Assembly (NCBI RefSeq): GCF_006345805.1
Contig: NC_043007.1
Span: 35,774,001 to 35,838,000 of the forward strand
Reading direction: 5' to 3'
Length of the DNA stretch: 64,000 nt
Source: Octopus sinensis
Lineage: Eukaryota
Shown: piece by piece, positions 1 to 64,000 of the stretch
How positions within the stretch are numbered: the stretch's first letter is position 1
How the letters are laid out: each line of letters begins with the position of its first letter
The notes under the pieces: model-generated
What the model was told of the DNA's origin: nothing
The model's database searches: none
Seen by the model: only the letters and a program-made list of their open reading frames with translations
Program-made: the position numbers and the translations under genes

Positions 1-50
1 TGTTCCCCAATCAGCAGTTCACAGACCAATACCACGCCGTGGATTGTTTG
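1..50 (+). CDS. Possible upstream coding exon of the FGD-like gene (5' truncated by window edge)
   Basis: Open frame VPQSAVHRPIPRRGLF ending at G|gtatca, phase 1, which matches the phase-1 acceptor at 1014. The donor is weak and no homology was recognised. Confidence 0.3.
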
Positions 51-816
51 GTATCAAGCTATACAGAATTAATAAATTCTTTAATTTTATTTTTATTTCA
101 TTGACTATTTCAGTCTGTAAGATGCTTTTACATAATATACATGACCACATACATACATGCAAGCATGCATGCTTGCTTGCTGGCTTGCTTGCATGCATAC
201 TTACATACATTCATTCATTCATTCAGATTGTTCTCACTGTCCTGTTCTTGTTACCACTTTCACCCTCCACAAAACATCCCGAATTTTATTTAATTTGCTT
301 TGCGGGAAGGACTGTATCAATGAAGTTGCGTCTTGTCCTTACCTTCGAAATGCGGAGTAGATGAAACAGGGACAACTGAAGAAGGGGAATATTCTTTATG
401 TTGCATGTCTCATTTCTCTGTTTGCTTTTTTTGTTGTTCGAAAAAAAAGTTCATTTTTATGTTTTTGTTTTCATATTTTCGTTTCTCATTGTGTTCAACG
501 TTTTTTTGATGTCCTATACCCATATATGCATGTCTCTCTCTCTATATATATATGTAGGTATGTACATATATATATGTATATATGCATATATTTATATATT
601 ATTTATATTATTACACACATACATACACACACACACATACATATCCATACACACACACACACATCCATTCATCCATCCACTCATACATCTCTCTCACAAT
701 ATTTTTACTCTCTCTCTCTTTATCGCTGTCTATCTATCTATCTATCTATCTATCTATAATTTTGCCCTTTGTCTTTATCTCTTACTATCTTTGCTCTTAC
801 AATTCTTTTGCTTATT

Positions 817-858
<42 letters not shown>

Positions 859-1013
859 TTCACTTTCACTATTTCTCCTTTCATGATCTCCTTCACCTCT
901 CTAACACAGCCCTTACAAAGACATTTCATGTTAAATTTTAAACAGCCACATTTCGGTTGTATTACTTTATTTGTGTTTTGATTTACAGTTTTTTTTTTCC
1001 AATGATTTTGCAG

Positions 1014-3292
1014 GTAAAGGAAAAGCACCTCCACCACCACCACCTTCTTCACCACCATCATCATCCTCATCGCCACCACAACTACCACCCAAAGACACAT
1101 CACCTCCACCTACTCCAAAGAAACCGACGGGAGAAGCTTCACCTAAAAGTGCCCCCAGTTCGGTAAATTGTACGCCAGTGACTGTGAAGAAATCACCATT
1201 CTCCAAAAATGACATACAGACTAAGATTTTGAATTCCGTTCGCAACAACTCAAACTTCAACCTAGACTTCAACATTAACAACAACATTTCTACCACAACT
1301 AATGCTAGTTCAACTTACACTTCTAATGATAACAACAACAACAACAATGACAACAACAGTAACATCAATGAGACAGTAAGTGAAAACAGCAGAAAGCTAT
1401 CATCCCCTAAAACCAACACACAGCAGGGAACTTCCAGGAAAGTCTTCACGAGAGCCAAAAGCACTCCTCCAGCCCCTTCACCTAAGACATTTACTATCAG
1501 GGTGGCTTTCGGTGCAGGGAAGAGTCATTCGTGTTCTTCAAGCATTGCTCAAAGTTCGAACGCTTCCAATAACGATGACAACAACAACAATATTGTCCAG
1601 AAGATACAGTCCAGTGAACCGAATCCTGTAAAGACACCTGCCTCAGACTGCCACGAGTCGTATAACATAGAACCCAGGAAAACACCACCACCGCCACCTG
1701 TGAAACCAAAGCCCAGACCCAAACCTCGTGAACGCCCCGTGCCAAAACAGCGGGTTTCATTATTACTGCGACAGAACTCTGTAGAATCAGTTGATGGCAG
1801 CAGTCCAGGAACAAGTGCAGATCATCATTCTGATGACGGTTTAACAAATGAACTGAACAGTAGCAAAAACAGCAACAGCAGCTACAATGATAACAGTGTC
1901 AGACCAAGCAATGATACCCCAATACAATTAAGTGAAACAAATCCCCTTGCTAATACTTCAGTAAAGAGAGAGTCTATTTCTAATGATATAGAGACTGTAG
2001 ATGCATCGCTACGGCACGTCGAGGAATGTGTAAATAATATATTAAAGTCTCAAGAAAACATTGACAACTTGTCATCTCCGGAAAGGTCTCGGAGGCAAGC
2101 CCCTAGAGTACCCGTTAGAGACTATAAGCTTAGGTCATCTTCTGTAGACAGATGCAGTGTGTCTCATTCATACCATAAAAACTGGTCAGAATCCTCGTCA
2201 AAATCCTTGGAAACTGAGGATCAGGTGCAATTACCACGTAAAACTCGAGTAAACAATTCTCCCTTTGATCTTCTCGTCTCAGGTGTCAATGACCCAACTC
2301 CTCCAAAACCCCCTGCTCGTCCACCACGCCCTAAACATGAGGAAATCAAGCGATCTCGTAGCAAGTTGACAGCATCCGATATTCAGTTTATGCATGTTGA
2401 CTTCACATCTTCTCAACAGGCTCAAGAACTTGGAGCACCTACATTAACAAGACAGAAATCTGAATCGCGTAAACCTTGTCCACCAAAGCCTCTGCGTAAG
2501 AATCTACGGCGGTGCCGTTCTGATGCTGCAGATCACCGCAACAAAGATAATGACATAGAAAGCAGTCGAAGTCGAACGCTCAGTCAACCGTTTCAAAGAG
2601 ACTCTGAAGACATGTCAATGGCATCAAGCCCTCCAAATAAAATGATCAACCAGCCTGAACCCTCTTCTCCAAACATATCGAAAAGCCCTGTTCCTGCCCC
2701 ACCTCGCAGATGGTATGGCCGAGAACAGGAACAGACGAAATCACCTCACTCAGAAAGTGATGATGTAAACTCAAATTGTGATGTAACCAGTGCTACTGAC
2801 AAAACCAGTAGCAAGGTCAGTTCTGCTAACCATGATACCACAGACGCTGACACCATGGACTTTTTCAGCTCTCCCCAAATATCTTGCACCTACCCTGCCC
2901 CAGTACCAAGAGGCAAATCGAAAGAGCGCACTCCAACACCACCCCGAGTGCCTCCACGCAATTATACTGAGAATGATGAGGCAGGCGAAACCAACACTGA
3001 CAACGAAGAGGTATTTACACCTAGCAAGCAGTGCGATGACTCTTCAAAAGAAAAATCTTCAGAATCCAATAAAAACTCTTCAGACAATTCTCTTAAAACT
3101 GATGCTGATATGTACAGCAGCAATGATAATATCAACAAGAGCCCCACCTTTAAGCATGATCGACCATTGAGTTCGATCAGCCAGATAAGTTTGCCTTCAG
3201 ACAGTGGTTCGGGAAGTGCTGAAATGCAAAATAACAATTCCATTCTTAGTTCGGGTACTGATTCCTCTGAAGAAGATGAAGCAGAACAAGCT
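1014..3292 (+). CDS. FGD6: FGD5/6-like RhoGEF, large Pro/Ser/Asn-rich N-terminal exon
   Basis: 800-aa ORF 971-3373; acceptor ttttgcag|G at 1013/1014 and donor GCT|gtaagt at 3292; many PxxP motifs; splices in frame to the DH exon. Confidence 0.85.
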
Positions 3293-3391
3293 GTAAGTTA
3301 CTCTAATATACTACTAATACTAATTAAGTTAAATAAAGTTATTTATTCTGTTGTGTTATTAATATACCTCTAAAAAAAAAAGAAACACATA

Positions 3392-3655
3392 GGCGCAGGA
3401 GTGGCTGTGTGGTAAGTAGCTTGCTTACCAACCACATGGTTCCGGGTTCAGTCCCACTGCGTGGCACCTTGGGCAAGTGTCTTCTACTATAGCCTCAGGC
3501 CAACCAAAGTCTTGTTGTATATATGTATATGTGTGTTTGTGTGTCTATGTTTGTCCCTCCCAACTTTGCTTGACAACCGATGGTGGTGTGTTTATGTCCC
3601 CATAACAAAGCCTTGTGAGTGGATTTGGTAGACAGAAACTGAAAGAAACCCATCA
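3392..3655 (+). mobile_element. tRNA-derived SINE family 1 (CORE-like centre)
   Basis: ggcgcaggagtggctgtgtggtaag A box, gggttcagtccc B box, ggcaccttgggcaagtgtctt centre; many copies in both orientations. Confidence 0.8.
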
Positions 3656-3659
3656 TACT

Positions 3660-3690
<31 letters not shown>

Positions 3691-3776
3691 AGAGTTTATG
3701 AAAAAAACAAAAGACGAAGACAGGTGGTGTACAAAACAAACAGATGTATTTGTATAACGCTCAGGAATAGAAAAGT

Positions 3777-3812
3777 ATTTTATGTTTCGAGCCTATGCTC
3801 TTCTACAGAAAG
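3777..3812 (-). ncRNA. Degenerate hammerhead-like motif in a (TA)n-flanked element (3687-3878)
   Basis: - strand: cttt-CTGTAGA-a-gagc atag gctc-GAAA-cata-aaat; core A6 and stem III deviate. Confidence 0.45.
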
Positions 3813-3878
3813 GGACACAGAAAAAACAAGGAGAGAAAAAAATGTGTGTAGTGGCTAACGATCTATCATGGTGACTGT

Positions 3879-3915
<37 letters not shown>

Positions 3916-4231
3916 ATGTGTCTTTGTGCCTGTGTTTGTCCCCCCACCATTGCTTGAGAGCCAATGTTGGTGTGTTTATGTCCCTGTAACTTAGAAAACT
4001 GATTTACTTAATTTTTCTTTTGTACTTTATTGTTACCGCTTTGTTTTAAATTTATATTTTATTTTATTTTTTAACAAATTACATCATTTACAAATATCTT
4101 GTCAGCTCTCTTTCTCTCCTCTCTCTACCCCTCTCTCTCTCCCCTCTCTTCTTCCCACTCTGTTGCTCTCTCTCCCAAATTCTCTCTGTTCATCTCATCT
4201 TATGTCTGTTCTATCCATTATCCTGTTGCAG

Positions 4232-4327
4232 AAGAGTGACCGAAGTGCTAAGAAAGTCTACTATATTGCCGAAGAAATCATGTCGTCAGAGAAAATTTTT
4301 GTCCGTATTCTTTGTCTCATCAATGTG
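4232..4327 (+). CDS. FGD6: FGD-like exon, start of DH (RhoGEF) domain
   Basis: ttgcag|KSDRSAKKVYYIAEEIMSSEKIFVRILCLINV|gtaaga. Confidence 0.92.
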
Positions 4328-4784
4328 GTAAGAGGCCTCATTTTGTTTGTCAATTTATATTTTATTTCCCTCTCCTCTCCCGTTTCTTACTCAGGCATAA
4401 TTCTTTTGTCGTTATTCACACACTCGATTTCTCTCTCTCTCTTTCTAATAAAAGTTATGATACTAATAATAATGGTTTCAAATTCTGGCACAAGGCTAAT
4501 TTTATGATAGTGGGTAAGTCAGTTACATCGACCCTAGTACACAACTGGTACTTATTTTATCAATCCTGAAAAGATGAAAGGCAGAGATCACCTTTGCAGA
4601 ATTTGAACCCAGAATGTAAAGAGCTGAAAAAAATGTCACTAAACATTTTGTCTGACTCACTAAGGATTCTGCTAGTTTGCTACCTTAATAACAACAATAA
4701 TAATAACAACTGTTCTTAATATGAGCACAAGGCCAACAATTTTGAGGGGTGGGGTCTAGACTTGATAAGAATTTTATATCATTA

Positions 4785-5176
4785 CTAGCAGTATTGCCCG
4801 GCATTGCTCGGTTTTGTTTCGACCCTTTAGAATTGGAATTTTTGAAAAGTAAAAATTTTGCATTATGTAGCTTGTTATTCTCTTTAAGTGAACATTTTTC
4901 TGGTTGAAATACACCGAAAAATGGCGACACAGCAGTCAAAAAATCGTAAAAAATAGGGATTTTCATAGAAAAAAAGCACCTTTTTGATGTAAATAATTTT
5001 TGGTGTTAACATGGACCAATTTGAATTTTTTCTTCTACAGAATGAAGAGCAAGCCTTCTTCTATCATACTCTCAATTTTGGTCAACTTGCACCACAGGGT
5101 CTCGGAGGAGATAGTGTTAGTTGAAGGCTACCAAACCTGCCATACACAGACAACTTCAGCTTTATATATATAGAGA
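4785..5176 (-). mobile_element. Non-autonomous Helitron
   Basis: On the - strand begins a|tctctatatatataaa and ends gagcaatgccgggcaatactgCTAG|t, same termini as 11452-11835 with a different interior. Confidence 0.7.
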
Positions 5177-6083
5177 TTTAAAACCTTAAAGACAATGAGT
5201 AAAGTTGTCCTCAGCAGGATTTGAACTCAGAATGCAATGGGACAGAAGAAATACTACGGAGCATTTCTTTCAGTGCTCTAATGATTCTGTTAATCTATCA
5301 TCCTATTTATAACAACAATATTGTCTCTAAAACAGGCACAAGGCTAGACATTTAGAGGAAAGGGGTTAGCTAGTTAAGTCAGCTCCAGTATTAAATGCTA
5401 CTTTATTTTATTTATTTGCTGCTGGATTTGGACTCAAATTGTAAAGACCACAAAAAAAACACTGCGAAGCATTTTCTCTGATTCTCTCTGGTTTTTTGCT
5501 TTTGTTTTTTGCCACAAAAAAAAAGAGAGTTGAAGGGACTTATAAGTATAAATTAATCCTTCCAAAACATTCACTGAATTGCAGCACTTCTCTCTTTACC
5601 CTCACATTCTGCTCCAAGGGGAATTTAAAAAAGATTGATAAGGGCTTGGCTGATGAGAAGAAAAGTGTCTGCCCTCAACTATTTCGTTTTTGTTTCCTGT
5701 ACATTTTTTCCCATGGCTACCCAACAGAAGACTGCCTATCTTCCTGGCTAAAGGAAAGAAGTAAGATGACCTAATTTAAAGACTTGTCTGATAGCCAAAT
5801 CTGTCCTATATTCTCCTGTATCAGACCATAAAAAGACATAATTAAATTGCCATTCTGAATATTTGTTGAACTAAGATCCTTTATTCCTGGTTCAAAAGAT
5901 ATTCCTGTAGAACTCACTATCTATTCTCATCAGCTTTTCTATGGCAGCTCAAATCTCTTTCTTAACCTGATTTCAAATCTTGCTTACATTTGATATCCAT
6001 CCAATCAAAATAATCTATTCTTGACACATGACTCCACTCGTTCCACCCCACTTTCATTTTTTTTTCCCTACTCTCACAACAGT

Positions 6084-6340
6084 GGAGGCGAGTGGCTTAC
6101 TGGTTAGGGTGTCAGCATCATGATCGTAAGATTGTGGTTTCGATTCCTGGACCGGGCGACGCGTTGTGTTCTTGAGCAAAACACTTCATTTTACATTGCT
6201 CCAGTCCACTCAGCTGGCAAAAATGAGTAAAGGTGTGATGGACTAGCGTCCCATCCAACTGGGGAGCACATATGCTATTGAATCCGGGAAACCGGGCCCA
6301 TGAGCCTGGCTAGGCTTTAAAAGGGCGCAATTATTTTATT
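6084..6340 (+). mobile_element. tRNA-derived SINE family 3 (related ~20832-20982, ~35645-35950, ~28388-28662 on -)
   Basis: tggcttactggttagggtg A box, gtttcgattcc B box, ttgagcaaaacacttc...ccactcagctg centre. Confidence 0.75.
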
Positions 6341-6429
6341 TTTATTACTCTCACAACAAGTATCGTATTCTTGAAATGGTGATTTATTTTTTGTCATTTA
6401 ACTCTTGGAATCTGTTCCTCTTACTTCAG

Positions 6430-6581
6430 GATTTCCGTTTGGCAGTGTCAAATGCTACAGAAAAGGCTGGACGTCCAGTTATTCCAACTGATGTCTTGAA
6501 TCGGATTTTGAATTTCCTCCCACAGCTACAGAATTTTAATGAAGATTTGCTCAGTGACCTTGAAAACAGATTAAAGAAGTG
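6430..6581 (+). CDS. FGD6: FGD-like exon, DH domain
   Basis: ttcag|DFRLAVS...LPQLQNFNEDLLSDLENRLKK(W)|gtaaac, phase 2. Confidence 0.92.
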
Positions 6582-6694
6582 GTAAACTATCTAAATTGTT
6601 CATGCCATTGTGAGTGAGTGAATGAGTGGTATGGGAGAATGAGTGAATGACTGAAAAAGGAAAACTTCCATTAACGGACAATAAACGATGATGA

Positions 6695-6744
<50 letters not shown>

Positions 6745-6966
6745 TCTTTACTGCCCACAAGGGACTAAACATAGAGGGGAGGAACAAGGACAGACAAACG
6801 GATTAAGTCGATTACATCGACCCCAGTGCGTAACTGGTACTTAATTCATCGACCCCGAAAGGATGAAAGGCAAAGTTAACCTTAACGGAATGTGAACTCA
6901 GAACGTAGCGGCAGAGGAAATACTGCTAAGAATTTCGCCCGGCGCGCTTACGTTTCTGCCAGCTCG

Positions 6967-7007
<41 letters not shown>

Positions 7008-7384
7008 TAGGCACAGTCTTGGCTGTGTGGTTAATAAGTCTGCTTTCCACCCACATGGTTTTCAGTCCAGTCCCATTGTGTGGCACCTTGGGCAAGTATC
7101 TTAAAGAAACCCATCGTGTGTGTGTGTTCACAACCACTTGAAAACTGGTATTGGTTTGTTTTCATCCCCATAACCTAGCAGTTTGGCAAAAATAAACAGA
7201 TAGAATAAGTACCAATTCAAAAGAAAAACAAGTACTGGGGTCAATTCATTCGACCAAAACTCTTCAAGGCAGTGCTCCAGCATGGCCACAGTTCATTGAT
7301 TGAATCAAATTTAAAATAAAAAAGCAAAAAGCATTTCTTAACAGTCTCCTTACAAATATAATATACTCTTTCTCCTTTTTTCAG

Positions 7385-7541
7385 GGATTCAATACAAAAG
7401 ATAGCAGATATTTTCGTCAAAAAGGGACCTTTTCTCAAGTTATATACCTCTTATATTCGTGACTTCAAGAACATGCAAATGCTCTTTGAAGAGTCTTGCC
7501 GGAAATACCCAGCTTTTGCTAACGCTGTGAAAGAATTTAAG
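7385..7541 (+). CDS. FGD6: FGD-like exon, DH domain
   Basis: ttcag|(W)DSIQKIADIFVKKGPFLKLYTSYIRDF...AVKEFK|gtttgt. Confidence 0.92.
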
Positions 7542-7587
7542 GTTTGTCTATTGACGCAGGGTCGTCTTCTTGTTTTTGTTCTCGCTT

Positions 7588-7618
<31 letters not shown>

Positions 7619-7916
7619 GGTGGTGGTGGTGGTGGTGGTGGTGGTGGCGGTGGCGGTGGTGGCGGCGGCGGCGGCAACAGTTTGTTTACTTAGCTGCACA
7701 ATTAATCAAGTCATCCACTGTCACCACCATCATCTTTCGTTACCATTATTACTGCCAGTACTTCATCATCATCATCATCACCATCATTGTCATCACTACC
7801 ACCATAAACATTGTCATCATCATCATTGTCGTCATCACCACCTCCATCATCAACATCACTATTACCACTACCAACAACTTCTTCATTACCACCATCACCA
7901 TCATCCTTCTTTTTAA

Positions 7917-8134
7917 CCCTTTCGTTACCAACCCAGCTGAAACCGGTACAAATGTCTTGAGTACAAATGTCTTGTTTTCATAAGTTTTGAATTAAAATCG
8001 TCCACCAAATCTTAGTCACAACTTATGTTCCTAATACTAGCTTAATGATAACTAAGTTATTTTACTAAATTCCTTGTTATATTTAAAATAATTGAAAGAA
8101 ACACAGAGCATCTCAAAATACAGTAATGAAAGGG
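7917..8134. mobile_element. TTAA-flanked piggyBac-type MITE, family A
   Basis: ttaa|ccctttcgttac ... gtaatgaaaggg|ttaa; ~215 bp; five near-complete copies in window. Confidence 0.8.
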
Positions 8135-9139
8135 TTAAATGCCTATTTTTTGTTTTTTCCATGATTGTGTAGGTTCGCTGGATCTTCACACAACACCCTG
8201 CTAACTTTTCGTCTCGTAACATCACTTGACATCTTAGTTACCTTTAGTGGAATCCACTCTCTTACAAGCACCCAGGCTAGGTCACCCATTTGAGGGTACC
8301 TTCTTTCCTCTTGACGAAAAGATTAACCCTTTAGAATACAGATTATTCAGTCAAATATAATGTTTATTGACATTGTTTTGAATTAATCATGCATTATCTT
8401 GTAGCTTCAAGAATACAATGATGTTACTTTTTTTTTACTTTTACTTGTTTCGTTCATCTGACTGCAGCCATGCTGGAGCACCGCCTCTAGTCAAGCAAAT
8501 CGACCCCAGGACTTATTCTTTGGAAGCCTAGTACTTATTCTATCGGTCTCTTTCGCCGAACCACTAAGTTATGGGGACGTAAACACACCACCATTGGTTG
8601 TCAAGCGATGTTGGGGGGGGGGGGGGGCAAACGCACACACACACACATATATACATATATACGACAAGTTTCTTTCAGTTTCCGTCTACCAAATCCACTC
8701 AGAAAGATTTGGTCGGCCCGAAGCTATAGTAGAAGACACTTGCCCAAGGTGCCACGCAGTGGGACTGAACCCGGAACCATATAGCTGGTAAGCCAGCTAC
8801 TTACCACACAGCCACTCTAGGAAGACCTTATAGAGTAGGTGTGAGAAGCTGGATCTGGCTGGTTAGAACATAATTTGAGTCAAAAATGGCCACTATAAAT
8901 GCTAAATGGTTAAAAAAAGCTTTAGCCAAAGCATAATGAAAGAGAGAGAGAGAGAGAATAAACATTATCATCATTTATCGTCTGCATTTCCATGCTTGCA
9001 TAGGTTGGACAGGGTTTAGGTAATACTTCCCCCATGATCAGACATCTTTCAACAGAACACTGGAAATGAATGACCCTGTTTGTATGACAGTAACATTCAC
9101 AACTATCATGCACTGACTAGACACACAAACATACCATCA

Positions 9140-9172
<33 letters not shown>

Positions 9173-10035
9173 GCATATTTATATATGCATCATCATCAAC
9201 ATCATCATCCAGTGTTTTAAATCCGGGTTTTGTCCCCATTAACAAAGGTGGCTGGATGTACCTCAACGGCATAGCAACCGAGGTAGGAAGGTGCAGCCTA
9301 CCCCAACCTTTGGGCTGGCTGGCTGGTGCTCATTCTCCGTTGCTATCATGAGGCTTTTTGCAGCTGGATTTTCTACAGAGAGCATGCCCTTGCTTACCTC
9401 CAACCTCAGTTTCTAGTTGTGAGTGGTCCCGAGACCAAGGCCTCTACCATGATTTTTAAGAGAGGTGGTGGAAAACTAGCGCAGGAAGGCAGGGACACTC
9501 CTCCCTGAGACCCCTTTTAGAGCACCCTGCCATCTATATGATGTCTGTATAAAGCATTAGGCCTCACAGAGGTAAAGTGGCTGAGTTCTTTTCGAGTGTT
9601 GGGCCTCACAGAAGCAATGACTGAGACTTTTAGCATTTTATCGTGCTTGAGAAGAAGACCCATGAAGCCGAGCAAAATCTGTCTTCTGTCTGTACCTTTT
9701 GAGTTCAAATTCCTCCAAGGTTGAGTTTGCTATACTGTTCATCCTTTTTAGGGTCAATAAAATAAGTAACAGCCACATACTAGTTGAGAATATAATCAAC
9801 TGTCCTATCCCATCAAACTTTCGGGTCTTTGTGCCTATAAGTAGAAAGAATTATATCCTTCAACTCTGTCTGTCTCTATCCCCTTCTTTACATTCACTCT
9901 TTTTTATGCACCCCCACCATCTTTTTTTTTTTTATCTCTGTCTGTCCCCCCTCACCCTGCAATGCCCTTCTTCTGTCTCTGATTCTTTCTGGTTAATCTG
10001 TTCATTGAAACGTCTTGATGTTCTGTCTCTTTCAG

Positions 10036-10123
10036 TCTCACCCAGAGTGTCAGAACCTGGACCTGACTCATCATATGTTGAAACCTGTGCAAAGGATTCC
10101 ACAGTACAGACTCCTCTTGTCTG
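10036..10123 (+). CDS. FGD6: FGD-like exon, DH domain
   Basis: SHPECQNLDLTHHMLKPVQRIPQYRLLLS, the DH signature PVQRIPxY; cag/gtgag boundaries. Confidence 0.95.
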
Positions 10124-10581
10124 GTGAGTTTGCTCTAGATATGGACATACACACACACACACATACACACAGAGCATCATATACCATTGCTGGTATATTT
10201 CTACATATGTGTGTGTCTCCGTATGTCAATATATGTTAGTGTGTATCTATGTATGTATCTGTATATATTTGTGTGTGTTTGTGTTTCTATATGTTAGCAT
10301 TTATGTGTATGTGTGTGTAGGTCTTTAATTGTCTATATAGGTTAGTAAGTGTGTATGTGTACATCTATTTATTTCTAGATATATTAGTGTTTTTATGTAT
10401 ATGTATTTGTGTGCATATATGTCTGTATCAATGTGTGTGTATCTTTATATGTCTATGTACGTTAGTGTATGTGTATCTACATATGATTATGTGTGTGTGT
10501 GTGTGTGTGTTTGTATGTCTATGTTATTATTATTGTTATTATTATTATTATTATTATCATTATTTCTTTGTTTCTTTTCAG

Positions 10582-10632
10582 AATATCTCAAATACCTCAC
10601 TCCAGACAGCCCCGACTACAAAGATACTCTCA
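10582..10632 (+). CDS. FGD6: FGD-like exon, DH domain
   Basis: (E)YLKYLTPDSPDYKDTL; ttcag/gtaagt, phase 1-1. Confidence 0.92.
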
Positions 10633-11451
10633 GTAAGTGACTCACACACACACACATACATACCTATTTCCCTCTTTTCCTATCTATCTTACCTCCTTAG
10701 CTCAGGTGTTCCAAGCCAAGTAAGAGTGAAAGAGAGAGATGGACATAAAGAAACTATTATTTTGTGAGCAGTGGACATGGTAGACACTCATTTTAAAATC
10801 TAGCTTTGAAAGAGAAAAGGAATTTACTCAAAGAATAAAAAGGGCATACATCATCATCATCATCATTATCATCAACATTTAATGCCCATTTTCCATGCTG
10901 GCATGGGTTAGATGGCTTGACTGGAACTGGTAAAACCAGGGGTTGCCCCAGGTTCCATAATCTGTTTTGGCATGGTTTTTATGGCTGGATGCCCTTCCTA
11001 ATGCCAATCGCTTTACAGAGTGTTGTGGGTGCATTTTTTTGTGGCACCAGCACCCACACCAATGCTTTTTATGTGACACCTTGGTTTTAGGATCTCAGTT
11101 CCCTTTCGGTAACCAGGTGTTCTTGAGTGCAGCAACATCATCTGGTCATCTGTCATGTCCTTCATAAGGTTCAGCATTTCAGTTTGGCCTTTAATACTTC
11201 ATCCCGTGTCTTCCTGGATTTACCTCTTCCACAACTTCCCTTCACATAGATTCATATAAATTTTTTTAAATATGTTGGTATAGTAGTGGCTGTGTGGTAA
11301 GTAGCTTGCTTATCAACCACATGGTTCCGGGTTCAGTCCCATTGCATGGCACCTTGGGCAAGTGTCTTCTACTATAGCCTCGGGCCGACCAAAGCTTTGT
11401 GAGTGGATTTGGTAGACAGAAACTGAAAGAAGCCCGTCATATATATGTATA

Positions 11452-11835
11452 TCTCTCTATATATAAACGGCAGTTTGTCTGTGCGTGTTTCTGTGTGTCT
11501 GTTTGCTTGTACCCTCACCCTGACCACGGCTTTCAACCGATTCTGATGAAACTTGACACACACATAGCTCAATGTCATAATTCAAAACTAACGCAGCGAA
11601 AATTTTGAAAAGTTCCCCCAGTTCTGATAAAAATCGATAAATTCGACATGGGGTCGAGAATCTGAAACACGAACCACAAACTGTCTAGGGAACGCAACTC
11701 CACCTTTTTTAAATCTCAAAAAAAATTTACCATCATTTTTTTCCATTTTTTTGCTATTTTTTGGCTATAACTCTCTAAAAATGCTTTATAGTTATTTCCC
11801 TTACAAACCTGAGCAACGCCGGGCGATACTGCTAG
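11452..11835 (+). mobile_element. Non-autonomous Helitron nested in a SINE
   Basis: A|TCtctctatatataaa 5' end; GC-rich subterminal segment then CTAG|T 3' end; no TSD. Confidence 0.7.
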
Positions 11836-11891
11836 TATATATATATATATATATTTATTTATTTATTCATCTATAACACACAAATTACTGC

Positions 11892-11938
11892 ACATTAACC
11901 CGGAGTTTCTACCTTTGGATAGGTCGCTTCAACAGTGT
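11892..11938 (-). ncRNA. Degenerate hammerhead-like motif in a (TA)n-flanked element (~11855-12025)
   Basis: - strand: aca-CTGTTGA-a-gcgacct atccaa aggt-a-GAAA-ctccggg-tt-aa-tgt; stem II partly deleted. Confidence 0.4.
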
Positions 11939-12629
11939 TTCTGACATGAATTTGCTACCCTGGTAATGGTTCATTGAATTTTCCATGTTAACGGTAAACA
12001 TAGGATTATTCATTCACCCATCGATATATATATATATATATGTGTGTGTGTCTATGTTTGTTCCCCCCAACATCACTTGACAACCGATGCTGGCGTATTT
12101 ACGTCCCCGTAACTTAGCGGTTCGAAAAAAAGAGACCGATAGAATAAGTACTAGGCTTACAAAGAATAAGTCCTGGGGTCGATTTGCTTGACTAAAGGCG
12201 GTGCTCCAGCATGGCCACAGTCAAATGACTGAATCAAGTAAAGAGAGAGAGCATGTAAAATTGAAGAAGAAATTTATAAATGTGGTAGATATGGATGATG
12301 CAGATGTAGCCAAGAGGTTTCAAGTTCAATCTCACTCTCTTGTACTATAAGGTCATGTTGACCCAAGTCTTGTGAGTAAAATTGGGTAGGTTGACTGAAA
12401 CTAGAGAAGCCAGTCAAGTCCTAGGATTGGTTTGAATTTGAATTTTCCCTCTTTTTCTGTATTAGTTTTGAGGGTTTTTTTTAGGGCTACTCTCTCACTT
12501 GATATAACATACCATTAAGTCCTGGAGTGCCTTTTGCTGCACCCACTCTGTTGTTTGAATTTATGGGTGGCTGTACATCAAGTTGTGGAAAGAAGATGAA
12601 ATCAACACAGTAGGTTTAGTGAGATATTC

Positions 12630-12922
12630 CCCTTCTTCTTCTCCTCCTCCTCTCCTTCTTCTTCTCCGCCTCCGCCTCCCCTTCTTCTTCTTCTTCTTTT
12701 TCTTTTTTTCTTCTTCTTTTTCTTCTTTTTCTTCTCTTTTTCTTCTTCTTCTTCTTTCGCTTCTTCCGCTTCTTCTTCTTCCGCTTCTTCTTCTTCCGCT
12801 TCTTCTTCTTCTTCGCTTCTTCTTCTTCCTTCCATTTCTTCTTCCGCTTCTTCTTTTTCTTCTACTTCTTTTTCTTCTTCCGCTTCTTCCATTACTTCTT
12901 TTTCTTCCGCTTCTTCTTCTTC
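12630..12922. repeat. (CTT)n-based polypyrimidine tract (similar tract 31634-31800)
   Basis: Direct reading. Confidence 0.9.
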
Positions 12923-13346
12923 AGTAGTACCATCCCAGATGTGGGAAGGTTGTTTCACTTGGAGTTTTGGGGTTGGGAGTTAGTTAATGATTAATTTAAG
13001 CCTATTTCTCATTGCTGTTTTAAAACTTAACAACTAATTATTTCGCAAGAACTGCATTTGATGCCATAAAAAAATCACATGGTAATATTAGACACACTTC
13101 AATTTCAGCAGCTCATATTCAGGCAAAAATAGTTTTTAGTGTGTCAAAGCATGTAATATTGCTCCAATTTTGCATATAGGACCTAGGGTAATTTTCTTCA
13201 GGCATATTTTAGGAAAATAAGTGTATCTTATGCGCCATCAACTACGGTATATGATAAATTAACATGTGACAAAAAGAAAAATCAGTATTTTCTCTTCAAT
13301 TATTCAGTATTCAATAAATATTCACAAGTCTTATATTCTCTTTCAG

Positions 13347-13405
13347 CTGCTCTAGATATTGTAAGCAAGGTCTCTGAACATGCAAATGAAAGAATTCGAC
13401 AGGGT
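13347..13405 (+). CDS. FGD6: FGD-like exon, end of DH domain
   Basis: (T)ALDIVSKVSEHANERIRQG; tttcag/gtaagt. Confidence 0.9.
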
Positions 13406-13482
13406 GTAAGTATTTCTGTTATTTTCTGGGTCAAGTGCTGCATTAGAAATACACTAATTTTCTACCCTATCTGGACCTACAC

Positions 13483-13520
<38 letters not shown>

Positions 13521-13832
13521 TCATCATCATCATCACCATGATGGTTGTTTAACATCCACCTTCTGTGCTGACAGGGGTGGAAAGATTTGACAGGAGCTGG
13601 CCAGGCACAGGCTTGCACCAGACTTCTGTGACTTTTAGCAGGACTTTTACAGTTGGATACCCTTCCTAACACCAACCACCCAGCAGAGTGGACTACACAC
13701 GCACACACAAGTCAGATGCAGGCATGGCTGTGTAGTAAGAATTTTGCTTCCCAACCACATGGTTCTGGGTTCAGTCACACTGCATGGCACCTTGGACAAG
13801 TGTCTTGTACTATGACCCCCAGCTGATCAAAG

Positions 13833-14045
13833 GCCTTGTGAGTGGATTTGATAAGAGAGAAACTAAAAGATACTAAAAGAAGCTAAAAGTCTCTTCTACA
13901 ATAGCCTTGGGCCAACCAAAGCCTTGTGAGTGGATTTGATAGAGAGAAACTAAAAGATACTAAAAGAAGCTAAAAGTCTCTTCTACAATAGCCTTGGGCC
14001 AACCAAAGCCTTGTGAGTGGATTTGGTAGACAGAAACTGAAAGAA
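13833..14045 (+). repeat. ~87-bp tandem duplication inside a SINE
   Basis: gccttgtgagtggatttg unit starts at 13833, 13921 and 14008. Confidence 0.8.
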
Positions 14046-14386
14046 ACCAGTCATGTGTGTGTATGCACATATGCACATGAACATGCACAATGGGCTCTAT
14101 ACAGTCTGCATTTATGAAATTTTACTCCCAAGACATAGTATGTCGTGTAAGTTACTGCCAACTTTTTATACCCTGGACTGCGTGTGTTAGAAGGATTGTT
14201 TGCCTTTTCTCTGTATTAGTTTGCATTTGCAGTAACTTCTCAGGAATGACTTTGAGCTTAAGAAATTCATTTTTTGGCAATCACATGGTTTCAATTCCAT
14301 CTGACTCTGGTGCGTTCTTTGGCAAACGTCTTCTGCTATAGCTTCATCAGTAAAATATTTGGTTGAAATAAACTGTACAGAAGCCC

Positions 14387-14387
<1 letters not shown>

Positions 14388-14464
<77 letters not shown>

Positions 14465-15150
14465 ATGCATGTAAGTCTGTATGTGTTCACATTGTTATTG
14501 TGTCAGCAATAGCTGTGATAGTGTTTATGTCCTATATTAACAATGTCTGGTGACTTGCCAGTTTTATTGAAGAATAAGAAAAAAAAAACAAGCAACAGGA
14601 AGGGCACCAAGCTAGAGAAAACTGTCTCAGTAAGTCTCTTGCAGCCATTAACCAACATGACAAAAGTGGTTGTAAAGAAAAGTAGTGGTAGTGGCGGCGG
14701 TGGTGGTGGTGGTGGTGGTGGTAGTAACTGCTTTCCTACATTCACAACAGTTAGCAGAGTCCACACCCCTTCTGTTTCTTTGCTATGTATGTGTGTGTGT
14801 ATGTATGTATGTATGTATGTATGTATGTATGTGTGTGTATGTGTGTGTGTGTGTCTGTCTGTATGTATGTATGTATGTATGTATGTGTGTGTGTGTGTGT
14901 GTGCGTGTGCGTGCATGTGTGCGTGTGTGTGTCTGTCTGTATGTATGTATGTATGTTTTTTCTTTCTTTCTTTGTGTGTGTGCGTGTGTGCATGTATGTA
15001 TGTATGTATGTATGTGTGTGTGTGTATGTTTCTTTTTGTGTGTGTGTTTGCATGTATGTATGTATGTGTGTGTGTATGTATCTTTCTTTCTTTCTGTCTT
15101 TCTTTGTGTGTGTGTGTGTGTGTGTGTGCATGTATGTATGTATGTATGTA
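14388..15150. repeat. Compound (TG)n/(TATG)n microsatellite region
   Basis: Direct reading. Confidence 0.9.
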
Positions 15151-15885
15151 ATAAATAAATATAGAAATAAATACATGCATTCATATGCACACATACACAC
15201 ACACATGCATACATACAGGGATGCTGAAAACTTCCTGGCTTTGAAAATACTGGAAGATCAGTTAATTATGATTTTATTCAACATATTCCTCTGTCGGAAT
15301 CACACACTTACAGCAGTAGTCCGTCAGTTTTTCTTAGCCTTGTAAAAGAATTTGGAAGGTTAGGCCTCCAACTAGTCCTTTTACAACATCTTTAAAGTCA
15401 GGAACTTTTCAGCACCCCTTGTAAATTTACATTTATATGCATACATTATCATCATCATCATCATCGTTTAGCATCCACTTAGCATGGGTTGGACGGTTCA
15501 ACTGGGGTCTGGGAAGCAAGAAGGCTGCACCAGGCCCAGTCTGATCTGGCAATGTTTCTTCAGCAGGATGCCCTTCCTAACGCCAACCACTCCGTGAGTG
15601 TAGTGGGTGCATTTTACGTGCCACCGGCACAGGTGCCAGACGAGGCTGGCAAACGGCCACGATTGGATGGTGCTTTTTACATGCCACCAGCACGGGGCCC
15701 AGGCAAGGTTGGCAGCATATATGTGCATACATTCATTCTGAATCAAAACAATTTGTAGGATTATAATATTTGTATTTATATTATAATAATAATATAATAT
15801 GATGTTAATAAATTAAAAATATGTCAATCATAAATCTCCATTTTCCTTTGATTTATATATATATATTGCATTTATTTATTGACAG

Positions 15886-15957
15886 GATAATGTTCAGAAA
15901 TTAATGGAAGTCCAGTATGCTTTGATAGGAAACTTTGAAGTGATTTACCCAGGTCGT
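15886..15957 (+). CDS. FGD6: FGD-like exon, DH-PH linker
   Basis: DNVQKLMEVQYALIGNFEVIYPGR; gacag/gtaagt. Confidence 0.9.
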
Positions 15958-17351
15958 GTAAGTACCTTGAATTAGATATAGAGATTACTTACATATTTCT
16001 TATAATGATTGAATATCAACAGTACAGCTGTAGGTGATGGTTTTGTAGGTAAGTAAGGCTTCCATCCAGAGAGTCAACAGATGGCTCGTATCCCATTATC
16101 TGTGCTGCAGATCATACACGGCCAAAACACTTAAACTCTCAATTGATTCAATCTACCTATCTGTAAATACATATCCTGAGATGTGTAGGTAGAGATGTAG
16201 GCATGGATTATGACTGAGCAGTACTCTTAGTTTTAGTTCCTCCTGTATAATCATATAAAGATTTTGTAACAAAGTAGTGGTAACCATTGGTCTTATGTGT
16301 TGCTTCTGTATTTAAGGTAGTAGAGTCTAATTTCAGCAAGATTTGACTGTTATTTCTGCTAAGTTAAGCAGCCATGCAAAAGTTTATTCTCATTATAAGT
16401 ATACGTACACTTTGTGAAACACAAATTAGAGCTGCATTACTATAGTTATTCCTTATATAACATAAGGTGGTGAGCTGGCAGAAAAGTCAGCACGCCGGGC
16501 GAAATGCGTAGCCATATTTTGTCTGCTGTTACGTTCTGAGTTCAATTTCCACAGAAGTGACTTTGCCTTTCATCCTTTTGGGGTCAATAAATTAAGTACC
16601 AGTGACGCACTGGGGTCGATGTAATCAACTTAATCCGTTTATCTGTCCTTGTTTGTCCCCTCTGTGTTTAGCCCCTTGTGGGTAGTAAAGAAATAGTTAT
16701 TCCTTATATTACAAAAACCAAATATATAGCATATAGTTCATTCTTTAACATGGATTACATATTGTAATATGTGGTACAGACATGGCTATGTGGTTAAGAA
16801 GCTCACTTGGCAACCACATTGTTTCAGGTTCAGTTCCACTACAAAGTACCTTGGGCAAGCAAGTCTCTTTTACTGTGGCACCATGCCAACCAATGCCTTG
16901 TAAGTGAATTTGGTGGACAAAAACTGGGTGGAAGCCCATTGGTGTGTGTTTGTGTGTGTGTTTGTCCTTCTCCGTTGCTTCACACCTAGGGTTTGTTTGT
17001 TTACATCTGTGTAACTTAGCAGTTCAGCAAAAGAGACCAATAAAATAAGTAGTAGACTTAAAACAAAAATAAGTTCTGGGATCATTCTGTTTGACTAAAG
17101 ATTTCAAGGTGGTACTGTAGCTCGGCCACAGTCCAATGACTGAAACAAATAAAAGATAAATGATTACTATTGTTATACTTTTTAATGTCACAAAATGTGA
17201 ATTCATAGTTCGTAGTTGCTCTTTCATTAGCCTATATTACATATGTTGTCAGTTGTATAGTTGTGTGAGTCCTAAATAATTACTCTTGAAAAATGGGGAT
17301 TTTATCTGACAGGGAAGTTGATCCTCTGATACTGAATGTATTCTATTGCAG

Positions 17352-17420
17352 GAACTTATCAAGATGGGGGAGTTACAGAAACTCTCTAGGAAGGAGATGC
17401 AACCCAGAGTATTCATTTTG
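17352..17420 (+). CDS. FGD6: FGD-like exon, PH1 domain
   Basis: ELIKMGELQKLSRKEMQPRVFIL; tgcag/gtgagt. Confidence 0.93.
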
Positions 17421-17454
17421 GTGAGTATTATCATCATCATGATCATCATGATCA

Positions 17455-17512
<58 letters not shown>

Positions 17513-17975
17513 CCCTAGAGATTGTCCTGTATCAGGAGGATCATATTACTATTGTATACTGCATATACTTTCAATTTTTTTTTTTTATCATTTCATTATA
17601 TGTAAACCTCCCCACTTTACGTCTGTCTTTGTATTGTCCTCCGCATCCTTGCCCCTGGTGGCAAATAAAAGAAATTATTATCATAATCATCATCATCATC
17701 ATTATTGTTATTATTTAAGGCACCAAGCTGGCAGAATCGTTAGTATAATGGACAAAATGCTTATACATCCAAATTGACAATATAATTCTGAGTGGATTAT
17801 GAAATGGTTGTTAACTCTACATTCCAATTAAATTACATTAGAATTTAATTAACTTTGTGACTTGATAGCCAGATTCTTGTCCAGGGTGCTTACAGTGGTT
17901 CCACTTGATTCTTCAGATCTAAATTTTACATCTTATACACATGTGTCTACTTAGCATTTTTTTTTTTTTATGCAG

Positions 17976-18056
17976 TTCAATGACACGCTTTTGTATACGA
18001 CACCAGTACCTGCAGGATATAAACTCATCAACGTCTTAACATTAGCAGGAATGAAG
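17976..18056 (+). CDS. FGD6: FGD-like exon, PH1 domain
   Basis: FNDTLLYTTPVPAGYKLINVLTLAGMK; tgcag/gtaagt. Confidence 0.93.
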
Positions 18057-18100
18057 GTAAGTTTGTTGTAAACTTCTTCAAGTTGTTCATTGATATTTAA

Positions 18101-18320
18101 CCCTTTCATTACCAAACTGGCTGAAACCGCCCCTGGCTCTGAGTAAAAATATCATGTTTTCATAAGTTTTGAATTAAAATCTTCCACCAAGCTTTTGTCA
18201 CAATTTATGTTCCTAACACTAGCTGAATGATAACTAAGTTATTTTACTAAATTCTTTGTTATATTTAAAGTAATTGAAAGAAACACAGAGCATCTCAAAA
18301 TAAATACAGTAACGAAAGGG
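18101..18320. mobile_element. piggyBac-type MITE, family A
   Basis: ttaa|ccctttcattac ... gtaacgaaaggg|ttaa. Confidence 0.8.
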
Positions 18321-18724
18321 TTAAATCTAAACTGAAATATTTGGCTGTGATACAAAAATGAGTTATATGAAAATGAATTACATGAAATGAGGAGAGATCT
18401 AATCACCCAAGGGTTGTTGTCTTTATAGAACTTAACCCCAGGACATGACTAGTGCTTGTTTTGTTAACTCTAAAGTGGGTAAAAGGATAAAGATGACAAC
18501 TAGGTATGGCTGACTGGTTAAGAAGATTGCTCTACAAGCATGTGGTGTTAGGTTCTGCCCCACTGTGTGGCTCCTCTCGGGCAAGTGTCTCCTAATATAG
18601 CTCCAGACTGGCCAAAGCCTTGTCAGTAGATTTAGTGGATAGAAGCTATGTGGAAGCACATTGTATGTATTTGTGTTTGATCTCCCTCCTCCAGTACTGC
18701 TTGATAACCAGTGTTGGTATACTC

Positions 18725-18851
18725 TTTTACTTGTTTCAGTCATTTGACTGCGGCCAGTACTTATTCTATCGGTCTCTTTTGCCGAACCGCTAAGTAACGG
18801 GGACGTAAACACACCAGCATTGGTTGTCAAGCAATGCTAGGGGGACAAACA

Positions 18852-18890
<39 letters not shown>

Positions 18891-19083
18891 CACACACACA
18901 TATATATATACATATATACGACAGGCTTCTTTCAGTTTCCGTCTACCAAATCCACTCACAAGGCATTGGTCGGCCCGGGGCTATAGCAGAAGACACTTGC
19001 CCAAGATGCCACGCAGTGGGACTGAACCCGGAACCATGTGGTTGGTTAGCAAGCTACTTACCACACAGCCACTCCTGCGCCTA
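18725..19083 (-). mobile_element. tRNA-derived SINE family 1, near full length (also ~8440-8817 and ~63550-63961 on -, ~11285-12250 on +)
   Basis: Reverse complement of the family-1 head with internal (TA)/(CA) tract and tail tgactgaaacaagtaaaag. Confidence 0.8.
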
Positions 19084-19758
19084 TGTCCCTTTAGTTATTC
19101 AGCAAAAGAGACTGATAGAATAAGTACCAGACTTTAAAAAATAATTAAGTACTGGGATCAATTTATTTGACTAAACCAATGGTTCCCAAAGTGGGTGCTA
19201 CTGCCTCCTGGGGGCAGTGGAAAGTTCCAAGAAAAGTGGGGGGGTAATGGGGTAGCCAAAAGGGGGTGATTGATGTAAAAACAACAAAATGATAAGTTAA
19301 TTAGGTTATGTTGTATTTGTGAAATGCATTTGCTTTGAATTTGCTTCAGAAAAAGGCCTGTGTTTGTGGTGGTAAGTTAGTGGGGGGGATCACTAGGAAT
19401 GTGTCCTGGGTGCCAAGGGGGCAGTACCCCATAAAGTTTGGGAATCACTGGACTAAACTTTTCATGGTTATCCCCCAGCATGCCTGCTGTCCAGTGACTG
19501 AAACAAGCGAAAGATAACCAATTATGATAGTTGCTTCTGTTCAATATGTCTTTCTTTTGTTAAGATAATGAAGTTAGATAAGAGGGAAATTTAACTGCTA
19601 TTTCTAGCTGGTTGTGTGAATATGTCGAGATGCCCTCGTTGACTGAAATTAGTGTTATTACTATTACTACTCAGCTATTACTGTTTATTATTGTTGTTTT
19701 TGTTGCTGCTGCTGATACAGCTGTTGTTGTTGTTACAGTTAAATCTCTCTGTTTTCAG

Positions 19759-19838
19759 GTGAAAAAAACAACATTAGATGACTTCAAAAACGAATTTAAC
19801 ATCATCAGTATCCAACGATCATTCACAGTTTGTGCAAA
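19759..19838 (+). CDS. FGD6: FGD-like exon, PH1 domain
   Basis: VKKTTLDDFKNEFNIISIQRSFTVCA; ttcag/gtgagt, phase 2. Confidence 0.92.
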
Positions 19839-19859
19839 GTGAGTGTCATATTAATAACA

Positions 19860-20252
19860 TTCTCTTTTTCTCCTCCTTTCTCTCTGTGTCTCTGACTCTC
19901 TCTTTCTCTCCTCCTTTCTCTCTGTGTCTCTGACTCTCCCTTTCTCTCCCCCTTTCTCTCTCGTGTCTCTGACTCTCTCTTTCTCTCCTCCTTTCTCTCT
20001 GTGTCTCTGACTCTCTCTTTCTCTCCTCCTTTCTCTCTCGTGTCTCTGACTCTCTCTTTCTCTCCTCCTTTCTCTCTGTCTCTGACTCTCTCTTTCTCTC
20101 CTCCTTTCTCTCTCGTGTCTCTGACTCTCTCTTGCTCTCCTCCTTTTTCTCTGTGTCCCTGACTCTCCCTTTCTCTCTCTTGTGTCTCTGACTCTTTCTT
20201 TCTCTCCTCCTTTCTCTCTGTCTCTGACTCTCTCTTTCTCTCCTCCTTTCTC
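19860..20252. repeat. Pyrimidine-rich minisatellite, ~33-37 bp unit
   Basis: (ctctctttctctcctcctttctctctgtgtctctga)n, about 11 units. Confidence 0.9.
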
Positions 20253-21093
20253 AATCATTCTCTATAAAGGAAATAAACAAGGGCATATATTCCGGGTGTA
20301 CAAGGTGTGTGCTGCACACCCATCATAAATTCATTATAAATATTAACTTTACTCGTTAATTTAATCACAAATCATAATGGAAAACTTTTGTTACACCCCT
20401 GCTTGAAATTTGATGACAGGAGTCCTGAAATAACACTGCACACCTCACAGCACATTGTATCATAATATGGTGCCAGGCTTATCATAGAATACTGAGAAAA
20501 TGGCAAAAAATTGATGATGAAGGATGTGTAACAACTTTGACAGAATAGTCACATATTCATTTTCGTAGCTAGAAGTTGTTTGTTTAAATTGATTTGAAAT
20601 TCCTAAACTTAGATATTTTTTTACAATAATTCTTTATATCTGTATCTCAATTGAATTAAGTTTACATTACTTACATTTTGGATCTTGCATTTTGAATAGA
20701 AATACACAGTTTGTATGCCTAATTTGAGGACTGTACTACTAATGTTAGTCATAATATGGTCAGTATGGCAGCTCACCCAATGACAACCACCATACACCAC
20801 TGAAAATAAACTAATACTTAATGTTCCATAGTGAAAGCACGTGGCTTAGTGGTTAGGGTGTCAGCATCATGATCGTAAGATTGTGGTTTCGATTCCTGGA
20901 CCGGGCGACACATTGTGTTCTTGAGCAAAACACTTCATTTCATGTTGCTTCAGTCCACTCAGCTGGCAAAAATGAGTAACGCTGGAAGAAAACTATCTTC
21001 CCAGTTAACCTTCTTTTGATATTGCTGCACCTCTTATGTGTCCATTTGTTGTGTGTGTGTGCACGTTTTTTTTACCTGCAAAATGTTCAATAT

Positions 21094-21183
21094 TGCCTGA
21101 TGAATTGTTGTGGCTATATGATAATGTAATATTATTTTATGCATTATTAAATAAGAAGTCATGCTATGGAAATGAACAAAGCA
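21094..21183 (+). ncRNA. Degenerate hammerhead-like motif with long stem II, ~30 nt upstream of (TA)n
   Basis: tgc-CTGATGA...gtggct..ataatgta/tgcattat..agtcat...GAAA-tgaaca-aa-gca; base of stem II and NUH site are imperfect. Confidence 0.35.
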
Positions 21184-21541
21184 TAAACTGACCTGTTCAT
21201 TCATATTTTTGTATTATATATATATATATACATATAGATATATATATTATATAGTCACTTGCTATTTCATGTCTACTATGGACCTCTGCATGATCACTGA
21301 AGCTGCTAGAAATAATAACCAGTTCACCATCAAATTGCATCTCACTATGCATTAGAGAATGTAATGCTATTTATCCACCACGTCACCAAAAAAAAATATC
21401 CCCAGAGTGGTCATAGTTGGCTTGCCTTCAATCATATGTCTACATGAGCAGAGATTCACTGGACCTAAACAACAGCAACAACAACATATTTAGATTTATC
21501 TTGCTTATTTTTTTATCTTCTATACCCATTTTTGTCTGCAG

Positions 21542-21644
21542 CACATCTGCCGAGCGAGATGAATGGATCGATGCCATATCTAAAGCTATAGAAGACAACA
21601 CTTTGAAAAGGAATTCCTTTGAAGTAAATCGAACACAAGTACCT
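21542..21644 (+). CDS. FGD6: FGD-like exon, PH1 C-terminal helix
   Basis: (N)TSAERDEWIDAISKAIEDNTLKRNSFEVNRTQVP; ctgcag/gtaagt. Confidence 0.92.
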
Positions 21645-22132
21645 GTAAGTATTCTTGGGAATGTTTGTGTGTGCGTGCGTGCGTGTGTGTGTGTGTGTGC
21701 ATGCGTGCGTGGGTGGGTGGCGTGTGAACATATTTCCTTACTTTTGAGGTTGGCATTTGAATGTATTCTCTTCTACTAACTGTTATAAACATCACTGTCT
21801 GAAAGATACTGTGTTCCTATGTTTACTTATTATGAAATTCCTCAAATTTCTAAATAGCAGTAATAATATGTCATTCTTTTTAGAAATCTTCAGTGACGTA
21901 ACTTTGTGGTTTTATCTACTTTAGGGTATAATCCTTGCAAAAAAAAAATATATATATACTGATATTGTCTTGAAATTAACCGTACCATACATAATAGGGT
22001 TGCATGTTGCCCATGACTGGCTCAAATCTCCTGTTCTAATGTTGACTTAAAGACTCATGATGGGGAGGAACTTTTTGCATTTGACATTGTAAAGGCTCTG
22101 AACTGATTGTTGTTTTGTTTCTGTTGTTACAG

Positions 22133-22267
22133 TCATTGGAAAAGGGGTTTGTGTTAGGTTCAAAAGCACCTCTTTGGGTACCCGATGCCAGAGTAACGAT
22201 GTGTATGTTGTGTACTTGTGAATTCACTGTTACCTGGAGGCGGCATCATTGTCGAGCCTGTGGCAGG
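22133..22267 (+). CDS. FGD6: FGD-like exon, FYVE domain first half
   Basis: [38 protein letters not shown]: WxxD and RRHHCR FYVE motifs. Confidence 0.96.
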
Positions 22268-22641
22268 GTGAGTATTAATTTGTTTCTTACATGTTTCATC
22301 TTTATTATCTCTTATTTTTTACTTTCAAAAGCTCCTTTTGAGTTTTGGACCTTATGGTGGCAATAACGGATGACAGACCTTTGGCATTATGTTGTGCTTG
22401 AGAAGAAGACCCATCAAGCCAAGCAAACTCACAGTCATGGCAGATACTGGTGTCATGCAAATGGCACATAAAAGCAATAAATGCACCCATTATGCTCTCA
22501 GAGTGGTTGGCATTAGGAAGGGCGTCCAGCTACAATAATAGTAATAAGCATGTAATTCTTTTATTCTCTAGTTCTGATGAAAAATTTGCTAAAAAATTAT
22601 AGTGGAGTATCCTGTATGTTGAAAATCTATACTGACTTATG

Positions 22642-22724
22642 CATCCGAGGAAAGCGAGTTATTTCAAATTGATGTAATGCTTGCATTGTTAGATGAAATG
22701 AAGCTGCTTGAAACGGCCGTAATG
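22642..22724 (+). ncRNA. Type I hammerhead ribozyme variant (CCGAGGA core, long stem II)
   Basis: cat-CCGAGGA-aagc...gctt-GAAA-cggccg-TA|atg; palindromic stem III acggccgt; extended stem II pairs ttatttca/tgaaatga and tgatgtaa/ttgcattg. Confidence 0.7.
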
Positions 22725-22792
22725 GACTAATACCTGGACATCCTTGTTACTTATTTGCTTTATATATATATTTATATATGTATATATGTATT

Positions 22793-22852
<60 letters not shown>

Positions 22853-22993
22853 TATATATACATATATATACACAATATGTTACATTACTCGGTAGTCAAG
22901 ATAAAACTCTGAGTTTCAGATGCCGAAGTGGAAATCCACAACACCATCTCTTCGGTTATCTGGCTATTTGAAAAAACTAGTTTTCAAATAGCC

Positions 22994-23056
22994 AGATAAC
23001 CGAAGAGATGGTGTTGTGGATTTCCACTTCGGCATCTGAAACTCAGAGTTTTATCT
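22994..23056 (+). ncRNA. Type I hammerhead ribozyme variant (CCGAAGA core); mirrored on - strand in the left palindrome arm
   Basis: agataa-CCGAAGA-gatg...catc(t)-GAAA-ctcagag-TT|ttatct; 6-bp stem I; near-palindromic stem III aactcagagtt. Confidence 0.68.
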
Positions 23057-24163
23057 TGACTACCGAGTAATGTAACATATTGTATAGATAAATTTCCTCT
23101 ATTTACATAATATTGAGGTCTCTTTCTTTCTTTTGTTATCTTACCGTTTTATCAATATATATATATACACACACATGCACACATACACACACACTCACAC
23201 ACAATGTACTTCTACACAATTTCCATTTACTAAATACACTCACAATACATTGGTTAGCCTGGGGTTATAGCAGAAAACACTTGACCAAAGTGCTGTGCAG
23301 TGGGACTGAACCAGAATCCACTTGGATGCAAAACAAGATTGATAACCGCAAAGTCATGCCTGTCTCTTATGACTCAATCACAGGAAGACCAGCAGCACCC
23401 TAGGCACTGTTTCAGGGCTTCTGAGACTAGTGGATAGAATTGAGGAGGTTTTGAAAACATTTTTGAAAAAATCAGGTATTTCTAGGTTGACAATCGTCAT
23501 CATCACCATCATCACACCTGTGGATGCTAATTTAGTTAGCAGATATTTTATCTTGATATTTGGTAACAAGTCTCCTCAAATCTGAAGAATCTTTCTTATT
23601 ATTCTTGCAGAATATAGGATGGTACTTTTCTGTAGGTCAACAATGCAAGTTTCAATTCCAATCTGTTTTTTATCATCATCATCATCATCACAGTTACTTA
23701 CTTTTAATCTGCATGTTTGTTGCAATCACTTGCCAAGACACATCCGGGACCCTAGGGCAAGTGAAGGTTAAGAGATATTGAGATATAATTGAAAGCTTGG
23801 GGAAGGGAAGTGGCAGTTGTTGTTGTTATCAGCATCAGCGTCGTTGGGAAAAATATATGAAGCCCTGTATACCCATCATGACTACCTGTAAACAATATAT
23901 GCACAATAAGGTGATCACATATCAAGATAAACAGTTCATGACACTGCAGGTGGGGACCGGTTAGAATTTTGTTCAGGTTGAATAGCCCATCCCGCTCAAA
24001 AGGTCTTTGAATAAAGGTTGTTTAAGGATGTTGAATGAAACAACCATGTTTCCAAAGGTGAATTATCCAAACCCCAAAGAATTCCTCTCAACACATGGCT
24101 GTGATGCTTCCCCGCTACTTCTGCTCATGATCAGAGATGCACATATTGTCAGCTACTTTATTA

Positions 24164-24194
<31 letters not shown>

Positions 24195-24212
24195 TGTTTT
24201 GTTTTGCTGTAG

Positions 24213-24312
24213 GTGACTTGTGGTAACTGTTCCAACAACAAAGCGCCTTTACTGTATCTGGAGTACAGACCCAGTCGGGTGTGTGATGAGTGCAATAAGA
24301 AATTATATGAAG
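24213..24312 (+). CDS. FGD6: FGD-like exon, FYVE domain second half
   Basis: VTCGNCSNNKAPLLYLEYRPSRVCDECNKKLYE: RVC motif; tgtag/gtaatt. Confidence 0.95.
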
Positions 24313-24377
24313 GTAATTACAGATATATTTTAATTAAATATTTTATTATAATTTCTTCCATTTTTATTTATTTGTTT

Positions 24378-24740
24378 TATTACCTCTGCCTTAGCGCAGG
24401 CGGAGGTATTGTTTGCAGTCGTGTTCGTTTGTCCATGAACAAGATATCTCAAGAACCGCTGGATGAATTGAGATGAAACTTTCAGGAACGTTTGACCTCA
24501 TGACTGGCATAAAGTGATTATATTTGGGGATCGATCCAGTACCAGACAAGGATTCTGGATTATTTTTCCTGCTTTTTTACTTAATTTTTGAGAGCGGTCG
24601 GATTCAATTTTAGTATTGTTGTTTGTGAGAGCAGTCAAGTTTATTTCAGATATTCTCATTTTAAAAATCATCTCTGGCTAATCGTTGAGAGAATGTTGTT
24701 GTTGCTATGGTGGAGGTTTGCACTCTATGAGTGCTATTGT
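24378..24740. repeat. Unclassified non-autonomous DNA repeat (inverted copies ~33455-34075 and ~58180-58520)
   Basis: ttacctctgcc...ggcggaggt start hairpin; aagatatctcaagaaccgctggatg, gatgaaactttcagg shared segments. Confidence 0.6.
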
Positions 24741-24877
24741 TGTTGTTTCGCCCAAGTACATTTCTGATGGAGCTTATCTCCGGCACATAGACAGGTGAGT
24801 TTAACAACTAGATGTGATTAAAAAATCTAGTATTTTAGACATAAAATATTCACTACACTGTTTACATTAGTTAGCGG

Positions 24878-25325
24878 CACATAAAAGGCACCATTCGAGC
24901 GTGATCGTTACCAGCGTAGCCTTACTGTCACTTGTGCCCGTGCTAGTAGGGTGCCAAGAGCACCATCCAAGCATGATCATTGCCAGAGCAGCCAACTGGC
25001 TTCCATGCCAGTGGCTCATAAAAGGGCACCATTTGAGCATGATCGTTACCAACGTCGCCTAACTGGCACCTGTGCTGGTGGCATGTGTAAAAAGATTCAA
25101 GCGAGGTCGTTGCCAGTACCGCCTGACTGGCCCCCATGCCGGTGGCACGTAAAAGCACTCACTACACTCTCGGAGTGGTTGGCTTTAGGAAGGGCATCCA
25201 GCTGTAGAAACTCTGCCAAATCAAGATTGGAGCCTGGTGCAGCCATCTGGTTCACCAGCCCTCAGTCAAAATTGTCCAATCCATGCTAGCATGGAAAGCA
25301 GACGTTAAACGATGATGATGATAAT
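24878..25325 (+). mobile_element. RTE-LINE 3' tail fragments or RTE-dependent short element (also ~15450-15715 -, ~33580-33865 +, ~46415-46660 -, ~59600-59890 +, ~62645-62828 +)
   Basis: Shares cccactacactc.ggagtggttggcgttaggaagggcatccagc and the ...catgctagcatggaaagcggacgttaaac(gat)n end with the LINE at 38180-39838. Confidence 0.8.
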
Positions 25326-25899
25326 GATGACAGTGGTGTTATCTTAGTTGTTGCTTTCACTATGTTTTGTTTGTATACATAATATAAATTCCTCATCTCA
25401 GAAATGTAGTATTGTATAAGATATTCTCTACCCAGCCGAAGACCATACTGCACACTCTGACATACAGTAGTTAACCATATTAGGTGCAGTATGGTTATCT
25501 AAACATGTTGTCGTTGTTGTTAGTGGTGGTGCAGGTGTCGTAATGGTGTTATTGCAGCATACTGCACACTCTGACATATAGCTGTTCCCAACCACATGGT
25601 TCTAGGTTCAGTCCCACTGAGTGGCACCTTGGACAAGTGTGTTCTACTATAGCCTTGAGCTGACTGAATGAAGTCTTGTAAATGGATTTGGTAGACAGAA
25701 ACTGAAAGAAGCCGATTATGTGTGTGTCTTTGTGTCTGTGTTTGTCCCCCTGCATCACTTGACAACCAATGCTTCTGTGCTTACATTCCCATAAGTACGT
25801 GGTTTAGAAAAAGAGACTGATAGAATAAGTACCAGGCTTATAGAAAAGTACTGCAGTTGACTCGTTTGTCTAAAATTCTTCGTTTTATGTTGTTTATAG

Positions 25900-26057
25900 A
25901 AGTGGAACAGCAAGTGGACGAAATAAAGCTTGCAAAAGAAGAAGGCAAGAAACTCGAAAATGTGCTACCAGATGACTTACTGTCTCGATTCCAAAGAATT
26001 CGCAAGAGTGGACGCCATGGCCAGAAGAACATAAAACGGCCTGCTTGGCTGAAAGAA
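25900..26057 (+). CDS. FGD6: FGD-like exon, FYVE-PH2 linker
   Basis: (E)VEQQVDEIKLAKEEG...KRPAWLKE; tatag/gtaagt; phases 1 to 0 fit neighbours. Confidence 0.88.
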
Positions 26058-26210
26058 GTAAGTACTGGGCAGATCTGTGGTTGCTGTTATAATTTGATGA
26101 AATAAAAATAGGATGGATTATAAAACAAGTATGAGTGAAAGGGGTGGAGAGAGAGAGAGAGAGTGTATGTGTATGTGTGTGTGTATCTGAGAGAGAGAGG
26201 GAGAGTGTGT

Positions 26211-26249
<39 letters not shown>

Positions 26250-26282
26250 TGCGTGTGTGTTTGAGAGACAGAAGTGAAAAGA

Positions 26283-26517
26283 TGGCGGTGAGCTGGCAGT
26301 AACGTTAGCACGCCGGGCGAAATGCTTAGCAGTATTTCGTCTGCCGTTACGTTCTGAGTTCAAATTCCGCCGAGGTTGACTTTGCCTTTCATCCTTTTGG
26401 GGTCGATGAATTAAGTACCAGTTACGCACTGGGGTCGATGTAATCGACTTAATCCGTTTGTCTGTCCTTTTTTGTCCCCCTCTGTGTGTAGCCCCTTGTG
26501 GGCAGTAAAGAAATAAG
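26283..26517 (+). mobile_element. SINE family 2 (also ~16465-16695 and ~37543-37775 on +, ~6745-6970 on -)
   Basis: ggcggtgagctggcag...gagttcaaattcc B box...gactttgcctttcatcc...agtaaagaaata tail. Confidence 0.8.
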
Positions 26518-27388
26518 AAGTGAAAAGATGGATAGCAAAACAAATGAGGGCAGAAGAGAGAGTGTATGTGTGTGTTTGAGAGAGAAAAGGAAAGAGAAGT
26601 AAAAGAGATAGAAAGTGAGGGAAGAGCTAGGAGAAAGTATTGAGGGTTAAGAAAGCTGATGTTAGGAGAGAGGGAGTTTAAGAGAATGATGGCGGAAGGT
26701 TAAGAGAAAGAGAGGCAGAGAGGGTTGAATGAGTGTGGGGTGAATATTACCAATAGTTTCGGGCAGGGGTCACCTAACTTTTTTCATAGCGGACCAGATA
26801 ACTGAGAGAATCACGATCATGGGCCGCATGACCATTTTGTTCAATATAATACAGTGAATACACAAAAAAATAAAGACAACCAACATATTTATTTACCAAA
26901 AAGTTATCAAAGAAGGTGATGTTAACAAGATAGTTATATCACACTAAGGCGGTGCTCCAGCATAGCCACAGTCAAATGACTGAAACCAGTAAAAGAATAA
27001 AAGAAACTTTAAAATTTCAGCATTCACATTACTCTGTTATATGCAATGTTTATTTATTCACATTGCTCTGAATTAATTCAAGTATTATCTCATAGTTTGA
27101 AATTTTGATAATGTGATTGTTTATTTATAAAATGACATTGTAGGGTAGGTGTGAAAGGTTGGATCTGGCCAGCTTGAACATCAGCCAAGTAGAATATTTT
27201 GGTCAGATATGGCCAGTTTAAATGCTAAAGAGTTAAATATGGTAAAATTCACAAAACCTACAAGAGTGAAGATGTATGTAAGGCAATGAGTGGGAATGCA
27301 AATATTAACATGATGATGATAATGAATTCAATTAATGGAAAGTCTAATTGTGCTAATGCTTAGTTTTCTTCTTAAATCTTTTTACCAG

Positions 27389-27511
27389 GTACATGCTAAT
27401 GATCAGGGTTCAACAATGAGTGGTTACTTGAAACTATACAAAGGTAAAAGATGGAAGCAGCTTTGGTTTGTACTGAAGGACAAAGTATTATATAAATACA
27501 AAGCCAGTGAG
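27389..27511 (+). CDS. FGD6: FGD-like exon, PH2 domain
   Basis: VHANDQGSTMSGYLKLYKGKRWKQLWFVLKDKVLYKYKASE; accag/gtaagc. Confidence 0.95.
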
Positions 27512-28767
27512 GTAAGCACTTCTCCATGATATTGTCATTGGCAGGTAAACCAGTCTCCTGAATTTAATATATGTTGATCAACTTAGGGCTATTATTCTTA
27601 ATAAAGAGATAAAACAATATTGCTGGGGTCAATTTTGTCTTCCATCCTCCTAGGATTGATAGAAAAAAAAAGTTCCAGTTAAGTATTATGGTAAATTTGA
27701 CTAACCAACTCCTTCTGGCATGGGTTGGATGATTTGACTGAGGACTGGCGAACCAGATGGCTGCACCTGGCTCCAATCTGATCTGGCAGAGTTTCTACGG
27801 CTGGATGCCCTTCCTAACGCCAACAACTCCGAATGTGGTATTTTTTCCTCCTGAGTTGCACAGACTCTCCTTTGTTCCTCTCACCATCATGAGGAATACA
27901 AGAAACCAGTAATTAACCCATTGGAGACCTGTGTCAAATAATGCCATTGTTTACAGAATGCATGAGGCATCTATCCTTGTTCATTACTGATTCATTTTTC
28001 ACTGATCTGAAATAATATGGTATATTAACTGTAAACTGTTTTACGCTTATCACAAATTGATTTGTGATAATATGAGTCAACGATCAATCATAGATTTTCC
28101 TTGGAATATAAAAGCACACCCAGCAACCCTCAGCAATTCTCAGGACAATTTGTGGTTTTGGAATGAAACCTATTTTTCCCATATGTTTGACCATTCATTT
28201 ATTAGATTCATTTAACAAAGTGTTTTTTTCTCTTTTGGAACCACATACTTGTGATAAATAAAAATAGATGTATAAAATAAATAAATGTTTAGTGTATCCT
28301 TTTAGAGACTACAGGGAACATTAGTGACATCAGGGATGGTGTTTGTAAGAGAGAGAGATTACTGTCCAAATATTGTTTGTTCCTTCTCAAGCCATGCTTG
28401 GCTCATAAGAGCTGGTTTCCTGGTTTCCTTGGCGTATAGGTTCCCCACCTGGATGGGACACCGGTACGTTGCAAGTGAGCTGCAAGATGCAGGAGGAAAG
28501 AGTAAGAGAAAGTTGTGGCGAATGAATCAACAGAAGTTCGCCATTACCTTCTGCTGGAGCCGTGTGGAGCTTAGGTGTTTTGCTCATAAACATATACATC
28601 GCCCGGTCTGAAATTCGAACCCGCGAGTTCACTGCTCTAACCACTAGGTCATGTGTCTCCACTACTGTCCAAATATGGATGGACATGTAATGGAAATAAA
28701 CAATAAATTTTTTAATAATACTAAACTTCTGTATCATTGTATGTAACATTTTCTTTTTCATTGCTAG

Positions 28768-28827
28768 GATATGGCAGCTATAGACAGTCGACCTCTTCTG
28801 GGTTATCAGGTGAACAGAATAACAGAG
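28768..28827 (+). CDS. FGD6: FGD-like exon, PH2 domain
   Basis: DMAAIDSRPLLGYQVNRITE; gctag/gtaagt. Confidence 0.92.
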
Positions 28828-29068
28828 GTAAGTTTGAAGTGTTGAGATCACAGCATTATGACATTCTAAACGTAATGTTTTAATTGATTTAGACATTATA
28901 AAAACCAATTTGAGACAGAAATTACCAACAGGCCCACAGGCAGGATTTGAACCGTCTATCTATAGCTTTCATGTTGACTGTGTTACCTTTTATACTACAG
29001 AACACCTGTCACTCTCTCTTTCTCAAATTAACCCTTTAACTGTGTAATCAACTTAAACTAACAGTCAA

Positions 29069-29117
<49 letters not shown>

Positions 29118-29291
29118 AAAAAGGAGATGTGGAACACGAGTTGTGATATATAAAAAAGGAAATGAAGAAAATGCTGACAAAATAATTTAAGTAATTTAAG
29201 TAATTTAATTAGGTGAAAGTTCTTTTTACCGGTTGCGCATTTGTTATGCTTATCTGATAAGAGGAAAAAATCTATCAGAAAGGAACTCTAA

Positions 29292-29331
29292 TCTTTTGAT
29301 AAGCATAACAAATGCGCAACCGGTAAAAAGA
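29292..29331 (+). ncRNA. Degenerate hammerhead-like motif inside an inverted duplication
   Basis: tctttt-gataa-gcat aacaa atgc-GCAA-ccgg-TA|aaaaga; stems I and II and palindromic accggt present, core mutated. Confidence 0.45.
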
Positions 29332-29383
29332 ACTTTCACCTAATTAAATTACTTAAATTATTTTGTCAGCATTTTCTTCATTT

Positions 29384-29424
<41 letters not shown>

Positions 29425-29694
29425 TATATATATTACAGATAAAGGCTGAAATATAATTAATTTAATAAAATCAACAAATTTCACCTCGTATTTCGGTATG
29501 GAAAGGAACCATATTCAGTAAAAGTTTATATAATTATAACAATGAGGGTCTTTGCAACAAGTTGCTTGACCACATACCGAAAATTTTAGAAATAGCAGCC
29601 AGAGGACTGCTATTTCTAAAATTTTCGGTATGTGGTCAAGCAACTTGTTGCAAAAACCTTTATTGTTATAATTATATATATGTATATATGTATG

Positions 29695-29726
<32 letters not shown>

Positions 29727-30047
29727 ATATGACTCCAAGAAAGTTAGAGGTTGTGAATCCAACCCCCTAAGGGATATCTATCTATCCAATATACTGCTAG
29801 TAGAATACCCAATTATTAATACACAAGTGTTTTTTATTGCATTGCAATTACATTACCTAGTGTACTCCCACCTAAAGACACATATATTAAGGAACTAGTC
29901 TTTAGGATAAATGAATTTATTCACAGAATTCGTTGGAGATATGTATGTATACTATTATAATTATCAGTTTAGTAAATAAATAAGTTACCATAATATAATG
30001 TCTAAAAGTTGATGAACCACCTATTGATCCTCTTCATTTTCTTATTG

Positions 30048-30085
<38 letters not shown>

Positions 30086-30307
30086 TATATGTATATATTC
30101 AGACTATATATATATATATGTGTGTCATTGTGTTTGTATGACTGCTTGTATGACTGTGACCTTTGTTTACAATCAGTGTACAGGAGACAGAATCAGGCAA
30201 GTAGATAGAAAGACACAACACACACACAACTTATATATGTATGTATACACACACACACACACTCAAACAAACATATATGTATATAGCTGCATTATTTTTA
30301 TTTGCAG

Positions 30308-30373
30308 GAGGCTGGTGATGGCTCTGGAAGCTTAAGCACAAATTCCAACTCCTCCGATCCAAGAGCACGCAAT
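30308..30373 (+). CDS. FGD6: Putative cassette exon (22 aa) in a PH2 loop
   Basis: tttgcag|EAGDGSGSLSTNSNSSDPRARN|gtaagt; 66 nt, phase 0-0, GC-richer than flanks. Confidence 0.65.
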
Positions 30374-31052
30374 GTAAGTATAATTATTCATGCTTCCATT
30401 GAATTTTGGAATAGTATTATTTTCAGAAATCAAATCTCTATCTCTTTCTCTTCTTGTCTGAAACAAGTAAAAGATAAAAGCCACACACACACACACACAT
30501 ATCATTTTGTCTGATGCGCTAACAATTCTGCCAGTTGGCCATCTTGATAATAATAATAATAATAATTTCTTTTATTGGTTACAAAGACCTAAGACACTGT
30601 GCGTAACAGCAAAGGTAAAAAATAGAGCACGCAAAGATTTGCATTGCAGCATTTCTTCCAGTTCTTTACATTCCGAGTTCAAATACTGCCGTGACCAACT
30701 TTGCCTTCATTTTTTTTGAGATTCGTAAAATAAATACCAGTGGAGTACTGGAATCAATGTAAACCCTTCCCCTAAAATTGATAGTTTTGTATCTTTTGTA
30801 GAAAGGATTATTATTAAGGTGTTGAGCTGGTAGAATCATTAGTACGCCAGGCAAAATGCTTAGTGGCTTTTCGTCCATCTTTACATTCTGAGCTCGAATT
30901 CCGCTGAGGTCGACTTTGCCTTTCATCGTTTCGGGGTCGATAAAATAAGTACCAGTTGAACAGTTGGGTCGATGTAATAGACTCATCCCCTCCCCTAAAG
31001 TGGCTGCCTTTGTGGCAAAATTTGAAACCATTATTATTATTATTATTATTAT

Positions 31053-31600
31053 TGAGTGAGAGAGCAGTGCATGCCATCAAAGTGACACTGGGGTAAAATA
31101 TACGAAGTCCAGTATACCCATCTGATAAGGGTACACCAGGCACATGCATCACAACCATATGTGCGCAACATGGTGATTGCATATCAAGATAAACAGCATA
31201 TGACCTTGCAGGTGGGGCCCAGTTAGAATTTTCTTCTGGTCGAGTAGCCCATCCCACTCAAAAGGTCCCTGAATAAGAGTTATTTAAGGATGTTGAACAA
31301 AACACCCATGTTTCCAGAGGTGAATTATTCAAACTCCAAAGAATTCCTCTCAACACATGGCTATGATGCTCCCCAACTACTTCTGCTTGTGATCAGAGAT
31401 GCACATATCGTCAGCCACTAAGGGACATGCTCAACTGCTTAAGGTCAAACAACTGACAAGCAAATCTGTGCTATTGATCAGAATATTTGCTGTAGCCCAT
31501 CTTTTATACCAAGACAAAACAATGTACATAATAACACTTCCAATCAGTTAAGATCAGAAGCCATGAGAGCCAATGCCTGGTACTGCATCAGGGCATTTGT
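31053..31600 (+). repeat. Unclassified ~550-bp interspersed repeat (also ~45676-46230, partial ~23855-24155, inverted part ~52840-52987)
   Basis: Direct sequence similarity among copies; flanked by (ATT)n or (ATC)n. Confidence 0.7.
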
Positions 31601-32197
31601 TATTATTAATATTATTATTATTATTATTATTATTCCTCCTCCTCTTCTTCTTCTCCTCCTCCTTCTTCTTCTCTCCTCCTCCTCTTCTTCTCCTCCTCCT
31701 TCTTCTTCTCCTCCTCCTTCTTCTTCTTCTCCTCCTCCTCCTTCTCCTTCTTCTCCTTCTTCTTCTTCTTCTTCTTCTTCTTCTTCTTCTTCTTCTTCTT
31801 GCCTAGTGGTTAGGGCATTAAACTGATGATAGCAAGATCACTATAAACAAATCATTTGTGCAGGTCGTTTGGCAAAAGGTGAACAGGAAGTCAATCATTA
31901 ATGTTATCATAAAGGTTGTGAGTTTGCAGAACTGGTAGCACACAAGATGCAATGCTTAGTGGCATTGCACCCTAATTTACATTCTGAGTTTGAATTCTGC
32001 CAAGATCGACTTTACTTTTCATCCTTTCAGAGTTGATAAATTAAGTACCAGTTAAATAAACACTGGGTCAATTTAATCAACTAATTCCAATAGCAAGTTT
32101 AGAGTTAATTTTTTCACTTAATTAATTAAAGCTTGTAATATGTTCCTTTTTACTTTCCACTAACCTCCAACATTATTTCTCTCTCTTTCTTGTGTAG

Positions 32198-32298
32198 CAA
32201 TGGTATGAAGGCATAGAACGCCATCTTTTGTTTGAACTTACACATTCAGGAATGCAGCCCATGAGATTCCAAACTGATAGTGCAGCATCAACAGAGAA
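32198..32298 (+). CDS. FGD6: FGD-like exon, PH2 domain
   Basis: QWYEGIERHLLFELTHSGMQPMRFQTDSAASTE(K); tgtag/gtaatt, phase 2. Confidence 0.88.
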
Positions 32299-32567
32299 GT
32301 AATTTTACATTTTATTATCTTTCTTTATTTGTATTTGCCTTTTACTTACTTATTTCACACACACATATATGTGTGTGTGAATATATAGATATATATATAG
32401 GCATGGATGTGTGGTAAGAAGCTTGTTTCTCAACCACATAGTTCCGGGTTTGGTCTCACTGCATGACGCCTTGGGCAAGTGTCTTCTACTATAGCCTCAA
32501 GCTGAGCAAAGCCTTATGAGTGGATATGGTAGACAGAAACTAAAAGAAGCCTATTGTATGTATGTAT

Positions 32568-32623
<56 letters not shown>

Positions 32624-35600
32624 ACCCATGCCAGCATGGAAAGCGGACGCTAAATGATGATGATGATGATGATGATGATATATATATATACATACACATA
32701 CATACATATATATATCAGCCAAAATTGCGAAGATAATCTGGTACTTGACTGAGGAAAGAAAACTTCAAATGACCTGTCCTTGTTTTCTTTGTATTGTCTA
32801 TCTGGATGGTTTGTGTTCTTGTCCCATTTTGTATTTTATGTATGTATGTATGTATGTGTGTGTTTTGAACACTTTACCGTGTAACATGAAGTGCGGTATC
32901 TCACTCTTAGTTAAAACCATGGGACTTCAATCGTGACAGAATTCATTTTCTTTTGAAAGATTATTTTCAATAGCTGTGTGTGTGTGTACTTGGAAATGTT
33001 GACATTTCATGGCTTCAGTTGTCTTTGCTTGAGCAAAACAGCAAAGGGAATGTTTGCATTTCCCTATAATATCAGTTGTTCTGCTTTCAAAGACCTGTTG
33101 TATAAAATGAAAAAGACATAATCCTTCACTTAGATAAACAATTTAGAGTTGGTGACAGGAAGGGCACCCAGTTGTAAAATGCTATCTCAAATAAGTCACA
33201 TGTCTAAACCATAATACCATTGAGAAACGGACTTCAAGCAAACACACACACACCTGTGTGTCTGTATATATTTTGCTGATGTGTATTTGCAAAGGAGTGG
33301 CCAGGAAACCGGTGTTTTAGCAATAAAGTTCGGCAGTGAGTTACTGTCACTCCGTTGTTACCCTCACCATCAGAAATCCAGTAAATCAGTGATAATCTCA
33401 ATGTAAAACAGAAACCAGTAACATTATTTTCCACCATTTGCAATATTAAATACAATAAGAGCACTCAGAAAGCGCAAACCTCCGCCAAGACATCAACGTC
33501 CTCTCAACGATTAGCCGGAGGTTATTTTTAAATGAGAATATCTGAAATAAACTCGACTGCTCTCACAAACGACAATACTGTGGCACGTAAAAAGCACCAT
33601 CCGATCGTGGTCGTTGCCAGCCTCCCCGGTGGCACATAAAAAGCACCATCTGATTGTGGCCGTTTGCCAGCTTCATGTGGCACCTGTGCCGGTGGCATGT
33701 AAAAAGCACCCACTACACTCATGGAGTGGCTGGCGTTAGGAAAGGCATCTAACCGTAGAAACATGGCCAGATGAGACTGGGCCTGGTGCAGCCTTCTGGC
33801 TTCCCAGACCCCAGTTAAACCGTCCAACCCATGCTAGCATGGAAAACGGACGTTAAATGATGATAATGAACCCGACCGCTCTCAAAAATTATGTAAAAAA
33901 AAAAAAGAATGATCCAGAATCCTTGTCTGGTACCGGATCGATCCCAAAATGTGATCAGTTTGTGCCAGTCGCGAGGCCAAACATCCCTGAAAGTTTCATT
34001 AGAATCCATCCAGCTGTTCTTGAGATATCTTGTCCATGGACAAACAAACAAACACGACTGCAAACAATATTAAGGCCAACGTAATGTTACTGTGACATCT
34101 GATTTAGGTTGTTTTATATCTTTCATAGAAGATGCAAACGAATGTTACTCAAACCTAGAAATTCGTCATTTTAGTTCAGGTGGTAAATGAAGCTATTAAC
34201 TAATCAGTCTGTGAGACTCACCTGACATTCTACCTGTTCATATTTCAGGTTGCTACAGCTAAATTCCTACATTATAGTATTTATGTAACAATATCTGAGA
34301 GTATTGTTGAGGTTGCTTTCGTAAACATACTTATTTATGATCGTCTCTGGTTATATTTGCCGACAAAAAGCTTTTATAAGAAAAAGTAAAAATATATATA
34401 AAAATATATAATAGCGGTTCATTTAGTTTCATAAGGGAGATAACCTTTGCTGTAATCTCGAGTTATCTCTCTTTGAAATTGGTTTATTTATTTTTCATTG
34501 TTTAATATCGTTATAATCGGTAGAATTTGTTCATTGAGAATGTTGGTAAGAGAAACGGTACATTCTCGGAATAAATTTCTAGCCATGTTTAGTTTCCATA
34601 GTTCTTCGTTCTGAACTTTTTTAAAATCTTTTAGTCAGAAGGCGAAGGCAATATCTATCAGTTTCTCTTCTAAGTATACGTTTGTGTACGCCCATACGTT
34701 TTATAACCAGCTCGTGCGTGCACACACACACACCACACAAACACGCACTCAGAGTTTTCATGATAAAACCGAATTTATTTAGTTTTAATTGAAGAGATTT
34801 GAGCAATGGTTAGACGTTTGGATGCACAAATACTTTATAAAGAATAACAAAATCTTACACACAAGCAAATTTCTTAACCCTCAACGAAACATTGGTGCTC
34901 AGGACCTACCAAGGATTCCTGAGATTGTTGGGTATCGTGGGGTGGGGGCCCAAACTGGAAGCTTGTCCTGAATAGTAAGCATTGAGTGTCAGGCAGTGAT
35001 GTTAAACTGAGTTACGGTTTAATTCTACTACCCAAATTCACTTTTAATCTCTCCAGAGTCAGTAAAATAAGCTACAGTATTATTCTATCCATGGAACATA
35101 GGCCATGGACACTTTTCTCCAATGTTCTTAACTCTGGGCTGACTTCAGAGCCACTCCTTCAGTATGGTAGGTGGGGTACACCCTAAGGGAAGGCCTTCTT
35201 CTCTATCAGGTCTTGTTGGTTCTGAATTGTCATCGATGTTTCTATAACTTATCATTTTTTTCTTAGGTAGGGCTGTTGTTCCCATGCAAATACAGTTTTA
35301 CGTCTGGAAAGCGGTGGTCAATTATTAGTCTGGTCCCTGTCTTTTGACAGGGACCAGTCTTGCATAGAAGGCTTTACCAGGATTTTGCACGCTGTTGGCA
35401 TAGATCACCACACAGCAATAAGGATTGGGTTTTGTGATAGACAGTACAATTCTAAGAGCTGCAGAAAGTTATACTTATCTATCCGTGAAAGTAATTCTGA
35501 GCAAATTTTACACCCTAAGACATGAATAGAATATAGGCTAGAAACAGAAGCTTCCAACAAAATCAGGGCAATGCAGTTAGTAATTTTCAAATGTGAAAAA

Positions 35601-36336
35601 CAAAGTTGAAAATTATGTATTTCAAATGGTACATTATGTCTTGTGGAGGTGCAATGGCCCAGTGGTTAGGGCAGCAGACTCGCGGTCGTAGGATTGCAGT
35701 TTTGATTACCAGACCACGTGTTGTGAGTGTTTATTGAGCGAAAACACCTAAAGCTCCACGAGGCTCTGGCAGGGGGCGGTGGTGATCCCTGCTGTACTCT
35801 TTCACCACAACTTTCTCTCACTCTTTCTTCTGTTGGCCTGCTTGCTTAGCTAGCGGGACGGTGTCATTTGAAGGCTAAAACAATGTGAAGCGCATTGTGA
35901 CCAGCGATGTGTAGCAACATCTGATAGCCTGGTCGGTGACGGTGATGGTGACATTGTCTTAAATGACCCACTGAGATCAAAGCAATCCAAAAAAACTTTT
36001 AGTAATTCAGACCTACATCAGATGTTAATGAATGCATGTACACACACACACACATGCGTTTTTTGTTTTTTTTTACTTTTGATAAGTTAATTAAAGAAGT
36101 GCTCTTGTCTTTTGCGGTTCCTTCAAAACTGTTGATGTTCAGTCTATACATCTGTTAGATATGTGGCTATACATAGGTAGAAAAGGATTCATGAGAGGGG
36201 TTTTTGGTTTGAATGTAACAAAATGAACCCTGCTATAGGCACCCACATACTAGACGGTGGTGTTAAACTAGGTGAGGGTGTGCTAGGTTTACTATATGTA
36301 CACATCATAGTAAATATCTTTTTATTCTCTTTTCAG

Positions 36337-36373
36337 ATGGGTGACAGTATTACTTGAAGCTTCAGTGCCCTAG
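36337..36373 (+). CDS. FGD6: FGD-like terminal coding exon
   Basis: tttcag|(K)WVTVLLEASVP*; supplies the invariant PH-helix Trp; TAG at 36371-36373. Confidence 0.88.
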
Positions 36374-36569
36374 CAAATGGAATATATGGTGGACCAATGA
36401 CAGACAGACCTAAATATATGTTTCTTGTTGGAAATAATTATAATTTATCTGTGAAACACATCGATTCCATCCTAGAAGAAGACGTATAGCTGGTCATGTG
36501 GATCAGTAGTCAAGCAGATGCTGTTTTATCTGTATATGTTTTCAATACTCAGACATAAACAATTTTTGA

Positions 36570-37200
36570 TACAAGTCAAAGCCTGTTAAACAAAAAGCAA
36601 AAAAAAAAAAACAATTCTTTTCAAGGAAAAGCTGTGTTAAACAAAAGTGACATCTGTTCATATAAAAGCCTGTGATCAACAAAAAATTGTGCTTAAATTA
36701 AACCTTGTGTTAAAAAAGGAATACTCATGATCACAGAAGGATTGTATTAACAAATTGGTATATGTTGAAATGGAAACTCATGTTAAATGAAGGCTTGTGT
36801 GAAATGAAGCCCTACATTAAACGAAGACTTGCATTAAATGAAGACTAATGCTTAAATTAATGACTGTATTAATGAATTTTTTTTTTTTTATTTAAAGGAA
36901 AATCTGAATTAAAGACTTTTTTTTAATTGGAGAATCTTGTAAATGAAAGTCTTATGTTAAACAAAAGCTTGTGTTAAATGAAGGCCTGTATTGAACGGAG
37001 GCTAATACCTAAATGTTAGCTGTCGTAATGGAGATTTTTATTTAAAGGAAGGCCTGCATTAAATGAAAAGACCTTTGGTAAATGAAGGTTTCATATTTAA
37101 AGGAAAGTTTTGTGCTAAACAAAAACTTATGTTTAAATGAAGGCCTGCATTCAATGAATACTCATATTCTATTGAAGACCTGTGTTAAATGAAAACATGT
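36570..37200 (+). repeat. Degenerate ~20-bp tandem repeat in the FGD-like 3' UTR
   Basis: Recurrent tgtgttaaatgaaggcc/t-like units. Confidence 0.65.
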
Positions 37201-38179
37201 GAAGCAAAAATCAAAAAGAAAGACACTAATGCATATATATATATAAATGTGATGTTATAAATTGAAAATCTATTTTTTTAAATATTTCATGATATTGACC
37301 TTTTTTTGTAAGGGTAGATGGGGGGAGAAGGAAAGGAGTGATGACTGCATGGGAGAGATGGATTTTTACCCTGTATTAAACAAAATGATAAAACTAAATG
37401 AATCAAAGTAATTAAAATAAATATTGAAATATAAGTTTTGATTGAGTTAACTTTTTATTCAGAACAAAAAAAAAAAAGAAATTATGGCCTAGACAGAAGA
37501 ACATCTGATTTTTGCTAAGTTCTCCAAACTTCTGATATCAGAAGGCGGTGAGCTGGCAGAAACGTTAGCACGCCGGGCGAAATGCTTATCGGTATTTCGT
37601 CTGCCGCTACGTTCCGAGTTCAGATGCCGCTGAGGTCAACTTTGCCTTTCATCCTTTCGGAGGTCGATTAAATAAGTACCAGTTATGCACTGGGGTCGAT
37701 ATAATCGACTTAATCTGTTTGTCTGTCCTTGTTTATCCTCTCTGTGTTTATCCCCTTGTGGGTAATAAAGAAATAGATATTTGGTAAGCTCTCCAAGACT
37801 GGTTTGAGAAGAAGAAACAATATTCATGGTTTTTTTTCATGCAAACATTGATCATCATCATCATCATCACTTAACCCTTTCGTTACTGTATTTATTTTGA
37901 GATGCTCAGTGTTTCTTTCAATTACTTTGAATTCAGGAAGGACTTCAAAAAGTCAGGAATACTGGCCCCTTTGCCCATGACTTATAAAAAAAAGTGTAAA
38001 GGAATTTTCAACAATGCAACATCATCACTAGCAAGCTGAAAAAAAAAAGGATAAAAAATAAAAAAATTCTATACTAAGTAATTTTAAATGAGGAATTATC
38101 ATACTATTTACAATTGATTGCACCTTCAATTAATCTGAATTGTTGATTTCTGTTCTTTTGCAATGAATAAAAGCCTTTT

Positions 38180-39838
38180 TATCTGGTGGTCAATGCAGAG
38201 GCTAGGGATAGATGAGTGGTTGGTGAGAGCCGTACAAGCCATATACTGGGATGCTGTCAGTAAAGTAAAGGCTAGCAACTAGTATAGCGATAAATTCAGG
38301 ATACAAGTAGGGGTTCACCAAGGATCAGTCCTCAGCACCCTCTTGTTCATCATAGTCCTGCAGGCAATAACAGGAATTTAAGACGGGCTGTCCCTGGGAG
38401 CTCATTTATGCTGATGATCATGTTCTTTCAGCTGAATCACTATCAGAACTAGAGAAGAAATTTCAGGTGTGGAAGCAAGGTCTAGAATCATAGAGCCTTA
38501 CAGTTAATCTAGCAAAAACCAAAGTCTTAGTAAGTAGGAGAGCAGACAAATTACAAATCTCTTCAGGCAGATGGCCCTGTTCAATCTGTATGAAAAGCAT
38601 AGGTAGAAATTCCATGAGATGTACCCAGTGTAAGCTATGGATACATAAGAGGTGCAGCAATATTAGAGGAAGGATAACGGAAATATTTTTGTGTGTGGCA
38701 GGTGTACAGGTACAATTAACACTAAAAATGTACAGAAAATATACTCCATCAAATGCCTGTGGGGAAAAACTAGAAGTAGTTGATGGCTTCTTTTATCTAA
38801 GCGACCAAATCAGTAGTGGAGGTGGATGCTCCAAGAGTGTAGCTGCTAGAATAAAAATAGGCTGGGTGAAGTTCAGAGAGCTACCTCTGTTGGTAACAAA
38901 GAGCCTCTCAGAATAAAAGGCAGATAGTATGATGCCTGTGTGTGAACAGCCATGCTACATGGCAGTGGAACATGGGCAGTGACCAAGGACATGCATTAGC
39001 TTGAAAGAAATGAAGCTAGTATGCTTCACTGGATGTGCAATGTCAGTGTACATGCACAACAGTGTGTAATTGTCTTGAGAGAAAAGTTGGACATAAGAGG
39101 CATCAAATGTGGTGTGTAAGAGAGATGACTGTGCTGGTGTGGTCATGTGATGTGTATGGATGAGAATAGCTGTGTACAAAAGTGCCAATCTCTGACTGTG
39201 GAGGGAACCTGTGGGTGAGGTAGACTCAGGAAGGCATGGGCCGAGGTGGTGAAGCATGATCTTAAAATGTTGGGCCTCACAGAGGCAGACAAGTGACTGA
39301 GACCTTTGGAGATATGCTGTTCTTGAGAAGACCCAGCAAGCCAAGTGAAATTGTAGTCATGGCCAATGTTAGTGTGACATACCTGGTACCCAATCTGGTG
39401 GCACATGAAAAACACTCTTCGAGCATTGAGCAATATGCTGTGCTTGAGAAGACCTGTCAAGCCAAGCAAAATTGTAATTGTGGCTGGTGCCAGTGTCGTG
39501 TAACTGGCTCCCGTGCCAGTGGCACATAAAACGCACCCTTTGAACATTGGGGCCTCATGGAGGCAGTGATAAGTGATCAAGACCTTTGATGATATACTGT
39601 GCTTGGGAAGACCTCTCAAGCCAAGTGAGATCATAGTTGTGGCCGATGCTGTGTTTCGTAACTGAGACCCATGCTAGTAGTATGTAAAAATCACCCACTA
39701 CACTCTTGGAGTAGTTGGCATTAGGAAAGGCATCAAGCCATAGAAACCATGCCAAATCAGACTGGAACTTGGTGCAGCTCCTCAGCTTAACAGTTTTAGT
39801 CAAACCTTTAAACCCATGCCAGCATGGAAAATGGACAT
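38180..39838 (+). mobile_element. 5'-truncated, decayed RTE-type LINE (RT C-terminal half, Cys-rich insert, 3' UTR)
   Basis: GVHQGSVLS, LIYADD, CSICMKS..CTQCKLWIHKRC, ARIKIGWVKF and LHGSGTW-like segments with stops and frameshifts; 3' UTR with internally repeated gctgtgcttgagaagacc units ending in cccatgccagcatggaaaatggacattaa. Confidence 0.88.
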
Positions 39839-39841
39839 TAA

Positions 39842-40055
39842 CCCTTTCGTTTCCAACCCGGCTGAAACTGGCTTTGAGTACAAATGTTTTGTCTTCATAA
39901 GTTTTTAATTAAAATTTTCTACCAAACCTTAGTCACACTTTATGTTCCTAATGCCAGCTGAATGATAACTAAGTTTTTTAATTAAATTCTTTGTTATATT
40001 TAAAGTAATTCAAAGAAGCACAGAGCATCTCAAAATAAATACAGTAATGAAGGGG
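39842..40055. mobile_element. piggyBac-type MITE, family A
   Basis: ttaa|ccctttcgtt ... gtaatgaagggg|ttaa, inserted at the RTE tail. Confidence 0.8.
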
Positions 40056-40088
40056 TTAAGTGATGATGATGATAATGATGATCGTTTA

Positions 40089-41384
40089 CGAGGGGCGTTC
40101 AATAAGTAACGCCCCTGACCCACTTCCCATAGCAGTAGAGCAACGAAACTTGGCACAGTTATTAGTCTTTTTCTACATAGGAACCACTCAGAGTTACACA
40201 TTTCTCCCATCGTTTGATGCAACTCTGGAGACCGTTGTTGTAGAAGACCCCAGCTTGGTCCTCCAACCACGACGTGACTTCAGAAATCAAGGCTGCATCA
40301 TCTGGGAAACGCTTTCCTTTCAAAAACAACTTCATGGCTAGGAAGAGGTGAAAATCAGAGGGTGCAAGGTCAGGAGAGTAGGGGGATGGGGGAGGAGTTC
40401 ATAGCCGCACGCCTGTGCTTCTGATCTGGCGACAAGCGAGTCGTAGACCGGAGTGTTGTCCTGCAGGAGGAGGATGCCTTTGCTGATCTTGCCCCGCCTC
40501 TTGATTTTGATAGCTTCTCTTAATTTCCTCAAAAGTGAAGCATAATAGGCTCCTGTAATTGTGGTACCCTTTGCCAGGAAATCTGTCATCACTACTCTGT
40601 CCTGGTCCCAGAAGACTGTGAGCATGACCTTGCCAGCGGAGGGCTGCACCCTTGCCTTCTTTGGAGAAGGTGAGTCACGGAGCTTCCACTGCATTGACTG
40701 GGCTTTGGTCTCTGGATCATAGTGATGGACCCAGGTTTCATCCTGTGTAATCAGTCTTTTGAAAAATTTTGACTCATCTTCTTGGCACATCTCCAAATTC
40801 ATCCTCGAGCACTCAATGCGTTCTTGCTTCTGGAAAGGTGTGAGCAACCTGGGAATCCATCTGGCAGACACCTTTTGCATATGCAAATGGTCATGAATGA
40901 TAGTTGCCACAGACCCGGTACTAAACTTGACCTCATGGGCTATTTGGCGAATAGTTATGCGTCGATTTTCCAAAATGGCAGCCTCAACTTGACGGACAGA
41001 TGCCTCATCAATGCCAGAAGGGGGGGGGGCGACCAGATCTGGGAGCTGTTTCCACAGAGTTCCAACCATGTTTGAATTCACGATGCCAGCGTTTTACAAG
41101 GTCATATGATGGGGCATCATCACCATAAGTTACTTTCATTTCATCAAAAGTCTCCCGTGGTGTGCGTCCTTTCAAATACAAAAACCGGATCACTGCTCGA
41201 CACTCAACAGGCTCCATTTCACACTTGACTCAGTTCAAACACCTGTATATCAGACACCACAATTAATTCAGAGCTGTAATTTGCCACTTAATCTATAGAG
41301 ATATAAATAATTGCACATGTAAATTTTCAGCTAGATCAAACAACTGCAAGTGGGTTAGAGGCATTACTTATTGAACGTCCCTCA
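40089..41384 (-). mobile_element. Full-length mariner (D,D34D) DNA transposon with frameshifted transposase
   Basis: ~37-bp imperfect TIRs (cgaggggcgttcaataagtaa.../...ttacttattgaacgtccctca), TA on both sides, ~1.3 kb. Transposase 41217-40162 has WIPRLL, QDETW, QDN and YSPDLAPSD motifs, with frameshifts near 41020 (poly-G) and 40380. Confidence 0.95.
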
Positions 41385-43154
41385 TATGCCACCCTTGGAA
41401 ATTTAACTTTAATAGTGCTAGTAAATCAAAATGAAGAATTTAAGCTGTGTAAGATGCCAGCTTGCATGCACAGCTCAAGACACAGATACTGTAAAGTGCT
41501 GACACGTCAATAATAACAATACTCCAAATATAAAATTTTCTTTATTCCATTTAACAGGAGAATATCACATATAATGCAAAATTTGAGAATATATGTGTCT
41601 CTTTCCCCACTAATATATACTACCCACCACCATCAGCATTATTATCATCATCATCTTCATCATCAGCATTTAACGTGTTTTCCATGCTTGCATGAGTTGG
41701 GGATGGTTTGACAACTGATGAGCCAACATGGCTGCAGTCTCACAACTTCAGTAATAAATCAACCAATAAACAATAAAGTCAATTTCAGCAACCAAACCTA
41801 TGAAGGTGGTGCCTCAATATTGTTGCAGTGTCTATTCACTGAAATGAATATAAGAAGTACTAAATTGTTTTTCCCAGGCAATGCATGACTTTTACTTCCA
41901 AAATAGACTTCAAGCAGCTTTCCATCTTCCTCTGAGTTTTTGTATTTTACCCATCAGTAGGTCACTGTGCATCTATTTTCATGTCTGTGGAGCTCATCCA
42001 AAAATACCTTCTTTCCTTGCCTTCTCACAAAACTACATGTGTCTCTATATTTCTTGCAACTAAATCTCATTCTTTTCTATTGTTCCCATCACTACTGCGG
42101 CCATGCTGGAGCACCACCTTAAAGGGTTTTTAGTCAGAGAAATTGACCCTAGGACTTATTCTATGTAAGCCTAGTACTTATTCTATCAGTCTCTTTTGCA
42201 GAACCGCTAAGTTACAGGGGGGTAAATACACCAACATTGATTGTCAAGCAATGGTAGGGGTACAAACACTGACACAAAAACATACACACATAAATATATA
42301 CATACAGGCTTCTTTCAGTTTCCATCTACCAAATCCACTCACCAGGCTATAGCAGAAGACACTTGCCCAAGGTGCCATGCAGTAGAACTGAACCCAGAAT
42401 CATGTGGTTGGGAAGCAAGCTTCTTACCACATGGCCATGCCTAGCTGTTTTTATTTTACTATAGACCCTCTTTATATTTTGACTGGTGATGGAATCAGTT
42501 GCCAAAGAGGCCATAATTATGTTGATAGTGATTATGGTTGTAGTAGTAGTAGTAGTAGTAGTATTTGTAGTTGTTTTTATAAAGTTCAACTGACCTGTGG
42601 CTAAAACAGTATTCAAGCTGGTGCATTTGTTTATTGTCATATTGCTGTTTTTGAAGATACAAGTATGGTGGTGTGGTTGAGAAGCTTATTTCCAAACCAC
42701 GTATATTTAGATTCAGTTCCAACACAGTTCTGGATAGAAAGTATCAAATGCTACTGATGGGGCATGAACTCATCTCTTCTGTAAGCATAACAGATGTTCT
42801 ACCATTATACCAAATCAATCTTTCAAGTCTTTGTTCTTACCAGCAAGGATTACATGTTGTTTATTCCACAAAAGTTTAGAAACTTTGAGAGATATGAAAA
42901 TATATTTTCATAAAAGTTTTGAAGAGACAAATTTCTTGTGAAATAAATAAGATATAAATAAATATATACATGAGCTTCTTCCAGTTTCTGTCTACCAAAC
43001 CCACACACAAGGCTTTGGTTAGCCTGGGGTAATAGTAGAGGACACTTACGCAAGGTGCCTCGTGGTTACAAAGTAAGCTTAACTGCACAACTATGCATGC
43101 ACACACACACACATATATAGATATAGATAGATAGAGCCTATTCTATATATATAA

Positions 43155-43663
43155 GAACCTACTTCCAGTTGTAACTGTCGAGACCCTGGAACCTGCCTAC
43201 TTGACCAGGGGTGCATGACTAAATCTGTCACATATGAGTCAGAGGTTACAGCAACACTAGATGATAACATAACCAAAAAGAGCTACATTGGGCTAAGTGA
43301 AGGTGACTTCAAAAATCGCTATACTAACCATATATCTTCAGGGACAGGGACAAAAGGACACTGAGCTAACTAGTCACATATGGTGTTTGAAGTCTAACGT
43401 CACACCACATACAATCAAGTGGAAAATAGTTCAAAAGTCTACACCATATGTCAATAGATAAACAAAATGTAAGCCATACATAGCTGAAAGAACACAGATA
43501 TTTTTCAGATTTAAGAACTCCACTGCACTGCTGAATCCCAGATCTGAAATTTTCAGCAGATGTAAACATGGATAAATTCCTATTGATGAATTGGAAAATA
43601 CAACCCTCTCTGAATTGAGTAGCAGTACTACAGACTCTTGGCCCCTATCCATTAAGTCATATG

Positions 43664-43665
<2 letters not shown>
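43155..43665 (+). mobile_element. Decayed Penelope-like element 3' part: C-terminal GIY-YIG endonuclease
   Basis: Manual translation: CNCRDPGTCLLDQGCMTKSVTYESEV...KKSYIGLSEGDFKNRYTNH, frameshift, TELTSHIWCLK...IKWKIV...LLNPRSEIFSRCKH. (TA)n on both sides. Confidence 0.85.
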
Positions 43666-43701
<36 letters not shown>

Positions 43702-43886
43702 ACAGGTTTTAATGCAGTTACCATCTACCAAATTCACTCATGAGGCATTGGCTGGTCTGGGGCTATAGCAGAAGACAGCCCAAGGTGACACACAATGGGA
43801 CTGAACCCAAGCATGTGGTTGCAAAGTCAGTTTCTTAACCACATAATTATGCTTGTGCCCACCATATTATCAACTGTATTTATTTT

Positions 43887-44200
43887 CATTATTTACATTT
43901 GATGGATATTTCTCCTCATGTTGTATGCCCATGGGCATATGGCATAGTGGTTAAGAGTGCGGGCTACTAACCCCAAGATTCCGAGTTCTATTCCAAGGAG
44001 TGACCTGAATAATAATAATAATAATATCGAAAAATACCTTAGGAATGAGAACCCAGATTAAAAATTTCCCCAAGACACCTGATGAAGGCTGGAGGGTATA
44101 TCAGCTGAAACGTTGTGTTAACAACAAACAAGATGAGGACAAATATCCATCAAATGTAAATAATGTACATAATTCCTCGTCTCTTAAATATAGAACTGTA
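43887..44200 (+). mobile_element. tRNA-headed SINE carrying a hammerhead ribozyme and PLE-like tail, with inverted 5' copy of the tail
   Basis: A box tggcatagtgg (43940), B box gagttctattcc (43983), (AAT)n, hammerhead 44074-44119; 43887-43924 is the reverse complement of 44128-44165; 12-bp direct repeat tgtatttatttt at 43875 and 44201. Confidence 0.8.
44074..44119 (+). ncRNA. Minimal type I hammerhead ribozyme
   Basis: gacac-CTGATGA-a-ggctgg/tcagct stem II-GAAA-cg-TT|gtgtt; stem I gacac/gtgtt; loopless palindromic stem III (ACGT); GUU site. Confidence 0.8.
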
Positions 44201-45255
44201 TGTATTTATTTTGACCCAGAAGAGCTGTGAAAATCCTGAACACTTCCCTTGTCATCTGACAAAGCCATAATACAGGAAAGTACTGCTGTTACATCCCACA
44301 GGCATCTTTGACCCCATCCAAAAAAGATCACTTAATTTAGTGGATTTGAATGAAATCCTTCTGAAACTGGACTTGGGATTCATTCTTCTGGTGTGGTGGT
44401 CAGTAAGAAATAAAGCAGCTGTCAAGAGTTGGAGGCATTTTCCTTGTTTGTTCCTTCACCCATATTGTGGACCTGTGCCTCAGTTAAAAATCACCACCAC
44501 CATCATCATCATTATTATCATAATTCTTATCAGAGCACCAGATAAAGTGCTTTGCAATATTTGATTACGGCTTTTTATATTACAAGTTCAAATTTCACCT
44601 AGGTCAACATTGCTTTTCATCTTTACTGGTCTTGTGCCTAGAGCTGGCAAAATTGTTAGAATCATCATTTAACGTCCATTTTCCATGCTAGCAGGGGTTG
44701 GACGGGAAAAACGGGAAGTTGGAGAATCCGGGCAACTTCCCGTCCAACCCATGCTAGCATGGAAAATATCTTGCAGTATTTCTTGTGGCTTTTAACATTT
44801 TGGATTCTATTCCTGCTGAGGTCAACTTGGTCTTTCATCCATCATACCAATCAATTACAAATACACTCCAGCCCCTAACCCCTAGACATAGCCACTACCC
44901 TAATGGCTTCTTTACTATGCTGTTTGGTTTTTTGTTACCTCCATTCAGACACACTCAACTCACTTACCTCTCCTTCACTTATCTTCCAGTACCTACTACG
45001 ACCCCTACATAATCCACTATGCAGTTACTTCTTCCCAAAATTCCAGCAGCATGGAATTCGTTCCTTCAGCATGTCTGCCTTTCTGTTGTTGATTTCAAGA
45101 AAAAATGCTGACAGAAAATTCACTATTCCTGAGAACTAGTGAGAGCTATGGACACAGCTCCTTTCTGCAGACCAAAATAAAGAAAGAAAAACACACACAC
45201 TTACAAAATGAGAGAGGACAACTGTCTCCATCAAATGAGCTTTTTCTGTAATAAA

Positions 45256-45623
45256 TCTCACTATATATAAATGGCAAAATGTCTGTCTGTGTGTGTGTCC
45301 ATTATACAAATCCACAATTTTTCAGTTAGAGGGCTCGCACTTTCTATGGTCATTCAAAACCGTCCAAGGGTGGTCATGAACATCTTAACATTTCCCCAGT
45401 CACCCCCGCAAAGCCATTAAAAATCAATAGAAGTGACTTTTTTGTGAATTTTCTATCCAAAACCCAATCAAAATGCCCGAAACTTGATACGCCAATTGAA
45501 TGACAGCTAGCTGTATGTGATTAGTCGGAGATTTGGACAGTACTCGCGTGTATGTGTGCAAGCACGTAGCTGTATATGCATGCACTAGCACTATGACCTG
45601 GCGTTGCCGGGTCATAGTGCTAG
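45256..45623 (+). mobile_element. Non-autonomous Helitron
   Basis: a|tctcactatatataaa start; gccgggtcatagtgCTAG|t end. Confidence 0.65.
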
Positions 45624-46964
45624 TCTTTAATATTCTCTCAACTACTGTTCTTGTGGCAATAATTATCATTACTATTGAGTGGGAAAGCAGCAGATACCAT
45701 CAAACTGATGCTGGGGTACAAATATATGAAACCCAATACACCCATCATGACTACTTGTCTGATTAGTGTACACCAGGTACATGCATCACGATACACATGT
45801 GCAACATGGTGACCTCATATCAAGATAAACAGCACAAGACCTTGCAGGTGGAGGCTCATTTAGAATTTTCTTCAGTTCAAGTAGCCAACAACACTCAAAA
45901 GGTCCCTGAATAAGTATGGTGAACACAACACTCATGTTTACAGGGGTGAATTATTCAAACGCAAATAATCCCTTTCAATACATACACGTAACTATGATGC
46001 TCTCCCAATATTCCTGTTCATGATCAAAGATATACATATCAACAGCCACTAAGGCACATGCTCAACTGATTAAGGTTAAGTAACTGACAAGCAAATCTGT
46101 GGAATTGAGCAGAATATTTATAATAGTCCATCTTTTGCACCAAGACAAACCAAGATATACATGTTAACATTTCCAATCAGTTGAGATCAGTAACCATGAA
46201 AGTCACAGCCTGGTATTGTATCAGAGCATTTATCATCCTCATCATCATCCAACCATCTTCTCCACCCCACTATTCCTGGAAGGGTCCCAGGTACCTTCTC
46301 CAGGGTGTCCTATCAGAAGTTAACTATCATTACACTTTTTGGCTAGATTCCTTCGTGTGACTGACTGTGGGATATTATCCAATCATAATCTACCCCTAAG
46401 TCTCCTGTCAGTTAATCATCATCATCATCGTTTAGCGTCCGCTTTCCATGCTAGCATGGGTTGGACGGTTCAACTGGGATCTGGGAAGCCAGAAGGCTGC
46501 ACCAGGCCCAGTCTGATCTGGCAATGTTTCTACGGCTGGATGCCCTTCCTAACGCCAACCACTCAGTGAGTGTAGTGGGTGCTTTTTATGTGCCAGATGA
46601 GGCTGGCAAATGGCCACGATCAGATGGTGCTTTTTACGTGCCACCGGCACGAGGCCAGTTAATATATTTTTTAAAAACTTATTAAAAAAAACAAAGAAAA
46701 AAACAAGAAAGAACATTTACATTTTAAGAAAAAAGTATTTATTTATTTATTTTTTGCATTGATGAGATCTTTCAAACCCTGCATTGAAATTGCAACTTGC
46801 CGGACTTGAGCAAAGACTCCACCAACGATCATCACCACCGCCGTCACCATCAACATCTCTTGTTGTTAGTCATCTACTTAAACTGCACTGCAATGAACAA
46901 GGTATGCACCTCCAGCTTCAAGACCATTTCATTTTATCTACCTCGATGTAATTCAGCATTAAAC

Positions 46965-47200
46965 TTTAACCTTTTAGCATTCAGATTATTCTGTCGAATG
47001 TAATACTTAATTTATTCACATTTGTTTTGAATTAATCATGCCATTATCTCATAGCTTTGAGATTTCGATGGTGTGATAGTTTATTTTTAGACTGAAATAA
47101 TAAGGTAGGCATAAGAGGCCAGATGTGGCCAACTTGAACATAAAACAGGTCAAATATTTTGGCTGGATATGGCCAGTTTAAAAGTCAATGCTAAAGGGTT
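46965..47200. mobile_element. TTAA-type MITE, family B (other copies ~8325-8913, ~27010-27236, ~59537-60030)
   Basis: ttaaccttttagcatt ... aatgctaaagggtt inverted termini and shared interior. Confidence 0.6.
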
Positions 47201-47442
47201 GATATATATATATATATATATAATCATGTCAAAGGGAAATGGAATTTAATTAAAGTTAAAACATTCAATCAAAATTTACATTTCCAGTGGTCTAACGTGC
47301 AAAAAAAATTAGTCAAGAAGACTATATATTAGTCATACGATATAGTGTATATTTATACACATAAGGAATCCGCTTGAAGGGAATTCAACACATTAGAAAG
47401 AAAAGCTCAAGTGGATTCCTCATGTGTATAAATATACACTAT

Positions 47443-47491
<49 letters not shown>

Positions 47492-49721
47492 CTCCAAGAA
47501 AGTTAGAGGTTGTGAATCCAACCCACTAAGGGATAATATCTATCCAATATACTGCTGGTAGAATACCCAATTATTAATACACAAGTGTTTTTTATTGCAT
47601 TGCAATTACATTACCCAGTGTACTAAATGGGTGAAGGTAAAGAGATATTTTACCATTAATTTATATAGCAATAAGAAAATGAAGGGGATCAATAGGTGGT
47701 TCATCAACTTTTAGACATTATATTATGTTAACTTATTTATTTATTTACTAAACTGATAATTACAATAATATACATACATACAAGATATAAAATATAGTAA
47801 TATATAAGGATACCAGTAATAGTAAATAAATAAGTTAACATAATATGTCTAAAAGTTGATGAACCACCTATTGATCTCCTCCATTTTCTTATTGCTATAT
47901 ATATATACATATATATATATATATGAGAGAGAGAGAGATACCTTGTTTCAACATTTGCATGTAATAACATGTAGCCACATGTTATTACCATATATGGTAA
48001 ATGATGCAGCTGGGCATCATAATTTCTAAGGGAGATAAACCACTCATCCAACCAGTTCCAGTTTCCTCTGTTCTGGTCTAGTCTGAAGCCAGTCTCATCC
48101 ACTGTTTCGGACAATTTTTTTTCTTTTTTTTTTTTATGTCAGTTCATTTCATAAATACTCTGGATAAGCAACGCTTAGCTTAAACCCCGCTCCAAGTACA
48201 ATATATATATTCATTTGTAGTACATAATAATTATTAAATTACACAGGTCTTTATGTGAGTATTTGTAAAAGTGTAACAAAATGGCTTTGTTCTACACAGA
48301 ACAAATGGTTTAAAATAAAATATCAATTGAAAACAGACACAAAGAAAATTCATAAGGAAAGAAAGAAAGGAAGAACATAAACTGTTAACTCCTTTAATCA
48401 AAAATAGCAAGATCAGTGACGAAGAGAAAAAATTGGTCAGCACTAACTTTTGATTTTCATGTATATTTTATATCAGAATCCTTATTTCGTTTTGGAAATG
48501 CTTAAAAACCTGAATACGAGATCAATTGCTGCTGTCTCCACAAGAAAAAATTTTGATTTAATGACTACTGCTGTTATCGTTGTTTGCTCTAACTTCCCTT
48601 ATTCACATTTGAGCACAGTATATTACTCAGTTTTGCTCCAGCCTGCCCACAAAACAAACAAAATAAAAGCAAGTTCTATTCCTATTTTCAGAGTCTGGTA
48701 ATTTAGTAGCAGGAATGGCAAATTTCAGAAAAATCAAGTTATTTCAATAAGTGAACGTTACCTATGTAAAGACAGAAAAAAAAAAGGGGAGGGTGGTGCA
48801 TATACATATATATATATACTTTTAAATTGGTTTAGTCAGTCTTCCTTGTGGGCTACATAAGGTACCCACCAACAACCTTGTGTACCCACAGGCGAAACTC
48901 AGAGTAGCAAGAGACTCAACTAAATTTAAAATATTATTAATCTCTACCATGGTACCAAGTATTCTTTTCAACACTAAATGGATAGGTATGTATTTATTTA
49001 TTTTCATCTTGCTGTTATGTTAATGAATACGTAAAGAATCCAGCTTCGTCAACAATTAATATAATAACCTTAAGATATAATTTACTATAAAAATTAAAAA
49101 AACAAACAAAAAAACCAGCTAAAGGCTGATACTAGAAGATGGCTTGGGTAGGCTTGCCAATGCTCATCACAATTTTAAGGGAAGGGAGCTAGTTGATAAC
49201 ACTGACCCCCAGTACTTAACTGATACTCCATTTGATTGATTTTCTAAGAATAAAACTCAAAGCTGCCCCCCAAAAGAACTTGGAACTCAAAACGTAACGA
49301 GTCAGGAGAAATGCCGCATTTTTACCAACGCTAACAATTCTGCTAGCTCACTGCCCTAATGATGATGATGATGATAGATGCTTTTATATTTGGAGCAACA
49401 CCTACTTCTCCCTGAGAAGGGGTTTAACTGGAGACTTTGAAGCTCAGCACTGCAGCACATCACTAAAACACTCATGCATTTGCTGTGTCCCTCTTCTCTT
49501 TACATTTACGCTCAAAAGGAGCTGGGTTTGCTAAGACCTTTTGAGACCACTCCAAGTTCTATCATAAAAATTCCATCTTAACCCTTTTTGTTATCAACCC
49601 AGCAGTTAGAGATGATTACACAGGTGGAACTAAAACTAAGAGTACTGCTCAGTCATAATCCATACCTACATCTCAGGATATGTATTTACAGATAGGTAAA
49701 TTGAATCAATTGAGAGTTTAA

Positions 49722-49925
49722 CCCTTTCATTACCAACTCGGCTGAAACCGGCTCTGACTCCGAGTACAAATGTCTTGTTTCCATAAAAATCTTCCACCAA
49801 ACCTTAGTCACAATTTATATTAACACTAGCTGAATGATAACTAAGTTATTTTACAAAATTCTTTGTTATATAAAGTAATTGAATAAAACACAGAGCATCT
49901 CAAAATAAAGACAGTAACGAAAGGG
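49722..49925. mobile_element. piggyBac-type MITE, family A
   Basis: ttaa|ccctttcattac ... gtaacgaaaggg|ttaa. Confidence 0.8.
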
Positions 49926-50781
49926 TTAAAGTGATCTAAACTAAAATCTTCCATCAAAATTTCGGGTTAATTTATGTTCCAAACATCCACTTATTGATGA
50001 AAAATTGTCTTGCTAAATTCATAAAGTTTCAAAAATCTATTGAAACAAAAGGCAGTGTATTTCAACAAAAACATCCTAGTTATGTGATTTAGCTTCCTGG
50101 TCTTCCCATTATGTTCAAATAAACCGCTTTCAAACTAACCCACCTGAAACCACCCGTGGTTCAATGATACAAATTCAATTTGAAAATAATCTTAACTAAA
50201 ACCTCCCGTCAAAATTTCATGCTGGCGTTCCAGACATTAGCATGAAATAATGACAAAATTATTTAACTAAATTCTTTATTTTCAAAATTAATTCAAATAC
50301 ATGGTAACAAAAGTGCTAAAAAAACATTGGTCCCCTTCCAGGCTATTTCTGATAATGACTGTGACCAGAAGATAGAAGGGCCTGTTTAAAGCAGCAAGTC
50401 AATTCAACTGTACATAACTCAGAGCTAGGTGGAGTAAGCTTTTGAAATCCAATGATCCATGCCACAGATGATGTCTATCGCTGATGCCACATTATATTAA
50501 CATTTTCAGCTGATTGCTTTTAAACCAAGTCATGGAAAAAGACCATCATACCAAAAAATGAAAACTGAATAACCATGGATGAATGGGAGAGGTTAACTCC
50601 CTGTTGCCGCCCCAGATCTAACATCCTCTGCAGCCTTAGGATTAGTAAATAACCTCAACTGAAAAGTGGCCTTCCCCTTGGTGAATTTGGTGGTGGTTTC
50701 TGATAATAGCACAAGGTTATATAACTTGAACAATAGATTGAATCTTTACATACTATCATCAATTCATTTTGTTTAGTTTAA

Positions 50782-50992
50782 CCCTTTTGTTACCAACCCG
50801 GCTCTGGCTCTTTAGTATAAATGTCTTGTTTCCATAAGTCTTGAATTCAAATCTTCCACTAAATCTTAGTCCCAATTTATGTTCCTAACTCTAGCTTAAT
50901 GATAACGATGTTATTTTACTAAATTCTTTGTTATATTTAAAATAATTGGAAGAAACACAGAGCATCTCAAAATAAATACAGTAACGAAAGGG
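50782..50992. mobile_element. piggyBac-type MITE, family A
   Basis: ttaa|cccttttgttac ... gtaacgaaaggg|ttaa. Confidence 0.8.
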
Positions 50993-51699
50993 TTAATGTG
51001 TTTTTATTTACTTTTTTCCATATTGGCAAGACCCAGACGGGAGAAACTTGAAGCAGGATTTTACAGCTGGATGATTTCCCTATCATGAACCTTTGTTTTC
51101 AAGGGATGATTTATCATCATTATCCTTATTCCAGAAGAACTGGAAAGTACAGAGCCAGCAGATGAGTTATTGACCGTAAATATAAACAAATATCACTGAT
51201 GTAGCTCAGTGTAGATTTGTGAACATTCACATACACATACAATATATACATATATATATATGACGGGCTTCTTTCTGTTTCTATTTGCCAAATTTCCTCA
51301 CAAAGCCTCTGCCGGATTTGTTGGCCTGCAGCAAATAGTTGAAGACACTTGCCCATGGTGCTGCATGTACAGTGAGATTGAACCCAAAATCACATGATTG
51401 AAAAACAAATTTCTTCACCACACAGCTATGCTTGCACCTTATATGAATAATATTTATTTTATCGGCTTTGGTAGGGTTTGAATTCAGAAATTCTAATGAT
51501 GATGACAATGATGATAACAATACTATAATTATTTACAGATATATATATTGTCTTTGAAGTCGTTCAGTCTGTGTTTGTTGCACATGAAAGATGTGTGATT
51601 AAATTAAATTCAATGAAATATGATTTTTACAAGTTGTATCAATTTACTTTTTACACTTGCACAAACATTCTACAACTCAACCAGTCTCTAATGATAATA

Positions 51700-54600
51700 A
51701 TAATAATAATAATAGTTTCAAATTTTGGCACAGGGCCAGCAGGTTTGGAGGAGGGGTTAATAAAGGGGAGGGGCTAAATAGACTCCAGTGTTCAACTGGT
51801 ACTTATTTTATTGAACCCGAAAGGATGAAAGGCAAAGTCAACCTCGGTGGAATTTGAACCCAGAATGTAAAGTTGGACAAAATGCTGCTAAGCATTTATG
51901 CCTGGTATGCTAATAATTCAGCCAGCTCGCTGCCTTAATAATAATAATAATAATAATAATAGTAGTAGTTTCCACTTTAGGCACAAAGCCAGCAGTTCTG
52001 AAGGGAGGGAGTCAGTTATTTATATCAAATCCAGTTTTAGATGGATACTATATTTTATTGATCCTGAAGGGTATGAAAGGTGGTGTTGAACTAGGTGGAA
52101 TTTGAACTCAAAACACAAGGAACCAGAAGAATTACTACAAGTTTTTTTGAGTCCTTTTTTTTGTGTGTGTGTTTGTGGGTGTTTGATACTTTAATGATTT
52201 TGCCAATCTGCTGTCCTAAATAATTGTTTCTAACATAGGCACATGGCCTGAAATTTGGGAGAAGGGGTTAGCTGGGATTAGCATCCCAATTCTTGACGAG
52301 TAGTTGATTTTATCAAGCATATAAAAGAATGAAAGTCAAGGCTGACCTCAGCAGGAATTGAACACAAAATGTAAAGAGCCAAAACAAATACTGCAAACCA
52401 ATGTTTCCAACAATGAAATGAGTCTGCCCATCCCCCATCTAACTAATGACAATGTTTCTAATTTAGACACAAGTCCAGCAGTTTTGAAGTGAAGGGTTAA
52501 TACATATTATCAAGCCCCATATTTTTATTGACCCTGAGGGGAAAAAAGTGAGGTAGACCTAAATGGGATTTGATCTTTGAATGTAACAACAACAGTCCCA
52601 ATAATAATTCTTTCTGTTATAGGCACAAGACCAGAAATTTGGAGGTAGGAGGTAAGACAATTACATTGACCCCAGTGCTCAACAGGTATATGTTTTATTG
52701 ACCCTGGGGGGTGGATGGCAAAATCAACCTCAGCCGAATTTGAACTTAGAACGTAAAGACAGATGAAATGCCATTAAGCATTTTGTCTGGTATGCTAATG
52801 ATCCTGCAGCACAACGCCTCAATAATAATAATAATAATTGATATGAGATCACCATGTCGCGCACATATGGTTGTGATGCATGTGCCTAGTGTACCCTTAT
52901 CAGACAGGCAGTCATGATGGGTATACTTGGCTTCGTATATTTTACCCTAGTGTCACTTTGATGGCACACACTGCTCTCTCACTCAATAATAATAATAATA
53001 GTAGTTCATTCTAATTTTGGCACAAGACCCAGAGTTTTGAGAGGAGGGTGCAAGTCAGTTACATCAACCCCAGTGCATGACTGGTACTGTATTTTATCAA
53101 CTCCAAAAAACATGAAAGGCAAAGTTGATCACAATGGGATTTGAACTCAGACAGAAAAGAACCAGAAGAAATGCTGCTAAACATTTGGCAGAATGAATCC
53201 AAATGTTGTAATTCATACACACACTAATATCTCCAGCCCAACCATTTTAGAATAATGGTAAGCACAAGACCAATAAGGATGAAAAGCAATGTTGACTTAG
53301 GTGGGATCTGAACTCAGAAACGTAAAGAACAGTAACCAAATACTACATTGCATTTTATCTGGTACTCTGATGATAATAATGACGGTGATGCCAATTTTTA
53401 ACTTAGGTACAGGGCCACAATATGGGTGGAAAAACAGATGAGAAAAATGCCTCCAGTTCTTGACAGCTGCTTTATTTCTAACTGACCACCACTCCAGAAG
53501 AATGAATCTCAAATTCAACTTCACCAGGATTTGAACCAAAATGTAAAAGAGGATTTATCTGGTGTTCTACCAATTCTGGCGTAACATTCATTTCTTGCTA
53601 ACATAACCACAAAGCTACAAATTAATAAATTATTAAATTGACCCAGTATGTTATTTCTACTTTCTTCATCGAACCAGGACGGATGGAACTTCAGGTCGAT
53701 CCCAACAGGATTTGAATAAAGATCAGGAAAACAAATGGTACGAGACACTTTGCCTTATGTTTCACCAATTCTGCCCTTCCAGCACTCCATATCCACTGAA
53801 ACTCTAATAATAATACATAAGCATAATTATTTCTACACTGAGCACAAAGCCTTGAAAATTTTGGGGGGAAAAGGGGGCTAGTCGATTACATCGACCCCAG
53901 TGCATAACTGGTACTTATTTCATTGACCATGAAAGGACGAAAGGCAAAGTCAACCGTGGCGAAATTTGAACTCAGAACATAGTGGCAGATGAAGTACCAC
54001 AAAGCATTTTGCCCGGCATGCTAACGATCCTGCCAGCTCTCCGCCCTCATATATATATATATATATATATGAGTCAGCTCATCAACCTAATATATAAGCA
54101 CAATGCCACAAGGTTGCAGTCACTTTAAATGGCCTCAGTATATTACCAGTATATTCTTCAATGTCCTCAGAAGGATGGAAGGCAATGTCAACTCTCTTCC
54201 CCACCTCCTTGACTGAATTTCATTGCAGAACTTAAAATGGTATTTCATTTGATACTCCATCAACTTTAACACTTTACTGACCTCTCACACTCTAATGATA
54301 ATAATAATTCTTATGCACAAGGCTTTAGATTTGGGGTGAGGGAATAGCAAGTTACATCCACCCCAATAAGCACTCGTATTTTTATTTTGCCCTGCCCCCA
54401 AGATGAAAGGTAAATTTGATATCAATGGAATTTGAACTCAGAACACAGATAGATGTAATTAATACAATGCAGCTTGTTTTCTCTGCTACTGAATCAAAGA
54501 ATAATGGTTTCTAACATAGATAGAGGTTACAAAATGGGAAAGAATAATTAGATGATTGAATCAACCCAAATATTTCACTGGTACTTCATTTTATAAAATA

Positions 54601-55543
54601 CAGAACAATGACAAGCAAAGTTGAGTTTGGTGGAATTTGAACTTGGAATGAGAAAAAGCTAGATCAAATGCCGTAGGGCATTACATTTGGCACCCTAACG
54701 AGTCTCCCTGTCCACTATCATAATAACAGTGTTTAATTTAGGTACAAGGCTAGACATTTTGAAGGGATGAAATTAAGGAACACTTTTGACTCTAGTACCG
54801 AACAGATACTTTATTTTTATTGACCCTAGAGGAATGTTGATGTTGGTAAGATTTGGATTCAGCAACAGAATAAAGAACAGAAATATATTCCACAAGGTAT
54901 TTCGTCCAACCATCTTCCAATTCTGCCAATCCCTGGTTTTCATTTCAAATTTAGACACAAAACCAGCAATTTGAAGGAAGAGAGCAGTTGATTACATTGA
55001 CAGACTCTTATAATAATTGTACTGTATCATATCAACCCTAGAGGAATAAAAAAAATGAAGTCTAACTCAGTGGGGTTTGAACTCAGAATATAAAGAATCA
55101 GAAGAAATATCACAGTGCATTCTTTATGACACTAATGATTCTACCAATCCCCCACCCTAAGCCTAAGAATAATTGTTTCTGATTTTGGTACAAGGCCAGC
55201 AATTCTAAGAGGAAGGAGTTAATCAATACCACCAAGTCCAGTACTTAACTATTTTCTCAATCCCAGAAGCAAAGTTGACATCAGTGCTGCTTAAACTCAG
55301 AAAAGAGCAGAAGCATCAATAATAATAATAATAATAATAATGATGATGATGATAATGATGATGATTTTGGCACAAGGCCAATAAGTTCAGGAGAGGGAAG
55401 GGCAATTGGTATTTATTTTATGGACCCCGAAAGGATGAAAGGCAAACTCGACCTCAGCAGAATTTGAACCCAGAACATGAAGATGGACAAAATGCCGCTA
55501 ACATGCCTGGCATGCTAAGAATTCTGCCAGCTCATCACCTTAT

Positions 55544-55575
<32 letters not shown>

Positions 55576-57035
55576 CTTTCTAATTTTGGTACAAGGCTAG
55601 CAATTTTGAGACGAGGGGGCAAGTTGATTACATCAACCACCCCCAGTATTTGATTGGTTTCTTATTTTATCAAACTTGAGAGGATGAAAGGCAAAGTTGA
55701 CCTCGGCAGTATTTGAGCTCAGAATTTAGGTACAGAGCCAGCAGTTTTGAGAGAAGTTGAATTACACCGATCCTTAGTAGTTGACTCTTATCAATTTTAT
55801 CAAAGCTGAAAGGAAAAAAAAGGTTAAGTTAAACTGTGGTGGGATTTTAACCCAGATATAAAAAGCTGGAATATCACAAGTTATTTTATCTGGTGCTCTA
55901 ATGATTCTGCTAGTCTACCACCGTATACGATGATGATGATGATCATCATCATCATCATAATAACACAAAGAAGAAAAAGAAAAATTTCTTAACACTAAGA
56001 GGCTATTTCTGCATATTTTTTTAAGGGAGAAGGGTTTCGATGTTATGCAAATATTTGCACATGTGCACATTCACACACACAAAAACAAAAGATACTACAA
56101 CAACTAATAATAATAATAATAATAAAATTAATAATAATAATTGTTTGAAATTTTTAGCACAAGGTCGGCAATTTTGAAAGGAGGGGCAAGTCATTTACAC
56201 TGACCCTGGCATTTGACTGGTAATTTATTTTATTGGCCCTGAAACGATGGAAGGCAAAGTCGACCTCAGCAGGGTTTGAACCCAAAATGTAAAGAGCCAA
56301 AAGAAATGCTACTAAGCATTTTGTGTGACACACTAACAATTCTGCTTAAATAATGATGATGATGATAATAATAATAATAATAATAATTCTTTCTACTGTA
56401 GGCCACAAAGCCTGACATTTTTGGGGAGGGAAGGGGGGCAAGTTGATTACATTGATTCCAGTGTATAACTGGAGCTTATTTTATTGACCCCAAAAGGATG
56501 AAAGGCAAGGTAGAATTTGAACCCAAAACATGAAGCTGGAAGAAATGCTAAGCATTTTGTCCCAAGTGTTAATGATTCTGCCAGCCCACTGCCCAATAAT
56601 AATAATAATAATGATAATACTTTCTCCATTAGGCACAGAGCCTGAAATCTTTTTTGCAGGGTGGGGAAGCTAGTTGATTTTATTGAGACTGAAAGGATGA
56701 AAGGCAAAGTTGACCTCGGTGGAATTTGAACTCAAAACATAAAGCCAGAAGGAATGCTAATAAGAATTCTGTCCGGCACGCTAATGATTCTGTCAGCCTT
56801 GCCATCTTAATAATCCTTCCTACTAAAGCCAAAAGGCCGGAAATTTTTGGGGAGGAGACAAGTCAATATCATTGACCCCAGTGTTTCACTGGTGCTTAAT
56901 TTATCGACCCCGAAAGGATGAAAGGTAAAGTCGACCTCGGCGGAATTTGAACTCAGAATGTAAAGGCAAATGAAATGCCGCTAAGCATTTCATCTGGCAT
57001 GCTTACGATTCTGCTGTGTTGCCACCTTAATAATC
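51700..57035 (-). repeat. Head-to-tail array of diverged SINE-family-2-like units separated by (AAT)n
   Basis: Recurring ggcacaaggcc...gaccccgaaaggatgaaaggcaaagt.gacctc...gaatttgaactcagaa...gattctgcc unit of ~200-270 bp, roughly twenty times in the same orientation. Confidence 0.8.
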
Positions 57036-57834
57036 ATAATAATAATAATAATAATAAAAAAGAAAACAAAAAACAAAATAAGCAAAAAAATGTTATCAAA
57101 ATATCGGAACTTTTCATTTCATTTCTTTCTTTCTTTCATGCCCCCTAAAAACAAAAACAAAAAAGCAATAAATCGTGTAAAAACATTAAATAGATATTAA
57201 TGTTCTGTTGTTTTGTCAAAATAAAAATTCAAAAAAAGAAGACATTTTGTTTTGTTTCTTTTTAAATCAGCAGAAATATTTTTTTCCTTAAAAATCAAGG
57301 AAAAAAAAAAGTCGTCCAACTGTTCCAATTTGGTTCCTTTACCATTCTTTTTTTTATAAGGAGGATAGGTTGGGATGGTGACAGTGTAGGGCTCAATATT
57401 TTTATTTATTTATTTATTTATTTTTTTAAGGATTTTAATGTATATTGCAAACTGAAGAGGATTCACCATACCGTGAGACTTAGCTGTTACTGCAGGGGGA
57501 AAGAGGGACAAGAAGAGGGGTCTGAGTAAAGGAGAGAGAGAAAGAGAGAGACAAAGAGGGAAAGAAAGGAAAAATGAATTAGGTGGGAAGTTGGAGGTGG
57601 AAGGAAAGGAAAAAAACAAGAAAAATTAAAATAAATTACAAGTAAAAAACAATGAATTAATTTCTTGTGCACCACCGAGAGAACAGAGGGGACAAGTTTG
57701 CTTTTAGCTTCATTTTTTTTCTTTCCTGTTTCCATTATTGTCATTTTTTTTTTCTTTAATTCTTGTGTATTGTACTGACCAAATTTTAGAATATTTTTTT
57801 TAATTATTTTTTTGTTCAATGGATTAATTCATTT

Positions 57835-57945
57835 TTAATCACCCAAACTCTTCCACGCATAGACGCCAACACTGATAAGAACACCGGCTATTAAAACACC
57901 AAAGGCTTGCCTCTTTGGGGTGCCAAAATATTCCACGATGGCTTC
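57835..57945 (-). CDS. BAX: Bax-like protein, terminal exon with transmembrane anchor
   Basis: EAIVEYFGTPKRQAFGVLIAGVLISVGVYAWKSLGD*; YFGTP motif as in Bax, then a hydrophobic tail. Confidence 0.92.
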   Translation of the reverse strand, partial: EAIVEYFGTPKRQAFGVLIAGVLISVGVYAWKSLGD

Positions 57946-58539
57946 CTGTAAATACAAAGAAAATGTAAAATAATTACTGGTTTCAAATTTTGGCAACGAG
58001 GCCAGCAATTTTTGGGAGAGGGACTAAATTGTTAATTAATTAACCCCAGTGCTCAACTGATACTTATTTTATCAACCCTGAAAGAATGAAAGGTAATGTT
58101 GACCTTTGTGGAATTGGAACCCAGAACATAAAATCAGATGAAATGCTGTTAAGCATTTTGCCTTAACAATAATAATAAATAACAAGAACACTCAGATAGC
58201 GCAAGCCTCCACCAAGGCAACACTAACATCCTCTCAACGATTAGCCAGAGATGATTTTTAAAATGAGAATATCTGAAATAAACTCGACTGCTCTCACAAA
58301 TGAGAATACTAAAAATGAACCCAACTGCTCTTAAAAATTAAGTAAAAAAAAACAGGAAAAATAATTCAGAGTCCTTGTCCGGAACCAGATTGATCCCAAA
58401 ATCTAATTAGCTCATGCCAGTCATTAGGTCAAACATCCCTGAAAGTTTCATCTGAATCCATCCAGTGGTTCTTGAGATATCTTGTTCACGGACAAACAAA
58501 CAAACAAGGCAGAGGTAATAATAATATTAGTAATGATTT

Positions 58540-59000
58540 CATTTATTCGCCACCAGGGTGAAGGATGAAGGGGACAATACAAAGACAGACATAAAGTGTG
58601 GAGGTTTACATATAATGGAATGATAAAATAAGGAGTATACATGATAAACATTAGAAGGGAAGTATACTTAGTATATGACACTAGAAAAAAAGGATCGTGA
58701 TGAGGAATTCCCTTGATTCAGGAGGACCTCTAGGGATAATTAAAGAACCCCACCATCCAAGATCACTCTGAATACCAAGTACGGGAGCCCTCTCCATCTC
58801 CTTTCTTCTGACTCACAACTCTACACTTAGAGTGGTACCATCCACTCTTGCTATTTGTGTAACTTTCACCCACCTTTTCATAAATTCATTCAAGGGTTGC
58901 ACCTCACTCTCCTTTTCAAGTGAAACTTGAAAAAGTCGATGAGAGCTTTACCAAAGAGGAATGTTTCTGTCCTCATTCCTTTCAGCCAGGTTCCATGTAA
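58540..59000 (-). mobile_element. Probable 3' end fragment of a LINE (L1/Tx1-like); similar tail on + at ~17600-17680
   Basis: Shared tail tctgtctttgtattgtcc...ccctggtggc.aataaa followed by (ATT)n; residual LFGKALIDFFKFHLKRRVR on the - strand. Confidence 0.45.
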
Positions 59001-60405
59001 TGAAATAGTAAATTGGGCATGCACAATAGTATTTTAAGGGCCCCTGAAAATTTTTTACTTAGATGTATGTATTGGTATGTATTGCCAAGAAACAGCTAAG
59101 GTCTCCCCACCTCTAACATCTAAGTAAAATTTTTTCAGCATGAAGACAGGGGTCCATTAAGACTCATTTCTCATATCGTCTATTCATCAGTCCTATAGGC
59201 TATCACAGTGAACTTTCAAGAGTGAGTGTCCTTGAGCACTCCTATATGTTGGTAATCTAGTTCTATAGCAGAATTAGAAAAGAAATTCCAGGCATGGCAA
59301 CTAAATCTAGAATTAAGGGGCTTAAGGTAAACTCAAAGTGCTAGGAAGGAGGAAAGGAAACAGAACCCTGGTGTAGTCAAGGAAACTGCCTTGCTCAAAA
59401 TGCAGAAAAGTTCTGTACCCATTGGACAGGTAAGAAATTTAGTGGAATCACAGGCAGGCTAACAGAGAAGGTGTTTTGCCTGTGGCAGATGCACTGGAGC
59501 AATATGTACCGTGAACACATTAGAAATAGATTCTCTTAACCCTTTAACATTCAGATTACTCTGCCAAATGTAATGCTTATTTATACAGACTGTTTTGAGA
59601 GGACGTTACCAGCGCCGCTGGACTGGCTCCTGTGCAGGTGGTACATAAAAAGCACCATCTGAGTGTGGCCGTTGCCAGTATCACCTGACTGGCCCTCGTG
59701 CCGGTGGCATTTAAAAGCACCCACTACACTCTCGGAGTGGTTGGCGTTAGGAAGGGCATCCAGCTGTAGAAACTCTGCCAGATCAGACTGGAGTCTGGTG
59801 CAGCCATCTGGTTTGCCAGACCTCAGTCAAATCGTCCAACCCATGCTACCATGGAAAGCGGACGTTAAACGATGATGATGATGATGATGATCTCATAACT
59901 GTGAGATTTCAAATGACATGATTGTTTATTTTTAGAATGACATTGTAGGGTAGTAATGAGAGGGATGATGTGGTTAACTTGAAAATAAAACAGGTAGAAT
60001 ATTTGGCCCTGATACAGCTGGAGTAAATACTGGCAGACAGACTAGATGTAGTTAATAGCTTCTATTACCTATGTGACTTTAGTAGCAGGAGAGTTGCTTG
60101 TTTATAAACTGCTGAAGCCAGGGTAAGAACAGGTTGGGAAAAGTTAATTACTGGCAACAAAGGTCTTTTACTTCATAGTAATGTATGATGTTTGTGTTAG
60201 AACAGTGATACTGTAAGGTAGCAAGTCATGGGCCTTGAATGCAGAAAATTAGCAAAGACTTCTAGAGGACAACTGCCACATAACGGAATGCCAAGCACTG
60301 CGAGTTAGTGGAATCTGCAGAAGAGGGAGACCATGGAAGACATCAGGGAACTAATTATCTCTCCCCAATTGAATTTTACCAAAAAATTCTAAAATATTTA
60401 CTCAC

Positions 60406-60504
60406 CCATCCACCTCGAGATAGAATCCAATCAGCAAGATTGTCTACTATAAAATTAATAACTAAGTTGATGATGGCTCGGATTAAAGGAATCCGGTCCA
60501 ATGC
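60406..60504 (-). CDS. BAX: Bax-like protein, helix 6 and BH2 exon
   Basis: ALDRIPLIRAIINLVINFIVDNLADWILSRGGW: BH2 WIxxxGGW with the conserved intron after GGW. Confidence 0.92.
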
Positions 60505-60790
60505 CTGAAATATATAAAAAGAAAAAAAGGTTTTAACATTCAGCATGGGAAACAAAGAAAAAGCACATAACAAAAACAATCCTTTCTACTATAGGCACAA
60601 AGTCTGAAATTTTGGGGAGAATGGGGCTAGTTGGCTACAACAATCCCTATTTAATTTATCAACCCCCCAAAAGGATAAAAGGCAAAGTTGACTTCCAAGC
60701 AATTTGAATTCAGAACATAACTGACCCTCTGCCAAATGGAGCAAGGTTTAAAGCAAAAAGAAAAAAAACTATAAAGCAGTTAACTATAAA

Positions 60791-60873
60791 GTGTTAACAA
60801 CAAACAAGATGAGGACAAATATCCGTCGGATGTAAATAAAGTACATAATTCCTCATCTCTTAAACATAGAACT
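60791..60873 (+). mobile_element. Solo ~80-bp tail of the hammerhead SINE inserted in a Bax intron
   Basis: Near-identical to 44115-44197; flanked by direct repeat aactataaagcagtt (60767-60781 and 60870-60884). Confidence 0.85.
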
Positions 60874-60896
60874 ATAAAGCAGTTGTTAGAACTCAC

Positions 60897-61029
60897 CTTG
60901 ATGGCCATTTTGTAGGCAAAGTAAAAGAACCGAACCACTATATCCCAAGTAAGGTTTACAGAGACAATAGCACTGGCAACATTGAGAAATGTATTGGGAA
61001 TATCTTCAGGCTCTATCCTTGATACCAAA
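60897..61029 (-). CDS. BAX: Bax-like Bcl-2 family protein, BH1-region exon
   Basis: LVSRIEPEDIPNTFLNVASAIVSVNLTWDIVVRFFYFAYKMAIK; cag/gtgagt on - strand; FYFAxK matches Bax helix 5. Confidence 0.85.
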
Positions 61030-63756
61030 CTGTAAGAGAATAATGGAAAATCGAGATTAAATCAGACATCAGAAAATGCATTCCTTAACATAATCATCAT
61101 CATTTAATGTCCACTTTTCCATACTTGCATGGGACACACAGAAATTATGAAGCAGATTTTTGTACTACTGCTGGATGCCTCTCCTGTCACCAACACTCAA
61201 CCAGTTCCAAGTAAGATTATATTTTTTTCATAGCTAAACATGTTTTTTCATGTAAGACTGGAAGGAACATCACTTATATGACAGCAATGCTTATTTGCTA
61301 CCATCACATAATGTCAAAATCAGGGCACACACACACATTGTCAAACATATACTGGCATTCATTGATATTATATACTTCAACAAGGATTGTCTTCTGGTTC
61401 TTAGATCTAAAGAACACCTTTTAGAACACACTTAGATCTAAGAACACCTGGTTTTTAGATCTAAATGCGAAGCAGGTTTTCATTTACATCAGCTAGATCA
61501 GTAGTTCCCAAACTTTTGCAGGCTGCTGCCCCCTTGGCATCAATGACACATTCCTAGATACCCCTTCACCCCCACTCACTGCAAATATAAGACCACTTTC
61601 TGCAGCAAATTCAAAACAACTGTATTTCACAAATAAAACTGGATCTTTACCTTTTTGTAATTTTATTCAGCTGAAATACACGTCATTGATTGGTTGAAAT
61701 TACCGAAATACGAGAACTTTAACATGAAATAACTTTGTGAATATAAGTTTTTCTCAAAAATGCTAACAGTAAAAGATATTTTATATGCCACATTCTACCA
61801 GTGTCCGAAGTTTGAAAGTGCTTAGTTACAAAAAATTATTTTTTAAATCTGTAGGTCAAAAGGTAAAGATCCATAAAACTTAAACCTAATTAACCTATCA
61901 AAATATATATATATATTTTACATCTATCACCCCATCTTGGCTGCCCCATTATCATCCTACTTTTCTTCAATGTCCCCCCTGGATCTTTCCACTGCCCCCA
62001 AGGGGGCAGTACAGCCCATTTTGGAAACCACTGAGCTAGATGAACAGTACAGAAGTATAATAAGAAGAGACTTAGTGTAAAGACATCCCCTTGCTTCACA
62101 CTACTTTTGACCTCAAATGACAGTGATGCTGACCCATTTGATAACAATGAACTTTACGCTGTCATGAAGAGAGCAAATGATAGCGAGGAAATTCTTCAGA
62201 GATATGATTCATGAATTCAGTGTGATGATTCCTCACCCATGGGTGTCTCTCTATGGGAACCTGAGCTGATCAAGGGAAAGAATACAGGTGACAAATAAAG
62301 AAATAACTTTCAGATATGGACGTTTGCTGCAGATTACTATTTACTCTGTAGTAATGCCATTTTGGAAGTCTTCAGCGCACACGTGCAGAGCTGGATTTCT
62401 TCCGGGACGCCGCTGGAAGTTCCCTTATGCGCATGCTCAGAGAACTAGCAACAGCAAGATTTCCCACTGTATCGATCTCTCTCGAAGCGGACACCGAATT
62501 GAATGGATGTGTTATCATAGCTCTCCCAAGAAAGCCAACATGTAGCGAAGCTACACTATGCTGGAGCGAAACAGGATTTGGTTCACACCATTTAACGACA
62601 GTGACTAGCTCCCAATGGCTACCGGTTCGACCTGAAGGAAATGTGCCGGTGGCACGTAAGAAACACCCACTACACTCACGGAGTGGTTGGTGTTAGGAAG
62701 GGCATCCAGCTGTAGAAACACTGCCAAATCAGACTTGAGCCTGGTGCAGTCTCCATGGCTTACCAGACCCCGGTCGAACGGTCCAACCCATGCTAGCATG
62801 GAAAACAGACGTTAAATGATGATGATGATATATTATTGCGAATCCAGAAAAAATTAATATTATTTATGCTGTTGAAGATATTCGAAGTCTTGGTTTTCCT
62901 TCGACAAATAATTCAATGTAACGGGATGAGACCTGCACCCCTCAAGCGTTCCAGACCTTTCATCCTTGTTACAACTCTAATGAAGAAAAAGGAAAAAAAA
63001 GTGAAAGGCCAAAAGGAGGGGATAAACAACAGCAAAAATGTGTAATGGGGAGCATCAACCTGAAAACAATAATGAAGACAGGAGCAAAGAAAAAGGTGAA
63101 TTGAAATTCACTATCCTACATAGGAATAACCAGTGCCTTATTAACACAATGACATATTTTTGCAGTAAGTACTGTAGTACTGTGCTTGGAAGTACAAATC
63201 AATGAAAAACAATTAGGTTCACACTATAAGAGATAATTCATGCAGAAAATGTTAATTAGCACCTTTTATTGCACCAGACAGTAGTGCAAACGATGGCAGG
63301 TGGGTAGAGACATGGATGGGGTGACAAATGACCTGACAAATGATTTCTCGCTCATATGTGGGTGAGAATCCTAAATGTTTTCCATATATTTTCTTCCTTT
63401 TTTTTTATTGTTTACAGTATATCTTGTTTCAGTTTTAATCTTATCTTTTATCTTTTACTTGTTTCAGTCATTTGACTGCGGCCATGCTGGGACATCGCCT
63501 TGAAAAGTTCAGTCGAACAAATTAACCTTGTTATTTTTAAGCCTCTTTTACTCTTTTACTTGTTTCAGTGATTTTGACTGTGGCCATGCTGGAGCACCAC
63601 CTTTAGTCGAGCACATCGACCCCAGGACTTATTCTTTGGAAGCCTAGTACTTATTCTATCAGTCTCTTTTGCCGAACCGTAAGCACACCAGCATTGCTCG
63701 ACAGCCGATGTTGGGGGGACAAACACAGACACACAAACATATACATGCACACATAC

Positions 63757-63798
<42 letters not shown>

Positions 63799-64000
63799 GA
63801 CAGGCTTCTTTCAGTTTCCGTCTACTACATCCACTCACAAGGCTTTGGTCGGCCCAAGGCTTTTGTAGAAGACACTTACCCAAGGTGCCACGCAGTGGGA
63901 CTGAACCCGGAACCATGTAGTTCATAAGCAAGCTACTTACCACACAGCCACTCCTACGCCTAGCAATTATTCTATTGGTCTTTTTTGCTGAGCCACTAAA

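Follow-up and report, generated by a model that had tools for sequence, protein, structure and literature searches.

A SINE-like insertion in Octopus sinensis as a probable solo terminal repeat of an autonomous Penelope-like retrotransposon

Anatomy of the insertion

The window, by which we mean the whole 64,000-nucleotide stretch of Octopus sinensis DNA analysed here, carries at 43875-44212 a composite insertion in which a tRNA-like head, an (AAT)n tract and a hammerhead ribozyme motif follow one another on the plus strand. The insertion is enclosed by an exact 12-bp target-site duplication (left copy 43875-43886, right copy 44201-44212), and its repeat unit, numbered here from q1 (43933) to q268 (44200), is discussed below as the probable pseudo-LTR (pLTR) of a Penelope-like element (PLE). 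All the parts named in a preliminary description of this locus, namely the A and B boxes, the (AAT)n tract, the hammerhead, the inverted 5' arm, the palindromic junction and the exact 12-bp duplication, were recovered.

Next to the left duplication lies an inverted arm (43887-43927, minus strand) corresponding to q193 to about q233-240 of the pLTR and ending before the terminal tail; the stretches 43880-43927 and 44125-44172 are 90% complementary over 48 nt in inverted orientation. This arm is a second cDNA, internally deleted. It had been described as an inverted copy of the tail, and an inverted copy is indeed present, but what it mirrors is the sequence preceding the true tail at the terminus (q242-268), not the tail itself. 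A 16-nt fold-back palindrome (43924-43939) marks the junction and takes in a 6-nt leader (43927-43932) that is also found ahead of the head in the ORF-linked copies.

The tRNA-like head (43933-44007) has an A box and a B box, which may serve the PLE as an internal Pol III promoter. The A box of the window copy (43940-43950) reads TGGCATAGTGG, with TGGCGTAGTGG as the family majority, and its B box (43985-43994) reads GTTCTATTCC against a majority GTTCGATTCC, the difference being a G>T at 43989. The head is followed by the (AAT)n tract (about 44008-44027), whose length varies among copies, and by the start of the PLE ORF (44045-44200), 52 codons that begin with the AUG at 44045 and stay open across both the hammerhead and the tail. 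The minimal type I hammerhead (44074-44119) is built from stem I (GACAC at 44074-78, GUGUU at 44115-19), the core (CUGAUGA at 44079-85, an extra A, and GAAA at 44107-10), stem II (GGCUG/CAGCC) and a palindromic helix III of the dimer type (AACGUU), with cleavage predicted after 44114. In the window copy, a C>U at 44106 leaves a G-U closing pair in stem II, which, to judge from the sequence, is CpG decay of the G10.1-C11.1 pair. The unit ends with the PLE "tail" of about 27 nt (44174-44200), delimited by the end points q241 and q266-271. Altogether, the window copy differs from the family majority at 11 of 268 positions, including 43989 in the B box and 44106 in the G10.1-C11.1 pair, and with these B-box and stem II mutations it is a decayed fossil; the insertion is a decayed passenger at this locus.

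The window contains a second, 5'-truncated copy of the family (60791-60876, plus strand, q183-268) with a 15-bp duplication (60767-60781 and 60870-60884). This copy begins exactly at the predicted ribozyme cut. Starts at the cut find no support as a general rule for the family and are not enriched in it, q183-185 being the starting point of 1 direct arm out of 87.

Other repeats were observed in the same window. A different tRNA-like SINE fragment lies on the minus strand just upstream of the insertion (43712-43858), and an element similar to it interrupts a copy of the family elsewhere (locus L330). A near-perfect hairpin at 22862-23093, with 113-nt arms, 97% complementarity and a 6-nt loop, adjoins a TA tract and attains the Rfam mir-9 gathering score on both strands; a perfect palindrome of this kind in the genome suggests a MITE or a fold-back insertion rather than a gene for a miRNA. 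Finally, an inverted repeat at 44678-44767 (31 nt, 97% complementary, 28 nt apart) is probably a small MITE or the hairpin of another repeat.

Recognition of the head and the ribozyme

The head matches the A/B-box pattern in the family majority. A check with tRNA callers went against its recognition as a tRNA: ARAGORN made no tRNA call on the head in the window or in 60 of 60 loci, and neither did Rfam, which also assigned the hammerhead to no known family. Aligned with 27 distinct host tRNAs (taken from 30 loci), the head reached z values of about 7.2-7.5 at best, with tRNA-Arg(TCT) on top and the Ala, Cys, Lys and Thr tRNAs scoring close to it; a pattern search for one further host tRNA isotype gave no match.

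Regarding the ribozyme, the hammerhead motif of the pLTR is intact in the family majority, and control PLE loci have a hammerhead of the same architecture at the same position. The consensus thus preserves the core that the preliminary description had expected of it, but not the expected stem covariation, as only neutral CpG decay was seen. Folded as monomers, the head and the hammerhead are no better than shuffles (z = -0.36 and +1.45, respectively), a weak monomer fold being expected of a dimer-type minimal hammerhead (PMC4209133, in excerpt). The predicted hammerhead is probably slow, assisted by dimerization or protein, and dispensable for insertion.

Size and linkage of the family

Of 2,111 candidates in the genome (G000), 40 were scored, and all 40 are near full-length, with 88-100% identity. 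Genome-wide, a 31-nt tail pattern has 3,040 exact matches and a 27-nt head pattern has 3,272, as opposed to 0 for the reversed controls, so the repeat is not a chance assembly; judging from a divergence of about 4%, the family probably has, as an order of magnitude, ten thousand copies. The linkage of head and hammerhead proposed earlier holds at the scale of the family: among 27 distinct head-anchored copies (30 loci with 3 duplicates removed), 21 have the hammerhead, whereas the remaining 6 have either suffered a deletion or are disrupted somewhere from the AAT tract onwards (2 with a partial body, 4 interrupted). Most heads, about 85-90%, are solo, since the ORF end is missing in 24 of these 27 copies, and 10 of 58 head arms are ORF-linked.

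An autonomous Penelope-like element

The identity of the unit is given by what lies on both sides of it in the tandem copies. On its upstream side, the ORF stop codon stands about 30 nt before the head, an exact junction that occurs 408 times in the genome; the ORF end was found directly upstream of the head in 2 of the first 30 loci (L009 and L020), and, when the ORF end plus head was used as the query, 40 of 40 scored matches crossed the junction. On its downstream side, the tail is joined directly to the 5' part of the ORF in about 20 of 60 loci. The order of the repeat unit is thus tRNA-like head, (AAT)n, AUG, hammerhead, tail, RT/GIY-YIG ORF and about 30 nt. A majority unit built from 51 copy segments has 2,648 nt, with a frame of 835 codons running from the AUG at q113 (window 44045) through the hammerhead and the tail.

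The peptide encoded by the pLTR runs on into the reverse transcriptase (RT) and endonuclease (EN) in the tandem copies and matches the N-termini of PLE proteins from other organisms (P0047, E 1e-4; P0010, E 3e-4). The ORF contains an RT domain (PF00078, E 1.5e-9). For its C-terminal domain, modelled at a pLDDT of 66, the top match was I-TevI (GIY-YIG) both with Foldseek, weakly (E 0.28, probability 0.80), and with VIA (Z 6.0, rmsd 4.9, 75 aligned). PF01541 was matched at E 0.23 at residues 740-809 of P0010, a relative with 52% identity; Pfam gave no match on the family's own EN domain, nor did a PDB sequence search with it. These matches to a predicted structure are a weak but concordant indication of a C-terminal GIY-YIG endonuclease. 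The closest relatives (P0001, P0002 and P0010) are 52-67% identical, and no relatives of the element were found in viral contigs.

Further PLE features found are the pLTRs in partial tandem, the inverted 5' arm and the tail at one end. The assignment to the Penelope/Poseidon clade would follow from domain order, hammerhead position and sequence motifs, rather than from an RT tree. The suspicion that a Penelope-like RT/GIY-YIG protein mobilises this repeat is borne out by the PLE insertion architecture and by the head and tail being the pLTR of an element with RT and EN. What found no support is the notion of a SINE that borrowed a pLTR, as the entire unit, head included, is the pLTR of an autonomous PLE, the hammerhead and the tail lie within the first 52 ORF codons, and the solo copies show no lineage of their own.

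We put at roughly 70% the probability that the window insertion is a solo pLTR of an autonomous EN+ Penelope/Poseidon retrotransposon, the mechanism proposed below included. The anatomy, the tandem pLTR-ORF junctions, the two fixed 3' ends, the single fixed 5' end, the inverted arms and the duplications are observed.

Ends, inverted arms and duplications

The family has fixed 3' ends at q241 and q266-271 and a fixed 5' end at q-6 to q+5. These ends were mapped in a tail-anchored sample of 87 copies, which are the first 90 exact matches on contig C1 with 3 duplicates dropped and are not a genome-wide random draw. An inverted segment is present in 52 of the 87, ending at q231-242 in 39 of those 52. 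The short arms end sharply at q241 and the long ones at q266-271, two end points that set off a tail of about 27 nt; its presence at a single end is a general PLE trait (PMC8557442, in excerpt). By analogy with Anolis Poseidon (PMC11167929), q241 and q266-271 may be the RT start sites. Duplications of at least 8 bp, counted by eye, accompany 26 of the 39 copies with a complete inverted arm versus 2 of the 48 others.

At the other end, 47 of the 87 copies reach the head, and 33 of these stop within q-20 to q+8 (binomial p 8e-23 against an assumed 10%). The remaining 14 continue, and 2 or 3 of them are ORF 5' fragments at the junction; together with a non-randomly chosen copy that ends at about q-17 (L010), they show that read-through templates exist. 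In the sample, end values of q-17 to q-20 are fold-back junctions aligning to the hairpin. Read by eye, the non-ORF arms have their start between q-6 and q+5, which places it some 13 nt ahead of the A box. The fold-back junction itself has 370 exact matches genome-wide, some of them counted twice, once per strand. ORF-bearing copies also start at the 5' end of the head (L191, L196, L205 and L212), and L204 and L209 are read-through tandems. Another 16 of the 87 copies have their 5' end at q71-110, which may reflect alignment breaks within the AAT tract.

Two solo insertions (L007, at about 1460-1500, and L178) carry a short piece of the ORF 5' region between their two arms, which suggests a template jump onto a long PLE RNA during solo synthesis.

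Transcription of the element

In the family majority both the A and the B box are intact, and the 5' end lies about 13 nt ahead of the A box. On this evidence, we lean slightly towards the boxes setting the start, so that Pol III would make the transcript. The composition of the element points the same way: the 2,648-nt majority unit has no run of four T, and its ORF has 28 runs of four A. The probability of zero TTTT is 0.026, 0.022, 0.003 or 0.075 under four nulls, and 0.038 when the expectation is taken from 24 control PLE families (2.15 runs per kb); the decayed copies of the family have 0.45 TTTT per kb. The ORF stretch is likewise free of TTTT in 3 of the 24 control families, which makes this test weak.

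The control PLEs were taken from metagenomes, since all 30 loci from a protein search of the genome turned out to be copies of this one family; 58 of 80 metagenome loci, left after near-duplicates and short matches were dropped by eye, collapsed to the 24 families. Among the 23 control loci showing both the ORF end and the hammerhead, A and B boxes between the two were found in none (counted by eye). One of the control families without TTTT in the ORF stretch (the L299 group: L257, L290, L292, L299 and L311) has a pLTR that is very rich in T and contains a hammerhead but lacks a tRNA head. In L247, Rfam gave a tRNA match of 38.6 bits at 2513-2580, on the strand of a control PLE ORF that is truncated at its 5' end and begins about 420 nt further downstream; the match probably comes from an adjacent SINE or tRNA.

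Raw reads from three RNA-Seq runs of a related organism, together with a single contig set, were aligned to locus L222. The family and its fold-back junction are present among the RNA reads, which cover both mate directions equally; their depth tracked the genomic 3' bias and skipped the AAT region. On the L222 stretch used, which is minus-strand and lacks roughly the first 300 nt of the ORF, reads piled up neither at the predicted cut of the ribozyme nor at the head, and they pointed to no transcript start or strand.

The main competitor to Pol III transcription, unlikely but with the best standing among the alternatives, keeps the same PLE pLTR and has it transcribed by Pol II, with the head carried along as a passenger, the remains of an old and simple SINE that became fixed there. 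The 5' pile-up would then be due to snap-back of the cDNA at the hairpin before the head, unless Pol II itself starts at this point. Precedents exist for both parts of it, as the TATA-less internal promoter of the Drosophila virilis Penelope resembles those of Drosophila LINEs (PMC2377424), and rotifer PLEs show palindromes at the pLTR 5' end and self-priming (PMC3846280, in excerpt). Those rotifer palindromes come with predicted Pol II motifs, so that a sharp 5' end does not identify the polymerase (PMC3846280, in excerpt). The ORF-linked sequence of the octopus element itself makes a hairpin around the leader, the evidence from TTTT is modest, and Pol III has been held by Kojima to be too weakly processive for autonomous elements (PMC10886601, in excerpt). 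Besides, an uncapped Pol III RNA has no explained route to translation, and this counts against Pol III. Pol II transcription is in turn disfavoured by the intact A and B boxes of the majority, which lie as far from the mapped 5' end as they would in a tRNA gene, by the 6 of 58 head arms of the unbiased set that begin at the short leader without any fold-back remnant, and by the absence of TTTT across 2.65 kb.

Taken to its full extent, Pol III transcription would make this element a coding retrotransposon transcribed by Pol III over its full length (2.6 kb or more), from a captured tRNA-SINE head, with a coding strand purged of TTTT, whose uncapped or ribozyme-cut, possibly circularised, RNA is translated and which sheds SINE look-alikes by the thousand through internal RT initiation; we hold this complete version only tentatively, at somewhat less than even odds. 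As to the origin of the head, it is plausible that a simple tRNA-SINE received a PLE insertion in its (AAT)n tail, because Anolis Poseidon prefers cutting at ATT (PMC11167929).

Origin of the solo copies

The abundance of solo units would probably follow from the way the PLE is copied. Tandem master copies would be transcribed from the head, and RT would start internally at two tail sites, as it does in the Poseidon element of Anolis carolinensis, where initiation takes place inside the RNA at two tail-bounding sites and requires ORF sequence beyond them (PMC11167929). In that element, the ORF begins at the hammerhead and ribozyme cleavage is dispensable (PMC11167929). Initiation at the upstream tail, about 270 nt from the transcript 5' end, would yield a solo unit with the look of a SINE, whereas initiation at the downstream tail would yield the ORF-bearing copies. 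The head-to-head inverted structure would then arise from cDNA ends that fold back, or anneal, at the GCCC/GGGC palindrome of the terminus; self-priming at palindromes has been proposed for rotifer PLEs (PMC3846280, in excerpt). Internal RT initiation at either tail would explain together the excess of solos, the sharp 5' end and the shared variants.

An improbable alternative is that an independent tRNA-SINE lineage took over the pLTR, and that its solo genes are copied in trans by the PLE protein. It would suit the SINE-like look of a family with about 85-90% of its heads solo, and solos with intact boxes could be transcribed. The head, however, belongs to the autonomous element, as seen in the 40 of 40 junction matches and the 408 exact junctions, and no diagnostic position splits solos from ORF-linked copies. 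Their non-CpG divergence is alike (3.7% in solo and 4.4% in ORF-linked copies), three non-CpG variants (64A, 151A and 220G) travel together as a subfamily that is no more frequent among 71 ORF-linked arms than among 88 solo ones or the reverse, and, out of 43 variants tested between the two classes, only two CpG sites differ (p about 0.005). Subfamily variants shared at equal frequency mean that no independent SINE lineage is seen. Moreover, the minimal template of Anolis Poseidon reaches past the RT start into the ORF (PMC11167929), a part that is absent from the solos. Set against the definition of tRNA-SINEs, as excerpted from PMC3531059, the unit does have an internal, tRNA-derived A/B-box head, without a cloverleaf call. 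Membership in that class was rejected, the unit being the pLTR of an autonomous PLE and not a distinct non-autonomous family copied by a LINE, and having fixed ends at q241 and q266-271 directly followed by target sequence in place of a 3' simple-repeat tail.

A non-LTR retrozyme, in which tandem hammerhead repeats give circular RNA monomers, is very improbable: the type I hammerhead and the kinship with pLTRs would fit it (bioRxiv 10.64898/2026.07.22.740005, in excerpt), but among the mapped loci there are no head-to-tail arrays of the 268-bp unit, the tandems hold the ORF instead of being the short ORF-less hammerhead units by which retrozymes are defined (bioRxiv 10.64898/2026.07.22.740005 and PMC7229834, both in excerpt), and the cleavage site lies within 2 nt of the start in only 1 of 87 direct arms.

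Comparison with known systems

The octopus element shares with Anolis Poseidon (PMC11167929) and rotifer Pen (PMC3846280, in excerpt) a single ORF with RT and C-terminal GIY-YIG that starts from the hammerhead of the pLTR, the partial tandems, the inverted 5' arm, an optional one-end tail of about 30 nt, the short target duplications and the palindromes at inverted junctions. Contrary to them, its pLTR opens with an A/B-box head and (AAT)n, its unit has no TTTT, and solo pLTRs dominate. The PLE promoters described in the sources at hand are of the Pol II type (PMC2377424 and PMC3846280, in excerpt).

The ribozyme itself is no different from the minimal hammerheads of metazoan PLEs, with which it has in common the short helix I, the extra base before helix II, the G10.1-C11.1 pair and the palindromic helix III (PMC4209133, in excerpt). 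Those hammerheads are mostly single, dispersed and derived from truncated PLEs, and a tRNA head is not described for them in the excerpted text of the same source (PMC4209133). The Schistosoma Sm-alpha and Sj-alpha repeats also have a Pol III-type promoter followed by a hammerhead; they consist of non-coding units in tandem whose hammerheads are canonical, and the excerpted text names no autonomous partner for them (PMC6765202), whereas the octopus unit is the pLTR plus the 5' coding part of an autonomous PLE.

A promoter of similar origin is found in the terminal repeats of the TRIMp3 elements Cassandra, Helenus and Ajax, which bear a small-RNA-derived Pol III promoter, possibly derived from a SINE (PMC10886601, in excerpt). 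These are non-autonomous, non-coding LTR elements of up to about 1.3 kb, and their autonomous partners are held to need Pol II (PMC10886601, in excerpt). The octopus element differs in that the promoter-bearing repeat sits on the autonomous element.

Octopus tRNA-SINEs named OK, OR1 and OR2 were reportedly described by Ohshima and Okada in 1994, and the present unit is possibly an OK/OR1-type repeat under an older SINE name. OR2 is classed as a CORE SINE, which the octopus unit appears not to be (PMC4758252, in excerpt). In the literature searched, no PLE with a tRNA-derived pLTR head came up, and no such link is mentioned in the excerpted text of either of two papers on cephalopod repeats (PMC13282606 and PMC8967140). 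The family may already be named in Repbase, Dfam or SINEBase, or in supplementary data to PMC13282606 or PMC8557442. As far as the sequences allow us to say, the new part would be a tRNA-type promoter at the start of a PLE, which is absent from 23 of 23 control PLE loci.

Implications

Autonomous retroelements are usually transcribed by Pol II (or by Pol I read-through in the case of R2), and Pol III serves only short non-autonomous ones. If Pol III drives the octopus element, this split between autonomous and short retroelements would be broken, and the element would offer a simple system in which translation from Pol III transcripts or ribozyme-processed RNA could be tested. Whether or not Pol III is involved, some abundant "tRNA-SINE" annotations may be solo Penelope pLTRs. 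With its thousands of copies, the family would also chart where RT starts and where the RNA begins in vivo, and the mapped ends bear on how the inverted arms and tails of PLEs form. Should the full Pol III interpretation be true, a route from a PLE to SINE-like families would have been caught in the act.
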